In this document: positions 1 to 64,000 of the stretch, piece after piece
How positions within the stretch are numbered: the stretch's first letter is position 1
How the letters are laid out: each line of letters opens with the position of its first letter
Source: Obrimoposthia wandeli
Taxonomy: Eukaryota
Direction of reading: 5' to 3'
Length of the DNA: 64,000 bases
NCBI GenBank assembly: GCA_977020255.1
Contig: CDROCS010000998.1
Span: 124,001 to 188,000, forward strand
Notes under the pieces: model-generated
Databases searched by the model: none
Told to the model about the DNA's origin: nothing
Seen by the model: only the letters and a program-made list of their open reading frames with translations
Made by a program: the position numbers and the translations under genes

Positions 1-2
1 CT

Positions 3-227
3 TTGCCCTTCACAAATGATGATGTTGATGTATCTATTGTGACGAAAAACTGTGGCGTAGTTGGATACTTAGAATCTGAAAATATGCAGCATTATGCAAA
101 GTACTGCAATTTCAGTAACTTTCTTATGCTTCGTGAAATGAACATCGGGCTAACACAGCCTATGGAGCCTAAAAATGGCAATTGCGTATTTTGCATGAAG
201 CACAAAGGAAGATACCAAACTCGCTAG
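3..227 (+). CDS. Partial ORF at window edge, unknown product
   Basis: Open frame from the window start to TAG at 227, with a C-terminal GNCVFC Cys pair. No family recognised with confidence. Confidence 0.25.
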   Translation: MPFTNDDVDVSIVTKNCGVVGYLESENMQHYAKYCNFSNFLMLREMNIGLTQPMEPKNGNCVFCMKHKGRYQTR

Positions 228-570
228 ATATTATCGATACAAAGAAATTAAAGAGTACCTTACACACTAATGACATTTAAAAAAATAATCGCCCTCTAAG
301 CCACACTACCAACCGTCTATCTGCACCCAAGGGGTAGGTCTGGGACAAGAACTAATTATTTAAGGGGAATATCGTGAGTTTATTGAGGATTTTGAATGTA
401 CTTATCTAAATTCCAGCTCCTAAATTCAGGGATCCCATCCTGTTTTCATAAAAAGGGTAATGGCGGCTTAAAGCGACCTGCAGTCTATCACGACAACCAT
501 TCGCCTTTATCCATCCCGCTATTGGGTTAACTTTCGGCTTATAATCTTAAAGTAGTAGATATATCGCTTT

Positions 571-882
571 TTAAGCAACGTTTTTCCACTGCAGCTTGAA
601 GACCTTTTGGCCTTTACTTTAACTACTGTCAAACATTCACTGAAACTTTTTTTCGCTTCTTCACCTGTCAAAGCAAGCGTTTTGTGGGCTTCCCAAACAG
701 ATATTATCTTTCGAAGCCATATCCACCACATGATTGGCGTATAAAAACATCGTGGCTTTTACTGATGAAATGTGAAGACATTGTTGACGTGTAATGAATA
801 CAGCGCCGCCGTTGTCTTGAGTGATGAAACCGAAACCTTTCTCTTCGTTAAACCACTTCACGATACCAGTTGTGTTAGACAT
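571..882 (-). pseudogene. Cold-shock protein (CspA family), disrupted by many small insertions
   Basis: N-terminus MSNTTGIVKWFNEEKGFGFITQDNGGA is canonical Csp (RNP-1). Later Csp words (KTLA, KKVS, GQK-GLQAA, NV) occur in order but in shifting frames over about 312 nt instead of about 210. Confidence 0.75.
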
Positions 883-1207
883 GTTTGTCCCTTATTTAAT
901 ATTCAAATGTCGCATATGCGACGTAATAATTTTTGAATTATACACTATTACGCTAAATAAAAGGAAACATATAGGCACATAACGATAACGTTTTTGTAAC
1001 TGTAAGTTTAACTTGTACTTGATGCTGCATGTAATAACTCTCTTAATTGCTGAGCGATATACTAACAGGTATGTCGCTTTTGTACAGCTAAATTTTGTTT
1101 TTTTATTCGATAAACTGTTATAAACAAAATAACCAGTGGCTTAACTGTTCACGTCAATCTAAAAAAGACGCTTCTATACAAAGCCTTACAAAATTACATT
1201 ATGTTCA

Positions 1208-1399
1208 TTACAGAATTTCTTTTACTCGCCCAACATCACCACTTTCTAAACGAACCTTAATACCATGAGGGTGCGTTGCAGATTTAGTCAGTAGATCTTT
1301 CACAATGCCTTTTGTTAGATTGCCTGTGCGTTGATCTTCTTTTAAAACGATTTGTACTTCTAATCCAGCATAAATATCTGAGCGGCTTGTACCATTCAT
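1208..1399 (-). CDS. YwbE/DUF2196 family small protein
   Basis: 63 aa with VQIVLKEDQRTGNLTKGIVKDLLTKSATHPHGIKVRLESGDVGRV, typical of YwbE. Confidence 0.85.
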   Translation of the reverse strand: MNGTSRSDIYAGLEVQIVLKEDQRTGNLTKGIVKDLLTKSATHPHGIKVRLESGDVGRVKEIL

Positions 1400-1500
1400 T
1401 TTGATTGCTACTTAATTAAGAACATTAATATAGCGATTGTATACTCAAGCTACTCGTTTCAGCGAGAATTTATTGCAGAATTACAGAGTCATGATAACAA

Positions 1501-2496
1501 TTAATTGATCACTGTAAAACGGTCAAAAAAGGAGACAGTTTCCATTAGCACTTGGTTGCGTAGTTCATCTTTCTCCATCAATAGTTCATGCCTAGCTTGC
1601 TCTATCACTTTGATCCGGCATTTCTCACTCACGCAATTGAAACGACGCTGCGCTTTATTATCAACTATTGTGTCGTTACCCGCCTGTAATAACAAAACAG
1701 GAGTCTTCAATTTTTCCGCATCACGAATACAATCATTTGCCGCTGTTAAAGCTTGCCACAACCAGCGAGCACTAGGGCCTCCAATGCGCAGCTCAGGGTG
1801 AACCTGATATAAATGTTTCGCCCATACGTAGCGTAATAAGCTTTGGCATTGATCATTCTCTTCGAAAGGCGCTTCATGATATGCCTTCTGTCCAAATAAA
1901 TATGAAGGTTGTTGTTGATATTTATCTGCAAATTTAGTCAACATTTTTGTCATAAATGGTGCGACATAATGTAGGGCAGCAGGCATGCGAATGCCAAACA
2001 TAGGGGCATTTAACACCGCAGCATCAAATATATAGGGATGTTGCTCTAAATATAGCGTCGTTATTGCCCCTCCCATTGAATGCGCCAAAATAAACGCATG
2101 TTTATAATCAGTAGGCTTTACAATGGTATCAACAAATTGATGTAAATCTTCAACATAGTCAGTAAAACTATCAACGTGACCGACTTCAGGATCTGTGACG
2201 ATACGCCCTGAAGCACCCTGCCCGCGGTGATCAAACGCAAATACATCAAAACCCCGACGACTAAATTCATAGAATACTTCTTGGTATTTCCAAAAACTTT
2301 CATTGCGACCATTAACAATAACAACACACTGTGTATTCTTCTTATGGGTAATACTGATCCAACGGATCGGTATATTATTTAGCCCCATAAATGTATTTTG
2401 CTGTCGTTGTTGCCACATTTGATGAATTTCATGTGTCATTAGCGTGGTAAAGCTCGATTCCTTTGTGACGAGTTCTACGGTAGATAATTGGGTCAT
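1501..2496 (-). CDS. pldB: Lysophospholipase L2-like alpha/beta hydrolase
   Basis: VNGRNESFWKYQE, DHRGQGASGR, nucleophile AHSMGG, C-terminal ARHELLME. Confidence 0.85.
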   Translation of the reverse strand: MTQLSTVELVTKESSFTTLMTHEIHQMWQQRQQNTFMGLNNIPIRWISITHKKNTQCVVIVNGRNESFWKYQEVFYEFSRRGFDVFAFDHRGQGASGRIVTDPEVGHVDSFTDYVEDLHQFVDTIVKPTDYKHAFILAHSMGGAITTLYLEQHPYIFDAAVLNAPMFGIRMPAALHYVAPFMTKMLTKFADKYQQQPSYLFGQKAYHEAPFEENDQCQSLLRYVWAKHLYQVHPELRIGGPSARWLWQALTAANDCIRDAEKLKTPVLLLQAGNDTIVDNKAQRRFNCVSEKCRIKVIEQARHELLMEKDELRNQVLMETVSFFDRFTVIN

Positions 2497-3467
2497 TTTA
2501 ATTCCCTATCCGTATATATTTCTATATTGTTTTCAGTTTTACCGTTCACACCAAATTTCCGTCCAATTGTCGCCATAAAATAGCGACCAGATCGGTGTCC
2601 AAGTTGATAATCTTGATCTAACGAATCGCTTGTACTGCCGATTAATTTGGAATGCAGTTCTTTTTCTGGATGAATCTCGTAAATGGTGACGTCTTCCGGT
2701 GGATTATTCAAAAACTCTTGGGTCTGTCGGTAATTTTCTTCATGCTCTAGCAGCAAAGCGATAACTTGAGCCGCCTTGGTTTTACCCAGTGCTTTTTTTA
2801 TAATCGACATCCAACAATGATCAAAGTGTGCGGTAATGGGTACGGTACGAATCACCACAATATGACGGAATCCGCGTTCATAAGCTTCCTGAGCAGGAAT
2901 AGGTGCACCTACACCACCATCAACCCAATATTGCTGCTTATTCAATATCGGTTGACGACGTAATATAGGAATTGCACATGATGCCTTTAAAGCAACGTGC
3001 CAATCGTCATTATCTAGGTCAAAAAACGCCGCGTGATGATTATCGGCATGGCTTGCACTGGCAAGTACTGTGCAAAAGCGCATATTCTCATGACCTTGCT
3101 TCCAATCAAGTGGTAAACGAGTTTGAGTTTGCTCTAATAGCCAATCAAGGTTTAAACCTTCTTTACCAGCCAAGAAACGATAAATATCAAAGAAGTCATG
3201 AGCCGTCGTTGCTTCAGTAATAACATGATATGCATGCTTAGCTTGGCCGCATATGAACGATGCCAAATTTAATGATCCAGCAGATGTACCAACCATTAAG
3301 GAAAACGGGTTAAAGTCAGCCTCTAAAAAGGCATCTAATACGCCTGCAGTAAAAATACCTCGCTGCCCGCCACCTTCAGTAACCAACGCAACTTTCGTAA
3401 CATCAGGGCAGAGAAAAGACAATGATTCATAATTTTTTATCGCACATGAAACATGCTTTCCTGGCAT
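2493..3467 (-). CDS. Patatin-like phospholipase family protein
   Basis: EGGGQRG oxyanion motif, GTSAG (GxSxG), DGG motif; 4-nt overlap with pldB. Confidence 0.85.
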   Translation of the reverse strand: MPGKHVSCAIKNYESLSFLCPDVTKVALVTEGGGQRGIFTAGVLDAFLEADFNPFSLMVGTSAGSLNLASFICGQAKHAYHVITEATTAHDFFDIYRFLAGKEGLNLDWLLEQTQTRLPLDWKQGHENMRFCTVLASASHADNHHAAFFDLDNDDWHVALKASCAIPILRRQPILNKQQYWVDGGVGAPIPAQEAYERGFRHIVVIRTVPITAHFDHCWMSIIKKALGKTKAAQVIALLLEHEENYRQTQEFLNNPPEDVTIYEIHPEKELHSKLIGSTSDSLDQDYQLGHRSGRYFMATIGRKFGVNGKTENNIEIYTDRELK

Positions 3468-3725
3468 CGAATTATCCTCTAAATACGCATTAATGATTAA
3501 TGTGCAGTAAGGATAATCTTATTAACTATGTTTGAATATTTGAAAGTTCCTATCACTTCGTTCAGTAAAACTTAACAATATAATGTAGTGCGATACAGCG
3601 CAAATAGGTCTCTAGCTTAATAGTGAAATAAAAAAAGCAGCCACCAAGGTAACCGCTTCTCTATTACATACTTCACTTCGCTCAATTACAGCATAACCGC
3701 AAAGTAGCCATATGGACTGCTGGGC

Positions 3726-4073
3726 TTATTTTTCTACTGCAATCACAGAAATCTCAACAAGTAACACATCACGAGCCATGCTTGCTTCAACACAAGCACG
3801 AGCAGGTGCATGTCCTTCAGGAACCCAGCTATCCCACACTGCATTCATTTCAGAAAAATCTTTCATATCTTTTATGTATAACGTCGCTGAAAGCATATGT
3901 TCTTTATCACTACCGGCTTGTTCAAGTAATGCTTCAACTTTCTCTAACATTGTTTCTGTTTGTTCTTTAATACCTTGAGTGGCGTCTTTACACACCTGAC
4001 CACATAGGTAAATTGTTCCGTTATGCTTAACAATACGGCTCATACGTGCGCCAGTTTCCAGACGTTCAATCAT
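3726..4073 (-). CDS. RidA/YjgF family protein (YoaB-like)
   Basis: [40 protein letters not shown]. Confidence 0.9.
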
Positions 4074-4280
4074 TCTTAATTACCTTTTATTAAAAACACT
4101 CGAATACAGAGCATCCAAGGGAATATTGTAACGGGAAAAGTCTCTACTTTCGACCATAGAAAAATGATTTTAAATGACAAATATCAAAGCACTTACTTAT
4201 GTTGTAATTTCCACTTCTATTGTTTTACCTAACGCAGTTTTTACCTCAGATAATAACTCTGTGGGCGCAGCATCAGATGC

Positions 4281-4397
4281 AAGGCTTATCAAAATGGTGA
4301 GCATACGAATACGATGGGGATGATGAAACAACAATTATCAAGCTTACAAAATAAAGAACTCGCGGATATTGCAATCTATTATTCAATAATGGATTAG
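4281..4397 (+). pseudogene. C-terminal remnant of a c553/c554-type cytochrome c
   Basis: Manual translation KAYQNGEHTNTMGMMKQQLSSLQNKELADIAIYYSIMD* resembles the class I cytochrome c C-terminus (axial Met, DIAxYY). No CxxCH or start is found upstream. Confidence 0.45.
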
Positions 4398-4539
4398 CCC
4401 AATTAAAATGGAGCAATAATTCACTTATAACGCATCAAATATAAGTATCATTCACCAGTTAATCATTCACGGCCCGCACATTACAGAGGCGTCATATTAT
4501 TAATTAATATTGTATTTGTTCGCCTTTAAAATCACTCTT

Positions 4540-5013
4540 TTAATTTAATTTTTTAGACATAATACGTGATTGAGTTTCAAAACCAAGTGTATCGTAAAAT
4601 TGTTGCGCGCCATTATTAAAAGCCATCACTTCCAGCCTCACTTCATCAACACACTCACCAATTGCCCATAATTCAACAGCTTCTAACAATTTTTTACCAA
4701 AACCCTGACCTTGATATACATCCGAAACAACAATTGTTCGTACTCTGCATAGTTTTTTCTTCTGAAGAAACGTTACTGTTGTATTTTCAGTAATACTCGC
4801 AAGTACAAACCCGGTAATTTCATCGTTTATTTCAGCAATAATAAATACCGTGTTATCAGCACTAAAATTACTTCGCCAGTAACCTCTATCTCGGTGAACC
4901 CCTTCAGGCTCAGCAAAAACATGGGGCGCGCCATTATAATGCTGGGTATTTATCTGCTGTGCGAGAAAGCAAATGCACTCTAAATCCTTTTCAACCGCTA
5001 TTCGTAAGTTCAT
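4540..5013 (-). CDS. GNAT family N-acetyltransferase
   Basis: VSDVYQGQGFGKKLL acetyl-CoA motif; NNGAQQFYDTLGF. Confidence 0.9.
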   Translation of the reverse strand: MNLRIAVEKDLECICFLAQQINTQHYNGAPHVFAEPEGVHRDRGYWRSNFSADNTVFIIAEINDEITGFVLASITENTTVTFLQKKKLCRVRTIVVSDVYQGQGFGKKLLEAVELWAIGECVDEVRLEVMAFNNGAQQFYDTLGFETQSRIMSKKLN

Positions 5014-5442
5014 AATAGTTCTTTATCGCGTCCATTTTTTACATTCACGTCGTAAACGTCTGCCGCCAGTGTAATGTAATAACATTGCTAAATATGGCAT
5101 CTATAGAAATAATATTTGATTTTTCCGCTTATTATTATGTGACGGATTAATTCTCAGCTCATACACAGATTATAATGTTGGATACTTCTTTTTTAATTTA
5201 GTTCACTCGAATAAGCAGCACTAAGCATATCACGTAATAACATGATAAATAAGTAGAAAGAAATCCTATACTAAAAACAATGACAGCCTTATTTAAGGAA
5301 ACCAACAGGATGCAAAGCCATAACAAATAGCGATAAAATGCTTTATTTTTCAATAACTACACACCTGACCTTCTGAACTAATGAATTCACCACAAACACA
5401 AAAGGTTGAAAGCACTTTCTAAAATATACTTGGGTATAATGC

Positions 5443-7413
5443 TTATTTTTTAATGGGTGGAAATGTTATTCGCTCCCCTTCTGCGGTAAGAATAGAAATA
5501 TCACAGGGTTTACCCGCGGCATCTAGGCGTAGCTCGCCAATCGCACTGCGATTAATTAATCGATGACCACCAGCAACATCAGGATCGCGTTTACTTATTT
5601 TTAAACGCTTACGTTTGGTAAACCAGTTCAATGGCGAATGCGGACTATATAAAGCACGATCCATTGCATCACAGAAACGGAGTAACTGATTAGGAAATTC
5701 ATTCTTAATCCCACTACAGGTTATTTGGTAGATATTGGGGCTACTGCGACGAAAGCGCATTTTTATATCGTAAGCAAACGAGTAATGCACATCACCCGAT
5801 AGAATTACGAAATTGGTTGGCGTCTTAGTATGTGTAAAGATACTCAATAATGTATTAGCCGATCCCGGATGCGTCATCCAGTTCTCAGCATCAATCACTA
5901 AAGGCTGACCAATCCACGTCATTGCTCGCTGTAATGTTTCGATAAACTTCACGCCAAAGATGGGCGCAGCCGATACGATGATCACAGCAGGTTGATGCAA
6001 TAATTCATGCTGCATTTCAATTAACGCTTCCCAGTCCATCAAACCTGATGGCTTATTCATTTTAGATTCTGAGCGCCAACGACGAGTACGTGTATCTAGA
6101 ACAACCATCTTAGGTGTCGTTTCGATGGTGTAATGCCATAGTTCAAATCGATACAAATGATCAATAAAGGCATCTTGATGGTTCACGGTGGGGGCAGCGA
6201 AATATTGCCTCGCGAGCATTAAAAATGAGTCATCAAAATGTTGAGGGGCATTGCCCCAGCCCTGACATAACCAATAGCTTAATAAACCATTACCGATGAT
6301 TCTTCGCGAAAAGGCATTGTCGTTAGCGGCTTTCTCCCACCCCACGGTTAAATTCCAATCATCGGTTACGTCATGATCATCAAAAATCATATAGGTCGGA
6401 ATATGCGCCATTAAGCGCTGAACTTGCGACAAACCTGCAACAAAATCATCAATATTCTGTTTTTCATCTTGCCAGAGCTGTTGCCATTTAGGCGTGAGTA
6501 CTTGCTCACCACTGCGGAAATTATTTTTTTGTAATCGCGAGGAATCGACTAATGCCCACAACTGCGGCGACCAAACCAAGATATACATCGCGAAAAACTC
6601 ACTAAAAGTAATGAGATGGTTTTCACTTTCACTTGAACTAAAAACGGGTGAACCACGATGGGGAACCCAGCTGGTTGATAGTCCTTTCTTGCGCAAGAAT
6701 GTACGAAATAGTGAGGCTTCATCATGGTAGTGCGGCAAGATTTTATCACGCCCATAGAAGTTACAGTCGTGCTGATACAAACTCACACTATCTGCAACGG
6801 GGCTTTGTACAAACGTTTCATCAGGTAAACCAAGTAAGCCAATCACTTGTTGAATCACATCCAACATGGGGCCAGCAACATGATCAGCATAAATCTGATC
6901 ACCACTCATCATTAATAATGACGGGCGCTCAAGCGGCTTTTGTCCAGCCACTTTGTTATCGGCTGCCACTAAACTGTCTTTGCTAGGGTAATGAGGATTT
7001 CGGCATGAGCCATGCAGTACGTAATCTGCTCGGGGATTAATGGTGAACGATAGGCGCTGTTCTTCATTATATAAAAGGCTGGGCACTAAATGGGTGATAT
7101 CGCCATCTTGGGTATCCAATTGATATTCCAATACCGTATCAACTGGAAACTCAGCCTTAAAATGGGCTAATACTACCCAAGCGGATTTACCGATTTGGAT
7201 CTGTGCTTGTTCATCTATCGTCGCATGGTAAAACGCTCGCTCTTCACCTTCATGGAATAATGAAAATGTGGCAGCAAGAGGTTTAGATGTGACTAACCAA
7301 ACGGTAATTTCGGTTGGTGTTACTTTTCGTAAAATAGGGCCAGCAAGCAATAATGGTAAGGCTGCAGCAGAACCAGTAGAGGAAGACGTAACAGTAGACG
7401 AACGATGAGACAT
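5443..7413 (-). CDS. Alkaline phosphatase D (PhoD-like) family metallophosphoesterase
   Basis: HGSCRNPH, GDQIYAD, IFDDHDVTDDW, LDTR, LSGDVHY motifs. Confidence 0.8.
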   Translation of the reverse strand: MSHRSSTVTSSSTGSAAALPLLLAGPILRKVTPTEITVWLVTSKPLAATFSLFHEGEERAFYHATIDEQAQIQIGKSAWVVLAHFKAEFPVDTVLEYQLDTQDGDITHLVPSLLYNEEQRLSFTINPRADYVLHGSCRNPHYPSKDSLVAADNKVAGQKPLERPSLLMMSGDQIYADHVAGPMLDVIQQVIGLLGLPDETFVQSPVADSVSLYQHDCNFYGRDKILPHYHDEASLFRTFLRKKGLSTSWVPHRGSPVFSSSESENHLITFSEFFAMYILVWSPQLWALVDSSRLQKNNFRSGEQVLTPKWQQLWQDEKQNIDDFVAGLSQVQRLMAHIPTYMIFDDHDVTDDWNLTVGWEKAANDNAFSRRIIGNGLLSYWLCQGWGNAPQHFDDSFLMLARQYFAAPTVNHQDAFIDHLYRFELWHYTIETTPKMVVLDTRTRRWRSESKMNKPSGLMDWEALIEMQHELLHQPAVIIVSAAPIFGVKFIETLQRAMTWIGQPLVIDAENWMTHPGSANTLLSIFTHTKTPTNFVILSGDVHYSFAYDIKMRFRRSSPNIYQITCSGIKNEFPNQLLRFCDAMDRALYSPHSPLNWFTKRKRLKISKRDPDVAGGHRLINRSAIGELRLDAAGKPCDISILTAEGERITFPPIKK

Positions 7414-7525
7414 AAACAGAATACAACCCTAACCAGACACTTCACTAGAAACTATCAAGAATCATACTCTGTTTTCAAGTGAAAGTGAGTCACCGTAATG
7501 TAAAGTTATGAATAGATTAGAAAGG

Positions 7526-8410
7526 TCAGGCGTCTTCCGAGAACATTATCTCCATCTGTGAATACATCCAATTCATGACTGGACCATTGCCTTTATCACG
7601 ACGTTTCACCACCCCCATTTCAACCACTAATGAATCGGGGATATGTTTGGTTGATAATTCAACAAGATCGTTGGTATACCACTCTGCACTTGCTACATGT
7701 TCAGGCACTAATGCCCACCCAACACCACGAATCACCAGCGCTGTAATATAGTAATAACTGTCTATATGCCAATATTGGGAAGAAATGGCTTTTGCCTGTG
7801 TATCTCCCATACGATCACGGATCACTAATTGGCGATATTGGTTGAGATCAGCAAATGTCGGCATGGCAATCTTTGATAATGGGTGATTAGCAGAAACAAT
7901 TAATGACTGACGAAACTGCCCTGTCGGGACAAACTCAAGACTGTCAGGTAATTCTTTGAGATAGAACAAGATGCCGAGATCCGCTTTTTTTTCATCGACC
8001 CATTGGGCTATATCGTCTTGAGAGCCATTGATAATGGTTAACTTTAATAATGGAAAACGTTGGGCGATTTCTGCAAAGAAACATTCAAATGCAACAATGG
8101 GTACAGCTTCATCCATCGCAACCGTTAACGACAATTCTTCACCAGAGCTCACAGTCAGTGCACGAGACTGTAATCGCTGACACTGATACAACACCGCTTG
8201 GGCTTCGATAAACATATCTTCGCCTTGCAGCGTTAATACCGGTAATCGTGCTGTTCTATCAAAAAGTTCGAACCCTAAATCAGCTTCTAAATTAGCAATC
8301 GCGGTACTTATTCTCGATTGTGCCTTTCCCAACTTTCGCGCTGCAGCAGAAAATGAGCCTTGCTTAACGGCGGTTACAAACGCTTCAAGTTGATCCAATG
8401 TCCAATTCAT
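7526..8410 (-). CDS. LysR family transcriptional regulator
   Basis: N-terminal HTH GSFSAAARKLGKAQSRISTAIANLE; divergent from the MATE gene. Confidence 0.95.
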   Translation of the reverse strand: MNWTLDQLEAFVTAVKQGSFSAAARKLGKAQSRISTAIANLEADLGFELFDRTARLPVLTLQGEDMFIEAQAVLYQCQRLQSRALTVSSGEELSLTVAMDEAVPIVAFECFFAEIAQRFPLLKLTIINGSQDDIAQWVDEKKADLGILFYLKELPDSLEFVPTGQFRQSLIVSANHPLSKIAMPTFADLNQYRQLVIRDRMGDTQAKAISSQYWHIDSYYYITALVIRGVGWALVPEHVASAEWYTNDLVELSTKHIPDSLVVEMGVVKRRDKGNGPVMNWMYSQMEIMFSEDA

Positions 8411-8496
8411 TCCTCACCCCAAAAGTATCCGAAATTCGGATGGATACTAACTTCCATCAATCTGCATAACAAGCATAATGTGTTTCATCATATTCA

Positions 8497-9879
8497 GTGA
8501 AAGACAATTCTATGCAAGACAATACAATTGCTATCGATTCTAATGAATCCATTGCCCGTACCTTTTGGCGTTATGCTATTCCTTCTATCGCAGCGATGGT
8601 TGTTAATGGTTTATATCAGGTTATCGACGGTATTTTTGTTGGCCATTACGTGGGCTATGAAGGTCTTGCAGGTATTAATATCGCGTGGCCAATTATCGGT
8701 ATTATTGCAGGTTTAGGCATCATGATCGGCATGGGTGCCGGTAGCTTACTCTCAATTTATCGTGGCGAAGGCAACAGTGCTAAAGCACAGCAAACACTGT
8801 CTAGCAGTCTTTGGTTAATTGCGCTATTTGGTACGTTATCCATGCTATTGATTCATTACGTTGGTACGGCATTACTCACAGCACAAGGCGCTGTTGGTAA
8901 TACGCTCAACTTCAGTCTCGATTACATCAATGTATTCACTTGGGGGGCGGGGTTCACTATAGCCGCAGGCGCATTGCCGATGCTTATCCGCAATGATGAC
9001 AGCCCTAACTTTGCTACCGGATTAATGATTCTTGGCGCAGTGATGAACATCATCCTGGATTATCTATTTATTGGACTATTTGATCTCGGTTTAAAAGGGG
9101 CTGCAATCGCGACAGTTATTTCACAATTCACCGTCTTTATTATTGGTGTGGGGTATTTTTTCTCGGCGCGTTCTCAGATGAAAATAAATAAACTAACCTT
9201 CAATTTTGCGATTGCTTCGAAAGCGGTAACACTCGGTGCATCAAGTTTATGTATGTTCTTGTACTTTAGCTTCATTGTCGCATTACACAATAAACTTTTC
9301 ATGGTGTATGGCTCTTCTATACATGTCGGCGCTTTTGCCATTATTGGTTATTTAGGCACCATGTATTATCTAATTGCGGAAGGTATTGCTGGTGGTATGC
9401 AGCCACCAGTAAGTTATTACTTTGGTTCTAAACAAATCGATAAAATTAAAGCAACTGTGATGCTGGCATTAAAAATCATTCTGATTTCTGGTGTTGTTTC
9501 AGTCGCGATCTTAAATATGTACCCTGAAACTGTCATCAGCTTGTTCAGTAAAAGTGACCCATTGCTGCTTGCAGAAACACAAAATGGTTTACGTTTGCAT
9601 TTATTTGCACTGTATCTTGATGGCTTTATTTTCTTAGCTTCGGTGTATTTTATGGCCGTAAATCAAGGTGGAAAAGCGCTCGCCATTTCAATCGGCAATA
9701 TGTTGATCCAACTGCCATTTTTGTATTTTTTACCACAATGGTTAGGCGTAGATGGCATTTGGCTTTCTGTACCAATTTCAAATGTTGTGTTTACTCTAAT
9801 TGTTGCACCTCTTTTATGGCGAGATATTCAACGCAGTAGTCAAAAACACTCAGAATTAATCACTAATATGGCTAGCTAA
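8497..9879 (+). CDS. MATE family efflux transporter
   Basis: About 12 hydrophobic segments; YQVIDGIFVGHYVG and two-fold MATE repeat. Confidence 0.9.
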   Translation: MKDNSMQDNTIAIDSNESIARTFWRYAIPSIAAMVVNGLYQVIDGIFVGHYVGYEGLAGINIAWPIIGIIAGLGIMIGMGAGSLLSIYRGEGNSAKAQQTLSSSLWLIALFGTLSMLLIHYVGTALLTAQGAVGNTLNFSLDYINVFTWGAGFTIAAGALPMLIRNDDSPNFATGLMILGAVMNIILDYLFIGLFDLGLKGAAIATVISQFTVFIIGVGYFFSARSQMKINKLTFNFAIASKAVTLGASSLCMFLYFSFIVALHNKLFMVYGSSIHVGAFAIIGYLGTMYYLIAEGIAGGMQPPVSYYFGSKQIDKIKATVMLALKIILISGVVSVAILNMYPETVISLFSKSDPLLLAETQNGLRLHLFALYLDGFIFLASVYFMAVNQGGKALAISIGNMLIQLPFLYFLPQWLGVDGIWLSVPISNVVFTLIVAPLLWRDIQRSSQKHSELITNMAS

Positions 9880-9923
9880 TACCAACCCTTCACCAAGGCT
9901 ATCTAGTCTCAACGTGGATTACC

Positions 9924-9953
9924 GCTCGCTCACCAATACATTGAGCGAGCTTT
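9924..9953 (+). terminator. Rho-independent terminator after MATE
   Basis: GCTCGCTCA-N9-TGAGCGAGC followed by TTT. Confidence 0.55.
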
Positions 9954-10035
9954 CCCTAATCCAACATTCACTTATTTGAAGTGGTAACACAGCGAACGTG
10001 CTTTATCACTTTCGCTTAATGTAGATGCCACCCTC

Positions 10036-10560
10036 TTACGTAAGTGAACTGATTACCACGGCTAATTGACTGTTCAACACGGAATCATTAAGACAACCCG
10101 CTTCCACATCGAAATTGTCATAAAAACTAGGGATCGACAAACTGCCTTTTAAATCAGCATCAAAATACGGTGCTGATGTTGTTGCAGCAGCTAAAACACG
10201 CCCAGCCCCACCCGGCCCTGGCGATGTAGAAAGCATTACAACAGGTTTACTCTGAAAGACCTTCGGGTTAATACGCGAACACCAATCAAACAAATTTTTA
10301 TAAGCAGCACTGTATGAGCCATTATGTTCAGCAAAAGAAACAATTATCGCTTCACTTTCACCGATTTTGTTTAAAAACGCATGCGCTAACTCAGGGTGAC
10401 CCAATTCTTTTTCTTTATCTTCACTGAATAGCGGCATTTCAAAATCGTTTAAATCGAGAATTTCAACATCTGCATCACTTAGTAGCCCTGCAGCATACGT
10501 TGCTAGCTTTCGGTTAATTGAAGATTGACTGCTACTTGCTCCAAACGCGATTACTTTCAT
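10036..10560 (-). CDS. NADPH-dependent FMN reductase family
   Basis: FGASSSQSSINRKL, AEHNGSYSAAYKNLFDW, STSPGPGG. Confidence 0.9.
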   Translation of the reverse strand: MKVIAFGASSSQSSINRKLATYAAGLLSDADVEILDLNDFEMPLFSEDKEKELGHPELAHAFLNKIGESEAIIVSFAEHNGSYSAAYKNLFDWCSRINPKVFQSKPVVMLSTSPGPGGAGRVLAAATTSAPYFDADLKGSLSIPSFYDNFDVEAGCLNDSVLNSQLAVVISSLT

Positions 10561-10810
10561 GTTGTTATCCTTCCTTTTGATTAACGGCTATTCACTATTC
10601 CTACCAAGCGATATTTACTCGCTGGCTCTCAAACGAATAATATTGCTAGATCATTAAACCTAACCTGCATCGTGAAAATTACAAGTACCATGAAGATAAC
10701 CATACTAATCGGCAATAAAACTAGGCGTGCTGCATATTCCTGAGACTAAAAGATCCATCACTGCATTTATTTGAGCAATTTTGTACAAAAAAAGGTTTTC
10801 CGAGTAAGTT

Positions 10811-11743
10811 ATGATGAAAGCCACAGCAAATTATCGCTGTGTTTCCTTTTTAATTTACTGGGTGATGGTGATGTCTGAGTCAAAAAATACAAGCCAACAA
10901 GCCAGTACCAAGAAATCGTCAACCATCAAGGAAAAAGCCACCTACCGCTTCGCGGATGAACTTGGTGGTTTAGAGGTTTTGGATGCGCAGTATCATCATC
11001 AAAATTTTTCCCGCCATAGCCATGAAGGCTATACCGTTGGCGTAATTGAAAAAGGTGCGCAAAAATTCTATCGAACAGGTGGGAACCATGTCGCTCCCGA
11101 AGGCAGCATAATATTGGTTAACGCCGATGATGTTCACAGTGGTCACTCAGCAGCGGAAGGCGGTTGGTCTTACAAGGCGATGTACCCCTTGCCTGAACAA
11201 TTTGAGCAAATACGAAAAGAATTAAACGCCCCATGCACAAGTGCGCCCTATTTCTCTGATCCTGTCGTTTACGACCTCGAACTCGCTAATCAATTACGTT
11301 TAGTTTTCGATACCTTAGAAAAATCGTCTAACCGTTTATTACGCGAAACCTTATTGTATAGCGTACTCACAAAGTTAATGTGTAAGCACGGTAAAGGCCG
11401 AACAACACTGAACGACCCACCGAAAAGCCAGCGGCAGCTTGCACTTGTTAAAGAGTTTTTAGACGACTTCCCCAGTGCTGATATTTCCCTGCAAGAATTG
11501 GCGCAATTAGCCTCAATAAGCCCTTTTCACTTAGTACGTTCATTCCAAAAAGCCTTTGGTTTACCACCGCATGCTTATCAAATTCAATCTCGGTTACGAT
11601 TGGCTAAAAAACTCATTCGCCAAGGACATAAAATATCTGATGCGGCACAAGAAGCAGGCTTTCATGATCAAAGCCACCTACACCGCCATTTCAAAAAAGC
11701 GATTGGAATTACCCCTGGGCAATTCGCTAAGCACTTACAGTAA
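10811..11743 (+). CDS. AraC family transcriptional regulator (true start may be about 20 codons downstream)
   Basis: Cupin RHSHEGY; C-terminal HTHs with FQKAFGLPPHAY and GFHDQSHLHRHFKKAIGITPGQF. Confidence 0.95.
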   Translation: MMKATANYRCVSFLIYWVMVMSESKNTSQQASTKKSSTIKEKATYRFADELGGLEVLDAQYHHQNFSRHSHEGYTVGVIEKGAQKFYRTGGNHVAPEGSIILVNADDVHSGHSAAEGGWSYKAMYPLPEQFEQIRKELNAPCTSAPYFSDPVVYDLELANQLRLVFDTLEKSSNRLLRETLLYSVLTKLMCKHGKGRTTLNDPPKSQRQLALVKEFLDDFPSADISLQELAQLASISPFHLVRSFQKAFGLPPHAYQIQSRLRLAKKLIRQGHKISDAAQEAGFHDQSHLHRHFKKAIGITPGQFAKHLQ

Positions 11744-11904
11744 AAGAGTTAATAACGAATTAGGTACGTAGACTCACTCCTTAAGGGCGATTCTCTAAAT
11801 CTAAAAATGTCTAGCAATGAAAGCGCAATAATGTACAAGTTAATTCAATTTGATAAACATAAAGTGAAGCGTATAGAAATACGTAATGAAGAATAAGAGG
11901 GAAT

Positions 11905-12642
11905 ATGGACACGTCTCATAGACAAACAGGCACAACAGATTATGAATTGACGGCTCAAGAAAAGCGGACATTATTCCGACAAGGTGCCATCGCAGTTACC
12001 CCTTTGTGCATTGCAGTGATCCCGTGGGGGTTATTAGCGGGGTCATTTGCTATCGACATTGGTCTCGACCCTTTTGCAAGCCAAGCATTATCAGCCATTG
12101 TTTTTGCGGGTTCTGCCCAACTTGTTGCCACCGGTTTGCTCAAAGTGGGTGCAGGATTAGGGACAATTTTACTAACAACGCTATTCATTACCTCTCGCCA
12201 TTTATTATATAGCGTGACAATGCGTGACAAGATAAGTCCTTTACCCCTGCGTTGGCGGTTAGGTCTCGGCTTTTTATTAACCGATGAGTTGTTTGCATTA
12301 TGTGGGCACCAATCGAAAAAAGAATTCAATCGTTGGTATGCCCTTGGTACTGGATTGTGGTTTTACATTTGTTGGAATATTGCCACCTTCGCTGGCATTG
12401 TTGCCGGAAAGTTCATACCCAACCTTGATACGATCGGGTTAGATTTCGCTGTCGCGGCCACGTTTATTGCCATCGTCATACCTACCATCAAGAAATTATC
12501 AGTATTAATCACCGTATTCGTCGCGATGACTCTTTCGGTAGTACTGCAATATTTCGACGTGAATGGCGGCTTAATGATCGCTAGCTTAATCGCTATGTTC
12601 TGTGGTTACTCCATCGATACCATCAAAAGGAATGACGCATGA
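11905..12642 (+). CDS. azlC: AzlC family branched-chain amino acid exporter permease
   Basis: VFAGSAQL, LLTDELFA, GLDFAVAATF. Confidence 0.9.
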   Translation: MDTSHRQTGTTDYELTAQEKRTLFRQGAIAVTPLCIAVIPWGLLAGSFAIDIGLDPFASQALSAIVFAGSAQLVATGLLKVGAGLGTILLTTLFITSRHLLYSVTMRDKISPLPLRWRLGLGFLLTDELFALCGHQSKKEFNRWYALGTGLWFYICWNIATFAGIVAGKFIPNLDTIGLDFAVAATFIAIVIPTIKKLSVLITVFVAMTLSVVLQYFDVNGGLMIASLIAMFCGYSIDTIKRNDA

Positions 12643-12941
12643 TTTGGTTAACGATTTCCGCGATGGCATTACTTGTATTCGCCAGCCGTTATGTATTCTT
12701 AGAACCAAAACTGCCTTTACGGCTGACGGCGCAAACTCAAAAATTATTAAGCTATTCCAGCCCCGCTGTATTAACGGCTATTTGGGCCCCGATTGTCTTT
12801 TTGCCCGACGGCGAATTAATGCTTTCGTACAAGAATCCTTATTTAATCGCAGCTTTATTTGCCATATTACTGGCATGGCGCACCAAAAATGTTTTGCTTA
12901 CAGCCGTACTCAGCATGGCGTTATTTTTTATCATTTCATAA
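12639..12941 (+). CDS. azlD: AzlD domain partner protein
   Basis: 100 aa hydrophobic protein overlapping azlC; SSPAVLTAIWAP. Confidence 0.85.
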   Translation: MIWLTISAMALLVFASRYVFLEPKLPLRLTAQTQKLLSYSSPAVLTAIWAPIVFLPDGELMLSYKNPYLIAALFAILLAWRTKNVLLTAVLSMALFFIIS

Positions 12942-13059
12942 TAATAAAGCTGACAGTTTAAGGTGTTATGTTTTTCAACTAACTGATGTCCGTATATTTA
13001 AAAGTGTCCCTACCGTATAGTGACGTTGATTCTATCTCTTCATTCTAGGTACCAGAGCC

Positions 13060-14361
13060 ATGTCTAAAAATACACACAACACTTATGACGCCATTGTTGT
13101 AGGTAGTGGCCCTGGTGGTGCAACCGTCGCCAACGAGTTAGCACTAAAAGGACAACGTGTTCTTATTCTTGAGTGGGGAGATAATGAACCGCTCCAAGGC
13201 TCTTTCATTCAAATGGCTAAGATGGCAGCTATTCCTGGTAAAGGGGCTTTTGTTAACTCAGATTTATCTTTGCTCATTCGAGGCATTACTGCTGGCGGTA
13301 GTTCAGCAATAAATTATGCCACCGCCATGAAACCACCCGTCGAAATGTTTCAGCGTTATGGCATCGATTTAACAGAAGAAATAGCTGACGTTGAAAGCAC
13401 CCTTCCCCTCTCAATATTACCTGATGAACTTATTGGGCCGATGGCACATAAAATTGCTTCTGCGGCTCAACAACTTGATCTTGAATGGAAAAAGCTCGAT
13501 AAATTCATTGATATAAACAAATGCCGTTCAGCTTGCCATCTGTGTTCATACGGTTGCCCCTATGATGCAAAATGGAATGCACGTATGTACCTCGATACTG
13601 CGGTACAACAAGGTAGTACGCTGCTAACACATGCAAAAGTACTGAAGGTTATTACCAAAGAGCATCGAGCAATAGGTGTCCAATTCAAACACCACGGCAA
13701 AATTGAATCTGCCTTTGCTAACAACATCATTTTAGCGGCGGGAGGAATAGGTTCAGCCCAGATATTACAAGCAAGCGGAGTACACAATGCAGGGCAGCAT
13801 TTCTTTATGGATCCCGTTATTGCGGTGATGGGAAAAGTACCAGAATCCTACCCCGATGGAGAGATCCCAATGGCGGCGGGGTTACATCTTCCTCAAGAAG
13901 GTTTGATGCTTTCTGACTTAAGTTTACCTAAACCTTTTTTCCACTTATTTACGGCACAAGTCGGTAAGTTTCAGCACTTATTATCCCCTAACAATACCCT
14001 ATCTATTATGGTGAAAGCTAAAGATGAATTAAGCGGTAATATCGGGGCTAAATGGGTTAATAAAACATTAGGTAGTGATGACAAAAAAAGGCTAAATACA
14101 GGTACTGAGATTGCAGAAAACATCTTACACCAAGCAGGAGCAACCCGCCTATATCGCACTCATCATTTTGCCGCCCATCAAGGTGGCAGCGCTAGAATTG
14201 GTGAAGTCGTCGATGCAAACTTGCAGTCTGAGATTCAAGGATTATATGTCTGTGATGCCTCTGTCATTCCAGAAGCATGGGGGCTACCGCCAACGTATAC
14301 GTTAATTTGTTTAGCTAAACGGTTAGCGAAACATATAGACAGGCTTGTTACAAATAATTAG
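13060..14361 (+). CDS. GMC family FAD oxidoreductase
   Basis: IVVGSGPGG FAD motif, C-x-x-C-x-x-GC, AHQGGSARIG, LYVCDASVIP. Confidence 0.85.
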   Translation: MSKNTHNTYDAIVVGSGPGGATVANELALKGQRVLILEWGDNEPLQGSFIQMAKMAAIPGKGAFVNSDLSLLIRGITAGGSSAINYATAMKPPVEMFQRYGIDLTEEIADVESTLPLSILPDELIGPMAHKIASAAQQLDLEWKKLDKFIDINKCRSACHLCSYGCPYDAKWNARMYLDTAVQQGSTLLTHAKVLKVITKEHRAIGVQFKHHGKIESAFANNIILAAGGIGSAQILQASGVHNAGQHFFMDPVIAVMGKVPESYPDGEIPMAAGLHLPQEGLMLSDLSLPKPFFHLFTAQVGKFQHLLSPNNTLSIMVKAKDELSGNIGAKWVNKTLGSDDKKRLNTGTEIAENILHQAGATRLYRTHHFAAHQGGSARIGEVVDANLQSEIQGLYVCDASVIPEAWGLPPTYTLICLAKRLAKHIDRLVTNN

Positions 14362-14430
14362 ATAACACCGTTCTACCCTGTGATGCTGTAATGATTACTG
14401 AGGAGAGTCTATACGAGTGAATTAAATTTA

Positions 14431-14460
14431 ATGGATAAGAAACGTTAGTTTCCTATCCAT
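14431..14460. terminator. Inverted repeat between convergent GMC and hypB, likely terminator
   Basis: ATGGATAaGAAAC-gtta-GTTTCcTATCCAT. Confidence 0.45.
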
Positions 14461-14474
14461 CGAGTTCAGATTAG

Positions 14475-15494
14475 TTACTGTTTATTAGCAAGCTGCTCAT
14501 TGAGCCAGTTTAGCCAAGCCTCCATCCCTTCTCCGGTTTTGGCCGAGACTTTAATCACCTGAATTGACGGATTCACCTTGCGGGCATTTTCAATACAGTC
14601 TTCGATTTTCACATCGACATACGGCAACAAATCCACTTTATTGATCAGCATAAGCTCTGCTGCTGCAAACATATTAGGGTATTTAAGCGGCTTATCTTCC
14701 CCTTCCGTCACCGATAAAATGACCACCTTACTGGTTTCGCCAAGGTCAAAACTGGCAGGACACACCAGATTGCCGACATTTTCAATGAATAACACACCGG
14801 ACTCATTCATTGCTAACTGATGATAGGCATCATGGATCATCTTGGCATCCAGATGGCAGCCTTTACCTGTATTAACCTGAATCGCAGGCACCTTGGTCGC
14901 ACGTATCCGATCAGCATCGTTGCTGGTCTGCTGATCCCCTTCAATAACCGCACAGGCATGCTGATGTTTCAGCTGGTTAAGTGTTTCCGTCAACAGCGTT
15001 GTTTTACCTGAGCCGGGGCTGGAAACTAGGTTCAGTACCAACTGCTTATTTGCATTAAAATGCTCGCGATTATGCGCGGCCAGATGGTTGTTCTTACCAA
15101 GAATATCCTGCTCTAATGTCAGTAGCTGTCGCTGCGACACACCGGAAACATGCACCTCTGCCTCACCCTTACCGTAGTGTAAGTCACCCAGCTGTGACAT
15201 CTGAGGCTGATGATCTACCGCAGAGTGATCCTGCTCTGCAGACGCGGTGTGTGAATGAGCAGACTGTGGATGTTGATGCTGGTGATTATCCGGTTGCACA
15301 CTGTAATGAACATGGTGATGCACATCTCCTTGATGATGATAATGGTGATGGATCACTACCGGTTGCGAGGTGACTTCCTTGGCAATATGGTGTTCACCCT
15401 CGTTATGTGCAGGGTGTGTATGTTCGTGGTGGTGCTCATGATCATGTTGATGACCTTCAATCTGGCTATCTCCGCAGCCGCAGACGTTACACAT
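14475..15494 (-). CDS. hypB: Hydrogenase nickel incorporation GTPase HypB with long His-rich N-terminus
   Basis: MCNVCGC Ni site, SSPGSGKT P-loop, [22 protein letters not shown]. Confidence 0.97.
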
Positions 15495-15495
15495 T

Positions 15496-15837
15496 TTACT
15501 CGACCTCTATATGTTTAATCATTAATTCATCGCCGGTCTCAATAGCCAATTGGTAACCTTGGCAGTTCGGGCAACATATTCCACGGGCTGCTAATATGAC
15601 TGACTGCTGACAACTCTGGCACCATGCTCGGGCCGAAATCATATCGATCTCTAACCTTGCCCCATCAGCCATTGTTCCGCGACAGGCAAATTCAAATCCC
15701 GTTTGCAGTGCTTGTGGTTCAATACAGGACAAAGTGCCTATCCCGAGAGTGACAGCTGTGATCCGTTTGAACCCTTGCCGTGTCGCATGCTCAACAACCG
15801 TATCAACGGTATTCAAGCTGATAGATAATTCATGCAT
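15496..15837 (-). CDS. hypA: Hydrogenase maturation factor HypA
   Basis: MHELSI start, CxxC...CPxC, TGDEL. Confidence 0.97.
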
Positions 15838-15881
15838 TGCATACTCTCTTATTCCACCGACGTCTCTTGCTTCACCGCTAA

Positions 15882-16874
15882 TTAGCAGATTCGTGGTAAC
15901 AGCTCACCATTGGGGAAATCCAAATAACGGCGGCTTCCCCATGGGCTATTTAAAATGGTTTTATGAGGCGAGTCTTTAGTGGCATAACCGACAATCGCGG
16001 CATGCTCAGAAAACTGCATCAAGATAGCTAATGCATCTTCGGCAGCATCGGCTGGCACAGCCATGATAAAGGTTCCCTCGTTGGCTAAATCATAAGGTTC
16101 AAAACCAAATAACTCGCACACACCCATTACGTCATCGCTCACCGCAATTGCCTTGTCTTCGAGTACCAGTTGAACATGTGAAGTCTCGCACCACTCATTG
16201 AGCACCGCTGAAATCCCGCCTCGAGTGGCATCTCTCAAGCTATGGATCGGGATTTTCTGTTCAAGACAAGTCTCGATCACCGGCCATAATGTGGTGCAAT
16301 CACTTTCAATCGGATTCACCAGTTTCAAGGATTCACGCGCCGACAGCACACAGGCACCATGGCAGCCAATATCTCGAGAAACCAGAATCGCATCACCCGG
16401 TTGAACATTGTGTGCCGAGATCCCCGACTGACGAATATGCCCGATGCCGGTGGTATTGATAAACAGTCCGTCAGCGCATCCTTTCGGTACAACCTTGGTA
16501 TCACCGCACACAATCTTGGCACCAGAGACTTTCAACTCCTCAGCCATACTTTTGACGATGATTTCCAGCTCATCAAACAGCAAACCTTCTTCGATAATAA
16601 AGCCACAACTGAGGTATTGCGGTTCAGCTCCCATCATCGCCAAGTCATTAACGGTACCAGCAACTGCCAATTTGCCGATATTGCCCCCTGCAAAAAATAA
16701 CGGCGATACGGTAAAGCAGTCTGTCGTCATAGCTATCTCACCCTGACAGTTCAGTACCGCAGCATCTTCATTACGTAGAAGAATGTCATTGCCCAAATGG
16801 CGAAAAAAAAGATTGGTGATCAGTTGGTTCATCTCTTGACCACCGCCACCATGGCTAAGTTGTACTCGTTTCAT
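15882..16874 (-). CDS. hypE: Hydrogenase maturation protein HypE
   Basis: LSHGGGG, TTDCFTVSPLFF, GTVNDLAM, C-terminal LPRIC; ATG at 16874 follows an AGGA RBS. Confidence 0.97.
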   Translation of the reverse strand: MKRVQLSHGGGGQEMNQLITNLFFRHLGNDILLRNEDAAVLNCQGEIAMTTDCFTVSPLFFAGGNIGKLAVAGTVNDLAMMGAEPQYLSCGFIIEEGLLFDELEIIVKSMAEELKVSGAKIVCGDTKVVPKGCADGLFINTTGIGHIRQSGISAHNVQPGDAILVSRDIGCHGACVLSARESLKLVNPIESDCTTLWPVIETCLEQKIPIHSLRDATRGGISAVLNEWCETSHVQLVLEDKAIAVSDDVMGVCELFGFEPYDLANEGTFIMAVPADAAEDALAILMQFSEHAAIVGYATKDSPHKTILNSPWGSRRYLDFPNGELLPRIC

Positions 16875-16885
16875 TTTACAGTCCT

Positions 16886-18004
16886 TTAGCATCGATCGGC
16901 ATAACGGTAATAAGCATTGCAGGCACCTTCAGAACTCACCATGCAGCTGCCCATCGGGCGGTTGGGTTTACAGGCTTTACCAAACACTTTGCATTCTTGT
17001 GGTGTGGCTAGACCTTTGAGAATATCGCCACAGCGACATTGCTTATGATCAGGCGTATCAATATGGGTGAAATGACCAGCGAACTTCACTTCAGCATCGC
17101 GATGCTGGAAGGATGGTTTAAGCTGTAGGGCCGAGCGAGGAATATTGCCCAGTCCGCGCCAGTTGAATTGACCGCGAATATCGAAAACACGGTCAACCTG
17201 ACGCTGGGCCGTTTCATTACCCGCATAGGTCGCAGCACGACTGTATTGCACCTGCAAGGCCACTTGGTGAGATACCGCCTGCTCTACCAGCATCAGGACC
17301 GATTCCAAGACATCGACGGGTTCAAAACCACCCACGACCAACGGCACATGGTAGTTATCAATTATGGGCTGATAAATTTTAGCGCCGCTGATCACGCTAA
17401 CGTGAGACGGGCCAATAAATGCATTGATCGGAGACTCGCCGCCAGCCAACACCGCTTCCATCGCCGGCATCACCAGTACATGGTTAATGTGGAAAAATAG
17501 GTTATCTAACTGCTGTTGTTCAGCACATTCCACCAACACAGCTGTCATCGGGGTCGTTGTTTCAAACCCAATCGCAAAATAGACCACCTGTTTATCGGGA
17601 TTGTTACGGGCGATTTTCAGCACATCCATCGGGTCATAAATGGCTTCGATATTACCCCCCTCGGCACGGCACTGGGCCAGGGTACTTTTCGAACCAGGCA
17701 CCCGAATCATATCGCCAAGAGTAACCAACACAACCTCAGGCAACCGAGCCAGTGCAATCGCCTGATCTATCCGCTCTTTAGGCATAATGCACACTGGGCA
17801 TCCGGGGCCATGTACAAACTGGAGATTATCTGGCAACAGCTGTTTTAAACCATACTTCATGATGGTGTGAGTATGCCCACCACACACCTCCATAATATAA
17901 AGCGGTTGTTGAAGTTCAGTCGCCCGTCGAGCAATTTTTTCAGCTAGAGCCTTAACAACATCCGGCTGGCGAAAACCCTGATACAGCTCTTTCAATGGCA
18001 TCAT
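16886..18004 (-). CDS. hypD: Hydrogenase formation protein HypD
   Basis: MEVCGGHTH, GPGCPVC, GFETT, CMVSSEGACNAYY. Confidence 0.98.
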   Translation of the reverse strand: MMPLKELYQGFRQPDVVKALAEKIARRATELQQPLYIMEVCGGHTHTIMKYGLKQLLPDNLQFVHGPGCPVCIMPKERIDQAIALARLPEVVLVTLGDMIRVPGSKSTLAQCRAEGGNIEAIYDPMDVLKIARNNPDKQVVYFAIGFETTTPMTAVLVECAEQQQLDNLFFHINHVLVMPAMEAVLAGGESPINAFIGPSHVSVISGAKIYQPIIDNYHVPLVVGGFEPVDVLESVLMLVEQAVSHQVALQVQYSRAATYAGNETAQRQVDRVFDIRGQFNWRGLGNIPRSALQLKPSFQHRDAEVKFAGHFTHIDTPDHKQCRCGDILKGLATPQECKVFGKACKPNRPMGSCMVSSEGACNAYYRYADRC

Positions 18005-18258
18005 TGCAACAGCACCTTTATGTCTTCTTCATCCATTTCAGCCAAAAGCTGGCGATAGGTTTCGAGGCTTTCTTGCGCCTCCTGTTGGTCGATTTTGCTG
18101 ATGGCAAAACCAACATGGATCAGTACATGATCACCGACGGCCAAAGGAGCCGAAATTAGATGGGTATTAACTTTTCGCTGAACACCCAAGGTGTCGACCA
18201 ACGCCGAAGATTCATCCGGATAAACTTCTAAAACATTAGAAGGAATACATAAACACAT
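18001..18258 (-). CDS. hypC: Hydrogenase assembly chaperone HypC
   Basis: MCLCIP start; VGDHVLIHVGFAI. Confidence 0.97.
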   Translation of the reverse strand: MCLCIPSNVLEVYPDESSALVDTLGVQRKVNTHLISAPLAVGDHVLIHVGFAISKIDQQEAQESLETYRQLLAEMDEEDIKVLLQ

Positions 18259-18294
18259 TGTTGCCTCGTTATATGTGCAGTGCGGAATAACCGC

Positions 18295-20649
18295 TCACGC
18301 CCTTTCAGGCTGATGGGTGGCATACCAAAGTTGTCCTGCGGCAATCCCCCCGTCATTTACCGGGACGGTTTCGCCGCAATAAATAGAATCCGTTAATGCA
18401 GACAGTTGTTGATAAACCAGATCGAGCAAAACTCGATTTTGAAATACCCCGCCAGAAAGCACGATGGGATAGGCAGGAAAAGTGGCTGCCACCATTTTAA
18501 TGTTATGCGCGATAGCCTCAAACAGACCTCGGCTGAGAAAACTCACCAGTAGCAACCATGTGTCTGTCTGTGTATCTGACGATAAATCAGACGGGGCTGC
18601 CGCAAGTAGCGACAAGGCGCTATCGAGTAGAGGTTGCCAATCGATCAGATTGGTTTTGGTAAGCTGAAATTCCATCGCAACGGAGCCCGTCGCCGCCAAT
18701 GCAGCCTGTTCAAGTAACAAGCCGCATTCACCTTCATAGTCAACACAATCAACCAATCCCAGCAGACTTGCCCATGCATCAATTAATCGCCCCATAGAAG
18801 AGGTATAAGGCGAGTTATTGCCTGACTGCCAGAGCAGAAACAGGTTATCCATCTTGCTCTCAGACCACCTTTTAAATACCGCGAGATCCATATGCTTGAT
18901 GTCACTCAGGGAGTAGCACTCAAGCAGCATCGCAAACACAATACGGGCGGGAGATTTAATGGCACGATCACCGCCCAGCAAGCGAAATGGACGCAAATGA
19001 AAAACCCGCTCAAAATGCTGAGGAGAGCTCAGCAGTACCTCGCCGCCCCACACCGTCCCATCATCGCCCCAACCTGTTCCGTCAAAGGCAAAACCCAATA
19101 CAGTCTGATTAATTTTATGCTCAGCCATAACAGCCAAGACATGAGCATGATGATGCTGAACCTGATGCAGAGATACGGTTTGCGAAACCTGCTGCTGACG
19201 CTCAATAGCATGCTGCGTTGAAACATATCCCGGATGCCTGTCGCAAATGATTTGCGCTGGCTCAACCTGATACATAGACTCAAAGTGACGGATCACATCC
19301 AAATAGCGATGCTGGGTATCAATATCATCGATATCGCCAATAAAGGGTGAGAGGATCCACTGCTGAGACAAAGACAAACCAATTGCAGCTTTCTGCTGGG
19401 CTCCCATTGCCAATATTGGCCGTACAGATCCGTTACCAGCCTGACTATATGGTGCATATCCCCTAGCCATTCGCAGTACTCGGCGTTTTCCTCCGGCAAA
19501 ATGAACCACGCTGTCATCACAGGCTTGAACAATCGGGCGGTTGTGATCCAATACGCCATCAATCAAACCGTCAAACTGATCGTTAACCTCGCCGTATTCT
19601 GTCGCTATCGGCATGCCAGAACCGTTAGCACTGGTAAGTACAATGGCTCGCTCAAGATGTTCAAACAGCAAAACATGCAATGGCGTGTAAGGGAGCATTA
19701 CCCCCAAATACGGTACGCTGGCAGCAACATTGGCAGCCAAGTAAGACTGAGGTACGGCCTTTTTCTTCATTAAAACAATAGGGCTAGCTTGGGAGTGCAA
19801 CATGTCCCATTCTTTTGCTTCTCCCCATACCAGTTGTTTGACAGCATCACCATCTGCCACCATGATCGCAAACGGCTTACGCTGTCGACGTTTGATTTGG
19901 CGCAAGCGCGCAACGGCATCACTATTACTGGCATCACAAGCCAAATGAAAACCACCAAGACCTTTAATGGCAACAATTCCGCCTTGTTGCAAGGTTTTCG
20001 CCGCCATAGCAATCGCAGATGCCATATGTACCAATACCTTGCCAGAGCCCGACACGTAGCGAACCGATGGGCCACAATGCTCACAACTGATTGGCTGAGC
20101 ATGGTAGCGTCTATCCAGCGGATTTTGATAAGCCAGCTGGCAAGGCTGACACAGCGAAAATGATCGCATTCCGGTCACTGCCCGATCATAAGGAAGAGCT
20201 TCAACAATGGTATATCGGGGGCCGCAATGGGTGCAGTTAGTAAACGGGTAACGGTAATAACGCGAGGCCGAATCGGCAATATCTGCACGACATTCCTGAC
20301 ATATTCCCTGATCTGGCGAAAGACACACGCTGGTCAATGCCCGTCCTTTGCTTTGCTCGATGGAAAACGAGGTCACATGGTGCAACGGGCGTGGCCAGAC
20401 AACCACCTGATCAATTCGACTCAATGGCGGAGCTTGCAACGTTAGCTTCGAAATGAATCCATCCAACTGTTCAGGTTTCCCTTGCACATCTATTTTGACG
20501 CCTTCGGAATCATTAATCACAGAGCCAGCCAACTGGTGGCAGATTGCCAATTGATAGACAAACGGTCTAAATCCGACGCCCTGTACAATACCTGTAATAT
20601 GGATAAACCTACGCTGCTGCCTCATTCTTGCCACTCGCTTACTGACCAA
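18295..20649 (-). CDS. hypF: Carbamoyltransferase HypF
   Basis: GIVQGVGFRPF acylphosphatase domain, Zn-finger CxxC pairs, KGLGGFHL, QHHHAH, LSGGVFQN, NDGGIAAGQ. Confidence 0.97.
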   Translation of the reverse strand: MVSKRVARMRQQRRFIHITGIVQGVGFRPFVYQLAICHQLAGSVINDSEGVKIDVQGKPEQLDGFISKLTLQAPPLSRIDQVVVWPRPLHHVTSFSIEQSKGRALTSVCLSPDQGICQECRADIADSASRYYRYPFTNCTHCGPRYTIVEALPYDRAVTGMRSFSLCQPCQLAYQNPLDRRYHAQPISCEHCGPSVRYVSGSGKVLVHMASAIAMAAKTLQQGGIVAIKGLGGFHLACDASNSDAVARLRQIKRRQRKPFAIMVADGDAVKQLVWGEAKEWDMLHSQASPIVLMKKKAVPQSYLAANVAASVPYLGVMLPYTPLHVLLFEHLERAIVLTSANGSGMPIATEYGEVNDQFDGLIDGVLDHNRPIVQACDDSVVHFAGGKRRVLRMARGYAPYSQAGNGSVRPILAMGAQQKAAIGLSLSQQWILSPFIGDIDDIDTQHRYLDVIRHFESMYQVEPAQIICDRHPGYVSTQHAIERQQQVSQTVSLHQVQHHHAHVLAVMAEHKINQTVLGFAFDGTGWGDDGTVWGGEVLLSSPQHFERVFHLRPFRLLGGDRAIKSPARIVFAMLLECYSLSDIKHMDLAVFKRWSESKMDNLFLLWQSGNNSPYTSSMGRLIDAWASLLGLVDCVDYEGECGLLLEQAALAATGSVAMEFQLTKTNLIDWQPLLDSALSLLAAAPSDLSSDTQTDTWLLLVSFLSRGLFEAIAHNIKMVAATFPAYPIVLSGGVFQNRVLLDLVYQQLSALTDSIYCGETVPVNDGGIAAGQLWYATHQPERA

Positions 20650-20677
20650 CCGTCAAAAAATTCACATGAGCTCCCTG

Positions 20678-21289
20678 CTAGGAAATCAGTAACGTACTAC
20701 CAAATGCCATCATGCCAATACCCACACCTAGCCCTACAGTGTTAAGGACAACTTTATTTTTCAAGCAACTAACAACAAGTTGCACCAAAGAAATCCCCAA
20801 CATATGCAGCATTGTTGTCGCTAGTACAAAGCCTGAAAAGTAATACAGCGCTTGGCTATTTAATGGCATTTCCATGCCATGGGCCATTCCGTGAAATACA
20901 GCAAAACCCATCACCAAGGCCAACGCAGCTTTTTCTGACAAGCGCGTACCGGAACATAACAATATCCCCATCGCTACCACGGACAACGCAATACCGATTT
21001 CAACACCCGGCAGCACTAATCCAGAGATGCCCAGAATTCCACCAAAAATCATAACGGCGACAAAAGCCAGTGGCAGACGGTATCGTGCCTGACCACCAAA
21101 AAGTGCCGCGAGCATACCCACCGCTACCATTACACTCAGATGATCCATCCCGGTCAGCGGATGAATAAAACCACTTTCAAAACCATGTGAACCAATATGG
21201 CCGGGATGAGCCAATGCCAATGGTGAGAACAACGCAAATAAACCAGATAATAAATATGTCTTTTTCATGTTGAATGTCTTCTTAGTCAA
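20678..21289 (-). CDS. HupE/UreJ family nickel transporter
   Basis: Signal peptide, AHPGH, GFIHPLTGMDHL, FHGMAHG. Confidence 0.93.
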   Translation of the reverse strand: MTKKTFNMKKTYLLSGLFALFSPLALAHPGHIGSHGFESGFIHPLTGMDHLSVMVAVGMLAALFGGQARYRLPLAFVAVMIFGGILGISGLVLPGVEIGIALSVVAMGILLCSGTRLSEKAALALVMGFAVFHGMAHGMEMPLNSQALYYFSGFVLATTMLHMLGISLVQLVVSCLKNKVVLNTVGLGVGIGMMAFGSTLLIS

Positions 21290-21303
21290 TAGAGAAAATA
21301 ACG

Positions 21304-22140
21304 TTAAATCATGCCGAAAATACGTTCCGGGTGAGCATAGACATCAGCGCGGCCGGGACGGCAATAGCCCAGCAAAGTCACGTTGAGTTTTTCAGCCAAC
21401 TCGACAGCCATCTTGGTTGCAGACGAGATAGCAAAGAGGATTTCGACTCCTGCTACACCCACTTTTTGCACCATTTCAAAACTGGCTCGGCTGGTTACCA
21501 ATACCGCACCACCCTCAAGATGATGACGGTGGATATACCCCACTAACTTGTCGAGCGCGATATGACGGCCTACATCTTCGAAAATCGCCAGAATCTGTCC
21601 GTTATTATCGAGATAGACCGCCGCATGTGCCGATCCCGTCAGCTGGTTCAGCTTCTGTTTCAGCAACAGTTGATTCAATGCTCCATCAAGGTGACAAATA
21701 TCAAATTGGGTATTGGTGGTCAGCGGTGTCAGAGAGCGACACACTGATTCCAACTTTTCTTCACCACAAATACCGCAACCAGTCATTCCCGCCAACGAAC
21801 GACGTTTTTGTTTCAAGTTAAACAAGCAACGGTTAGCCACACTGACATCCACGGTAATACCGTTCTCGCCCGAGGAAATATTAATATTATGGATATCACG
21901 ATGATGTTGAATAATGCCTTCTGACAATGAAAAGCCAATGACGAAGTCCTCCAAATCATTAGGAGTACACATCATTACAGTGTATGCGACACCATTAAAT
22001 GTTATCGCTACTGGCATTTCTTCAATTATATAATCCATGTCATGCCAACTCTGTTTTCCTTTTCGAAAACGGACAATAGGCAATTCACTGGCGTTAGCGA
22101 ACGCCGAATATGAAAGTAATTCGCTCATATTTAAACTCAA
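21304..22140 (-). CDS. fdhD: Formate dehydrogenase sulfurtransferase FdhD
   Basis: IEEMPVAI, GCGICG, TGSAHAA, EDVGRHIALDKLVG, TSRASFEMVQK. Confidence 0.96.
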   Translation of the reverse strand: MSLNMSELLSYSAFANASELPIVRFRKGKQSWHDMDYIIEEMPVAITFNGVAYTVMMCTPNDLEDFVIGFSLSEGIIQHHRDIHNINISSGENGITVDVSVANRCLFNLKQKRRSLAGMTGCGICGEEKLESVCRSLTPLTTNTQFDICHLDGALNQLLLKQKLNQLTGSAHAAVYLDNNGQILAIFEDVGRHIALDKLVGYIHRHHLEGGAVLVTSRASFEMVQKVGVAGVEILFAISSATKMAVELAEKLNVTLLGYCRPGRADVYAHPERIFGMI

Positions 22141-22211
22141 TTAATATTATTTACAACCAAGATTGGCTTTGAAAATAAATAACCATACTAACCAGAAGCA
22201 ATAGTCATAAT

Positions 22212-24281
22212 TTATTCAGAACAACTTTGGTTTGTTCCATCCAAATAGTCATGACTTTTAATGCCCATTTTTTGCATTCTCGATAATAAGGTCGTTCGTT
22301 TTACATTTAATTTAATTGCAGCCCCTCTAGGGCCAGCAATTATTCCGTTACTCTCGCGTAATGCAGAAATAACCGCATCACGGTCAAAAATATTATCGGT
22401 CACTGCTAATATAGGTTTAGAATGAATTATATTATTTTGACTACTTACCGAACTGGATGTAATTAATTCATCGGTAGGCACATTCAGTACATGACCTCGC
22501 GTCAAAATCACCGAACGCTCAATAAAGTTACGAAGTTCACGTACATTTCCCGGCCATGGGAAATTAGATAACGTATCCAGTGTTTCAGCAGCAATCGCGG
22601 TAATATCCTTACCCATTTTTTTTGAGATAACTCGCGTGAAATGTTTAACCAACAATGGAATATCTTCAGGACGTTCACGTAAAGGCGGGATCCTGATCGG
22701 AAAAACATTCAATCGATAATACAGATCACCTCTGAAACCTTTGGATTCCACCATCGATAAAAGGTTGGCATTGGTCGCGACCACTATTCGGACATCAACC
22801 GAGATCAACTGGTTCTTGCCAACACGCTCAATTTCACTTTCCTGCAGTGCCCGTAATAGCTTAGGTTGCAACTCTAGCGGCATATCACCAATTTCATCAA
22901 GAAACAGCGTCCCTTTATGAGCCTGCTCGAATCGCCCAACCCGTTGGCTTATCGCTCCGGTAAAGGCTCCACGTTCATGACCAAACAGTTCGCTTTCAAA
23001 TAAACCAGCAGGTACTGCAGCACAGTTCATTTTGACCATTCGTGTATTGCTACGTCGGCTTAATTTATGAATAGCCTGTGCAATAAGCTCCTTACCTGTT
23101 CCTGATTCTCCTAAAATCAATACCGTACTATCACAGTCAGCAACCATCGCGACTTGATCTAACACCTTGTTCATCACCTCACTCTGGCTGATGATGTCAT
23201 CAAAAATCGCATGATCCATGTAGCTTTCTTCGATGTTAATATAGGTTGTTGTCGGAATTGTTTTTGAAATCGCCTCATGAACCTTCAAACTATGCATCGC
23301 CAAGGCAACCCGAGCGGCTATCTGTAGGAACAATTCGACGTCCTGAGGCAGATAAGGTTTATCTTCACGCTGCATATAGCAGATATAACCTATTGTACTG
23401 TTGCGAAAAACCATCGGTACAACGCAAGCACTCTTTGCCGATAGAGGAAAAAAAGGCACATTATTGTCGAGGCTCAGCTGCTGTATTGTCTTGGCACTCA
23501 AGACTACGGGTTTATTCTTTTCCACCGCATCTTTAATCACATCGTCATTGGAAAAAAAGTGACTGCGATAATCAATTTTCCCATGGCTATAACTACAAGA
23601 GTGCTGCCCGTAATGGCCATCATGGGTCTGAATAATCGATAAGTCACTCATGGAAAAATGTTGATATAAAAACTTCAATAACGATGTAATTAATTCTTTC
23701 TTTGTACTACGGCTTATCACTGCGTTAGTAACATCAACCAACATTTGAAAATCATTACGTTCATCACTTATTTTCTGCGCAATATTAGAAGCCAATTCAT
23801 GTTCAATAATATGCTCAACCATAGCGGTAATCATATTAGTGAACAATTTGAACTGTTTCTCTGAATAGCCATCATCTTTAAGCTCAACATTAATGAACTC
23901 TATCGAACCAAGTTGTTTACAAGCTGAAATTAACGGTACTTTGCAGTAATTATCAATATTACTATAAGCTGGATGCTCAATTAATTGAGGATAACTTAAA
24001 TATAATGCATCGCCTTGTATTCGATGAGTACAGCCATCATTAACAATACTATGTAATAAAAGACTATTCTGGTTGTATTGGTAACACTGAAGCTCCTTTA
24101 CTTGATCAAAAAAATATAAAACAGGCAGTGCATTAAGATCATTTTTCAAAATAATATTGACACGTTCTACTTGAATAAATGATAAATCATCATTATTTAG
24201 AAACGTCATCAAGCCTGAAATATCATTACTCGATAGCAGGGCTTTCGATAAATTCATCAAATCACTTTCAAAATGTTCCAT
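22212..24281 (-). CDS. fhlA: Sigma54-dependent formate hydrogenlyase activator (FhlA/HyfR-like)
   Basis: Two GAF-like regions, GESGTGKE, ESELFGHERGAFTGA, FLDEIG, WPGNVREL, C-terminal HTH. Confidence 0.9.
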   Translation of the reverse strand: MEHFESDLMNLSKALLSSNDISGLMTFLNNDDLSFIQVERVNIILKNDLNALPVLYFFDQVKELQCYQYNQNSLLLHSIVNDGCTHRIQGDALYLSYPQLIEHPAYSNIDNYCKVPLISACKQLGSIEFINVELKDDGYSEKQFKLFTNMITAMVEHIIEHELASNIAQKISDERNDFQMLVDVTNAVISRSTKKELITSLLKFLYQHFSMSDLSIIQTHDGHYGQHSCSYSHGKIDYRSHFFSNDDVIKDAVEKNKPVVLSAKTIQQLSLDNNVPFFPLSAKSACVVPMVFRNSTIGYICYMQREDKPYLPQDVELFLQIAARVALAMHSLKVHEAISKTIPTTTYINIEESYMDHAIFDDIISQSEVMNKVLDQVAMVADCDSTVLILGESGTGKELIAQAIHKLSRRSNTRMVKMNCAAVPAGLFESELFGHERGAFTGAISQRVGRFEQAHKGTLFLDEIGDMPLELQPKLLRALQESEIERVGKNQLISVDVRIVVATNANLLSMVESKGFRGDLYYRLNVFPIRIPPLRERPEDIPLLVKHFTRVISKKMGKDITAIAAETLDTLSNFPWPGNVRELRNFIERSVILTRGHVLNVPTDELITSSSVSSQNNIIHSKPILAVTDNIFDRDAVISALRESNGIIAGPRGAAIKLNVKRTTLLSRMQKMGIKSHDYLDGTNQSCSE

Positions 24282-24375
24282 GGTCTAGTCATCTCGCACT
24301 GTTTGTTCAAATGACTGATAAATATCAACCAGCCTTATTCATCATACAATTCTGAGCTATCTATCAAGATAGGCA

Positions 24376-24389
24376 TTGATCTGCATCAA
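24376..24389 (-). promoter_or_regulatory. FNR box upstream of fhlA
   Basis: TTGATCTGCATCAA is a perfect TTGAT-N4-ATCAA, about 95 bp upstream of the start codon. Confidence 0.7.
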
Positions 24390-24491
24390 CAAGAACAAAG
24401 CACAACTATCTGATATTTAAGTATCTTTATAAGATCCACTCAAGAAAAGTGGTTTCCTCGGTATATCAATACCAAGGAAACCCACTAATCA

Positions 24492-26636
24492 TTACGCATT
24501 CACAACATGATTTCTCAAACGAGCTTTCAAATTACTGTACTCAGTCTGTACATAATTTTCGGCCCATGCCTGATCACCAATATGCTCGACTTTCACCGCG
24601 CAGTATTTAAACTCAGGCGTGCCGGAGATAGGATCAACATGCTCAATAGTGAGTTCGTTACATGCCCCTATCCACCATTGGTAGGTCATATACACCACGC
24701 CAACGTTAATGCGTTCATTACAATTAGCGCGGGAAATTACCTTACCGCGACGGGACGACACCCAGACTAATTGTTGATCGTCGATACCCAAAGCGCGTGC
24801 ATCATCTGGGTGCATTTGCACGTAGCCCGGTTCATCGGCCAACGTTTGCAATGCAGCACAGTTACCCGTCATGGAACGGCACGAGTAGTGACCCACTTCG
24901 CGAACGGTAGACAATACCAATGGATATTTATGATCAGGTTGCTCATGCGGTGGACGCCACTCAGCAGCAATTAGCCTGCCCTTACCCGATGGCATAGTGA
25001 ACTTATTCCCTTCAAACAAGAATGACGTACCAGGGTGATCTTCTGTCGGACAAGGCCATTGCACCGACTTCAGTCCTGCCATTTTTTCGTAGGTCGCTCC
25101 GGTATACAGCGGACATAGAACACGCATCTCATCCCAGATTTCCTCAGTGTTGCTATAGGACATCGGGTAGCCCATACGGGTTGCCAATAAGCTGAAGATT
25201 TCCCAATCAGGTTTAACGTTCGGTGGTGGCGTCACGGCTTTGTAGAAACGCTGGAAGCCACGGTCAGCACTGCTATAAACCCCTTCGTGTTCGCCCCAGC
25301 TGGTTGCAGGGAAGATTACGTCTGCCATTTCAGCAGTCTGCGTCATGAAGATGTCCTGAACAATGACCAGTTCCATCTTGTTCATCGTTTTTCGCAATGC
25401 AGACAAATCAGCTTCAGTTTGAGCAGGATCTTCACCAAAGACATAAAATGCCTTACAAATCCCTTCATCAACTTTGTGCCCGAGGTCAGTCAAACGGTAG
25501 CCCGGCTTGCCAGATAGACTCACGCCCCAAGCATTTTCGAACTTCTCTCGAAGACTATCATCCGTAACGTCTTGGTAACCTGGGAACTGATGCGGCAGCA
25601 TGCCCATGTCACAGGTTCCCTGCACATTATTCTGACCTCGAACGGGGCCACAGCCCACACCACGACGGCCGAAGTTACCGGTCATCAAGGCCAACGAAGC
25701 CAAACCACGAACCACATCAACAGCCTGACCGTATTGCGTCACACCCATACCCCAAAGAATCATGGCTTCTGGTGCGGCGGCATAAGTACGTGCAGCCTGA
25801 CGAACTTCAGCAGCGCTCAAGCCAGTAATCGTTTCAACCGATTCTGGTGTATAGCTCGCAACCAGCTTACGGAAGTCATCAAAGCCTTCAGTATGCTTCT
25901 GAACATAGGATTTGTCGTATAGGTTCTCTGCAATCATGACATTAGCTAAGGCATTAACCAGTGCCATATTCGAACCATTTTTTTGTTGCAACCATTGATC
26001 TGCCACGCGGGCTGATTCAGTTTTACGCGGGTCGCAAACAATAATTTTCGCACCTTTGGCACGAGCTTTAAGAATGTGTCTTGCTACAACCGGATGAGAA
26101 TCAGCCGCGTTATAACCGAAGATAAGCAAACATTTTGTATCTTGAATTTCGGGAATGGCGTTGCTCATAGCACCATTACCTACAGTTGTCTCCAGACCGG
26201 AGACTGATGGTGCGTGTCACACCCTAGCGCAGTGATCGACATTGTTGGTTCCAATGACCGCCCTTGCAAATTTCTGCATAACATAGTTGGCTTCATTACC
26301 CGGACCACGGGCTGAGCCTGTTGTCATAATCGCATCGGGGCCAAATTTGTCCTTAATGGCGAGAAGCTTCTCACTGGTAAAATCCAGAGCTTCATCCCAC
26401 GATACCGCTTCCAGAGCTGCACCTCGAGTACGGCGAATCATGGGTTGCTTGAGTCGCGGTGTCAGCAAGTTGGTATCATTAAGAAAATCCCAACCATAGT
26501 AGCCTTTCAGGCAAAGTTGACCTTCGTTGGTACGGCCATTAGCAGGCTCGGCACCAATCACTTTGTCATTTTCGACTACCAACTTCAGTTTGCACCCTGT
26601 ACCACAGTAGGGACAAACGACAATTGATTTTTTCAT
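24492..26636 (-). CDS. fdhF: Formate dehydrogenase H alpha subunit, selenoprotein (Sec140), 714 aa
   Basis: The two track ORFs (26217-26636, 24492-26168) are in one frame joined by TGA 26217-26219 in DHCARV-U-HAPSV, the FdhF active site. CPYCGTGC 4Fe-4S motif; downstream hairpin; selABC nearby. Confidence 0.97.
26188..26204 (-). promoter_or_regulatory. SECIS element of fdhF
   Basis: mRNA GUCUCC-GGUCU-GGAGAC at +13..+29 after UGA; GGUC lies at +19..+22, the same register as the E. coli fdhF SECIS. Confidence 0.8.
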
Positions 26637-26661
26637 ATTAGCCTATTAAATCATCTAATTA

Positions 26662-27210
26662 TCAAAGAGAAGGAACCACAACAGCACTTAAAGCAGCAGC
26701 TTCACGTTTCTGTTTATTGGTCTCGTTCAGGGTTTTGGGCTCAATGATCTGTATTGCACCCGTCGGACAAACCTGCACGCAGGCTGGCCCTTCTTCACGG
26801 TGGCTACACAAATCACATTTCAATGCCTGAGATTCAGGCACCTGACGCTTAAACAACGCAGACCCTTTGGTGTCTTCAACCATTTTCGTCACGACATTCA
26901 TTGCCCCGTATGGGCAAGCAATGACGCAGGTTTTACAACCAATACAGCGAGACTGCACCACTTTGACGTGGCCATCCTCAAGGACAATCGCATTATTGGG
27001 GCAAACCTGAGCACACGGAGCATCATCACACTGGCGACACATTATCGGCGTCGTCACATGTACGTTTTTCACCAACGTTAATCGCGGTGAAAAATCAGAT
27101 GGATCCAAAGCGGCAAGCGAACTGTCTGCTTGATGAGAAATCACGCACGCCACTTCACAGGTTCGACAACCAATACACAAATTTGGATCTGCAAATACAA
27201 ACCGGTTCAT
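26662..27210 (-). CDS. hydN: 4Fe-4S electron transport protein HydN
   Basis: MNRFVFADPNLCIGCRTCEVAC with four Cys clusters. The real start is ATG 27210, not the 27387 start in the track. Confidence 0.9.
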   Translation of the reverse strand: MNRFVFADPNLCIGCRTCEVACVISHQADSSLAALDPSDFSPRLTLVKNVHVTTPIMCRQCDDAPCAQVCPNNAIVLEDGHVKVVQSRCIGCKTCVIACPYGAMNVVTKMVEDTKGSALFKRQVPESQALKCDLCSHREEGPACVQVCPTGAIQIIEPKTLNETNKQKREAAALSAVVVPSL

Positions 27211-27269
27211 GGTGTATCCCTTGTTGAAATCGACACATCGAAGCCAAAACTGTGACCTCACCCCTATAA

Positions 27270-27285
27270 AGCATATAGTGTGCCA
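27270..27285 (-). promoter_or_regulatory. Sigma54 (-24/-12) promoter for hydN-fdhF
   Basis: TGGCAC-ACTAT-ATGCT on the minus strand. Confidence 0.75.
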
Positions 27286-27343
27286 ATAGTTGTAACCCCA
27301 AAATAAAAACAATAAGACATTGAAAATAATAGAATAAAAAAAT

Positions 27344-27367
27344 AAAGCCCAGCATATGCTGGGCTTT
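27344..27367 (-). terminator. Rho-independent terminator of the hyc operon
   Basis: AAAGCCCAGC-ATAT-GCTGGGCTTT with a minus-strand U tract. Confidence 0.75.
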
Positions 27368-27372
27368 ACATA

Positions 27373-27428
27373 ATTGTCGAAACACAATGTCGACAGTTTT
27401 CGTCAAAAGTGTCGACGACTATCGACAC
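27373..27428. promoter_or_regulatory. Putative FhlA upstream activator sequence for hydN
   Basis: Cluster of TGTCGA(C)/TCGACA words about 100 bp upstream of the sigma54 promoter; the same motif recurs at 35158-35215. Confidence 0.6.
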
Positions 27429-27434
27429 ACTTCG

Positions 27435-27923
27435 TCAGCAATGTTCGAAACTATCGGCTCCCTGCCAGTCCGACAGCTTGATATAAATAGCCTTCACCGC
27501 CTCTTCAACCATCTCTGTCAGCGGGAACGAAAAAGCAACAATGGCAGGCTGAATACCGACAAACACCACCTCGGGAACAAATGTTTTCAACTCATCAATC
27601 AAAAAACTCAGCGGCAGGCTGTGGGTCGATACCACGAACATATCGGCGATGGTATCCGGATCGATAATCCGTACCGTGCCCGCCGTTTCGCCGATATCTG
27701 CAGCATCAACCACCACCACACGCTCTGGCATCGCGGCACGTATCAGATGCAGGCAATCTTCAGGCATTGCGCCGCCTTCCATCACTTCCCAACCAGATAC
27801 CGGTTGTTTTTTTAATCTCTCGGCCAACAGCGGTCCAGCCCCATCATCACCCATCATGCTGTTACCCACGGTTAATACGATCTGCTTGCTCATCGCTTCT
27901 TTGCTTATTGTTATTTTATTCAC
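27435..27923 (-). CDS. hycI: Hydrogenase maturation endopeptidase HycI
   Basis: VGNSMMGDDGAGP, VVDAAD, STHSLPL, GIQP. Confidence 0.95.
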   Translation of the reverse strand: MNKITISKEAMSKQIVLTVGNSMMGDDGAGPLLAERLKKQPVSGWEVMEGGAMPEDCLHLIRAAMPERVVVVDAADIGETAGTVRIIDPDTIADMFVVSTHSLPLSFLIDELKTFVPEVVFVGIQPAIVAFSFPLTEMVEEAVKAIYIKLSDWQGADSFEHC

Positions 27924-28369
27924 TGACCACCCCGAATCATCATGTACATACTCGGCTCATGGTGAATCGCCGTCAGAGCTAGAATAAATCCCTTAGTTAG
28001 ACGCACCGACGTTTCTGTCTGTCCGTCTGGTGCAATAGCATCAAAAGCACAGGCCAGCATATTCAGGTGATCTGGATAAATAGTAATTTCACCAAACCCT
28101 AGGAAGCCCTGCATTTTCCGGAAAGCTTCACTGTCTTCAGGTAGTCCCTTTATCCATGCCAGATATTCTTCGCCACTGCATTTAAGTACAGCATTCAAAC
28201 AATCCACCACGCCAAGATGATGACCAATAGCCAAACTGTAATACATGATCTGTTTGGCTTCTTCCGGCACATCGTAGCTTTCATCGACAAACTTACGGCT
28301 CAGGCTATAAAAATAAACATGCCCCTTAACATGCCGTGACTGTGCTAGCTCAGCAAATACCTCACTCAT
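27920..28369 (-). CDS. hycH: Formate hydrogenlyase maturation protein HycH/HyfJ
   Basis: [32 protein letters not shown]. Confidence 0.93.
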
Positions 28370-29207
28370 CAGCCATTACCTCGCACGGTTTAACCTTTTC
28401 TTCCATGCTTTTCGAGCAACCACTCTGCCCAGTCAATGCCTCCATGGTTTGACTCAGCAGGATATTGACGATTTCGGTTAAACGCGGATCGTCTTTTTCG
28501 GTTAAATAAGCCGCTATCTTACTATCGACATTGTCTGCACTGCAGGTTGCCAGTACATCCATGACGTCATCAGCAATGCGTTGGCCTTGCACGTAACCCG
28601 CTAAAAGGCGAGCTTGTCGCTCAATCATCACCTTAATATCAAGCGGTATATCAGTATGTTTTAGGCGCGCTTTCTGTACTTCTGGCTGATGAGTTTTGGT
28701 GTGAAGTTTTTGATCCAGCAGACCGAGTGCTACAGCAAAACCGTAAATAGTTGCCGCAGGGGTTGGTGGGCAACCCGGAATATACACATCGACGGGAACA
28801 ATTTTGTCAGTCCCTCCCCACACACAATACAAATCGTGGAAGATACCGCCGTCGCAACCGCACGCCCCATAAGACACGACAATTTTAGGATCCGGTGCTG
28901 CCTCATAGGCACGAAGAGCCGGCGCGCGCATCGCACGCGTAACGGCCCCCGTGAACAGGAGGATATCGGCATGACGCGGAGAAGCTACGATCTTGATACC
29001 AAAGCGTTCGGTATCGAAAACTGGCGCTGTTGCTGCAAAAATTTCAATTTCACAACCATTACAGCCACCACAGTCGACACGGTAAATATAAGCCGAACGG
29101 CGAATTTGCTTGATCAGTGCATCTTTCAGCTGCTGGTTGTTCGGCGCTTGAGCGACAGGAACCGTCTGGGTATGGGCTGTCCCGACAAGCTGTTTAATAC
29201 CTTTCAC
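28362..29207 (-). CDS. hycG: [NiFe] hydrogenase small subunit HycG/HyfI
   Basis: [34 protein letters not shown]. Confidence 0.95.
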
Positions 29208-29752
29208 ATTTCCTCCTCAAGATAACGTAGGTGACTGATATTTTCGCTGTCGAGCATATTGTTGCGGCGACGGCATTCCGGACACGTTTCCAATTGTTGA
29301 CGCCGCAACTTCAATTGCTCCTCCGTGCCCCCACTTTGTGCCAAAGTGTCTAACACATACTCGAGCAATTTTTGGGCGACAAACGGGCGTCCGCACTGGC
29401 CACAGTCGGCAAGGCTAAACACTGCATCTTCATACAGGTCTTCTTTGCGGGTTACCGCCAACTCAAAATTCTGCGACAACGTAATCGCCTTGGTTGGGCA
29501 GACCTCTTCACAACGACCACAATAAATACAACGCGCCATTGAAAGCTCCCACCGACGGGTGCCAGCTTTCACATCGGTTTCCATGATCAAGGCATTGGCA
29601 GGACAGGCACGGGTGCAAGCACCACAAGATAAGCACTGATCGGCATCCAACTCTGGCTTGCCGCGAAAGTCTTCACTAATTTCAAGCGGGGCGAATGGGT
29701 ACTTCGTTGTTGCCTCACCAGTTTTAATTACCGTTTTTAATAGCTTAAACAC
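29204..29752 (-). CDS. hycF: Formate hydrogenlyase Fe-S subunit HycF/HyfH
   Basis: [31 protein letters not shown]. Confidence 0.95.
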
Positions 29753-29763
29753 ATGGCCTCCTG

Positions 29764-31524
29764 CTACAGCTTGAATGGTGAGTTTTTGCGGTTAATACTG
29801 TATTGCTCAATCGCTTTATACGGAATGGTTTTGCTGCGCTTTTTCTTGGTATCAACAATGGTGACACGGTCGGTACAGGAGTAGCACGGGTCAAGGCTAC
29901 CGATGATCAACGGTGCATCGGCAACAGTATTACCGCGCAGCATATAGCGTAACGTTGGCCAGTTAGCATAGGTTGCGGCACGGCAACGCCAGCGGAATAG
30001 TTTTTGGTTATCACCCGTCATACTCCAGTGGACGTTCTCGCCACGTGGTGCTTCGGTAAAACCGAGCGCAAACTTGTTCGGTACGTAATCAAATCCTTCA
30101 GTCAAAATCGCCCCCGCTGGCAGGTGATCAAGGCCGTATTCAACAATATTCAATGAATCAAAGACTTCACCTATCCGCACCATCACACGCGATTGAACAT
30201 CACCATTTTCCATGCTCTGCAGTTCAAAAGGGACATCACCGTATGATTCCAACGACTGACCATGAACAATACGTGCATCACGTTTGAAACCGCTGGCACG
30301 AATAAGCGGACCGACTGGGCTGAAATCACGGGCGATATCTTTAGCAAGAATACCAACCCCAGCAATACGGCTCTCAATATTGGGTGTGGCAAGCAGTACA
30401 TCGACTAATTCAGTGAAGGTTTTACGTACTTCACGTACTAACGCGATACCTTTTAGGCGCTGCTCTTTTAAGAAGTCACGACGAACACCGCCAATGAGGT
30501 TCATCCCGTACGTCTTGCGGGCACCAGTAAGCAATTCGGCCAACTCCATGGTTTTTTCACGGATGCGGAAAAATTGCATAAAGCCCGAGTCAAAGCCGAC
30601 AAAGTGGCTCGACAGGCCAATATTGAGCAAGTGACTATGCAGACGTTCCACTTCAAGCAATACCGTTCGGATCATTTTGGCGCGAAACGGTACATCCACC
30701 GATAAGGCGTTCTCGATCGTATTGCTGTAACCAACGCTGTGCGTAAAGCCACAAATGCCACAAACCCGATCGGTTAGTTGAGCCACTTCTTGGTAACCCA
30801 TGCGGGTCTCTGCCAGTTTTTCCATTCCGCGGTGAACATAAAACATTCGGTAATCTGCATCGACAATGTCTTCGCCATCAACAAATAAACGGAAGTGCCC
30901 CGGCTCATCAGACGTAATATGCAGCGGGCCTACCGGTACAATACGGTTACTGTCATTACCTAACTGGTTGTCAAACTGATAGGTTTCAGTTTCTGACGTT
31001 GGTTGCGGACGCTGACGGTAATCCATCGCATCCTTACGAAGTGGATGAAGATCTTCAGGCCAGTCATCAGGCAAGACCAAACGACGTTCATCAGGCAGCC
31101 CAACCGGACGTAAACCGTACATATCGCGAACTTCACGCTCGCCCCACACGGCGGCGGGGATCGTTGGCGTCACTGAAATAAACTCCTGACTGTCAGCATC
31201 AACCAAGATTTTTACTGTTACCCAACTCTTCACCTCACCTTCCATAGAAAGCGAATGATAAACCGCGAAGTGCCCATTAAGGCTGCGCTCATCGTTGCCG
31301 AAGGTCACCGCTAACCAACCACCCTGATCGTAATAAAGCCATTTCATCACCTCGACCAAAGCCGTCATTTTCACCGTAATTGTCACTTGGTTGTCGGTTT
31401 GCCACTCTTCATCAATAATGGCTGACGGAAAGAAATGATTTACCCCATCGACATACTGTTTACCAATCCGATCCTGTTGTGGTTTGGTGCTATATTGTTC
31501 AACTGTATTGTTTGTCATTATCAT
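29764..31524 (-). CDS. hycE: Group 4 [NiFe] hydrogenase large subunit HycE/HyfG
   Basis: RVCGICG (L1) and DPCYSC (L2) Ni-Fe ligands; VHRGMEK; NuoC-like N-terminal fusion. Confidence 0.97.
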   Translation of the reverse strand: MIMTNNTVEQYSTKPQQDRIGKQYVDGVNHFFPSAIIDEEWQTDNQVTITVKMTALVEVMKWLYYDQGGWLAVTFGNDERSLNGHFAVYHSLSMEGEVKSWVTVKILVDADSQEFISVTPTIPAAVWGEREVRDMYGLRPVGLPDERRLVLPDDWPEDLHPLRKDAMDYRQRPQPTSETETYQFDNQLGNDSNRIVPVGPLHITSDEPGHFRLFVDGEDIVDADYRMFYVHRGMEKLAETRMGYQEVAQLTDRVCGICGFTHSVGYSNTIENALSVDVPFRAKMIRTVLLEVERLHSHLLNIGLSSHFVGFDSGFMQFFRIREKTMELAELLTGARKTYGMNLIGGVRRDFLKEQRLKGIALVREVRKTFTELVDVLLATPNIESRIAGVGILAKDIARDFSPVGPLIRASGFKRDARIVHGQSLESYGDVPFELQSMENGDVQSRVMVRIGEVFDSLNIVEYGLDHLPAGAILTEGFDYVPNKFALGFTEAPRGENVHWSMTGDNQKLFRWRCRAATYANWPTLRYMLRGNTVADAPLIIGSLDPCYSCTDRVTIVDTKKKRSKTIPYKAIEQYSINRKNSPFKL

Positions 31525-31527
31525 TAC

Positions 31528-32481
31528 TTACCAACCAAAAATTAAAAATACCAGCGCCAATACGGCCACTAGAAAAGCAGGAAAAATTGCACGATGGATT
31601 TTCATAAAACGAAAACGCGCCATGGTGTTTTCAGCAATACCGGCAATCAAGAACACCACCAGCAATTTAATGAACAAAATGACAAAGGCAGCAAACAGCC
31701 CCTCAACACTCAAGCTCGCCGCTTTTCCCCAAGGAATGAAAATAGCCAAAAATAGCTGAGCAACAACAAGCTGTTTAAGACCAAGGCCCAGCTTTACCAT
31801 CGCCAGACTGGCACCAGAATATTCAGTCATCGGCCCTTCTTGCAGCTCCTGCTCGGCTTCTGCACTATCAAACGGCAATTTGCCCATTTCTATAAACAGC
31901 GCAAACGCACAGACAGCGCCGGCTAACGTCATCGTTAACGGTTGGTGCCATGAGGTCGTTGCCATCGCATGACTGATATAACCCAAGTCAGTTGTTCCGA
32001 CGGCCAGCGCCACCACTACAATTGACAAGATCAAAATAGGTTCAACCAAAATACCGAGTGTGAGTTCCCGGCTGCTGCCTAACCCAGCGAACATGCTGTT
32101 GGAATCAATGCCCGCTAGCGCGAAGAAGAAACGGAAAATTGCCAGTAAATAGATATCAGTAATAATGTCGCCTGAAATAGGAAATGGAGATACTTGAGTC
32201 ATGGTTGGCAGTGCCATGCCAATCAGTAGCATGGTGACAATTAACACCCACGGCATGATCCAGAATACAAATCCGGCATTGGAAGGAGCCACAGACTGTC
32301 GACGGAGTAATTTGCCAATATCACGGTAATCTTGCAAAACCCCCGGCCCTTTACGCGAGTGAATTTTGGCGCGAATGACCCGCGAAAATCCAGTGGCTAA
32401 TGGCGCGAGCGCTAACATGAGCATTGCTTGTACGACGGCTAATACAATCCAACCGAACGTAGGCATTTCAAGTGGAGACAT
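31528..32481 (-). CDS. hycD: Formate hydrogenlyase membrane subunit HycD/HyfC
   Basis: NuoH-like RKGPGVLQDY, KLPFDSAEAEQELQEGPMTEYSG; ATG 32481 follows GGAG. Confidence 0.95.
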   Translation of the reverse strand: MSPLEMPTFGWIVLAVVQAMLMLALAPLATGFSRVIRAKIHSRKGPGVLQDYRDIGKLLRRQSVAPSNAGFVFWIMPWVLIVTMLLIGMALPTMTQVSPFPISGDIITDIYLLAIFRFFFALAGIDSNSMFAGLGSSRELTLGILVEPILILSIVVVALAVGTTDLGYISHAMATTSWHQPLTMTLAGAVCAFALFIEMGKLPFDSAEAEQELQEGPMTEYSGASLAMVKLGLGLKQLVVAQLFLAIFIPWGKAASLSVEGLFAAFVILFIKLLVVFLIAGIAENTMARFRFMKIHRAIFPAFLVAVLALVFLIFGW

Positions 32482-32483
32482 GA

Positions 32484-34424
32484 TCAATTCACTCCTGATA
32501 TGAAGGGAAAGAACAGCACGACAAATAACGCGACAGTGCTACACAAGAGATACACCTTACGGCTATCAAGCCCGTTATCTTCTGCGCTTTGGCTGCTATC
32601 AGTGGTAAGACAAAGACGCGGAAAAACGTAGCGTTCAATCAACGAATGCTGAGGTCGATTGTTATAAATAAAACCAAACATATGGCGCATCGGACGAGTG
32701 ATACCTTCCGCAGAAACGGTCATACGATGTTCGTATTGGTAACCACAGGCCCAAGGGTCGCCTTGCTGACGACGAGCCAAGCGGCGTTGACGGAAGGCAT
32801 ATAGCAAAGTTGCAGGCACCAAAGTCAGTAAGACCAGTGCAATTGCAATGACGGGGGTCGACAGAATCGCCTGATCGGCAGCGACAGGATAAACCGCTAT
32901 CCCATTCGCGACTGAGACTGGCGCGATATGCAAGATTGAAGACGCTATTGCAGAGAAATAAGGGGCAATCCATGGCGAGCCAATACCCAGCACAACACAC
33001 AACACAGCCAGAGCCGATGTTGCAGTGACCATGGCTGGCCCTACTTCACGGGTTTTCGCTGCTTGATCCGTTTTGGGTGCGCCAGCAAAACAGATACCGT
33101 AAACCTTGACGAAACACATGCAGGCCAGTGCACCGGTTAATGCCAGCATTACCATGCCAAAAGGCCCTGCCAGCATATTCACTACGCTACCGGTTTTTCC
33201 GAGGCTAAATAGCGACTGGTAGATAAACCATTCAGAGACAAATCCGTTCAGTGGGGGCAACGCACAAATAGCCAAGGTGCCAATTAAGAACGTAACAGCG
33301 GTTTTTGGCATGGTTTTACCCAAGCCACCCATCTTATCCATATCTTTGGTGTGCATCCGATAGACGATAGAACCGGAACCAAGACACAATAGACCTTTAA
33401 ATACGGCATGGTTCAGTAGGTGGTACAACGCGCCCAGTAAACCCAGCAATGCCAACGTCGGATGATGAGAGGCAATGCCAATCATGCTCACCCCGACACC
33501 AATTAAAATGATGCCAATATTCTCGATCGTGTGATAAGCCAATAAACGCTTAATATCATGCTCAGCGAGGGCATACATAACCCCAAGAACAGACGATAAA
33601 GCACCAAAAATAAGCACCAGAAAGCCCCACCATAACTGGGTTGCCCCCAGAAATAACACGCCAACTTTTAGAATGCCGTAAATACCGATTTTCACCATGA
33701 CGCAAGAGATCAAGGTTGAACAATACGACGGTGCAATCGGGTACGCTTTTGCCAGCCAACCATGAAAACCAATACCGGCCGCTTTTATACCAAAACCGAC
33801 CAAAGCCAATAAAAACACCAGTGATGCGGTGGTGCCAGTAACAGGGTTATGGGTAAACGCACTGAAGCTATAACTATTAGCATGCAGCGATAAAATCAAA
33901 AATGCCGCCATAATCAACACGCTGGCGACATGATCGGCAATAAAATATTGTAAGCCCGCTTTCTTGCTTGCCACGCTACCGTCACTGATAACAATCAGCC
34001 AAGAAGCCAGTGAAATGATCTCCATAAACACGATAAAAATCATTACATTGGCTGACACCACTAAGGCTGTCATCGCGGCAGCAAAAACATTAAACAGAAT
34101 ATTGATTTTCCAGCCGCCTTTACCTAAATACTCTTTGAGGTAATTGATGGAATAGACAGAAGCGGCCATGGTCACAACAGATATCACCACTACCATCAAG
34201 GCAGACAGCATGTCCATGTTAACAATACGACCAACCTCATCGGTCAAGTCATACCCGCAAACAATGGTGGTTAAGCCTGCAAGCACGCCAAATAACCCGC
34301 CAAAGGCACTGATCACCCCTGCAATACGCAAGCTTTCTTGTTCTTGCTTGCGCCCCACCAACGATACTAGCGCGGCAATGCCATAACAAATTAAGGCAAA
34401 TAGAACTAAAACTAATGGATTCAT
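32484..34424 (-). CDS. hycC: Formate hydrogenlyase membrane subunit HycC/HyfB
   Basis: Antiporter-like (NuoL/MrpA) protein; HDIKRLLAYHTIENIG, PPLNGFVSEW. Confidence 0.93.
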   Translation of the reverse strand: MNPLVLVLFALICYGIAALVSLVGRKQEQESLRIAGVISAFGGLFGVLAGLTTIVCGYDLTDEVGRIVNMDMLSALMVVVISVVTMAASVYSINYLKEYLGKGGWKINILFNVFAAAMTALVVSANVMIFIVFMEIISLASWLIVISDGSVASKKAGLQYFIADHVASVLIMAAFLILSLHANSYSFSAFTHNPVTGTTASLVFLLALVGFGIKAAGIGFHGWLAKAYPIAPSYCSTLISCVMVKIGIYGILKVGVLFLGATQLWWGFLVLIFGALSSVLGVMYALAEHDIKRLLAYHTIENIGIILIGVGVSMIGIASHHPTLALLGLLGALYHLLNHAVFKGLLCLGSGSIVYRMHTKDMDKMGGLGKTMPKTAVTFLIGTLAICALPPLNGFVSEWFIYQSLFSLGKTGSVVNMLAGPFGMVMLALTGALACMCFVKVYGICFAGAPKTDQAAKTREVGPAMVTATSALAVLCVVLGIGSPWIAPYFSAIASSILHIAPVSVANGIAVYPVAADQAILSTPVIAIALVLLTLVPATLLYAFRQRRLARRQQGDPWACGYQYEHRMTVSAEGITRPMRHMFGFIYNNRPQHSLIERYVFPRLCLTTDSSQSAEDNGLDSRKVYLLCSTVALFVVLFFPFISGVN

Positions 34425-35035
34425 TGTGTTACTACTCCACATTTAACTAATGCAGAACTTTCTGCGGCACATTGGCGTTTCACTCGACGTGCTTTGGTCA
34501 TACTCGCTTCATCGACCAATACCAGCGCTTGAGTCGGGCAGACATCAATACAGGCCGGACCGCCTTCACGAAAACCACACAAATCACATTTCACGGCAAT
34601 ACTTTTCACCCCAGGTTCCCAAGCCAGAATGTCTTGGCCGAACGTACTGGGCAGCGAAGTTGATGGATTACTGGATCGAGTGGTAGAAGGGATAAACGTA
34701 TCGTAGCTATTTGCCATTGCCACAGGACGGCTACCATCAAAGGCAATCGCACCAAACGGGCAGGCCACGGCACACAGCGTACAGCCGATACACAGGGTCT
34801 CGTTAAGTAAAACCCGATCGCCTTCTTTGGTGATAGCCTGAACAGGACACACCTTAGCGCAGGGGGCATCTTCACAATGACGACACATAACAGGTGCTGT
34901 CGAATTTTCATGCTTGATCACCGTCAATCGGGGATGGCTTTGCAGACCTTCTTTTTTATGTACCGTTGAACACGCTGCCATACAGGTGCCACAACCAATA
35001 CACTTCATAGGATCTGCAATTACAAAGCTTTTCAT
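34421..35035 (-). CDS. hycB: Formate hydrogenlyase Fe-S subunit HycB/HyfA
   Basis: IADPMKCIGCGTCMAAC, CRHCEDAPCAKVCP, CIGCTLCAVACP, KCDLC; ATG 35035 follows AGGA. Confidence 0.93.
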   Translation of the reverse strand: MKSFVIADPMKCIGCGTCMAACSTVHKKEGLQSHPRLTVIKHENSTAPVMCRHCEDAPCAKVCPVQAITKEGDRVLLNETLCIGCTLCAVACPFGAIAFDGSRPVAMANSYDTFIPSTTRSSNPSTSLPSTFGQDILAWEPGVKSIAVKCDLCGFREGGPACIDVCPTQALVLVDEASMTKARRVKRQCAAESSALVKCGVVTQ

Positions 35036-35068
35036 GACATTCCTAGTCAATTGCTAAAGCCTTTAGAT

Positions 35069-35084
35069 AGCAATTACTATGCCA
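35069..35084 (-). promoter_or_regulatory. Sigma54 (-24/-12) promoter of the hyc operon
   Basis: TGGCAT-AGTAA-TTGCT on the minus strand. Confidence 0.85.
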
Positions 35085-35157
35085 GCTATAAATATTAAAT
35101 TTAATTAATAACAATCAATGAGTTAAACTTATTATCTATTTATATAGCGTGCCTCAC

Positions 35158-35215
35158 TTCGACAACTAACTGTCATCGACAGTCGATGTCGACAATAGTG
35201 TCGAATGACAGCGAC
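35158..35215. promoter_or_regulatory. Putative FhlA upstream activator sequence of the hyc operon
   Basis: Inverted pair TGTCATCGACA (35171) and TGTCGAATGACA (35199) around a central GTCGAC. Confidence 0.65.
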
Positions 35216-35258
35216 TCTCCAACCAATTTCTGTTGAGCATAGTATTCCCCGCAACAAA

Positions 35259-35293
35259 AAAGGCGGTAGACACGTCATGTGCCTACCGCCTTT
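35259..35293 (-). terminator. Rho-independent terminator after selB
   Basis: AAAGGCGGTAG...CTACCGCCTTT stem with a minus-strand U tract. Confidence 0.75.
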
Positions 35294-35361
35294 CTCAACA
35301 TTGTTTTCCTGACCTTTTCTCAGTCATTTTTCCCGATATTTTTTATCGGTCTTGCTTCCGC

Positions 35362-37212
35362 TTATGCAGTTACAGATTGCCAAGTGCGGAGAATGATCCG
35401 CTCGTCGCCGTCACGCCTCACCCAACCATCTTTTTCCATTCGATTGGCGAGTGGTATCGCGTATTTTCGACTCAACCCAGCACGCACTTTAATATCACTC
35501 ATCGTGATACGATCCAGTGCCTGATGATCTGCAATCACCGCTTGGATTATGCCTTGGTACAGAGCCATATCATAGTAAATCGTTTCATCCAGCGCAGTAA
35601 TATACTTGTAGTGTGCCAGCTGACGCAGCCATTTTTTTCCGCCTGCCACCGACACCTTACTCAGCTCTAGACCTGCCTTACCTAATTCTCTAATTTGCTC
35701 TAGCAATGCCAACACTTCGACAGGCAGATCGTCCTCATTGTCACCTTGGCCGAGACACCACTTACCTTGGCTCAAGTGCACTTTATCTTGTTGCTTTATC
35801 GCCTGAACAATCACCGATAACACCGCATCGCCCAACCGTAGTCGGCTGCCAATTTCGCCGATACCCATGGCGCCCTCTTCAGCCAGCATGGTAAGTAGAG
35901 TGTGCTCGGTATCTGCCAACCATTCAGGTTGAAACATAAATGGGGCAAGATAAGTGCCCTGATATTCCTTGATCATACCGACCTTACTGGTATCAAAATA
36001 CCCCTGCAGATTAAGCAGAAGCTGGAATTTTAACGCCGGTGTCAACACCGCAGGCAATTGGCCTAATTCATCATAGATTCGTCGTTTCTGTCCAGATGGA
36101 ATAAAGTCGCACCATACTACCTCGCCGCCATGCAGTAGGCGGCTCCCCCCTTGAAGAATAATCGCAACACGTTGGGCAAACTGAAGTGGCAACGGCTGCT
36201 TAAAGACCAGCCGCGCCAATTGGGTATCGGGGATATAACAAAGCTTGGCAACACCGTGCCACGTACCGATGGCCACCTCGACCTCACGTTGACGCCTAAC
36301 TGGCAACATCGCCTTGGTTTGACTGATACGCACCACGCAGTGTTCGGCCAGCGGGATCACAGATTCACTGCTGGTTAAAAGGTGACCTCGCCCGACTTCT
36401 TTGCGGGTCAGTCCTTTGATATTGACGGCAATCCGACACGTTCCTGAAACAGAATCCAACTGCTGATGATAAGCCTGAATCGAACGGACAGTCCCAACTT
36501 TTCCTTGGGGATAGCAACGCACCTTATCGCCTATACGTAAACAACCTTGTGCCAAGGTGCCTGTCACAACCGTCCCGATCCCATTGACAACAAAGGCACG
36601 ATCAACATATAGCAACGGCGGATTCGCATCAGCAGACTGCTCAGATTCTGGTTCGCTAGGCTCTGATACCTTGCATGTCCGTGCAACAGTCTCGATAACT
36701 AACTGCCGTAACGCAGGAATATTATCTTGATGCAGCGCCGATACCGAGATTAATTCCGGCACCAGATCCGTCATCTCCATCACATTTTCTAACGCTTGCT
36801 CTTCAATCTCAGCCAATCGCTCAGGAGAAACCTTATCTCGCTTGTTTATGCACAGGATAATTTCTTCTACCCCCATCGCACGGGCAACCTGAACATGAGA
36901 AGTCGTCATCGGCATCCAACCTTCATCGGCCGCCACCACCAGAATCAACGCATTAAGATGCCATACCCCTGCAACCATATTACGCAAATACCGTTCATGC
37001 CCCGGCACGTCGATAACGCCAATCGTATTGCCATGATCATCTTGAAAATGAGCAAAACCCAAATCTTGGGTCATCCCCAATGTTTGTTCATGAGGCCGAG
37101 CAGTAACTATACCTGTCAGCGCTTCAATCAATGCGGTCTTTCCATGGTCAACATGACCCGATAACCCAATGACAGCCTGATAGGCAGGCACTACATTTTT
37201 TGCGTGTATCAT
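35362..37212 (-). CDS. selB: Selenocysteine-specific elongation factor SelB (divergent)
   Basis: GHVDHGKT, DVPGHERYLRNM, NKRD, C-terminal winged helix GLSRKYAIPL. Confidence 0.95.
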   Translation of the reverse strand: MIHAKNVVPAYQAVIGLSGHVDHGKTALIEALTGIVTARPHEQTLGMTQDLGFAHFQDDHGNTIGVIDVPGHERYLRNMVAGVWHLNALILVVAADEGWMPMTTSHVQVARAMGVEEIILCINKRDKVSPERLAEIEEQALENVMEMTDLVPELISVSALHQDNIPALRQLVIETVARTCKVSEPSEPESEQSADANPPLLYVDRAFVVNGIGTVVTGTLAQGCLRIGDKVRCYPQGKVGTVRSIQAYHQQLDSVSGTCRIAVNIKGLTRKEVGRGHLLTSSESVIPLAEHCVVRISQTKAMLPVRRQREVEVAIGTWHGVAKLCYIPDTQLARLVFKQPLPLQFAQRVAIILQGGSRLLHGGEVVWCDFIPSGQKRRIYDELGQLPAVLTPALKFQLLLNLQGYFDTSKVGMIKEYQGTYLAPFMFQPEWLADTEHTLLTMLAEEGAMGIGEIGSRLRLGDAVLSVIVQAIKQQDKVHLSQGKWCLGQGDNEDDLPVEVLALLEQIRELGKAGLELSKVSVAGGKKWLRQLAHYKYITALDETIYYDMALYQGIIQAVIADHQALDRITMSDIKVRAGLSRKYAIPLANRMEKDGWVRRDGDERIILRTWQSVTA

Positions 37213-37219
37213 CGTGCAC

Positions 37220-38590
37220 TCAACCTATTGACAGAAAACGTTGCAGGTAGTGTTCTATTTGCGCTTCAAAGCGAGGGAGATCATCATCAAGTAACGTCGA
37301 CAAATTCAACATCAACCTATCAGCATGCAAATAAGCAATAATCGGAGTCGGCATCGTCCGAAGGGCATCGAGATGTTGTTGCGCCTTGCCCGGAAGAGAC
37401 AAAGCCAGGCCGAAGCAAGCATAGGTTTCAGAAGGAATAGATCCCCCCCCTACCTGCATCTCCATCGAAACAGTCTCGGCATATGGTGACCATTTTACTG
37501 TTAGACGATCAGCCAAAATACGAGTATGTTGGCAACGACGGAGAGTATGTTGTGCGACACCGTCACCAGAAGGATCTTGATTGAGTTTTTTGATCAGTAA
37601 CTCTTCCAGCAGCGCCAGAACAATACGCCCAGATCGGAATGCCCGCATCATCGGACTTTTCGCCAGTATTTTAGTTAAGTCCTGACGCCCAGCAATTATT
37701 CCGGCTTGTGGGCCACCGAGGATCTTATCGCCAGAGAAACACACCAGATCAGCCCCCATTTGCAAATATCGGGAAAGCGACGTTTCGCTATTGGCGTATT
37801 TTTCTGATGATAAGCCCGACCCTTGATCAACCACCAACTGAACATGTTCAGGCAAGCGCTTGGCCACATCCTGAATATCCGGTGACTCAGTAAATCCTTG
37901 AATCGAAAAGTTGGACTGGTGCACCATTAATACCATCGCGGTATTATCGGTGAGCGCATTGATATAATCATCGCTAGTGGTGATATTGGTGGTGCCTACC
38001 TCAACCAGTTTGCAGCCAGACAATGCCAGAATATCGGGAATACGAAAACCTCCGCCAATCTGTATTTGCTCACCACGAGAGACAATCACTTCTTTGCCTG
38101 CAGCCAGCGCATGCAAAATTAAATAAAGAGAAGCTGCGTTATTGTTGACGATGACACAGTCTTCAGCACCAAGCCATGCATTAACTAATGTTGGTAACAA
38201 ACCATTACGGCCACCACGCTTACCAGTAGCAAGTTCTAACTCGAGGTTACTATAACCAGTACTCACCTCACGTACGCTATCCCATAGCTCCGTTGCAATT
38301 GGCGAGCGACCTAAATTGGTATGTACTGCAATGCCGGTAGCATTAAGTACTCTCACTTGGCGCTTACCCTGCTGAACCTCACAGACTTTTATCACCACTG
38401 CGAGCACATCAACGCCTTCAACACCTTGCACTTGAAATCGCTCAGACTGGCGAATAAGGGCAAACTGAGAACGAATAATGTCAGTCACAACTGGTCGGCT
38501 CAAGGCCCGAATATATGTCTGTAAAGAAGGATGTTGCAGAAGTTGTTCGACTTGAGGGAGACGATAATTAATTGCAGTTTTGACAGCCAT
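37220..38590 (-). CDS. selA: L-seryl-tRNA(Sec) selenium transferase SelA
   Basis: NATGIAVHTNLGR, VNNNAA, SRGEQIQIGGGFRIPD, PLP lysine in FSGDKILGGPQAG. Confidence 0.96.
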   Translation of the reverse strand: MAVKTAINYRLPQVEQLLQHPSLQTYIRALSRPVVTDIIRSQFALIRQSERFQVQGVEGVDVLAVVIKVCEVQQGKRQVRVLNATGIAVHTNLGRSPIATELWDSVREVSTGYSNLELELATGKRGGRNGLLPTLVNAWLGAEDCVIVNNNAASLYLILHALAAGKEVIVSRGEQIQIGGGFRIPDILALSGCKLVEVGTTNITTSDDYINALTDNTAMVLMVHQSNFSIQGFTESPDIQDVAKRLPEHVQLVVDQGSGLSSEKYANSETSLSRYLQMGADLVCFSGDKILGGPQAGIIAGRQDLTKILAKSPMMRAFRSGRIVLALLEELLIKKLNQDPSGDGVAQHTLRRCQHTRILADRLTVKWSPYAETVSMEMQVGGGSIPSETYACFGLALSLPGKAQQHLDALRTMPTPIIAYLHADRLMLNLSTLLDDDLPRFEAQIEHYLQRFLSIG

Positions 38591-38683
38591 TGGCGCATTC
38601 CTTGAACTGATTCAGACATAACAATGACTATGCTTTTATTTCAAACATAGTTTGTACTGAAGGAGCCATTTAAGCGCTTGAAA

Positions 38684-38775
38684 TGGCGGAAGAGGCAGGA
38701 ATTGAACCTGCCAGAGCCTATTCAGCTCACATCGGTTTTGAAGACCGAGAAGGCCACCAGACCTCATCTCATTCC
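38684..38775 (-). tRNA. selC: tRNA-Sec (anticodon UCA), 92 nt, bulged acceptor stem
   Basis: GGAAUGAG-AU-GAGGUC/UGGU/GGCCUU (6-bp D stem)-C-UCGGU/CUUCAAA/ACCGA-long variable arm-GCAGG/UUCAAUU/CCUGC-CUCUUCC-G-CCA. Confidence 0.96.
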
Positions 38776-38815
38776 GAAACTGCGTGCATACTATGCGAAG
38801 GGAGTGAATATTTTA

Positions 38816-38829
38816 TTGATCTACGTCAT
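38816..38829 (-). promoter_or_regulatory. Putative FNR box of the selC-selA-selB promoter
   Basis: TTGAT-CTAC-GTCAT, centred 41.5 bp upstream of a predicted start (about 38781) that follows a TAGTAT -10 at 38788-38793. Confidence 0.5.
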
Positions 38830-39374
38830 TTATCATACAAATCTCCGCGAATTAATTATCATCAATAACTGAGCCGAAACGGCTTGGAGTATAGAATTAT
38901 GTCTGTATTTCTAATGAAAATAAGCAAAGCCGTTTGCGACACGACCCATATCTATTTCTATTAAATAGACATCCCAGTTCAGCTGTCGCCCAAACGTATA
39001 CTGTTGAAAAGTAACATTCCCTGAATGAATAGCACAAAATGAAACATTGATCGCTCTTATGTAACACGTTCACCTTTACACATTTCTGCTTATACTTTAC
39101 TTTCCTTTGGTGCTTATATTTTATTATATTTCATCCTTCTCTACATTAATAGTAAGAGCGATGAGTTCTGTCTTTTAATTATTTATTGATGATTTAGTAA
39201 ATAGATTAATTATTTTTTGCACTCTTTTAGATTGGCGCCATAAATAAGGACTTTATCAATAAGTTCTTATTAAAAATAATAATACCATCAACACACCCTT
39301 TATAAGGGTAATAGTTTTATCAATACATTCCTATTAAGAATAATAATAATTTTTTGTAATAATATGGAGATATT

Positions 39375-42239
39375 ATGAAGTTAAATCAGGCTAGGCTTCT
39401 ATTAACCCTCGCGATCCTTTCACCTTCGGTTTTGGCTGCTACTCATACGCTAGAGCATACAGATGCATCGGTATTTGATAAGCAAGTTATTCAATTCGCC
39501 CCACCAGTGGATACTCGCTCGGACAAAAAAGATGGAGAAACGAGCAACTACATTTCAATGCTTAAGAAACAAGGCCACAGCGCCTTGTTTGAAGCGAAGT
39601 TAACCGAGTTAACGTTGGCTAAAGTCAAAATGGCAGACGGCAATATCTATAATCGCATCATGCTGCCAGATGGTGCAGCACCTAGCGAACCGGGAAAACC
39701 AAATTTAACCGGTTATCGTCAACTGGTTCGTATTCCTGATGGCGTAGATCTTGAGCTAATGATTGAAAGTGTCGAGTGGTCAAAAACCTATACCGATATG
39801 GTGATTGATCCTGTGCAGCTACCATTTCCCGACGTAGTCGAAGAAGATGGCAACCGTCCCGATCAGCATATGCCATTTGTAAAAGATGATGCAGCCTATA
39901 ACGCTTTAACAGAGAGTGAGGTGCCACTGATTTCTGTCGTTGAAACGGTGCGTGTTCGTGGTAAGAGTTACGCCGTGATTTCGTATCGCCCTATAGATTT
40001 TAATTCAATAGAAGGAACGGTACGTTTCGCACAGAAAGTACGTTTTAAAATTAATTATATTTTGTCTGATGCATCAGAGCCAAAGCGTGAAGATAAACTT
40101 GAATTTGATACGAAAAAAAAAGCAGTGATTGACTTACGTGATGAGCAAGTTGAACCAAAGCAAAAAATAGACAACGTACCATCGCAAGGAAATAAAGCTG
40201 ATCTGACACCTGCTCAAAAAGCTGATTACTTGATCATTACTGCAGACCGATTTCAACAAACGATAGAACCACTTGCGGCGTGGAAGCGTAAGAAGGGTTA
40301 TCAAGTGCACGTCGCGACAATAACAGAGGTAGGTAGCACTCAGGCACAAATAAAGGCTTATATTAAAGATGCCTATAGCAAGGGTACTATGACCTCATAT
40401 GTACTTTTGGTAGGCGATCATGAAGATATCCCAGGTTATGAAATTGTCGGTCACCCTTACCACGGTAAAGATCACCGCTGGCATACCGATTACGAATATG
40501 CACTTGTTGACGGTGATGATAAATACGCCGATGTAGTGATAGGACGTTTGCCGGGGGATACTGAAGCTCAAATTACCACGATGGTTAACCGCAGCTTAAA
40601 CTACGAGCAGAACCCGACGGATTCAGATCGTTACAAACATGTCCTTCTTGCCGGACAGTATCAAGATCGCGACGCCAATCAGGTAGCCGATCGCATGTTT
40701 ATGGAAGATTTGCATCGCGCTGCCGATTTCTTAGGTCCTGACTACGACTTTTTCTCTGGTTTAGGTGACAGGTTCAATAAAGGTTATAGCGTCCATACTG
40801 CGTTGCAATGGGATGCTGATTTAACCAAAGAGCTGAAATATGGCGGCTGGAACTACGGCAGTGCCCGTGTGAATCCTCCAAGTTCAGTACCACAAGTGTG
40901 GAAAGATCAAGGTAATGGCGACCGAGTTCAGATTGCTGATGCGATTAACCAGGGCGTAGGCTTTGTTATGCACCGTGACCATGGTTATGGCAATGGTTCA
41001 GGTTGGGCTGATCCGCATTACACCGCAACAGAAGTGAATGCGTTAACCAATGGCAATATGGCTCCGTTTGTATTTAGCTTGAACTGCGCTACAGGTTGGT
41101 TTGACGGAAAAGATTCATTTGCTGAGTCTTGGATGCGCAATGCCAATGGTGGTGCCGTTGGGTTTACAGGCGCAGTACGAGTAAGCTACTCCGGTTATAA
41201 CGATCTGATGCATGCCGCTATTTTAGACAGCCTTTGGGATGACTATGACGGTGCGTGGTCTAGCGCTGTTTATCCTGTCTCTTGGCGTCCTGCAATGGCG
41301 TTGAACCGCGCCAAAGATCGTTTGTTTGGCCATTATGGTGCTGAAGATAGCCACGCAATTTTAACCGCTCGCTTCTTTAGCTGGTTTGGTGATCCGGAAC
41401 TTGAACTAAGAACTGAAAGACCAAACGAATTAACAGTGACTTATCCATCACAGTTAACCAAAGGTTCACAAGCCAAGTTTGATGTTGTTGTTCGTGAGGG
41501 GGAGCGACGCTTAGCGAAAGCTCGGGTTGCGTTGGTTTCTGCATCTGGTGAAGCGCATGTTGTAACAACCGATCAAAATGGTGTGGCGCAATTTGATGTA
41601 CCTGTTGAAGGAAACATGAGCCTAACGGTTACCGAGCACAATGCCAAAGCGTATCAAGGTCAAATACACGTTGAGGGCGATGCGCCACAGGCACGAGTAA
41701 TCGAAAATATCACCGCGCAAGCTTATCAATGGGTAGCGTTGGATGGCACTAAGTCTGTTGTGCCAGAAGGAAACCAAGTAACTTATTTGTGGCAACAAGT
41801 TGCGGGGCCAAAAGTCCGTATCGATTATGCTGATAGTCGTTTTGCTTATGCGATCACGCCTAATTACAGTTCTGTGCTGAAATTTAAGCTGACCATTACC
41901 GACCAAACTGGGGCTTCTGACTCAGCAATCCAGACGATAACAGTAAAAGGCGTAGAAGACAGCAACAAAGCACCTATTGCCGTAGCTAAAGATGCGATGA
42001 GTGGAACCAATCAATGGACCGCATTAGATGGTACTCAATCATCAGATCCTGACGGTAAAATAGTCAGCTACCATTGGAGTCAGGTTAGTGGACCAAAAAC
42101 TGAGATTGCCTATCCAGATAGCAAATATGCATACACCTTTACACCAAATGCTGAAAACACACTGACGTTTAAGCTAACGGTAACCGATAACGAGGGTAAA
42201 ACCTCTTCTTCGATGGCTAAAGTTATGGTGAAAAGTTAG
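39375..42239 (+). CDS. Secreted C25 (gingipain-like) cysteine peptidase with propeptide and two C-terminal PKD-like domains
   Basis: Signal peptide; YLIITAD, YVLLVGD, IGRLPG; catalytic HG (RDHGYG) and Cys (SLNCATG); FGDPEL; ALDGTQSSDPDGKIVSYHWSQVSGP repeats. Confidence 0.85.
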   Translation: MKLNQARLLLTLAILSPSVLAATHTLEHTDASVFDKQVIQFAPPVDTRSDKKDGETSNYISMLKKQGHSALFEAKLTELTLAKVKMADGNIYNRIMLPDGAAPSEPGKPNLTGYRQLVRIPDGVDLELMIESVEWSKTYTDMVIDPVQLPFPDVVEEDGNRPDQHMPFVKDDAAYNALTESEVPLISVVETVRVRGKSYAVISYRPIDFNSIEGTVRFAQKVRFKINYILSDASEPKREDKLEFDTKKKAVIDLRDEQVEPKQKIDNVPSQGNKADLTPAQKADYLIITADRFQQTIEPLAAWKRKKGYQVHVATITEVGSTQAQIKAYIKDAYSKGTMTSYVLLVGDHEDIPGYEIVGHPYHGKDHRWHTDYEYALVDGDDKYADVVIGRLPGDTEAQITTMVNRSLNYEQNPTDSDRYKHVLLAGQYQDRDANQVADRMFMEDLHRAADFLGPDYDFFSGLGDRFNKGYSVHTALQWDADLTKELKYGGWNYGSARVNPPSSVPQVWKDQGNGDRVQIADAINQGVGFVMHRDHGYGNGSGWADPHYTATEVNALTNGNMAPFVFSLNCATGWFDGKDSFAESWMRNANGGAVGFTGAVRVSYSGYNDLMHAAILDSLWDDYDGAWSSAVYPVSWRPAMALNRAKDRLFGHYGAEDSHAILTARFFSWFGDPELELRTERPNELTVTYPSQLTKGSQAKFDVVVREGERRLAKARVALVSASGEAHVVTTDQNGVAQFDVPVEGNMSLTVTEHNAKAYQGQIHVEGDAPQARVIENITAQAYQWVALDGTKSVVPEGNQVTYLWQQVAGPKVRIDYADSRFAYAITPNYSSVLKFKLTITDQTGASDSAIQTITVKGVEDSNKAPIAVAKDAMSGTNQWTALDGTQSSDPDGKIVSYHWSQVSGPKTEIAYPDSKYAYTFTPNAENTLTFKLTVTDNEGKTSSSMAKVMVKS

Positions 42240-42272
42240 TCAATTAAACTCTAAAAATTGAGTGCATAAATT

Positions 42273-42302
42273 AAAGGTGCTTTATTAATTAAAGCGCCTT
42301 TC
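42273..42302 (+). terminator. Terminator after C25 peptidase
   Basis: AAAGGTGCTTT-N7-AAAGCGCCTTT. Confidence 0.55.
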
Positions 42303-43426
42303 TTAACAGATAAGAACCTCAAACTCTTATGCGAGAGATCCGCCATCATGAACCATCTCTTTAGTGTTGGGGTTGTTTATACGTAATAATTTCCCTACCA
42401 CTGACTACTTCAGCCTTATGTGATTAATTGATATGAAACGCCTTAAAAACAGGCGACAAATAAATGGCACACCGTCATATTTATAACGTTAATCACAATA
42501 ATATCAGACGATTAAAACTAATTTAACTGTTCGTACCAGTTTACCTATAAATATTATTATTTTCATTTGAAAATAATTAATACCTTTAAATCATGCAATT
42601 AGAAACAAAACCTTTCACATACACATACTGGGATGCCTACTTTAAAACATATAAGAGTATGTTTTATTATACTAATTATTGATATTAACACTAAAAATAA
42701 GTAACCTTCCCGCCGTCAAAGTTAAAAGGATATTAATCGACAATAAACATCACAATTTAAAAATCTCAAAGGCATTGTATATATTTAAACTCCGATGACA
42801 TTTGTTCATGAATTTCTTTCGGTCTAAATTATTGGAGATAATAGTATCGAAATCATCATTGGGTATTTTACATGTTGATAATTACCTTTAGTCTTTGAGA
42901 TGAAAAGGTGATGTTAATTATTAACGAGCTTTTATTCTAAAAGTTTTTATTTTGATGATGATGTGGATTTATTTGTTCAACAAGATGGTAGCGTAATGTC
43001 TCGATCTCAAATGGAAAACAAAAACTGGATGGCTATTTCTATATTATGAGACAGTGAAGCTGATATACCATCCAATGCATTTGATACTACTACATCATGT
43101 GCACTAGATAATCTAATCAACAACAAAGCCTTACGTAAACATAATACTTGAATAAAATAGAAATAATTCAATTTTGTAGTAAATAAAAACGTACTAATTT
43201 TAATATGCAATAAGGTTGAATGCTTCCCCTGTTAATCAGAGCTGGGGATTAATATAGTGTAGCACTAGCGCACTAATACCACTCTTATCCATCATTACCT
43301 TTTCAAATATTATCGCTGTATTTATCAACCACTCGATAACATTTCCACTGGCCTTTGATGGTCAAATAAAATGAATAAAAATTATTTTTTCATCAACAAA
43401 CACATTAGATCATAGGTAATACATTC

Positions 43427-45064
43427 ATGTTCCTAAAACACTTAACAATTGGTAAAAAAATTGCGGGTGCATTCTCAATCATTGCGATGATGATTCTTCT
43501 TTTTTCCTTTTTCTTACATAATGAGCTAACAAATATCAACAGTAATCTCCTAAATTATACTGATGATACCCTACCCGCATCTGAAAAAGTTGACAGTATA
43601 CATGATCAAATTGCGAACTTACGACGTAGTCAATTTTTGGTCTTCATCATGGAAGGATCCAAAGAAACCATAGCCCAAAAGATCAATCAAAATAAAGAAA
43701 GTCGTAAAAACATTGAAGCAGAACTCCGTGCTTATGGGCAAACCGTTTGGCCAGGAGAAGAGGAAGAGTCGTACAAACGTCTTATGAGTGGTTGGCAGCG
43801 TTACATTAATTATATTGATAACTTCAACAGCGCTATGTTACTCAACAATAAAAAAGTGGCTCGCTCAATTCTTCTGACCAACTCTTATCCTTCATTTAAA
43901 ATCATCGAAACTGAAGTTAATGTCTTAACTGACCTCTTAAAACAAGCAATGAATAGCAATCGCGCACAAATTCTTGATTCGATTAGTCGCTTGTCTCAAA
44001 TGTCAATTTACAGCAACCTAGCCATTTTTGTTTTCATGATTGGTATTACTTTATTACTTTCTAAATTAATTTGTGGTCCACTATCTCTAATTGTAAAACA
44101 AGCTAATGCGATTGCAAAAGGCGACTTATCAACCCAATTAGATCGTCAGGCAATTGGGAATGATGAACTTGGGTCGTTAGCTGATGCCTCATCACAAATG
44201 CAAAATAACTTGCGTCAATTGATCGATGAAATTATTTCGGCTGTAACACAATTAAGCAGTGCAGTAGAAGAAATGACTCACATTTCAGATACATCCACAA
44301 AAGGAATGCACGGCCAACAGCATCAAATTGCTCAAATCGCAGCGGCTATGACAGAAATGAAAGCGTCAGTTGCTGATGTTGCCTACAACACTGAGCACTC
44401 TGCAAGCCAAGCAAGTGAAGCTAATCAACAAGCGAAAGATGGAGCGAAAGACAACAGAGCGATGGTCGATTCTATTAAAGAAATCGCCGGAGTTATTGAT
44501 GATGCAGGCAATACCGTATCGGAGTTAGAAGAACAGTCTCACCAAATTAACATTATCGTTGATGTGATCCGTGGCATTGCCGATCAAACCAACCTACTTG
44601 CATTAAACGCAGCCATTGAAGCAGCACGAGCTGGTGAATCTGGCCGAGGCTTTGCTGTCGTGGCTGATGAAGTTCGTACTCTTGCAGGGCGCACTCAGGA
44701 CTCAACTGGAGAAATAACTGCGGTTATTGAGAAACTACAAGTACTTGCCAAACACGCTAAAGTAGCAACAGTGAAATCCTGTGAATGTATTGAAACCTAT
44801 TCAGAACAAGGCCATCGTTCTCTTCAGTTAATGAATTCGATTGAGCATTCCGTATCCAACATCTCTGATATGGGCACACAGATCGCAAGTGCTTGTAGTC
44901 AACAAGATTCTGTGGCGGAAGATTTAAGTCGCCATATAGAAACAATCCATGTTGCCTCTCAAGAAGTCGCCGAAGGGTCAAAACAAACGGCGTTAGCGTG
45001 CAATGAACTTAGTCAATTATCTTCCTCATTACATGACGCAATGAATCGTTTCAAACTCAATTAA
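43427..45064 (+). CDS. Methyl-accepting chemotaxis protein (4-helix-bundle sensor)
   Basis: TM-periplasmic domain-TM-HAMP-signalling domain with [34 protein letters not shown]. Confidence 0.96.
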
Positions 45065-45093
45065 TCTCATTAATTTATCGTTATGGAGACACC

Positions 45094-46311
45094 ATGAATT
45101 TTAAAATAACGCTATTATCATTGGCGATTACTTTTCCATCGTTTTCTATTTACAGTGCACCACTAGTCATTGATCAAAATCTACCAAGTGAGCAATCAAT
45201 TCAACAATCAAATGCTTGGTTAGAAGTAAGCTTGGGTCAGTTTAAATCCAATATAGAACAGTTCAAATCACACATTAAAGCTGATACTAAAATTTGTGCT
45301 GTAATGAAGGCTGATGCTTATGGGAATGGCATATTTGGCTTAATGCCAACCATTCTTGAACAACAGATTCCTTGCGTGGCGATTGCGAGTAACGCTGAAG
45401 CTCGAGCAGTACGAGAAAGCGGCTTTAAAGGGCAGTTGATCCGTGTTCGCTCTGCGAGTTTAGGAGAGATCAAGCAGAGTTTAGATCTTAATATCGAAGA
45501 GTTGATTGGTAGCCACCAACAAGCAAAACTCATCGCTGAGTTGGGAGTAGAGCGCAATCAACAAATCAACGTTCATTTAGCATTAAACGACGGTGGAATG
45601 GGTCGAAATGGCATTGACATGTCCACTGAGCAAGGAAAAACAGAAGCTCTTGATATTGCAACGCAAGCTAACTTAAACATTGTCGGCATAATGACGCACT
45701 TTCCGAACTACAATGCAGATGAAGTACGAGCAAAATTAAAAGACTTTCAAACAAGTTCATCTTGGCTCATAAAACAAGCTGATTTAAAACGTGACGAATT
45801 AACTCTTCACGTGGCTAATTCTTATGTTTCGATAAATGTACCTGAAGCGCAACTAGATATGGTGCGCCCTGGCGGTGTATTGTATGGCGATCTGCCTACT
45901 AATCCAGAATACCCATCGATTGTTTCTTTCAAAACTCGAATTGCTTCTATACACCAGCTCCCTGCCAGCCAGACCGTGGGCTATGACAGTACGTATATAA
46001 CCAAACGAGATAGCGTACTTGCAAACCTTCCCGTTGGCTATTCAGATGGCTACCCTCGAAGAATGGGTAATCAGGCCGACGTCATTATCAATGGGCAACG
46101 TGCGAAAGTCATCGGTGTCACATCAATGAATACCTCCATTGTTGATATCACAGACATAAAAGGTGTGAAACAGGGTCAAGAAGTTACACTATTTGGCAAA
46201 CAAAAAAACGCACAGATTAGTGTGACTGAAATGGAAGATTACTCAAAATTGATTTTCCCTGAGTTATATACCATATGGGGGCAAGCAAACCCTCGTTATT
46301 ACATAAAATAA
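45094..46311 (+). CDS. Periplasmic broad-specificity amino acid racemase (Bsr/BsrV-like)
   Basis: Sec signal peptide; [15 protein letters not shown] motif; MTHFPNY, ANSY, VGYDSTY, GYSDGY; 29 nt after the MCP stop. Confidence 0.9.
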
Positions 46312-46633
46312 CCTGAACTCGGGATAAAGATCTTAATAAACTAAAGCAGGTTCTGTGATGGGTCCTTTCGACTAAGAAGGACTCATTACATAAAGAACCC
46401 GCGATGAACAAGTTAGTAGCTTAATTTTTTCATACCGATAATTTGGCCTATTTTTCATACCTAAATGGCAAAAGCTGTCACTAAAAAGCAACGAGAGCCT
46501 TTTCCCAGAAAGCCATTAGCTAACATGGTCTGCCAGAGAAAGTCGTTATTAACGACAGTCATTCCAACACACTAGCACTGCATCATATTGACGTTAGATT
46601 TTTGAGTTGCAGCACATGTTGACCATTGATTGA

Positions 46634-47068
46634 ACTTACTATGCTGACAAAGCTGGCGCAATCGACGGTCAGAAACTGGATTTTGAAGATAAGTACCCAG
46701 ATCTGATTGTGGTTGAAGTCGGTGCCAACGACTTCAGCACAGATCCTCAACCTCATGAGCCGTGGGCCGACATTGATGAAGTTAAAACAGCCTGAGTAGA
46801 TCGTATGGTGGAGTATGTCAGTGATCTTAAGTATCGCTATAACAACACCAATGTCATCTTGATGCCACGCCCAGCCTACTCTTACGATTACATCATTCCA
46901 GCTACCAATGAAGCGATTGAAATTCTCAATTCTCAAGGGCAAAAAGGTATCTACAGCCATACTTTCAACTCTCCACTGGAAGGCTGTATCTGGCACCCAA
47001 CCACTCAAGAGCACAAGTCAATTGCGAAGGAACTGAGTGACTTTATTCGCGCCAACCAGCTCCTTTAA
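46634..47068 (+). pseudogene. SGNH/GDSL hydrolase (CE2-like) 3' remnant with internal stop
   Basis: Manual translation YYADKAG...PDLIVVEVGANDFST...KTA*VDRM...GCIWHP. TGA at 46793; 5' part missing. Confidence 0.7.
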
Positions 47069-47642
47069 ATTAATGATACTAAGTTAAGCTCAACGTAACG
47101 AGAAAGCCGCTCGCACCTTCTTCAATAAGGCAATAGACCATAACGGTTTATCTGTTTGGAATGAATTCTATGCGCTTGCAGCCTAATTGCATCTGAAAAA
47201 CAATACCATTACAAATTGGGCTCGTTCAGAGAGTTCTTTTTGATAGTTTAATAAGACTATGACTGTATACCTTTTTACCAATGGGTATTACAGGTCACTT
47301 TTATTCGATGAGTGAAGAAATCACGAATTTAAATTAACTTTCCGCAGCTTAAACTGCTTAGCTTTGCTAAGTCATGTTTCCACCTTAATAATTGACGAGT
47401 ATTGTCTCTTATTAAAGTGCCCTGTTTCATTAGACCAGAACACTCTTGAGTGATGTATTTCAATCGTACTTAATCATTCATTTTATTAATTGAATAATGC
47501 ATTGCTCTTGATCAAGCAGGCTGTTATTGCCACCTGACACCTTGTCAGATGGCAACTATTATTAAAGGGTTTGTGGCGAGCGGGATATAAGCGATTCCGA
47601 ACTGGAACATTACGACAATCTAATCAGCAACGGAGAATCAAA

Positions 47643-47816
47643 ATGAATCATATCATCAGCCTTTTTATAGCATTACTGTTAGTTACTATTCAGTACCCAG
47701 TCTTCGCCAGTCCCGAAAATAGGCAAGACAGACGTGAAAACCAACGTGAAGAAAGACGTGAAGAACCAGGTCGATCCGACGAGCGACAAGACAAAAGAGA
47801 GTGCCGCCAGGAATAG
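47643..47816 (+). CDS. Small secreted R/E/Q-rich protein, probably truncated
   Basis: GGAG RBS, signal peptide, RQDRRE-type repeats; TAG is followed by GGGGTGGTCGGA (GVVG), suggesting a premature stop. Confidence 0.45.
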   Translation: MNHIISLFIALLLVTIQYPVFASPENRQDRRENQREERREEPGRSDERQDKRECRQE

Positions 47817-48146
47817 GGGGTGGTCGGACGGCTTCGCTACTTTTGTTGTTGACTTACATTGATATGAGACTAAGTCACTCATGAACAAAACATCAACTTT
47901 GAAGCGAATATGACACGCTCATAATAAATGTGAAAACACATGTACCATTTAGGTATACTTGTTTGTCAGTTATGCATTTCACATGCTTAAGTGTATTGGC
48001 CATAAAACCCTGTTTTCCGTGATAACAGTAAGTAAATTCAGCATGACAGATATTTCGGCGGTTCCGGCTAATACGACCAAAAAGGCGAAAACTTACTAAC
48101 GTTGGTCAATATTGGTATTATAGAACAATACTCAAAGGAAAATACG

Positions 48147-48320
48147 ATGAAACCCACACTACAAGCCCACGATTTTACAATAAATACAACACCAAAGAAG
48201 AGCCCCGCAAAAAAAGGAAAGCGTAGCATTCATCCTGACGATGAGAAAAAAGTGAATGCACGTAGGCGTATTGAGGACATTGAAGCGCAGCGTGAATGGG
48301 ACAAGGAGTGGGACCGTTAA
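48147..48320 (+). CDS. Small basic hypothetical protein
   Basis: AAGGA RBS before ATG 48147; ARRRIEDIEAQREW C-terminus. Confidence 0.5.
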   Translation: MKPTLQAHDFTINTTPKKSPAKKGKRSIHPDDEKKVNARRRIEDIEAQREWDKEWDR

Positions 48321-49157
48321 GCATAATTAAGTCTGACATACAAAATGCGCCTGTATCGCAAAGTTATGCAGAAGTATAGGCGTTGTTGCAAATAATGCAG
48401 ATTTACGGGCTTGCTGCAAATAGTCAGGGTAGCTCTATCCGAAATCTGTTTTTATGGTCAAAACGCCTTCAATGCCCTGCGAATTCCCTCATTTGTTGAT
48501 TCATCCATAATGAAACAGATCAAAATGATGTTTTACATTGAGCTTTTCTTGATGGATAGCAATCTTTCAGATTCCTATCCATAAATGCCAATTATGTGGA
48601 ATGTACGGAATTACTCGCAAAAATGGGACTTTCGAAAAGAAACTTTATAGCACAGCACTTTTCAAACAAATCCAGGTAGAAAAACGCTCTTTTTGAGTTG
48701 GAAATTGATTACAGAATCTTTTTGATTTACATATTCAACTTTCCCATCCTGAAGCTCACACAAAAAACATCGTTAAGATGTCTACTTTTATTATCAATCA
48801 AAACATCAATATTAGTTACCCAAACCAATTGGTCGTTAATACCTATCAGTATCCAATCATCAATCACAAAATTACATGCCACTTACGTATGCCATGCCGT
48901 CTGCGCCACATAGGTTATGAATTTAGAGTATCTATTTGGCTGTCACCTCAGAATTAATCTCTAACATTTATTAGATGGACAGATAAATAATCGTGTATCT
49001 TTTATGACACGAAATAACAGTGACAGCGTAACAATAAGGGGATTTATATTACTGGATAGATATAAATTAACGAACGTAAGTATTCTTAAAGAAAGCTAAT
49101 GTGTCAGAAATAACTCTGCCTGCCAAGATCGTGTAGACACGTCGTTGGACAGAGCCC

Positions 49158-49251
49158 ATGAAAGAGCTTCCTAAGTCAGCGTCTGATATCGAATCACTTC
49201 TTCCGTGGAACTTCACACATTAAAATGCCCCGTGAGTTTATGGGGCGCTAC
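49158..49251 (+). mobile_element. IS66-family right-end remnant
   Basis: ELPKSASDIESLLPWNFTH* is the IS66 TnpC C-terminal motif, followed by GGGGCGCTAC resembling the ...CGCTTAC end. Confidence 0.6.
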
Positions 49252-49252
49252 G

Positions 49253-49822
49253 TTACAGCATTAACTTAAAGCTTTTTAACTTTGAAACAAAGCTTGGAAG
49301 CTTCTGCTTTTGTAAACAAGCTAAAAATTCATCTTGGGACATTGATGGTCTTTTCAATGAGCTTCTTTGCTGTTGAGCTGCTTTAACGCAAGAGCTGCTA
49401 TCCAATTCGAACATATCACACAAAAACTCGTCTGGATGTATTGCAGACAAACCAAGAGGCTCAAGTTCCTTTAGTGGAAAGTCCTTTAAGTTAAAAGTGA
49501 TGATAGACTCTGCTTGACCTTTAATTGCTGCTGCAACAACGTGTCTATCATCTACGTCCGGCAAAGTAAGCCCGACAATTAAAGGCTCATATCCCTCAAC
49601 CAAACAATCGGGAACGTTAGCGTTCATTAATGCTCTAGTTCTTTCAAGATTCTCTGGGGCGACGTCGGGATTGTTTTTAAGAAGATTACGAATCCACTCA
49701 TCATGTATCTGATCTGTCCATCGAGCTCTGAATAAACCTGTATTGGCCAAGTACATTAGGTAACTACGAAGTGGAGCAGGATACATAACACATGCATCTA
49801 ATATTACTGTATATGATGCCAT
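49253..49822 (-). CDS. PIN domain protein (putative toxin)
   Basis: VILDACVMYP, PDVDDRHVVAAA, IITFNLKDFP. Confidence 0.9.
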   Translation of the reverse strand: MASYTVILDACVMYPAPLRSYLMYLANTGLFRARWTDQIHDEWIRNLLKNNPDVAPENLERTRALMNANVPDCLVEGYEPLIVGLTLPDVDDRHVVAAAIKGQAESIITFNLKDFPLKELEPLGLSAIHPDEFLCDMFELDSSSCVKAAQQQRSSLKRPSMSQDEFLACLQKQKLPSFVSKLKSFKLML

Positions 49823-50274
49823 TAATAACCCATATTCATTTCTTGATCTAAAGCCGATAGTTCAGCAAGTGAAGCTAGTCTATGATCCTCTAGGCGAGCC
49901 TTATATTCCATAAGATCAACAAAAGTAACCTTCCGACGGTTGCCTGTACGGCTAAATGGAATTTCTTGCGAATCAAGAAGCTTAATAAATGTAGGACGAG
50001 ACATATTTAGCATATCAGCACCTTCTTGCGTTGTTAGTTCCGCATGAATAGGTGTAATGCTAACTGAGTTACCTTGACCTAGTTGAGTAAGTATCTCGAT
50101 CATTAGATTTAATGCGCTTGCTGGAATAGTGACTTCGTGAGCTTTACCTGACTTATCAACAACATTGATTCTCTGAGCTTCACCATTAGTTTCTACTACG
50201 GCAGATAATTCTTGGCTACCAAGCTTAGCCAGTGCAATTTCTTCAGCACATGGTAATTTTGTAGCTACATTCAT
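49822..50274 (-). CDS. Excisionase-like HTH DNA-binding protein (putative antitoxin)
   Basis: ELTTQEGADMLNMSRPTFIKLLDSQEIPFSRTGNRRKV; translationally coupled to the PIN gene. Confidence 0.85.
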   Translation of the reverse strand: MNVATKLPCAEEIALAKLGSQELSAVVETNGEAQRINVVDKSGKAHEVTIPASALNLMIEILTQLGQGNSVSITPIHAELTTQEGADMLNMSRPTFIKLLDSQEIPFSRTGNRRKVTFVDLMEYKARLEDHRLASLAELSALDQEMNMGY

Positions 50275-50324
50275 CTTCTTTCTCTCTTATGTTCATGTGT
50301 ACAAATTGTACAATACATACAGTA

Positions 50325-50366
50325 TCCGAAATATTCGAAAAAAAGTCAACATTCGAAATATTCGAA
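50325..50366 (-). promoter_or_regulatory. Promoter with tandem operators of the HTH-PIN pair
   Basis: T(C/T)CGAAATATTCGAA at 50325 and 50352 flank a TTGACT -35 (50344-50349), spaced 17 bp from GATACT -10. Confidence 0.6.
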
Positions 50367-50455
50367 ATTCCTTGAGCTGTGAACTAACTGACCCCAGATA
50401 AAAAAAGATCGCTTCTATGGACGGTCATTTAACATCATATCTATTTATGCGCACT

Positions 50456-50468
50456 GGCTCTGTTGCAA
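50456..50468 (+). repeat. Isolated IS6-family terminal inverted repeat
   Basis: GGCTCTGTTGCAA with no transposase behind it. Confidence 0.7.
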
Positions 50469-50472
50469 CCAT

Positions 50473-51699
50473 TTAGATACAACATTTTTTATATTTCTTA
50501 CCAGAACCACAAATACATGGCTCATTTCTACTAACCTTTGCTTTGTTATGAATATAAGGTGTCTTTTCTTCTATATTCAGATGAAATGGATCCGTATCTG
50601 ACAAATCAAAATGAATGGGTTCTTGACGTGAGTGGCTTACCGTTATTTTTTTGTTTACAGAAACTTTATTACATTCAAATAATTCAGTTTTCGAAATGAT
50701 TACAGGGGAAATATTGTTATCAACAATTAATAACACCAATCGTTGATAAGCATTTGTTTCGTAACATAAAGGATCAATAACGATATTAGACAGTTCAAAA
50801 GCTTCTTTTTGCTTTTTGATATTAAATCCAGTAATTTCGGCTGGTTTCATACCATTATCGCAATGCACAAAAGCAAGTCCAATGTGCTTAGGTAACAAGC
50901 ATGCTAGATTAAGAGCATTTGGATCTTCAATAATTTTATTGAAGAGCACGTCATGCATCATTTGATAATCTGTCTCTTTATATTCAACCACCTTAGATAT
51001 CGACACATCAATATCTAAGGTTGAGACTTGATTGAAAGGGTCATCTGAAATTGGAGTTAAGCCCTTAAATTCATGTATATTTAAATTTTCTAACGGAGTG
51101 ATATTAGCAAGGATCTCTTCATTGCTGGCGGTGATATTTATGAGTGGTACATAATGAGGGTAATTGTAGTAAATTTCATTTTTATAAGCTGTCTCAATCT
51201 CACTATAACCCTTACCTGGTATGCTTAATTTCATAGCACTCAGTTTCTCGTACACTTTAACCATAAAATTAAAGATCACGGGCTCGATATTATAATAGTC
51301 ACCGAAATCGACAAGCTGCGATTGGATTTTTGAAATTTTTTCTTTTTCACCAGAGTCGATAGTTGGCTCTGCATTAATCGCTAAGTTAACAGTTTTCTTT
51401 TCTATTAAACAGATACGTAAAAGATCAAGTTTATTGGCTTGTGCAAACTGACGATCGACTGCATAAGCTTTACCCATAAAATCATCGCTATGTACCGAGT
51501 AGTTTCGAAGAGCTTTAAGTAATAAAAATTCATCTAAATCAAAAAAACCACGGTTCTTTATCGGTGACTTTCTGAGACGTTCATGAACTTTGTAAGCTTC
51601 TTCCGTAAGTGACTGTAAAGCAGTTAAATCTGATTTAGCTGTATATTGATAGTAAATATCAAATAAGCGGCCAGCAGCGGGCTCAATGATGAATATCAT
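50473..51699 (-). CDS. SEC-C motif-containing hypothetical protein
   Basis: C-terminal SRNEPCICGSGKKYKKCC; very AT-rich. Confidence 0.8.
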   Translation of the reverse strand: MIFIIEPAAGRLFDIYYQYTAKSDLTALQSLTEEAYKVHERLRKSPIKNRGFFDLDEFLLLKALRNYSVHSDDFMGKAYAVDRQFAQANKLDLLRICLIEKKTVNLAINAEPTIDSGEKEKISKIQSQLVDFGDYYNIEPVIFNFMVKVYEKLSAMKLSIPGKGYSEIETAYKNEIYYNYPHYVPLINITASNEEILANITPLENLNIHEFKGLTPISDDPFNQVSTLDIDVSISKVVEYKETDYQMMHDVLFNKIIEDPNALNLACLLPKHIGLAFVHCDNGMKPAEITGFNIKKQKEAFELSNIVIDPLCYETNAYQRLVLLIVDNNISPVIISKTELFECNKVSVNKKITVSHSRQEPIHFDLSDTDPFHLNIEEKTPYIHNKAKVSRNEPCICGSGKKYKKCCI

Positions 51700-52036
51700 T
51701 AGTTAATTCCTTGAAAAATGATCGTGTAATTACGCAACTTTTATGCTGAAAGTTCATCTAAAGCCAAAAAAGATAAAATATTGTGCATATCAGCACAGAT
51801 TGATGGCTTTCCACATCCTTGTAAATCCTTATGGCCGTACTGAATGCATTTTACTTTAAACCATAGCCCGAAAAGCCTTGGTATATTATATGCCATTAGG
51901 CGCATACAGTATATGGTATAATGACTGGTATATTGCAATTATTTATATGAGATCATCTTGAAGTATATATGAGAGATAAAAACGTTAGAAAAGAGGCCAC
52001 AGAAGTAACCTTTTAAGTAGATTTACACAGTACACA

Positions 52037-52621
52037 TTAAATTACTTCATCAAAGCATGCTGAATCTAAAATCTCACCTACAACATCATTAAAATTTAAT
52101 CCAAACTCTTCAGCTGCCATCGGGAACACACTCCGCATTGTCATTCCAGGCACAGTGTTCATCTCGATAAGATTCACTTCATCATTCTCATCCAAAATCA
52201 CATCAATCCGCCCCCAACCACGACAGCCTAGAGCTTTATAAGCCTTTAAAATGATTGATTGCATACGTGATTGCTGTTCAATCGAGAGATCGCATGGGCA
52301 ATGATATGTAGCACTTTGACTACCAAATTTCGCATCAAAATCAAAGAAAACGTCAGATTTTATTTGCACTACAGGTAAAGCTTTATCGCCTAGAACAGCA
52401 CAAGTATATTCTCGGCCAGTTATAAACGACTCAACCAAAACAGTATCATCGTACTCAAATGCATTAATGACCGCGTCGAATAGCTGGTCTTTAGTTTCGA
52501 CTTTACTAATACCAATACTACAACCTTGTGTTAATGGCTTAACAACGACTGGGCATATTACTTGCGACAATATTGCTTCAAGTTTTCCCTCTGGCATATT
52601 CTTATTTACTGTCAACCAATC
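52037..52621 (-). pseudogene. ddl: D-Ala-D-X ligase (Ddl family) C-terminal half, 5'-truncated by IS6
   Basis: PVVVKP..QGCSIG, VESFITGREY, LGCRGWGRID, EMNTVPGMT; homology stops at the IS6 repeat at 52622. Confidence 0.85.
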
Positions 52622-52676
52622 GGGTCTGTTGCAACTAATCAGGTAAGGCATATCTACCCAGTGATGGGCTCAATGA

Positions 52677-53414
52677 TTACTGGTAAACAACCTCAACATT
52701 GAAGAGGCGATTCATGACGGCGGATCTCTCCCGAACAAAAGTTTTACGTTCGTCATGACGTAACCAACAATCAAATTGCCTCTTGTTCAACATCCGTAAT
52801 GATTCGAATCCTTGGATCGTTGACCAAGTTCGTTTTTGTATTTTAAACCCACCGGTGGCGACAACGAGTTTCTTTATTGGGGCGTGATCAGACTCGATAC
52901 CGTTATTGAGGTACTTCACTTGCCGCTGCTCGACATCCGCTCGCAGTCGTCCCTCTTTTTTCAAGCGAGCAATAGCATTCGCATATGAGGAATGCTTGTC
53001 AGTGTTTAACGTTTTAGGCTGACTGTCTATGTCGTAATATCTCAGGCAACGCCTAAGAAACTGATAAGCGGCTTCTTTATTACGTTTGTGGGAGAAATAG
53101 AAATCCAGCGTTTCGCCTTGTTTATTGATAGCACGGTAAAGGTAGTGCCATTTCCCCTTCACTTTTACGTAGGTTTCATCGAGCTGCCACGAAGAGTCTG
53201 TCCGGATAAATTGATGGCGACGTAACTTCTTACGTAATGTCGGGGCATATTCAATGAACCAACGATAAATGGTCGAACGATTAACCGAAATCCCCCGCTC
53301 TGCCAGCATGTCACTGAGGTTTGCGTAACTCATCGGTGTTGAACCATACCACCGAAGGCACCAAAGGATGATTTCAGGGGCGAAGTGTTTCCATTTGAAT
53401 TCGGGGTTGGTCAT
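52677..53414 (-). CDS. IS6 family DDE transposase
   Basis: WQLDETYVKV, NTDKHSSY, LNNGIESDH. Confidence 0.96.
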   Translation of the reverse strand: MTNPEFKWKHFAPEIILWCLRWYGSTPMSYANLSDMLAERGISVNRSTIYRWFIEYAPTLRKKLRRHQFIRTDSSWQLDETYVKVKGKWHYLYRAINKQGETLDFYFSHKRNKEAAYQFLRRCLRYYDIDSQPKTLNTDKHSSYANAIARLKKEGRLRADVEQRQVKYLNNGIESDHAPIKKLVVATGGFKIQKRTWSTIQGFESLRMLNKRQFDCWLRHDERKTFVRERSAVMNRLFNVEVVYQ

Positions 53415-53519
53415 CGAGTTGCTGGATTGGATGGGAAAGAAGGAATTCTGAGCCCAGACTGAATTATTTGCAACATATATGAACCATCCCTATTTGCACG
53501 CTAATTTTTAGTGATGTTG

Positions 53520-53655
53520 CTCTAGATCTAAGTTGCAGTCATATATTCGGCATCTAAGTTAAACTTGTGCCCTGATGTAAATCCGCACTCTTCTTCCTCA
53601 TCAGAGCCATGGCCTCAAACGGCCGTGTTGCAAAACAGGTTTTAGAAGAGCAGGT
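53520..53655 (-). ncRNA. Predicted bridge RNA/seekRNA of the IS1111 element
   Basis: Target guides at 53626-53634 and 53602-53608 and donor guides at 53573-53580 and 53540-53546, each pair separated by a stem-loop. Boundaries approximate. Confidence 0.75.
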
Positions 53656-53745
53656 ATGACCTATCGTTCATCATTAAAATTAACTCACGCAAACTTGTTG
53701 AAATTACTGTCATTTAGTTAATGTTAGACTACTTAATATTGTGTA

Positions 53746-54792
53746 TTAGGCAGCCACCGTTTTATTGTTGAGATCAAATTCATTTCCCGTATTCAGAATA
53801 GACCAGATAATCCTGGCATTCTTATTTGCTAGTGCAACCGCTGCTTTGTTAAAACTAAGCGAACATTTCTTCTGTGTTAACCAACGGCCATATTCGTTAT
53901 CTAAGTTTTTACACTTCGATAAGGCGGCTCTGGCACCGTGAATGAGCAGCGTTCGCAGGTATACATCGCCTCGTTTGCTGATACCCAACAAAATCTGTTT
54001 GTCTCCGCTTGAATGTTGCCTTGTCACTAGACCAAGCCATGCAGACATATGTCGACCATTCTTAAATACATGTGGATTTGGAACAGCGGAAATCATTGCT
54101 GTTGCTGTTAGCTCACCCACGCCGGGTATTTTCATTATTCGTTGGCAGGCTTCATTCTGACGACAAATCTGTTTGACCTTTTTTTCTAAATGTTTCAATT
54201 TCCCTTCAATATCGACTAATTCATTGTAGAGGTCACTCATGAATTCGCGAGACGATACTGTCAATTCATTGTTTTTATCAGAAATAATCAAACAAAGCTC
54301 TGCTCTAATCTTTGATGCTCCCGTTGGAATCGCGATCCCATACTCCAAATTGAGTCCTCTAATCTCATTAATCAGTGCTGTTCTATTTTTAACTAATCGG
54401 CTTCTAATTCGATGTAGAGACTGTATATCTTGTTGTTCAACTTGCTTGATAGGAACGAAATGCATTGACGGTCTGCTGGCTGCTTCAGTGATGGCTTCGG
54501 CATCATTCGCATCATTTTTGTTTGTTTTAACAAACGGCTTTACGAACTGAGGACTAATGAGTTTCACTGTATGCCCTGACCATTGAAAGACGCGAGCCCA
54601 ATAGTTGGCTCCTCCACAAGACTCCATGACAATCGTGCACGGTGGTATGTTAGCGATATATTCAGCCAATTTACCTCTTGATAGGCGCTTTTTTAAAACA
54701 GCTTTACCATTATAATCAACACCATGCAGTTGAAACATATTCTTAGCAATATCAATACCCAGTAAGTTAATGATCATCACTCTATCTCCCAC
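53746..54792 (-). CDS. IS110/IS1111 DEDD recombinase (transposase)
   Basis: LGIDIAK, VMESCG, KNDANDA (RuvC-like DEDD); Tnp domain WLGLVTRQHSSGDK with the conserved Ser. Confidence 0.96.
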   Translation of the reverse strand: MGDRVMIINLLGIDIAKNMFQLHGVDYNGKAVLKKRLSRGKLAEYIANIPPCTIVMESCGGANYWARVFQWSGHTVKLISPQFVKPFVKTNKNDANDAEAITEAASRPSMHFVPIKQVEQQDIQSLHRIRSRLVKNRTALINEIRGLNLEYGIAIPTGASKIRAELCLIISDKNNELTVSSREFMSDLYNELVDIEGKLKHLEKKVKQICRQNEACQRIMKIPGVGELTATAMISAVPNPHVFKNGRHMSAWLGLVTRQHSSGDKQILLGISKRGDVYLRTLLIHGARAALSKCKNLDNEYGRWLTQKKCSLSFNKAAVALANKNARIIWSILNTGNEFDLNNKTVAA

Positions 54793-54878
54793 TTATCAAT
54801 TAATTGCTTATTAATTGTCACCATAATCATAGCCTGGCGGGGCGTTATGGAGTGGGATGATTCATTACATTAGAGCCG

Positions 54879-54907
54879 ACTTCACTTGCCGCTGTTCGAC
54901 ATCCGCT
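54879..54907 (-). mobile_element. 29-bp internal fragment of an IS6 transposase gene
   Basis: ACTTCACTTGCCGCTGTTCGACATCCGCT matches the transposase interior of both IS6 copies with 1 mismatch. Confidence 0.7.
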
Positions 54908-55126
54908 TGTTAATCAAAAAATCAAACATAAGACGATAACACCGAATAAAAAAGCATGTTGGTATGTTTTGTTTTTGTTCTTCTTCACTGTTGAACGGCA
55001 TGTAAGCCTAGTTGCGTGACGTTCAGCATTTAAGGTATAACGGGGATAATATATAGGGGTCATAGTTACCAGCTCCTTATTCTTTATATGTTTATTATCT
55101 AAAGATTTACCGGAATAAAGAACGAT

Positions 55127-56848
55127 ATGATGTCTAATCAAGGTTCCCCTTTTATCTCATTGATTCACTTACAGCGTTTGAAGCAACTGTATAGTGCTTT
55201 TGGCCAGACGCCATCTTATGTCGATATGAATCAACTGACAGGCATCTTTTTCTGCTCAGACAGAAATGCCAGTAAGTTAATGAACATATTAAAAAATAAA
55301 GGTTTTATTGAGTGGGTGCCAGGGCGGGGGCGCGGCAATAAATCAGCCCTATCACTACCAATGTCTTTTGAAGAAATACTACTGAAACAGCTTGAGTATC
55401 AAGTTTGTTCAGGGAAAATTAATGAGGCGTTCGTATACGCTGAGCACTTTGAAAAGCGCACTCTTTTGCAAAAGAAGCTTCCCCTTTGGTTGAATGAAAC
55501 AAAAGTTGAGTTATCAAAAGCAAATACCTTACTGTATATCGTGTCTTATTCGTTCCCAGAATGTCGACCTATGTATGCACGGTCTTCCAGTTCTATCTTG
55601 TTATTAGAAGCAGTCTTCGACACACTCGTTCGTTATGACGAAGACACAGGAAAAATTCGTCCTCATCTCGCCCATCATTATTATTTTAAGGATAATCAGT
55701 ACCACTTCCGATTACGTCCTGATATCTATTTTCATAATGGTGAACGATTAAGGCCACAGCATATAAAAAGTTGTTTTGATTATCGTTGTATAACAGAACA
55801 TCCCTATCTGATTTTATATCGTCATATCGAAAAAATAGAAATAAAAGATGATTGGGTCATCTTTCATTTGAAACAAAAAGATCCCACCTTTTTACACCTA
55901 TTGACTGATATCCATAGTGCAGTCTTTTATATGGATCCGACTCAAACCAAGGTCTCTGAAGAAAAATTTAACCAAGCTATTGGAACAGGGGCATATAGCC
56001 TCTCTCACCAAGAAAAAGATCATTGGATATTGAGTAAATTTGACCGTTATTTTGGTATTGGAGGATTAATTGAACGTGCGGAATTTTGGTCTACACAACA
56101 TCAAGAAGCAATTCAATCAGGGCATGTTTACGAAAAATGTCCCGTTCAATTAGAAGACCATGAAAACGCCCATTCTGTTGAGCAGCATGCTTGCGCTACT
56201 TTAGAATTTGCCAACCATAAGAATCCATTAAGTATTGATGAACGGGCTTGGTTAATACACAAGATTCGACAGTTTGCTGTAGATCACAACACACCAATCA
56301 ATTCACTTGCCAATAGTATTATGCCTTACCATCAAAAAAGAGCCTTTCATCTTTTTCATCATACGATGAAAAAGCCCGAGAGAACTATTTCGGTTCAATA
56401 CCGAAAAGGGGATGAATGGGAGTTAAAACCACTCTTTGACTACCTTGATTTACATGGTATTTCAGTTTCACATCATGTTGTCGAAAGAAGTAATTATCCA
56501 TGGAATGGTAGTGACGGTGTTGATTTGTACTATAGCTGTTATGTATTTGGTAATAATCTGTCTTTTCAATACTACGAATGGTTACTCACAGGTAATATTT
56601 TTCAAACCTGTTTAAATGTAAAAGAGCGACGTAGCCTGTTACTTTTTGTTGATACCATAATGCAAGAAAGTAGTGATAATACTGATTTTATGGAAAAGCT
56701 TTACCGTGGAGAAGATTGGTTAATTCAAAATTGCCATTACATTCCGTTATGGCGTGATCACGCCTTCTACAACATATCAGACAAACTACATGGTAAGAAA
56801 ATGGACAACATGGGTGTGATGTCGTTAGCTCAACTTTGGTTAGAGTAA
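55127..56848 (+). CDS. SgrR family transcriptional regulator (HTH plus solute-binding protein family 5 domain)
   Basis: FCSDRNAS...GFIEWVPGRGRGNKSAL; VFDTLVRYD, PHLAHHY, FRLRPDIYFHNG, GTGAY. Confidence 0.88.
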   Translation: MMSNQGSPFISLIHLQRLKQLYSAFGQTPSYVDMNQLTGIFFCSDRNASKLMNILKNKGFIEWVPGRGRGNKSALSLPMSFEEILLKQLEYQVCSGKINEAFVYAEHFEKRTLLQKKLPLWLNETKVELSKANTLLYIVSYSFPECRPMYARSSSSILLLEAVFDTLVRYDEDTGKIRPHLAHHYYFKDNQYHFRLRPDIYFHNGERLRPQHIKSCFDYRCITEHPYLILYRHIEKIEIKDDWVIFHLKQKDPTFLHLLTDIHSAVFYMDPTQTKVSEEKFNQAIGTGAYSLSHQEKDHWILSKFDRYFGIGGLIERAEFWSTQHQEAIQSGHVYEKCPVQLEDHENAHSVEQHACATLEFANHKNPLSIDERAWLIHKIRQFAVDHNTPINSLANSIMPYHQKRAFHLFHHTMKKPERTISVQYRKGDEWELKPLFDYLDLHGISVSHHVVERSNYPWNGSDGVDLYYSCYVFGNNLSFQYYEWLLTGNIFQTCLNVKERRSLLLFVDTIMQESSDNTDFMEKLYRGEDWLIQNCHYIPLWRDHAFYNISDKLHGKKMDNMGVMSLAQLWLE

Positions 56849-56996
56849 GCTAACAAATAAGAATCGCTATGTTCATGATTAGGTGCCTCAACCCGCACGT
56901 AATTCAGGGCAGTTCGACGAAACTTATTACCGATAGCAATGGATTCAAACAACGAAAACGCGTCTAGCTGATGATTTCGCTTACTGAGAATACTTT

Positions 56997-57028
56997 CGAT
57001 AATGTACTACAAATGTAGTACATTATCG
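56997..57028. repeat. Perfect 15-bp inverted repeat
   Basis: CGATAATGTACTACA-AA-TGTAGTACATTATCG. Confidence 0.9.
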
Positions 57029-57323
57029 TTACCTAAACGCACTGATTAAACCCATACCTTCACCACCTACACTGCATGTTCGTAGGCGCCCCATCATGGT
57101 GATATACATGGTAATGGGTTTGTTCTCATCGTTATGAAACATTAAAAAATCAACTTCGAGATCGCCACTGTTGAATATTGGCCAACTTCTAATGCCATCT
57201 AACCCTATTTTGGCTTTGGATGCATAGACAGGAAGATCCCTGTCTATGTTTATGATGAAGCATTAGTTACTACCGCAGGTAGCCTACATTCATTTACTAT
57301 AGATTCAGAAAGTTTGTTTATAT

Positions 57324-59318
57324 TTAACTTCCAGGACCAAAGCCAGCTAAACAATTAATAAAATCTTCTAAGCTTATACTGTTACCAGTAAGATAATTTG
57401 TAATGATAGTACATTGCTCATCAACGGCATTTGTAACACTTGTGTCACTTCCTCCAAGCGAGGAGCCACCAAAGTAATCATAATTGCTAATGGAGTTATC
57501 GACACCAGGTAGCTTTGAATTAAAACCAAAACTATAACGTAAGCGGTCATTAATTTTCTTATCAAAAACAAACACTTTTCCGGTATCTACCATTCCAGGT
57601 TTTTTATCATACCCTGGAGCTGAAAAAACCAATTCAATTGTTTGATCATTATTATTGAATGAGCCGACTGAAGCTAAGTTTGTACCAAATGCATCTCCGG
57701 CTTTATTCTGTGAACTTTTAACATAATTGGTAAAAGTATAAGCAATATTACTATTTTGATAATTACTATCAGAGTAAATATAGGCAGCCCCAGAATCTTG
57801 AGCTTGATTGTTCTGTTGACCAGGGTTTTGGCAACTCCCTTGATTATTATTCCCCTCTACATGAGTACCACAATTATCTTCACCTGGGGCTCCAATCATT
57901 AAATCATCATGGCCATCAATAAACAAATTTGCACCAAATTGATCATTAGCATCAGGGTTTGGGGCTTTAATATAGGCCACCTCTTGTAATTTCGTGTTTT
58001 TTACATCAAAGACGTAGACAGCTCCAGACTTCCCGATTCTATTATCTAATTTAACATTTGAATTAAGAGGAGAATTACCGCATACACTTTCCCCATTAAT
58101 TTTCATATTGGGGTTAGTGAGCATGCCATTTACGCCTGCAGAACATCCTGCTTCACCTGGTGCTCCAACAATTATTTTATTATCATTGTTATCAAACGAT
58201 AATGCGCTACCAAACATATCACCAGAGTCTGTATTTGATGGTTTAATATATTCTTTAAGCATCCATTGATTATTCACACGAGCATAATAGTAAACAGCAC
58301 CGGAGTCTCTAGCTGAATTATCCCACATATTTGGATTTGGATTTGTACCACATACAGAGCCATTACCTAAACGTTTATTATCATTTGTACCAAGCCCACC
58401 AATCCCAGTTCCACAATTGTCTTCACCAGGTGTTCCTACTAATAATTGATCGCCATCTGAATCTAATGCAAGAGCTGAACCAAACATATCACTAGGGTCA
58501 GTATTAGGTGCTTTTATATATGCGTCTAGTATCCACTTATCAACTTGTTTTTTATAGATATAAACGGCACCAGAATCTCGAGCACTATTGTCATTTAAGC
58601 CTGGGTTAACATAAGTGCCACAAACAGAATTGTGACCTAAACGTTGATTTAAATTTTTACCAGTACCACCAACACCTATTCCACAATTATCTTCACCTGT
58701 TGCCGCAACAGCAATTGTACTACCATCGGCACTAATATGGATAACGCCGCCAAAGTTATCTTCTAGACTAGGGTTTGGTGCTTTAATATACGTTGTAAAC
58801 GTGAGAAGTTTATTACCAGATTCTGTAATAATATTATTATTATTTGCAAAATCACCATTACCTTCAAAAAGGTACACTGCACCTATATGAACTGAATCTA
58901 ATGGATTCCCCGAATCAGCATTACTCCCCATATCATATGAGTTACATTGAACTCGACTGTAAGGTCCTATTAAATTAGCATGTTCCGTGGCCCCAATATT
59001 TGCGCCACAACCTGATTCACCAGGGGCACCAACAGCAAGAACTTGACTGTTACTTGAAATAATTGCGGCCTCCCCAAAGTTATCAGAATAATCTGCATTT
59101 GGAGCTTTTATTAACGCTGTTCCTAACTGCCCTTGTAATGTCCTCCATTTCAAATAAACAGCACCTGAGTTTGTTAAAGAATCACTTCCTGGCTGGTTAA
59201 AAGCACTGTCTTCAAAAGGTGCACCGATAACGATAGGTGAAAAACTAGAACTACTGGCTAAAGGTGCACACATATAACTAGCCAGTGTAATAGAAATTGC
59301 TGCTCTTAATATGTTCAT
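57324..59318 (-). CDS. Secreted FG-GAP/integrin-alpha-like repeat protein
   Basis: ATG 59318 with signal peptide; repeated YIKAPN..D.FG...GAPGED.CG....SGAVY blades. Confidence 0.8.
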   Translation of the reverse strand: MNILRAAISITLASYMCAPLASSSSFSPIVIGAPFEDSAFNQPGSDSLTNSGAVYLKWRTLQGQLGTALIKAPNADYSDNFGEAAIISSNSQVLAVGAPGESGCGANIGATEHANLIGPYSRVQCNSYDMGSNADSGNPLDSVHIGAVYLFEGNGDFANNNNIITESGNKLLTFTTYIKAPNPSLEDNFGGVIHISADGSTIAVAATGEDNCGIGVGGTGKNLNQRLGHNSVCGTYVNPGLNDNSARDSGAVYIYKKQVDKWILDAYIKAPNTDPSDMFGSALALDSDGDQLLVGTPGEDNCGTGIGGLGTNDNKRLGNGSVCGTNPNPNMWDNSARDSGAVYYYARVNNQWMLKEYIKPSNTDSGDMFGSALSFDNNDNKIIVGAPGEAGCSAGVNGMLTNPNMKINGESVCGNSPLNSNVKLDNRIGKSGAVYVFDVKNTKLQEVAYIKAPNPDANDQFGANLFIDGHDDLMIGAPGEDNCGTHVEGNNNQGSCQNPGQQNNQAQDSGAAYIYSDSNYQNSNIAYTFTNYVKSSQNKAGDAFGTNLASVGSFNNNDQTIELVFSAPGYDKKPGMVDTGKVFVFDKKINDRLRYSFGFNSKLPGVDNSISNYDYFGGSSLGGSDTSVTNAVDEQCTIITNYLTGNSISLEDFINCLAGFGPGS

Positions 59319-59604
59319 AATTACTTCCCACATTAATATGTTTTTGAGTTTACTTTTAGTTGCAAGCGTTAAATTACTCTCAACAATAAAACAATGTATA
59401 AAAAACAAACTAAAACGGAAGGGGCGCCTAAAAATACGCACGTAAATTAGGCAATGTTGGGCTGATGATCATAAATTGCACTAATTTTTAGACACACAGT
59501 CGGGCATAATGTATGAATAATAACATCCCGTCAGGCTAGACTTTGTTTACAGCACTAAAACTACGTGGTCTTTTGATACAATTAATTATTGGCATTCAGA
59601 GGAG

Positions 59605-60466
59605 GGGTCTGTTGCAACTAATCAGGTAAGGCAGATCGACCCCAGTGATGGGCTCAATGATTACTGGTAAACAACCTCAACATTGAAGAGGCGATTCATG
59701 AAGGCGGATCTCTCCCGCACAAGAGTTTTACGTTCATCATGACGTAACCAACAATCAAATTGCCCCTTGTTCAACATCCGTAATGATTCGAATCCTTGGA
59801 TAGTTGACCAGGCTCGCTTTCGTATTTTAAACCCACCGGTGGCGACAACGAGTTTCTTTATTGGGGCGTGATCAGACTCGATACCGTTATTGAGGTACTT
59901 CACTTGCCGCTGCTCGACATCCGCTCGCAGTCGTCCCTCCTTCTTCAAGCGAGCAATCGCATTGGCGTATGAGGAATGTTTGTCGGTGTTTAATGTTTTA
60001 GGCTGATTGTCTACGTCGTAATATCTCAGGCAACGCCTAAGAAACTGATAAGCGGCTTCTTTATTACGTTTGTGGGAGAAATAGAAATCCAGCGTCTCGC
60101 CTTGTTTATTGATAGCACGGTAAAGGTAGTGCCATTTCCCCTTCACTTTTACGTAGGTTTCATCGAGCTGCCACGAAGAGTCTGTCCGAATGAATTGATG
60201 GCGACGTAGCCTCTTACGTAATACTGGGGCATATTCAATAAACCAACGATAAATGGTCGAGCGATTAACCGAAATCCCCCGCTCTGCCAGCATGTCGCTG
60301 AGGTTCGCGTAGCTCATTGGTGTCGAACCATACCAACGAAGGCACCAAAGGATGATTTCAGGAGCAAAGTGTTTCCATTTGAATTCTGGGTTGGTCATTG
60401 AGTCGCTAGATTAGAGAGGGAAAAGAAGGGATTCTGAGCCTTGGTTAAATTTTTTGCAACAGACCC
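59605..60466 (-). mobile_element. IS6-family element copy 2, intact (862 bp)
   Basis: GGGTCTGTTGCAA at 59605 and TTGCAACAGACCC at 60454-60466. Confidence 0.95.
59661..60398 (-). CDS. IS6 family DDE transposase
   Basis: 245 aa, near-identical to 52677-53414. Confidence 0.96.
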   Translation of the reverse strand: MTNPEFKWKHFAPEIILWCLRWYGSTPMSYANLSDMLAERGISVNRSTIYRWFIEYAPVLRKRLRRHQFIRTDSSWQLDETYVKVKGKWHYLYRAINKQGETLDFYFSHKRNKEAAYQFLRRCLRYYDVDNQPKTLNTDKHSSYANAIARLKKEGRLRADVEQRQVKYLNNGIESDHAPIKKLVVATGGFKIRKRAWSTIQGFESLRMLNKGQFDCWLRHDERKTLVRERSAFMNRLFNVEVVYQ

Positions 60467-60552
60467 TTAAGTGTTGGGAAAATTTTTTTCTACAAGATAT
60501 ATTACCATTTTTAGAAAGTTCAACCAATGTAAGGGCATATTCAATGTACCAA

Positions 60553-61671
60553 GGCTTTGTTGAATCGCTCAGATAACGCTCAATTATTCCATTAGCACTG
60601 AGTTCAGCTATTATAACTAGCCTTTCATTCCGGTTAGCTGTTTAACACATGCCTTACAAATACAATGACGCCAAACGCCATCATTTCAAGAAACATACCT
60701 ACGCCTTAAATAACTATCGAGAGTACAACCTGGCTCTTAAGCAACGCGGGCGGTTCGACATTTGGATATCTGACGATATCATCAAACATTGGCAACATGA
60801 TGAACGTGTTTATGATGGTACCGGTTCTTCTGTTAAGTATCCTGACAGCACCATCGAAGCCTTCCATTACATCCGATTGGTGTATAAACTTCCTCTACGT
60901 CAAGCTCAGGGGTTTATTGAAAACTTACTGATGAAGCTTGGTATGGACGGCCTTCAATGCCCTGATTATACGTTGTTATCAAAGCGGCTGAAGCAACTTA
61001 ATATTACGGTGCCACGCTTTAGAAAACATGAAAGGCCAGATGACAAAATTGCTGCAGTAGCTATTGATTCAACGGGGCTCAAGCGATTCGGGAAGGATGA
61101 ATGGTATCAAGAAAAACATAAGGTTAATGCAAAACGCAGCTGGCGAAAAGCGCACTTTGCTGTTGATGAAGCTCACTTCATTCAAAGCGCAGTACTCACC
61201 GATAAAAATACGATGGATGATCAGGTTGTCGGGACGTTATGCCAGTCCATCATTACGGATGTCGAGCACGTCAGTGCCGACAAAATGTATGATACCAATG
61301 CGGTGTACCAAACATTAGAAGCCCATTTTCCGAATGATGAAATTGTTATTCCGCCGAAAGACAATACGTTTGCCGATGAGGCTCATCACCCAAAGAGGAT
61401 GAGCAACCTGATAGGTTGCTTTGCCCTTGGTATTATCGGTTGGCAGAGCGTGTGGCAATACGGTAAAAGGAATATCTCAGAAACAGCCATGCAACGTTAC
61501 AAGAAGATAATCGGCAATAAACTACACTGCAGAAAGATTGAAAACCAATCAAAGGAAATGTTACTCGGTTGTTCTATTTTAAATCGCTTTACTCAGCTCG
61601 GGATGCCCAATAGCTATCGAGTCGCCTAACCGTATCAAAAGACCACAAAGTTTTAGTGTTGCAACAATGCC
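60553..61671 (+). mobile_element. IS5 family (IS903 group) element
   Basis: GGCTTTGTTGAAT left end and TGCAACAATGCC right end. Confidence 0.85.
60649..61629 (+). CDS. IS5/IS903-group transposase
   Basis: CPDYTLLSKR, IDSTGLKRFGKDEW, SWRKAHFAVD, SADKMYDT, YGKRNISETAM. Confidence 0.92.
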   Translation: MPYKYNDAKRHHFKKHTYALNNYREYNLALKQRGRFDIWISDDIIKHWQHDERVYDGTGSSVKYPDSTIEAFHYIRLVYKLPLRQAQGFIENLLMKLGMDGLQCPDYTLLSKRLKQLNITVPRFRKHERPDDKIAAVAIDSTGLKRFGKDEWYQEKHKVNAKRSWRKAHFAVDEAHFIQSAVLTDKNTMDDQVVGTLCQSIITDVEHVSADKMYDTNAVYQTLEAHFPNDEIVIPPKDNTFADEAHHPKRMSNLIGCFALGIIGWQSVWQYGKRNISETAMQRYKKIIGNKLHCRKIENQSKEMLLGCSILNRFTQLGMPNSYRVA

Positions 61672-61982
61672 ATATGCCCCATCAAGTAAATCACTATTAC
61701 AAGAAAGCGCAATTAAATCATTAATATAAATGATTTATTCCTTTAAACAAAAGGACGTTAAAATTATCTAATTTGTGTATAACAGACAGAAATAAACCTC
61801 CTTATATATTTTCTAATACGTCAATAATAAAGGTCGAATATTTTTATTTTTTATTTTAATTACTTTGATACTTCGATTTTTTAAACGCTTAGGTCTACTT
61901 TTATAACTAATGAAAAACACCATAACCAACATTCATCAATCTCTTATCGCTTTTTTAAGTGCAACAATGTGGGTGAGTAATA

Positions 61983-63380
61983 ATGAACAAGGACGTCAAC
62001 GTTTTCAAAGCGTTTTTGATAGCCTCTATCTTTTGGGGTGCAACGGCAATGACAATTGGAGTCATACTCGCATCACAATTGTATTGGGTTGATTTAAATT
62101 TTGCCTCTGAATTCTTTAACTTTGGTCGGCTTCGCCCTTTACATACAAATGGAGTCGTCTTCGGTTTAGTGTGTAACATCTTAATGGGGGTATCACTGTA
62201 TGTTGTATGTCGAACTTCTGAAACAACGTTAATTTCTGAGAAGCTTGCATGGGTATTATTCTGGGGGTGGCAAGGGCTTCTGGTGCTAGGCTACATCACG
62301 TTACCACTGGGTTTTACCTCAACCAAAGAATATGCCGAGTTTGAGTGGCCATTAGATATTTTAATGGCGGCACTATGGCTGCTATTTGCATATATTTTCT
62401 TTGGCACTCTCTTCACTAAAAAAACAAAACACATCTTCGTGTCTAATTGGTTTACTGGCGCAGTCATTATTGTGATCACCATGATCTTCGTAGTGAATAA
62501 CTTATCAATACCAGTAACATTAACTAAATCCTATTCTGTTTTTTCTGGTGCCAGTGATGCGTTAGTGCAGTGGTGGTGGGGGCACAATGCCGTTGGATTC
62601 CTTCTAACAGCGTCCTTTATCGGCACTAACTATTACATCATTCCCAAGCTGGTTGATCGTCCCATCTATTCTTATCGTCTGTCTATGATCAACTTCTGGG
62701 GGCTTATCGGCTTTTATACCTGGGCAGGTACACATCATTTATTGTATTCCTCATTACCCGACTGGATTCAAAATATCGGCGTAGTGATGTCGTTGTTACT
62801 TTGGTTGCCATCATGGGCTGGTGCATATAACGCTTACATGACCATTTATTCCAACAAACAAAAGCTACGTGAAAATTACATTGTGTGGTTCTTCATGTCG
62901 TCGATCATTTATTACGCCTTAGCGACAGCTGAAGGACCTTTGATGGCAATTCGTTGGTTTAATGTAATTGCACATAATACTAGTTGGGTTATAGGTCACG
63001 TCCATTCTGGCGCATTAGGCTGGGTCGGTATGACTTGTATCGGTACTTTCTACTATCTAGTACCGAAGCTATTTGGTAATCGAGAACTGTGGTCAATGAA
63101 ACTGGTAAAAACTCACTTCTTCCTTGCTCATGCTGGTATTACCTTTTATATCGTGGCGCTGTGGATTGCTGGTATTGGTCAGGGTGTAATGTGGATGGCA
63201 CAAACCGACAGTGGCGCATTAACATACAGCTTTGTCGATACATTAAACTTCATCTCTCCCTACATGTTCTTACGTTTTGTTGGCGGAGCATTATACCTCT
63301 CAGGGATCGTCTTAATGGTGTACAACCTATGGATGACGGTGCGAGTTCAACCTGTTCGAACCGCAGCATCGGAGGCCTAA
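61983..63380 (+). CDS. ccoN: cbb3-type cytochrome c oxidase subunit I (divergent)
   Basis: FGRLRPLHTN, KEYAEFEWP, QWWWGHNAVGF, WAGTHH, WVIGHVHSGALGW, RFVGG. Confidence 0.93.
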   Translation: MNKDVNVFKAFLIASIFWGATAMTIGVILASQLYWVDLNFASEFFNFGRLRPLHTNGVVFGLVCNILMGVSLYVVCRTSETTLISEKLAWVLFWGWQGLLVLGYITLPLGFTSTKEYAEFEWPLDILMAALWLLFAYIFFGTLFTKKTKHIFVSNWFTGAVIIVITMIFVVNNLSIPVTLTKSYSVFSGASDALVQWWWGHNAVGFLLTASFIGTNYYIIPKLVDRPIYSYRLSMINFWGLIGFYTWAGTHHLLYSSLPDWIQNIGVVMSLLLWLPSWAGAYNAYMTIYSNKQKLRENYIVWFFMSSIIYYALATAEGPLMAIRWFNVIAHNTSWVIGHVHSGALGWVGMTCIGTFYYLVPKLFGNRELWSMKLVKTHFFLAHAGITFYIVALWIAGIGQGVMWMAQTDSGALTYSFVDTLNFISPYMFLRFVGGALYLSGIVLMVYNLWMTVRVQPVRTAASEA

Positions 63381-63383
63381 ATC

Positions 63384-64000
63384 ATGAAGATTAATATTAC
63401 CAAATCTGTCGTGTCATTTATTGTTGTAACATTTCTAGTCGCGTCTTTTTCATTCTTAGTTTGGGTACTTCCGGGCTTTTTCATTCGTGATGATTTAGCA
63501 ATGAAAACCATGGCAAAACCATTAAAGCCGCTGGAATTAGTAGGCCGAGATGTGTATATGGCACAAGGGTGCCATGTGTGCCATACCCAGATGGTAAGAG
63601 ACCTCGAACCTGAACGTGTTCGCTACGGTCGTTCTAATCAAATGGAAGATGATATCTACGAATTCACTTTTTTATGGGGATCCGCACGGATCGGACCTGA
63701 TCTCACTAACATTGGTTTGAAATACACGAATGAATGGCATACCGAACATTTAATTAGCCCACAATCTTTGGTACCAGAATCTATCATGCCACAGTATCCG
63801 TGGTTATTTGAACAGCCTGTAAATAATGCTGATATCGGAAAAAAAATGACGGTGCTACAAACATTAGGTGTGCCGTATTCAGCAGCCGATATAGCGGGAG
63901 CATCAGATATTGTTAAAGGGAAAACCAAAGGCGAAGCCTTAGTGGCTTATTTAATGAGCCTTGGAGTAGATACACATAACAGTATGGGAGATCTACAATG
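63384..64000 (+). CDS. ccoO: cbb3-type cytochrome c oxidase subunit II, runs to the window edge
   Basis: Not in the ORF track. Manual translation gives LELVGRDVYMAQGCHVCHTQMVR, LWGSARIGPDL, ESIMPQYPWL; the frame ends at TG(63999-64000). Confidence 0.92.
   Translation, partial: MKINITKSVVSFIVVTFLVASFSFLVWVLPGFFIRDDLAMKTMAKPLKPLELVGRDVYMAQGCHVCHTQMVRDLEPERVRYGRSNQMEDDIYEFTFLWGSARIGPDLTNIGLKYTNEWHTEHLISPQSLVPESIMPQYPWLFEQPVNNADIGKKMTVLQTLGVPYSAADIAGASDIVKGKTKGEALVAYLMSLGVDTHNSMGDLQ

What the first reader, a model, noticed from the sequence alone, without database searches (positions are those of the whole stretch)
53476..54872. IS1111 element inserted precisely inside an IS6 terminal inverted repeat
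Seen: deleting 53476-54872 joins TTGCAACA to GAGCC and restores a perfect IS6 end. Subterminal repeats lie 3 and 7 nt inside the ends and there is no target duplication. Established: this is IS1111 geometry, and IS4321/IS5075 similarly target Tn21-family repeats. Inference: the insertion immobilises IS6 copy 1 despite its intact transposase, and lets the IS1111 hitch-hike on IS6-mobilised DNA. This would be element-on-element parasitism relevant to IS6/IS26-type cargo movement.
Basis: partly seen in the sequence, partly recalled or inferred. Interest (0 to 1): 0.85.

Follow-up and report, generated by a model that had tools for sequence, protein, structure and literature searches.

The report
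RNA-guided IS1111 element splitting an IS6 end
A 1.4-kb IS1111-type jumping gene sits exactly inside the end repeat of an IS6-type jumping gene, and it carries a small guide RNA spelling that repeat, so the placement is programmed; the mechanism is known, but IS6 ends are a target I found no report of.

Summary
Window 53476-54872 (minus strand) is a 1397-bp IS1111-family insertion sequence. It has a 348-aa DEDD transposase, 12-nt subterminal repeats 7 and 3 nt from the ends, and a 270-nt 3' non-coding region. It splits the left inverted repeat of an IS6-family element after repeat position 5 (GGCTC | TGTTGCAAAT).

The placement is not chance. Every other usable copy or end fragment in this assembly, in Photobacterium sagamiensis and P. 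frigidiphilum, in Halieaceae, on an Aliivibrio plasmid and in metagenomes has the same geometry, GGNNN | element | TG+8 nt. A Legionella plasmid copy and one MAG copy fit only on the right.

The cause is visible. The 3' region encodes a seekRNA/bridge-RNA-like fold whose internal loop carries two guides, 53626-53635 and 53602-53608. These guides spell both strands of the IS6 repeat and co-vary with the flanks in 17 non-redundant relatives (0 of 20,000 permutations as good).

It should also be reversible, and it affects one end only. The hitch-hiking claim is unsupported. This copy may itself be crippled (P257T and R277V at invariant positions).

It is a new member of a known kind. The scan's own note s1-229442 flagged the guide RNA on this window.

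The parts
53476..54872 (-). Complete IS1111-family insertion sequence (1397 bp). The boundaries have a 1-nt ambiguity because of the shared core T.
54866..54872 (-). Left-end 7-nt terminal extension, TAATGTA
   Evidence: The same extension occurs in 15 relatives.
54854..54865 (-). Left subterminal inverted repeat, ATGAATCATCCC
53746..54792 (-). DEDD transposase, 348 aa, GTG start. It matches PF01548, PF02371 and NF033542 'IS110 family RNA-guided transposase'. It carries P257T and R277V at positions that are invariant in six relatives.
53476..53745 (-). 270-nt 3' non-coding region that holds the guide RNA
53564..53674 (-). Predicted seekRNA/bridge-RNA core (111 nt). It has an outer stem, an 8-bp stem, a 3-bp stem, an internal loop with both guides and an apical hairpin.
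   Evidence: 98.1% of cells paired, 10 pairs with compensatory changes, 0 of 500 shuffles as good.
53626..53635 (-). Top-strand guide, RNA UUUUGCAACA, complementary to IS6 repeat positions 6-15 (TGTTGCAAAT); 9 of 10 pair
53602..53608 (-). Bottom-strand guide, RNA GGCUCUG, identical to IS6 repeat positions 1-7 (GGCTC|TG); 7 of 7 match
53538..53548 (-). Third conserved RNA segment, GAAUAUAUGAC. It spells the element's right end plus the core T and the next target base, so it is a candidate donor/handshake guide.
   Evidence: it changes to ...UAC G... in L178, where the core is C.
53479..53490 (-). Right subterminal inverted repeat, GGGATGGTTCAT, followed by the 3-nt extension ATA (53476-53478)
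52622..53475 (-). IS6-family element copy 1: body plus positions 6 onward of its left repeat. The right repeat, GGGTCTGTTGCAAC, is at 52622-52635.
52677..53414 (-). IS6 transposase, 245 aa, intact ORF (PF13610, NF033587)
54873..54877 (-). Severed 5-nt tip of the IS6 left repeat (GGCTC on the minus strand)
54878..54907 (.). 30-nt internal fragment of another IS6 copy abutting the tip. It is homologous to window 52917-52945.
59605..60466 (-). IS6 copy 2 (93% identical to copy 1). Both repeats are intact and both tips read GGGTC, one mismatch to the element's bottom-strand guide. It is unoccupied.
50456..50470 (+). Unoccupied solo IS6-type repeat, GGCTCTGTTGCAACC. It matches the bottom-strand guide at 7 of 7 and the top-strand guide at 8 of 10.

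Best explanation
An IS1111-family insertion sequence inserted by RNA-guided, site- and orientation-specific recombination into the left terminal inverted repeat of an IS6-family element. It entered between repeat positions 5 and 6, with the T at position 6 acting as a 1-nt core.

The element's 3' non-coding region encodes a seekRNA/bridge-RNA. Its internal loop presents two guides. The first pairs with the top strand of repeat positions 6-15. The second pairs with the bottom strand of positions 1-7.

The constant guide letters (GG...TG) coincide with the invariant letters of IS6-family repeats. The variable letters are tuned to the particular IS6 subfamily.

- **Shown:** the anatomy, the repeated target, and the guide-flank and stem covariation.
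- **Inferred from published work on ISEc11, ISPa11 and IS621:** that the RNA is made, binds the transposase and directs recombination through a circular intermediate. The right-end/left-end junction of that circle would create a TATAAT -10 box.
- **Inferred from IS26 genetics:** the split end cannot serve in copy-in transposition until the IS1111 element excises.
For: 1. **Family features.** Both IS110-family Pfam domains and NF033542 match. The 12-nt subterminal repeats lie 7 and 3 nt from the ends, the transposase is 348 aa and the long non-coding region is downstream. These are exactly the IS1111 criteria in PMC11187229.
2. **Repeated target in this assembly.** Four further right ends abut TT(G/T)CAACA or TTGTAACA of IS6 copies that are 80-91% identical. 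Eleven left ends all follow GGNNN, each with different outer flanks.
3. **Other organisms.** Sixteen elements with 68-91% aa identity have GGNNN | element | TG+8 nt. An IS6 transposase lies directly beyond the right end in P. sagamiensis (two copies), in NOR5-3 and, in reverse orientation, in P. frigidiphilum. On Aliivibrio wodanis pAWOD_1 a remnant lies beside a gene annotated as 'IS6 family transposase'.
4. **Guide-flank covariation.** In 17 non-redundant elements, 48 of 51 variable bottom-guide positions and 99 of 136 top-guide positions match the flanks. Permutation means are 27.5 and 55.7, and 0 of 20,000 permutations are as good.
5. **A natural core variant.** In L178 the core is C. The left-end first base, the right-flank first base, both guides and a third RNA segment all change together.
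6. **RNA fold.** 25 pairs are predicted, 98.1% of cells pair and 10 pairs carry compensatory changes. 0 of 500 shuffles do as well, and slid controls give 40-50% pairing.
7. **Guide order and scaffold.** The top-strand guide precedes the bottom-strand guide, as published for IS1111-type seekRNAs. The scaffold motifs are shared with the experimentally purified ISPa11 seekRNA.
8. **Junction support.** An independent contig supports the left-end junction.
Against: - No RNA, circle or transposition data exist for this element.
- The window transposase has P257T inside the conserved GL-P----SG motif, and R277V. Both positions are invariant in six relatives down to 50% identity, so this copy may be inactive.
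- Well-matched, unoccupied targets lie nearby: 50456 in the window (bottom guide 7 of 7, top guide 8 of 10) and three GGTTG-TGTCGCAA repeats in P. frigidiphilum.
- One copy in this assembly (L003) matches only the bottom-strand guide. Its right flank does not match its top-strand guide, although a perfect repeat lies about 235 bp away.
- Two relatives (L071, L079) have imperfect left-flank matches.
- Related elements share guides and targets by descent, so the permutation count overstates independence.
Confidence: 0.88

Rival explanations
1. The copy is a dead fossil. The insertion was RNA-guided in the past, but this copy is now inactive, so nothing is currently being parasitised or switched.
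For: - P257T and R277V lie at positions invariant in six relatives.
- Copies in this assembly are only 81-92% identical to one another, and most are truncated.
- Well-matched, unoccupied targets exist in the same window.
Against: - The ORF is full length.
- The subterminal repeats, the RNA scaffold and both guides are intact and still match the flanks.
- Two substitutions are not proof of inactivity.
Confidence: 0.4
2. The transposase protein alone recognises the IS6 repeat, and the RNA matches are incidental.
For: The subterminal repeats and the constant GG/TG letters could be protein contacts. No RNA evidence exists for this element.
Against: - Transposases that are 70-90% identical sit in repeats that differ at up to 8 of 10 positions. 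In each case the non-coding region carries the matching letters.
- The non-coding region was shown to be essential and programmable in relatives (PMC11187229).
Confidence: 0.03
3. The adjacency is a chance insertion, or an assembly chimera between an IS6 contig end and an IS1111 contig end.
For: Repeats are classic sites of misassembly. The source reads were not available.
Against: - The 5-nt repeat tip lies on the far side of the element.
- The same geometry recurs in independent genomes, a finished plasmid and metagenomes.
- An independent contig bridges the left-end junction with no differences.
Confidence: 0.02
4. The insertion benefits IS6 rather than parasitising it. It could act as a reversible on/off switch, or it could supply read-through transcription into the IS6 transposase gene, which lies downstream in the same direction.
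For: - In the window and in five other cases the element lies upstream of, and co-directional with, the IS6 transposase gene.
- The IS6 -35-like TTGCAA stays attached to the IS6 body.
Against: - In P. frigidiphilum the element is in the other IS6 end, so orientation follows the repeat, not the gene.
- There is no expression data.
- Recurrent remnants show IS6 ends removing most of the IS1111 copy.
Confidence: 0.07

Closest known systems
IS4321 / IS5075 (IS1111 family; Partridge & Hall 2003, cited in PMC11187229)
   Same: - IS1111-family element with subterminal repeats and 7/3-nt extensions.
- It inserts at one fixed position and orientation inside the terminal inverted repeat of another transposable element.
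- It makes no target duplication.
   Different: - The target is the 14-bp repeat of IS6-family insertion sequences, not the 38-bp repeat of Tn21-family transposons.
- DNA similarity to the Klebsiella and Salmonella plasmid copies is only about 70%, over a short core of the transposase gene.
ISPa11, ISEc11, ISKpn4 and ISPst6 with their seekRNAs (Siddiquee et al. 2024, PMC11187229)
   Same: - The non-coding region lies downstream.
- The top-strand guide precedes the bottom-strand guide, and the two overlap at the insertion point.
- Scaffold motifs are shared with the ISPa11 RNA: AATGATG, GAAACCTG, CAT(T)TCATCAGGGC and GCCG(G/A)ATATA.
- Natural retargeting occurs by guide replacement, as in ISEc11 versus ISXne4.
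   Different: - Those elements target REP sequences, attC sites or a short linear site.
- This clade targets IS6-family repeats and retunes its guides to IS6 subfamilies.
- The RNA here is only predicted.
IS621 bridge RNA (Durrant et al. 2024, PMC11208160)
   Same: - Two guides sit in an internal loop around a hairpin and read both strands across a short core.
- There is a separate donor-related segment.
- The recombinase is of the DEDD type.
   Different: - IS621 belongs to the IS110 group. Its RNA lies in the left end, its guide order is reversed and its core is the dinucleotide CT.
- Here the RNA lies in the right end and the core appears to be one nucleotide (T, or C in L178).
Closest sequences: IS1111-type copies in Photobacterium sagamiensis JAMM2327 and P. 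frigidiphilum JCM 12947
   Same: - Transposases are 90-91% and 87-88% aa identical.
- The ends and the RNA scaffold are the same.
- They are inserted in IS6 repeats at the same position.
   Different: Their guides read GGTTC, GGTTT or GGTTG plus TGTCGCAA, whereas the window copy reads GGCTC plus TGTTGCAA. I could not check whether these elements have ISfinder names.

Membership tests
IS1111 family (within ISfinder 'IS110') | DEDD (RuvC-like) transposase with the N-terminal PF01548 and C-terminal PF02371 domains, 330-350 aa | tested here: met
   PF01548 at 6.9e-17, PF02371 at 4.9e-23, NF033542 at 1e-102; 348 aa
IS1111 family (within ISfinder 'IS110') | Subterminal inverted repeats of 11-13 bp, with terminal extensions of 7 bp (left) and 3 bp (right) | tested here: met
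   12-nt repeats matching at 11 of 12 positions; extensions TAATGTA and ATA (criterion)
IS1111 family (within ISfinder 'IS110') | Long non-coding region downstream of the transposase gene | tested here: met
   270 nt downstream against 80 nt upstream
IS1111 family (within ISfinder 'IS110') | GL-P----S(t)G motif in the C-terminal domain | tested here: inconclusive
   The window copy reads GLVTRQHSSG: SG is present but the P is replaced by T. All six relatives read GLVPRQ.
IS1111 family (within ISfinder 'IS110') | Site- and orientation-specific insertion without target duplication | tested here: met
   The same position and orientation occur in the repeat in more than 25 ends. Only one shared core base is present.
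IS1111 family (within ISfinder 'IS110') | seekRNA from the non-coding region, with the top-strand match 5' of the bottom-strand match | tested here: met
   Met in silico only. Guides lie at 53626-53635 and 53602-53608, with covariation and a supported fold. The RNA itself was not observed.
IS1111 family (within ISfinder 'IS110') | Circular intermediate with abutted ends that create a promoter | not testable with these tools
   The sequence shows that joining the ends would create TATAAT, with GTGCAA 16 nt upstream (TTGCAA in most relatives). No circle data exist.
IS6/IS26 family (the target element) | DDE transposase of the IS240/IS6 type | tested here: met
   PF13610 at 2.6e-58, NF033587 at 5.1e-74
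IS6/IS26 family (the target element) | About 14-bp terminal repeats with a GG tip, T6 G7 T8 and G10 | tested here: met
   GGGTCTGTTGCAAC at one end and the restored GGCTCTGTTGCAAA at the other (consensus from PMC8477213 and PMC7986276)
IS6/IS26 family (the target element) | 8-bp target duplication | tested here: not met
   The flanks of copy 1 and of copy 2 differ. From my own knowledge of IS6 biology, this is common after cointegrate resolution or adjacent deletions. Copy 1 abuts a fragment of another IS6.

The most novel reading that the evidence does not exclude
A whole clade of RNA-guided IS1111 elements, found in Vibrionaceae, Halieaceae, Legionella and marine metagenomes, may be a dedicated hyperparasite of IS6-family insertion sequences.

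- Its guide loops keep the invariant IS6 repeat letters fixed.
- They re-programme at repeat positions 3-5 and 8-15 to follow IS6 subfamilies.
- IS6 repeat tips are unusually variable at exactly positions 3-5.
- IS6 copies repeatedly cut the parasite away, leaving the arrangement tip | left-end stub | IS6.

Together these would indicate an ongoing arms race between two transposable elements. They would also point to a natural, programmable way of disabling IS26-type ends.
Probability: 0.2. Interest if true: 0.8.

Novelty: new member of a known kind. Interest (0 to 1): 0.55.

Why it matters
IS6/IS26-family elements are major movers of accessory and resistance genes, and their activity depends on intact 14-bp ends. 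This finding shows a natural RNA-guided element whose programmed target is that end.

It adds a second class of 'transposon-end' targets for the IS1111 family, after the Tn21-family repeats.

It also gives an unusually clean natural dataset for guide-target rules in IS1111-type seekRNAs. That dataset includes many guide variants, a 1-nt core variant, and tolerated G:T and U:G wobbles.

Finally, it makes the interaction between two insertion-sequence families directly testable: inactivation, reversibility by excision, and escape by deletion. The underlying mechanism is already established, so the advance is in target and ecology rather than in principle.

Tried and rejected
- **Rfam.** A scan of 53300-55000 found no curated family, only a chance nuoG hit at E = 0.21.
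- **PLSDB.** The whole-element search found no full copy on any plasmid in the collection. It gave only the A. wodanis left-end stub, a partial Vibrio maritimus hit and about 70% core matches to other IS110-family genes.
- **Metagenome scan.** The 15-nt right-end pattern returned mostly chance matches. Only about 10 of 120 loci were real.
- **Empty site in the type strain.** The search for an orthologous empty site in P. frigidiphilum failed. The neighbouring sgrR-like gene is 97% identical, but its upstream region is different.
- **Source reads.** They were not found. The best public run holds 43% of the sampled words, so junction support rests on short Logan contigs.
- **Literature.** Partridge & Hall 2003 (PMC219399) is not held in the library. 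Searches for an IS1111 or bridge-RNA element targeting IS6/IS26 ends found nothing. The IS6 review PMC7986276 mentions neither IS110 nor IS1111. Absence from this library is not proof of novelty, and ISfinder could not be queried.
- **Self-targeting.** The DNA encoding the top-strand guide plus the hairpin base reads GGCCGTGTTGCAAAA, which looks like an IS6 repeat. I considered self-targeting and rejected it, because positions 4-5 mismatch the bottom-strand guide.
Full report
**1. What is there**

Window 53476-54872 contains one long ORF on the minus strand (53746-54792, 348 aa). It matches both IS110-family Pfam domains (PF01548, PF02371) and NCBIfam NF033542, 'IS110 family RNA-guided transposase'.

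Read in the sense of that gene, the element has this layout:
- It begins TAATGTA, followed by ATGAATCATCCC.
- It ends GGGATGGTTCAT, followed by ATA.
- The 12-nt subterminal inverted repeats therefore lie 7 and 3 nt from the ends.
- About 80 nt precede the gene and 270 non-coding nt follow it.

These are the features that Siddiquee et al. (PMC11187229) give as defining the IS1111 family.

Immediately to the left in the window lies an IS6-family element:
- Its transposase is at 52677-53414 (PF13610, NF033587).
- Its right repeat, GGGTCTGTTGCAAC, is at 52622.
- Its left repeat is interrupted. Positions 6 onward end at 53475, and the 5-nt tip (GGCTC on the minus strand) lies at 54873-54877.
- A second IS6 copy, 93% identical and intact, is at 59605-60466.

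There is one refinement: a single T is shared by the element's first base and the first base of the right flank.

**2. Is it more than chance?**

In the same assembly I found four more right ends, eleven left ends or left-end stubs, and one divergent relative.
- All four right ends abut TTGCAACA or TTGTAACA of IS6 copies that are 80-91% identical to the window's IS6.
- All eleven left ends follow GGNNN: GGCTC three times, GGTTG twice, and GGCTT, GGTTT, GGGTT, GGTTC and GGGCT once each.
- Each left end has a different sequence further out, so these are separate contexts.

A scan of species-representative genomes returned 45 loci. In 16 elements with 68-91% aa identity, the subterminal repeats gave boundaries with the same TAATGTA and ATA extensions and flanks of the form GGNNN | TG+8 nt.

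An IS6 transposase gene lies directly beyond the right end in several of them:
- two Photobacterium sagamiensis copies;
- gamma proteobacterium NOR5-3;
- P. frigidiphilum, in the opposite orientation, meaning the other IS6 end is occupied.

On the finished Aliivibrio wodanis plasmid pAWOD_1, a 118-bp left-end stub preceded by GGGCT lies beside a gene that the record annotates as 'IS6 family transposase'.

In some Halieaceae loci the same repeat-like target belongs to short units bounded by inverted repeats, or stands alone, rather than being part of a full IS6.

**3. Why it goes there**

An alignment of the 3' non-coding regions shows a conserved scaffold with two variable blocks.
- In the window, the first block is RNA UUUUGCAACA (53626-53635). 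It is the reverse complement of repeat positions 6-15.
- The second block is GGCUCUG (53602-53608). It is identical to repeat positions 1-7.
- The two blocks overlap at the insertion point.
- The top-strand match comes first, as published for IS1111-type seekRNAs.

Across 17 non-redundant elements the blocks change with the flanks:
- On the left, GGCTC, GGTTC, GGTTG, GGTTT, GGTAC and GGTAT.
- On the right, TGTTGCAA, TGTCGCAA, TGACAAGTTA, TGCCAAGTT and TGGTAACTT.
- 48 of 51 variable bottom-guide positions and 99 of 136 top-guide positions match. Permuted pairings average 27.5 and 55.7.
- None of 20,000 permutations reaches the observed values.
- Several of the remaining differences are G:T or U:G wobbles.
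- Relatedness inflates this statistic, but at least six distinct guide-target combinations are involved.

One metagenome element (L178) is especially informative because five features change together:
- its left end starts with C instead of T;
- its right flank starts CG instead of TG;
- both guides carry the matching change;
- a third conserved RNA segment (53538-53548 in the window) changes from ...AUAUAUG... to ...AUAUACG....

This identifies repeat position 6 as a 1-nt core shared by donor and target. It also suggests that the third segment reads the element's right end plus the core, like a donor or handshake guide. That last point is inference.

The RNA fold is also supported.
- The consensus structure has an outer stem, an 8-bp stem, a 3-bp stem, an internal loop carrying both guides and an apical hairpin.
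- 98.1% of cells pair, and 10 pairs have compensatory changes.
- 0 of 500 shuffles reach the observed values.
- Slid-partner controls give 40-50% pairing.

The scaffold motifs also occur in the non-coding region of ISPa11 printed in the supplement of PMC11187229. The seekRNA of ISPa11 was purified with its transposase.

**4. Mechanism, with shown and inferred steps marked**

- **Shown:** the anatomy, the repeated target, and the guide and stem covariation.
- **Inferred from ISEc11/ISPa11 (PMC11187229) and IS621 (PMC11208160):**
  - The element excises as a circle.
  - Joining its ends (...CATATA + TAATGT...) creates a perfect TATAAT. GTGCAA lies 16 nt upstream in the window copy, and TTGCAA in most relatives.
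  - The transposase-RNA complex then pairs with both strands of an IS6 repeat and recombines at position 6.
- **Consequence for IS6, inferred from IS26 genetics:**
  - Copy-in cointegration needs both ends.
  - It is abolished by changing the terminal GG, or any base triplet of the 14-bp repeat (PMC8477213).
  - An end whose first five bases are 1.4 kb away should therefore be dead.

'Immobilised' nevertheless needs qualifying. Only one end is hit. From my own knowledge, the targeted conservative route of IS26-family elements can act at either end. Precise excision of the IS1111 element would restore the repeat.

I found no evidence for hitch-hiking. No identical IS6::IS1111 composite occurs at two sites. 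What recurs instead is the arrangement tip | short left-end stub | intact IS6 end, seen in L019, L024 and pAWOD_1. This is what deletion between or next to IS6 copies would leave.

**5. Caveats**

- The window transposase has T for the conserved P of the GL-P----SG motif, and V for an invariant R. Both positions are unchanged in six relatives down to 50% identity. The copy may be inactive.
- Well-matched targets are unoccupied: 50456 in the window and three repeats in P. frigidiphilum.
- One copy in this assembly (L003) matches only the bottom-strand guide. Two relatives have imperfect left flanks.
- The source reads were not available. One independent 630-nt contig bridges the left-end junction without a difference. 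Cold-seep metagenome contigs show the same kind of right-end junction, together with a different bottom guide (GGGTTTG).

**6. Context**

The window is part of a 1.35-Gb, 6912-contig assembly, so the assembly is that of a eukaryotic host. The contig itself is bacterial. Its alanine racemase is 98% identical to that of Photobacterium frigidiphilum JCM 12947. That genome also holds many IS6 copies and IS1111 fragments.

**7. Comparison and novelty**

The element works like the published IS1111-type seekRNA elements and meets the family's structural criteria. Its closest functional parallel is IS4321/IS5075 in Tn21-family repeats.

Two things appear to be new:
- the target, the terminal repeat of IS6-family elements;
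- a widespread clade that keeps the invariant IS6 letters fixed in its guides while retuning the variable ones.

I found no report of this in the searchable library. ISfinder and the 2003 survey could not be consulted.

The scan's own first-stage note s1-229442 had already flagged a guide RNA against the IS6 repeat at 53520-53655 on this window. My analysis reached it independently and tested it.

I file the finding as a new member of a known kind, of moderate interest.

Noticed in passing
window 1-64000 (G000:C998): The assembly is 1.35 Gb in 6912 contigs, so it is a eukaryotic host assembly, but this contig is bacterial. Its alanine racemase (45094-46311) is 98% identical to that of Photobacterium frigidiphilum JCM 12947. 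This is a Photobacterium contig inside a host assembly, either an associate or a contaminant.
   Followed up: partly
window 52037-52651: The D-Ala-D-Ala ligase ORF retains only the C-terminal ATP-grasp domain (204 aa). It ends at the right repeat of IS6 copy 1, so the gene is truncated by the IS6.
   Followed up: no
window 54878-54907: A 30-nt internal IS6 fragment (97% identical to 52917-52945) abuts the severed repeat tip. IS6 copy 1 therefore lies against the remains of another IS6 and has no 8-bp target duplication. Copy 2 also lacks one.
   Followed up: partly
window 48379, 50456, 18016(-), 38946(-), 61671(-); L223-L233: There are many solo or intact IS6-type repeats. Their tips differ at positions 3-5 (GGCGT, GGCTC, GGTGC, GGTCG, GGCAT; in P. 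frigidiphilum also GGGCA, GGGCT, GGGGC, GGGAG, GGGTT), while positions 6-13 are constant. These are exactly the positions read by the variable part of the bottom-strand guide.
   Followed up: partly
L019, L024 (= L003:400-480), L020, L029; L101:1501-1640: A recurrent remnant architecture appears: a 5-nt IS6 tip, then a 20-120-bp IS1111 left-end stub, then the intact end of an IS6 copy. This suggests that IS6 insertions or deletions repeatedly remove most of the IS1111 element.
   Followed up: partly
window 53621-53635: On the plus strand, the DNA encoding the top-strand guide plus the base of the apical hairpin reads GGCCGTGTTGCAAAA. This is itself an IS6-repeat look-alike (GG NNN TGTTGCAAA), and the GG and TG are conserved in all relatives. 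It could be coincidence or a trace of how the guide arose.
   Followed up: no
L003 (G000:C2331:16048-20445): This intact copy has a left flank (GGTTG) that matches its bottom-strand guide. Its right flank (TGGTTTGGG) does not match its top-strand guide, although a perfect unoccupied GGTTGTGTCGCAAAG repeat lies about 235 bp away. It may be a half-site insertion or a later rearrangement.
   Followed up: partly
L178 (metagenome contig, 5372 bp): This natural variant has core C instead of T, with coordinated changes in the left end, the right flank, both guides and a third RNA segment. The contig also holds two right ends 1024 bp apart with identical non-coding regions.
   Followed up: partly
window 53602-53608, as seen in runs X2, X3 and X5: In cold-seep and marine-sediment metagenomes the dominant variant of this element differs from the window at 53604 and 53606. 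This turns the bottom-strand guide into GGGTTTG, the same guide as copy L005 of this assembly.
   Followed up: no
window 49253-50274 and 60649-61629: A PIN-domain ORF preceded by an HTH ORF lies at 49253-50274; it is a likely toxin-antitoxin pair. An IS5-type DDE transposase (PF13737/PF01609) lies immediately beside IS6 copy 2.
   Followed up: no
L060, L062, L190: In Halieaceae relatives the repeat-like target is sometimes one end of a short unit bounded by inverted repeats (about 155, 230 and 610 bp) with no IS6 transposase. These may be IS6-derived miniature elements that also serve as targets.
   Followed up: partly

What the first reader, a model, noticed from the sequence alone, without database searches (positions are those of the whole stretch)
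53520..53655. Bridge RNA/seekRNA whose target loop is programmed against the IS6-family terminal repeat
Seen: the non-coding region downstream of the IS1111 recombinase, read on the minus strand, is 5'-CUCUUCU..CCU..[UUUGCAACA]-stem-loop(GGCC/GUUUGA/GGCC)-[GGCUCUG]..AGG.AGAAGAG-3'. The first guide (53626-53634) equals one strand of the insertion site, 9/9 (TTTGCAACA, 53467-53475). The second guide (53602-53608) equals the opposite strand of the other half, 7/7 (CAGAGCC). The two overlap on a CA core. Together they spell GGCTCTGTTGCAAA, the IS6 repeat the element occupies. Established: IS110/IS1111 recombinases use such split two-strand guides, and this 14-mer is the IS6100 repeat, one base from the IS26 repeat (GGCACTGTTGCAAA). 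Inference: a natural RNA-guided recombinase that homes to IS6-family ends. I am not aware of this target class being described but cannot check novelty here.
Basis: partly seen in the sequence, partly recalled or inferred. Interest (0 to 1): 0.93.

Follow-up and report, generated by a model that had tools for sequence, protein, structure and literature searches.

The report
RNA-guided IS1111 element targeting IS6 ends
A 1.4-kb mobile element of the IS1111 family carries a guide-RNA gene whose two short guides spell the 14-base end repeat of IS6-type insertion sequences, and it sits exactly inside such a repeat. In about 30 relatives the guides and the insertion sites change together, so it is very probably a natural RNA-guided recombinase that homes to the ends of another, medically important, transposon family.

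Summary
An intact IS1111-family element (53476-54872, minus strand) splits the terminal inverted repeat of an ISPpr9-like IS6 element between TTTGCAACA and GAGCC.

Its 270-nt region downstream of the recombinase gene folds into two stem-loops inside an outer stem:
- The first loop carries UUUGCAACA and GGCUCUG, which together spell GGCTCTGTTGCAAA, the published IS6100 repeat.
- The second loop carries UUACAUCA and AUAUAUG, which match the element's own ends.

Comparative evidence:
- Thirteen of 35 base pairs show compensatory changes across 23 relatives.
- In 19 independent insertions with both flanks readable, the variable guide bases match the flanks at 123/133 and 55/57 positions. No permutation out of 100,000 reached this.
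- A divergent relative with identical guides sits in the same 14-mer of a different IS6 element.
- In 16 of 29 loci the DNA next to the right end is recognisably IS6.

Mechanism and architecture are those of published IS1111 seekRNA / bridge RNA elements, so this is a new member of a known kind. The IS6-end target class was not found in eight literature searches.

No RNA data exist for this genome, so activity here is untested.

First-reader notes from this scan list other IS1111-type elements elsewhere in this genome. I did not check them.

The parts
53476..54872 (-). Complete IS1111-family element, 1397 bp
   Evidence: Ends defined by comparison with 28 relatives that share invariant termini but have different flanks. 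Length 1397.
53746..54777 (-). Recombinase gene, 343 aa from ATG 54777. The mechanical ORF starts at GTG 54792.
   Evidence: Pfam PF01548 (DEDD_Tnp_IS110, 6.9e-17) and PF02371 (Transposase_20, 4.9e-23). Homologues are mostly 343 aa. The C-terminal domain aligns to the IS621 and ISCro4 structures. GGGAGA lies ahead of the ATG.
54855..54872 (-). Left end: 7-nt extension TAATGTA (54872-54866) plus subterminal repeat ATGAATCATCC (54865-54855)
   Evidence: Nearly invariant in relatives. The 7-nt left extension is the IS1111 family rule quoted in PMC11187229.
53476..53489 (-). Right end: subterminal repeat GGATGGTTCAT (53489-53479) plus 3-nt extension ATA (53478-53476)
   Evidence: It is 10/11 complementary to the left repeat. 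Conserved in the alignment.
53523..53663 (-). Structured core of the non-coding RNA: an outer stem (53663-53658 with 53528-53523) enclosing two stem-loops
   Evidence: RNAalifold consensus on 23 sequences. 96.6 % of cells paired and 13/35 pairs with compensatory change, against 1-3 in slid controls and 0/500 shuffles.
53587..53651 (-). Target-binding stem-loop
   Evidence: The 8-bp stem has 6 pairs with compensatory change. The CCU/AGG pairs and the capping hairpin are conserved. The internal loop holds the only hypervariable bases of the RNA.
53626..53634 (-). 5' target guide UUUGCAACA. It pairs with TGTTGCAAA, the strand that runs in the recombinase-gene direction.
   Evidence: 9/9 to the flank. 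Across 19 loci the 7 variable bases match 123/133.
53602..53608 (-). 3' target guide GGCUCUG. It pairs with the opposite strand, CAGAGCC.
   Evidence: The first 5 nt equal the 5 nt outside the left end (GGCTC). The 3 variable bases match 55/57 across 19 loci. Further variants GGGAU, GGGCU and GGCGU occur in close relatives.
53535..53586 (-). Donor-binding stem-loop with guides UUACAUCA (53580-53573) and AUAUAUG (53546-53540)
   Evidence: UUACAU is complementary to ATGTAA of the left end. AUAUA equals the last 5 nt of the right end. Both guides and both ends are invariant in 23 relatives.
53467..53475 (+). Inner 9 nt of the split IS6 terminal repeat (TTTGCAACA)
54873..54877 (+). Outer 5 nt of the split IS6 terminal repeat (GAGCC)
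   Evidence: The intact sister copy reads TTTGCAACAGACCC without interruption, so the insertion is precise, with no duplication.
52622..53475 (-). Host IS6-family element (ISPpr9-like). Transposase gene at 52677-53414.
   Evidence: PF13610 2.6e-58. 93.5 % identical to the intact copy at 59605-60466, which is 92.6 % identical to the ISPpr9-family copy on the P. profundum SS9 plasmid.

Best explanation
This is an intact IS1111-family insertion sequence whose right-end non-coding region encodes a seekRNA / bridge RNA.

The RNA has two internal loops:
- The first loop holds two guides that pair with opposite strands of a 14-nt site, GGCTC^TGTTGCAAA, overlapping by two bases at the crossover. That site is the terminal inverted repeat of IS6-family elements (the IS6100 version exactly).
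- The second, invariant loop pairs in the same geometry with the abutted ends of the circularised element.

The DEDD/serine recombinase, loaded with this RNA, inserts the circle 5 bp inside the IS6 end. The element's right end always faces the IS6 interior, and there is no target duplication.

Joining the ends creates a TATAAT box (TA from the right end, TAAT from the left end) 16 nt after GTGCAA (TTGCAA in most relatives). This would drive the recombinase gene and the RNA.

Shown here: the anatomy, the RNA fold covariation, the guide-flank covariation, and the association with IS6. Inferred from published family members: that the RNA is made, binds the recombinase and directs recombination.
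For: - Protein: domains PF01548 and PF02371; C-terminal homology to solved IS621 and ISCro4 recombinases.
- Ends: 11-nt subterminal repeats with 7-nt and 3-nt extensions, and the long non-coding region downstream of the gene. These are the features that PMC11187229 gives for IS1111.
- RNA fold: 35 pairs, 96.6 % paired, 13 pairs with compensatory change against 1-3 when partners are slid, 0/500 shuffles.
- Guide-flank covariation: 123/133 and 55/57 variable positions match in 19 independent insertions, 0/100,000 permutations. Within the TTGC-type subgroup alone it is 23/24, with 46/100,000 permutations as good.
- Close relatives differ only in the guides, and their flanks follow: GGGAU with GGGAT, GGGCU with GGGCT.
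- L097 has a divergent RNA scaffold but identical guides. It lies in GGCTC|TGTTGCAAA of an IS6 whose transposase is only 49.5 % identical.
- IS6 DNA or protein abuts the right end in 16 of 29 loci, and it starts at or within a few tens of bases of the junction in most of them.
- The guide complementary to the gene-direction strand lies 5' of the other guide, as reported for all tested IS1111 seekRNAs.
- A junction promoter is formed.
Against: - No transcript evidence from this organism. RNA runs held only ~90 % relatives from sediment metatranscriptomes, which may include DNA.
- No Rfam family matches. No promoter-like site lies inside the non-coding region.
- The single-sequence fold is not more stable than shuffles (z -0.24).
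- All four guides carry the dinucleotide UG/CA at the crossover, but the DNA at the left junction is TA in every copy. The exact exchange point is therefore not explained by a simple 2-bp shared core.
- The -35-like hexamer of this copy is weaker (GTGCAA) than in relatives.
- The host IS6's other repeat and its sister copy read GGGTC, so the GGCTC variant is seen only at the occupied end.
- 13 of 29 relatives have only a 12-17-nt repeat-like flank with no recognisable IS6 next to it.
Confidence: 0.87

Rival explanations
1. The recombinase recognises a 14-nt sequence wherever it occurs. The link with IS6 elements is incidental, because IS6 ends are simply the commonest carriers of that sequence. 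It is not a lineage specialised on IS6.
For: An RNA guide reads only about 14 nt. 13 of 29 loci show no recognisable IS6 beside the repeat-like flank. L013 and L030 have poorer flank matches.
Against: Across recombinases that differ by up to ~30 % and guides that differ at most variable positions, the reconstructed sites keep the IS6 repeat form (GGnnnTG + TTGCAAA, TCGCAAA or ACAAGTTAA). In 16 loci the site is the true end of an IS6 element or of a short derivative, always in the same orientation. Random reprogramming would not stay on IS6 ends.
Confidence: 0.12
2. The copy in this window is a fossil. The guide-target match records a past insertion, but the element no longer moves.
For: Only one copy in 64 kb. 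The -35-like hexamer is weaker than in relatives. The surroundings are heavily rearranged: there is no 8-bp duplication around either IS6 copy, and a 29-nt IS6 fragment lies just outside. The perfectly matching half-sites at 50456 and the near-match at 60453 are unoccupied.
Against: The 343-aa reading frame is open, both ends and both RNA loops are intact, and the guides still match the flanks perfectly. PMC11187229 reports that such a flank match is needed for excision.
Confidence: 0.3
3. The internal copies of the flank sequence act at the DNA level (protein-binding sites, or captured target DNA) and no guide RNA is involved.
For: No RNA evidence for this genome. No Rfam hit.
Against: Compensatory changes keep seven helices paired while the loops vary, which is a signature of selection on an RNA fold. 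The two guides are on one strand but match opposite strands of the site, as in experimentally verified seekRNAs and bridge RNAs.
Confidence: 0.03

Closest known systems
IS1111-family seekRNA elements ISEc11, ISPa11, ISKpn4/ISPst6 (Siddiquee et al. 2024, PMC11187229)
   Same: DEDD recombinase. Subterminal repeats with 7-nt and 3-nt extensions. Non-coding region downstream of the gene. Two short guides matching opposite strands and overlapping at the insertion point, with the top-strand match 5' of the bottom-strand match. Natural reprogramming among relatives.
   Different: The target. Those elements use a short linear site, REP sequences or attC sites. This one uses the terminal repeat of IS6-family insertion sequences. 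No close relative is present in that paper's set of ISfinder recombinases: the clade motif NYWARVF is absent, and the best motif sharing is with IS1111A.
IS4321 / IS5075 (Partridge & Hall 2003, as cited in PMC11187229)
   Same: IS1111-family elements that home, in one orientation, to the terminal inverted repeat of another transposon and split it.
   Different: Their target is the 38-bp repeat of Tn21-family (Tn3-type) transposons, not the 14-bp repeat of IS6 elements. The paper itself could not be read here, so the comparison rests on its title and on citations.
IS621 bridge RNA (IS110 group; Durrant et al. 2024, PMC11208160)
   Same: One RNA with a target-binding loop and a donor-binding loop. 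Each loop has two guides for opposite strands that share a crossover dinucleotide.
   Different: The RNA is encoded in the right end rather than the left end, and the guide order is reversed. Long subterminal repeats are present. In every copy the DNA at the left junction carries TA where the guides specify the equivalent of TG.
IS6100 / IS26 (IS6 family), the target
   Same: The reconstructed site is 14/14 the IS6100 repeat (PMC10470526) and 13/14 the IS26-type repeat (PMC5328509). The host element has the IS6 DDE domain PF13610.
   Different: The host element is an environmental ISPpr9-like member, not IS6100 or IS26. No member of this IS1111 clade was found in PLSDB plasmids inside IS26 or IS6100.

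Membership tests
IS1111 family (IS110 superfamily) | Recombinase with a DEDD (RuvC-like) N-terminal domain and a Transposase_20 C-terminal domain, 330-350 aa | tested here: met
   PF01548 and PF02371, 343 aa. C-terminal domain aligns to IS621 and ISCro4 structures.
IS1111 family (IS110 superfamily) | Subterminal inverted repeats of 11-13 bp with terminal extensions of 7 bp (left) and 3 bp (right) | tested here: met
   TAATGTA+ATGAATCATCC ... GGATGGTTCAT+ATA, 10/11 complementary. Criterion quoted from PMC11187229.
IS1111 family (IS110 superfamily) | Long non-coding region downstream of the recombinase gene | tested here: met
   270 nt (53476-53745) downstream against 95 nt upstream.
IS1111 family (IS110 superfamily) | Site- and orientation-specific insertion without target duplication | tested here: met
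   The flanks rejoin to an uninterrupted IS6 repeat, as in the intact sister copy. The same polarity is seen in 29 loci.
seekRNA (IS1111 type) | Two short segments in the downstream RNA complementary to opposite strands of the target, overlapping at the insertion point, with the top-strand match 5' of the bottom-strand match | tested here: met
   Guides at 53634-53626 and 53608-53602, overlapping by 2 nt. Order as in PMC11187229. Covariation shown.
seekRNA (IS1111 type) | The RNA co-purifies with the recombinase and is required for transposition | not testable with these tools
   No RNA reads from this genome.
Bridge RNA (IS621 type) | Separate target-binding and donor-binding internal loops in one RNA | tested here: met
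   Two stem-loops inside an outer stem. The second loop matches the left and right ends.
Bridge RNA (IS621 type) | The same core dinucleotide in target, donor and all guides | tested here: inconclusive
   All four guides end in CA or UG. The right junction has TG, but the left junction has TA in all loci.
Bridge RNA (IS621 type) | RNA encoded in the left end, upstream of the recombinase gene | tested here: not met
   Encoded in the right end, as PMC11208160 reports for the IS1111 group.
IS6 family (the target element) | DDE transposase of the IS240/IS26 type, element about 0.8 kb, 14-bp terminal repeats of the GGnnCTGTTGCAAA type | tested here: met
   PF13610 2.6e-58. 859 bp once the insert is removed. 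Repeats GGGTCTGTTGCAAC and GGCTCTGTTGCAAA.
IS6 family (the target element) | 8-bp target duplication | tested here: not met
   Neither copy in the window has one. This is compatible with later IS6-mediated rearrangement.

The most novel reading that the evidence does not exclude
This branch of the IS1111 family may be specialised as a parasite of other insertion sequences.
- The clade studied here homes to IS6-family end repeats. It retunes its guides to each variant repeat. By moving the outer 5 bp 1.4 kb away, it probably disables that IS6 end.
- A sister clade (about 50 % identical recombinase) splits IS3-family transposase genes.

If so, nature already provides a programmable recombinase aimed at the IS26 / IS6100 / IS257 type of repeat that assembles many resistance regions. 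The invariant TA/TG asymmetry at the two junctions would also point to an exchange geometry different from the 2-bp shared core of IS621.
Probability: 0.45. Interest if true: 0.72.

Novelty: new member of a known kind. Interest (0 to 1): 0.58.

Why it matters
IS6-family elements (IS26, IS6100, IS257/IS431, IS1216) are the main assemblers of multi-resistance regions. A natural RNA-guided recombinase that recognises their 14-bp end and splits it would matter in three ways:
- It would be a new ecological interaction, one transposon preying on another. This extends the single classic case of IS4321/IS5075 in Tn21 ends.
- It is a ready-made data set of natural guide reprogramming. At least nine different 3' guides are each matched by their flank.
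- It is a candidate scaffold for tagging or disabling IS26-type ends.

It does not change what is known about the mechanism.

Tried and rejected
- Rfam (permissive E-value mode) on 53300-55100 gave only noise. Release 15 seems to have no model for this RNA.
- The single-sequence fold z-score was uninformative. The alignment was needed.
- RNA evidence: 17 runs were listed. I laid four of them. Two held nothing. One held a ~95 % relative's left end, and one sediment metatranscriptome held ~90 % relatives. Nothing came from this genome.
- The metagenome scan with the 17-mer around guide 1 returned 105 loci, but only 3 were real elements. The rest were chance matches.
- PLSDB held no full-length relative. 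It held only a decayed 569-bp relic in a Vibrio maritimus plasmid and a left-end fragment in Aliivibrio wodanis.
- Partridge & Hall 2003 could not be read.
- I first placed the element's end at 54873 and corrected it to 54872.
- I considered that GAGCC might belong to the adjacent 29-nt IS6 interior fragment rather than to the repeat. I rejected this because it needs two substitutions and an indel, and because every relative shows the same 5-nt rule.

Full report
**What is in the window**

Two ORFs matter here.
- The minus-strand ORF 53746-54792 carries both Pfam domains of IS110-family recombinases, PF01548 and PF02371.
- The ORF 52677-53414 is an IS6-type DDE transposase (PF13610, 2.6e-58).

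The IS6 element starts at 52622 with GGGTCTGTTGCAAC. Its other end stops at TTTGCAACA (53467-53475). Then come 1397 bp of foreign DNA (53476-54872), and then GAGCC (54873-54877).

An intact sister IS6 copy lies at 59605-60466. It is 93.5 % identical to the split one and 92.6 % identical to an ISPpr9-family copy on the Photobacterium profundum SS9 plasmid. It ends in an uninterrupted TTTGCAACAGACCC. The insertion is therefore precise, lies 5 bp inside the IS6 terminal repeat, and made no duplication.

**The inserted element**

Read in the direction of its gene, the element begins TAATGTA + ATGAATCATCC and ends GGATGGTTCAT + ATA. These are 11-nt subterminal inverted repeats (10/11) with a 7-nt left extension and a 3-nt right extension. 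PMC11187229 gives exactly this rule for the IS1111 family.

The long non-coding region (270 nt) lies downstream of the gene, again as in IS1111.

The likely start codon is ATG 54777, which gives 343 aa. This is the modal length of the homologues.

Abutting the two ends would create a perfect TATAAT box across the junction, 16 nt after GTGCAA (TTGCAA in most relatives). This is the junction promoter described for this family.

**The RNA**

I aligned this non-coding region with 22 related ones (alignment A1). The consensus fold has an outer 6-bp stem enclosing two stem-loops. On my pair count:
- 96.6 % of cells form standard pairs.
- 13 of 35 pairs show changes on both sides that keep the pair.
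- Sliding the partners by 1-3 columns leaves only 1-3 such pairs.
- No shuffle out of 500 reaches the observed values.

The first stem-loop has a large internal loop whose two sides are the only hypervariable parts of the RNA. These are the guides UUUGCAACA (53634-53626) and GGCUCUG (53608-53602).

The second stem-loop is invariant. Its loop sides are UUACAUCA (53580-53573) and AUAUAUG (53546-53540). UUACAU is complementary to ATGTAA of the left end, and AUAUA equals the last five bases of the right end. This is a donor-binding loop built like the target loop.

**Guides and flanks change together**

A scan of one genome per species gave 45 related loci. Look-ups of the two closest proteins, plus a metagenome scan, added L046, L048/L049, L093 and L097.

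The elements have the same termini but lie in different surroundings, so they are independent insertions.

In the 19 loci with both flanks readable:
- The seven variable bases of the 5' guide equal the reverse complement of the right flank at 123 of 133 positions. Permuted pairings average 63 and reach at most 108.
- The three variable bases of the 3' guide equal the last bases of the left flank at 55 of 57 positions. Permuted pairings average 32 and reach at most 47.
- No permutation out of 100,000 reaches either value.
- About half of the mismatches would be G-U wobbles.

Among the elements with a TTGC-type 5' guide, the 3' guides read GGCUC, GGUUC, GGUUG, GGUUU, GGGAU and GGGCU. Their left flanks read the same (23 of 24 positions; 46 of 100,000 permutations do as well).

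L097 answers it. Its RNA scaffold differs from the window's in hairpin and stems, but its guides are identical. It lies between GGCTC and TGTTGCAAA at the end of an IS6 element whose transposase is only 49.5 % identical to the one here. That IS6's far end is an intact TTTGCAACAGAGCC.

**Is the target class really IS6 ends?**

The DNA next to the right end is recognisably IS6-family in 16 of 29 loci. The evidence is an IS6 transposase by Pfam or tblastn, or nucleotide similarity to a confirmed IS6 element. In most of them the IS6 sequence starts at or within a few tens of bases of the junction. In L007 and L024 it starts 85-165 bases in.

The insert can sit at either IS6 end, but its right end always faces the IS6 interior.

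Three groups of sites occur, each the repeat of a different IS6 subgroup:
- GGnnnTG+TTGCAAA, as in this window.
- GGTTnTG+TCGCAAAG, in other Photobacterium species.
- GGTAYTG+ACAAGTTAAC, in Halieaceae and related MAGs.

The other 13 loci show only a 12-17-nt repeat-like flank. Some of these are short repeat-bounded derivatives, such as the 610-bp one in L005.

The window's 14-mer is the published IS6100 repeat (PMC10470526). It is one base from the IS26-type repeat (PMC5328509).

**How it most likely works**

By homology with ISEc11, ISPa11, ISKpn4 and IS621, the likely sequence of events is as follows.
1. The element excises as a circle.
2. The junction promoter transcribes the recombinase gene and the downstream RNA.
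3. The RNA is trimmed and bound by the recombinase.
4. Its first loop pairs with both strands of the IS6 repeat, and its second loop pairs with the joined ends.
5. Strand exchange places the element 5 bp inside the repeat.

PMC11187229 reports that excision needs flanks that match the guides. That would select for the near-perfect guide-flank agreement seen here. This link is my inference.

I also infer, and did not test, that moving the outer 5 bp 1.4 kb away disables that IS6 end.

**What does not fit neatly**

All four guides carry the same crossover dinucleotide: CA at the 3' end of the 5' guides, and UG at the 3' end of the 3' guides.
- The right junction reads TG in nearly every copy. 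L031 reads AG.
- The left junction reads TA in every copy with a readable left end.
- The element's first base pair after the shared T therefore faces a C or a G in the guides.

Either only the T is shared at the exchange point, or the donor is read through a mismatch or wobble. I could not decide between these.

Other caveats:
- There is no RNA evidence from this organism.
- There is no Rfam model for this RNA.
- There is no promoter-like site inside the non-coding region. This fits co-transcription with the gene.

**Novelty**

The mechanism and the architecture are known, so this is a new member of a known kind. What appears new is the target class.

Eight full-text searches, and term look-ups in four bridge/seekRNA papers plus the supplements of two of them, found no description of an IS1111 or IS110 element that homes to IS6-family repeats.

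The clade's signature motif is absent from the ISfinder recombinase set of PMC11187229. The nearest named element by shared motifs is IS1111A.

ISfinder and TnPedia themselves could not be consulted, so prior curation cannot be excluded.

The closest precedent in concept is IS4321/IS5075 in the repeats of Tn21-family transposons.

**Activity of this copy**

Activity is unknown. The copy is intact and its guides match its flanks. However, it is single in the window and the region is rearranged:
- Neither IS6 copy has an 8-bp duplication.
- A 29-nt piece of IS6 interior lies just outside the split repeat.

Noticed in passing
L025, L026, L028 (genome-contig loci; element ends near L026:1406 and 2797): A sister clade (recombinase 50-54 % identical) with the same RNA layout is inserted inside IS3-family transposase genes. 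Left flank: HTH_21 + rve, ending ...PGKPxxNGxxE. Right flank: SFNGRLRDECLN..., which is rve_3 profile positions 22-67. The same protein motif is hit in three different MAGs with different DNA. The insert therefore splits the gene right after a conserved ...NGxxE motif, which from memory includes the third catalytic acidic residue of the DDE triad. Homing to other insertion sequences may be a lineage trait.
   Followed up: partly
L093:10750-14688 (metagenome contig Ga0316197_10001572): A nested array. A full IS1111 relative (3' guide GGCGU) is followed by an IS6 whose transposase is 96 % identical to the window's. Next comes a second IS1111 copy, truncated in the middle of its gene exactly at that IS6's far end, with its RNA intact (3' guide GGGCU). 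Then comes another IS6. IS6 elements therefore also cut into these IS1111 elements.
   Followed up: partly
window 54879-54907: A 29-nt fragment identical at 28/29 to the interior of the IS6 element (52913-52941) lies one base outside the split repeat. Neither IS6 copy in the window is flanked by an 8-bp duplication. Both observations point to IS6-mediated rearrangements.
   Followed up: partly
window 48351-48392 and 50456-50469: Orphan IS6-type repeat sequences. At 48351 there is a relic resembling the TGTCGCAAAGTTAT-type repeat that flanks the Photobacterium relatives L002 and L029. It is directly followed by GGCGTTGTTGCAAATAATG, which equals the site specified by the guides of L093. At 50456 there is GGCTCTGTTGCAAC, a full match to the 3' guide and 8/9 to the 5' guide. 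It is unoccupied and lies next to a SEC-C-motif ORF (50473-51699).
   Followed up: no
all loci; window 54871-54872 versus 53474-53475: Invariant asymmetry. The left junction carries TA and the right junction TG, while both RNA loops encode UG/CA. The same TA supplies part of the TATAAT box formed at the circle junction.
   Followed up: partly
L007 (right flank +1 to +232), L005 (+1 to +610), L031 (+1 to +121): Short elements bounded by IS6-type inverted repeats and lacking a transposase gene (MITE-like) also serve as insertion sites for this IS1111 clade.
   Followed up: no
L051 (Vibrio maritimus plasmid NZ_CP090440.1, 58051-58619): A 569-bp decayed relic of the element. It keeps a recognisable target loop and donor loop but has lost the recombinase gene and the right end.
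   Followed up: no
window 52037-52651: The ORF with only the C-terminal domain of D-Ala-D-Ala ligase overlaps the left repeat of the IS6 element. The gene appears truncated by the IS6 insertion or by a rearrangement.
   Followed up: no
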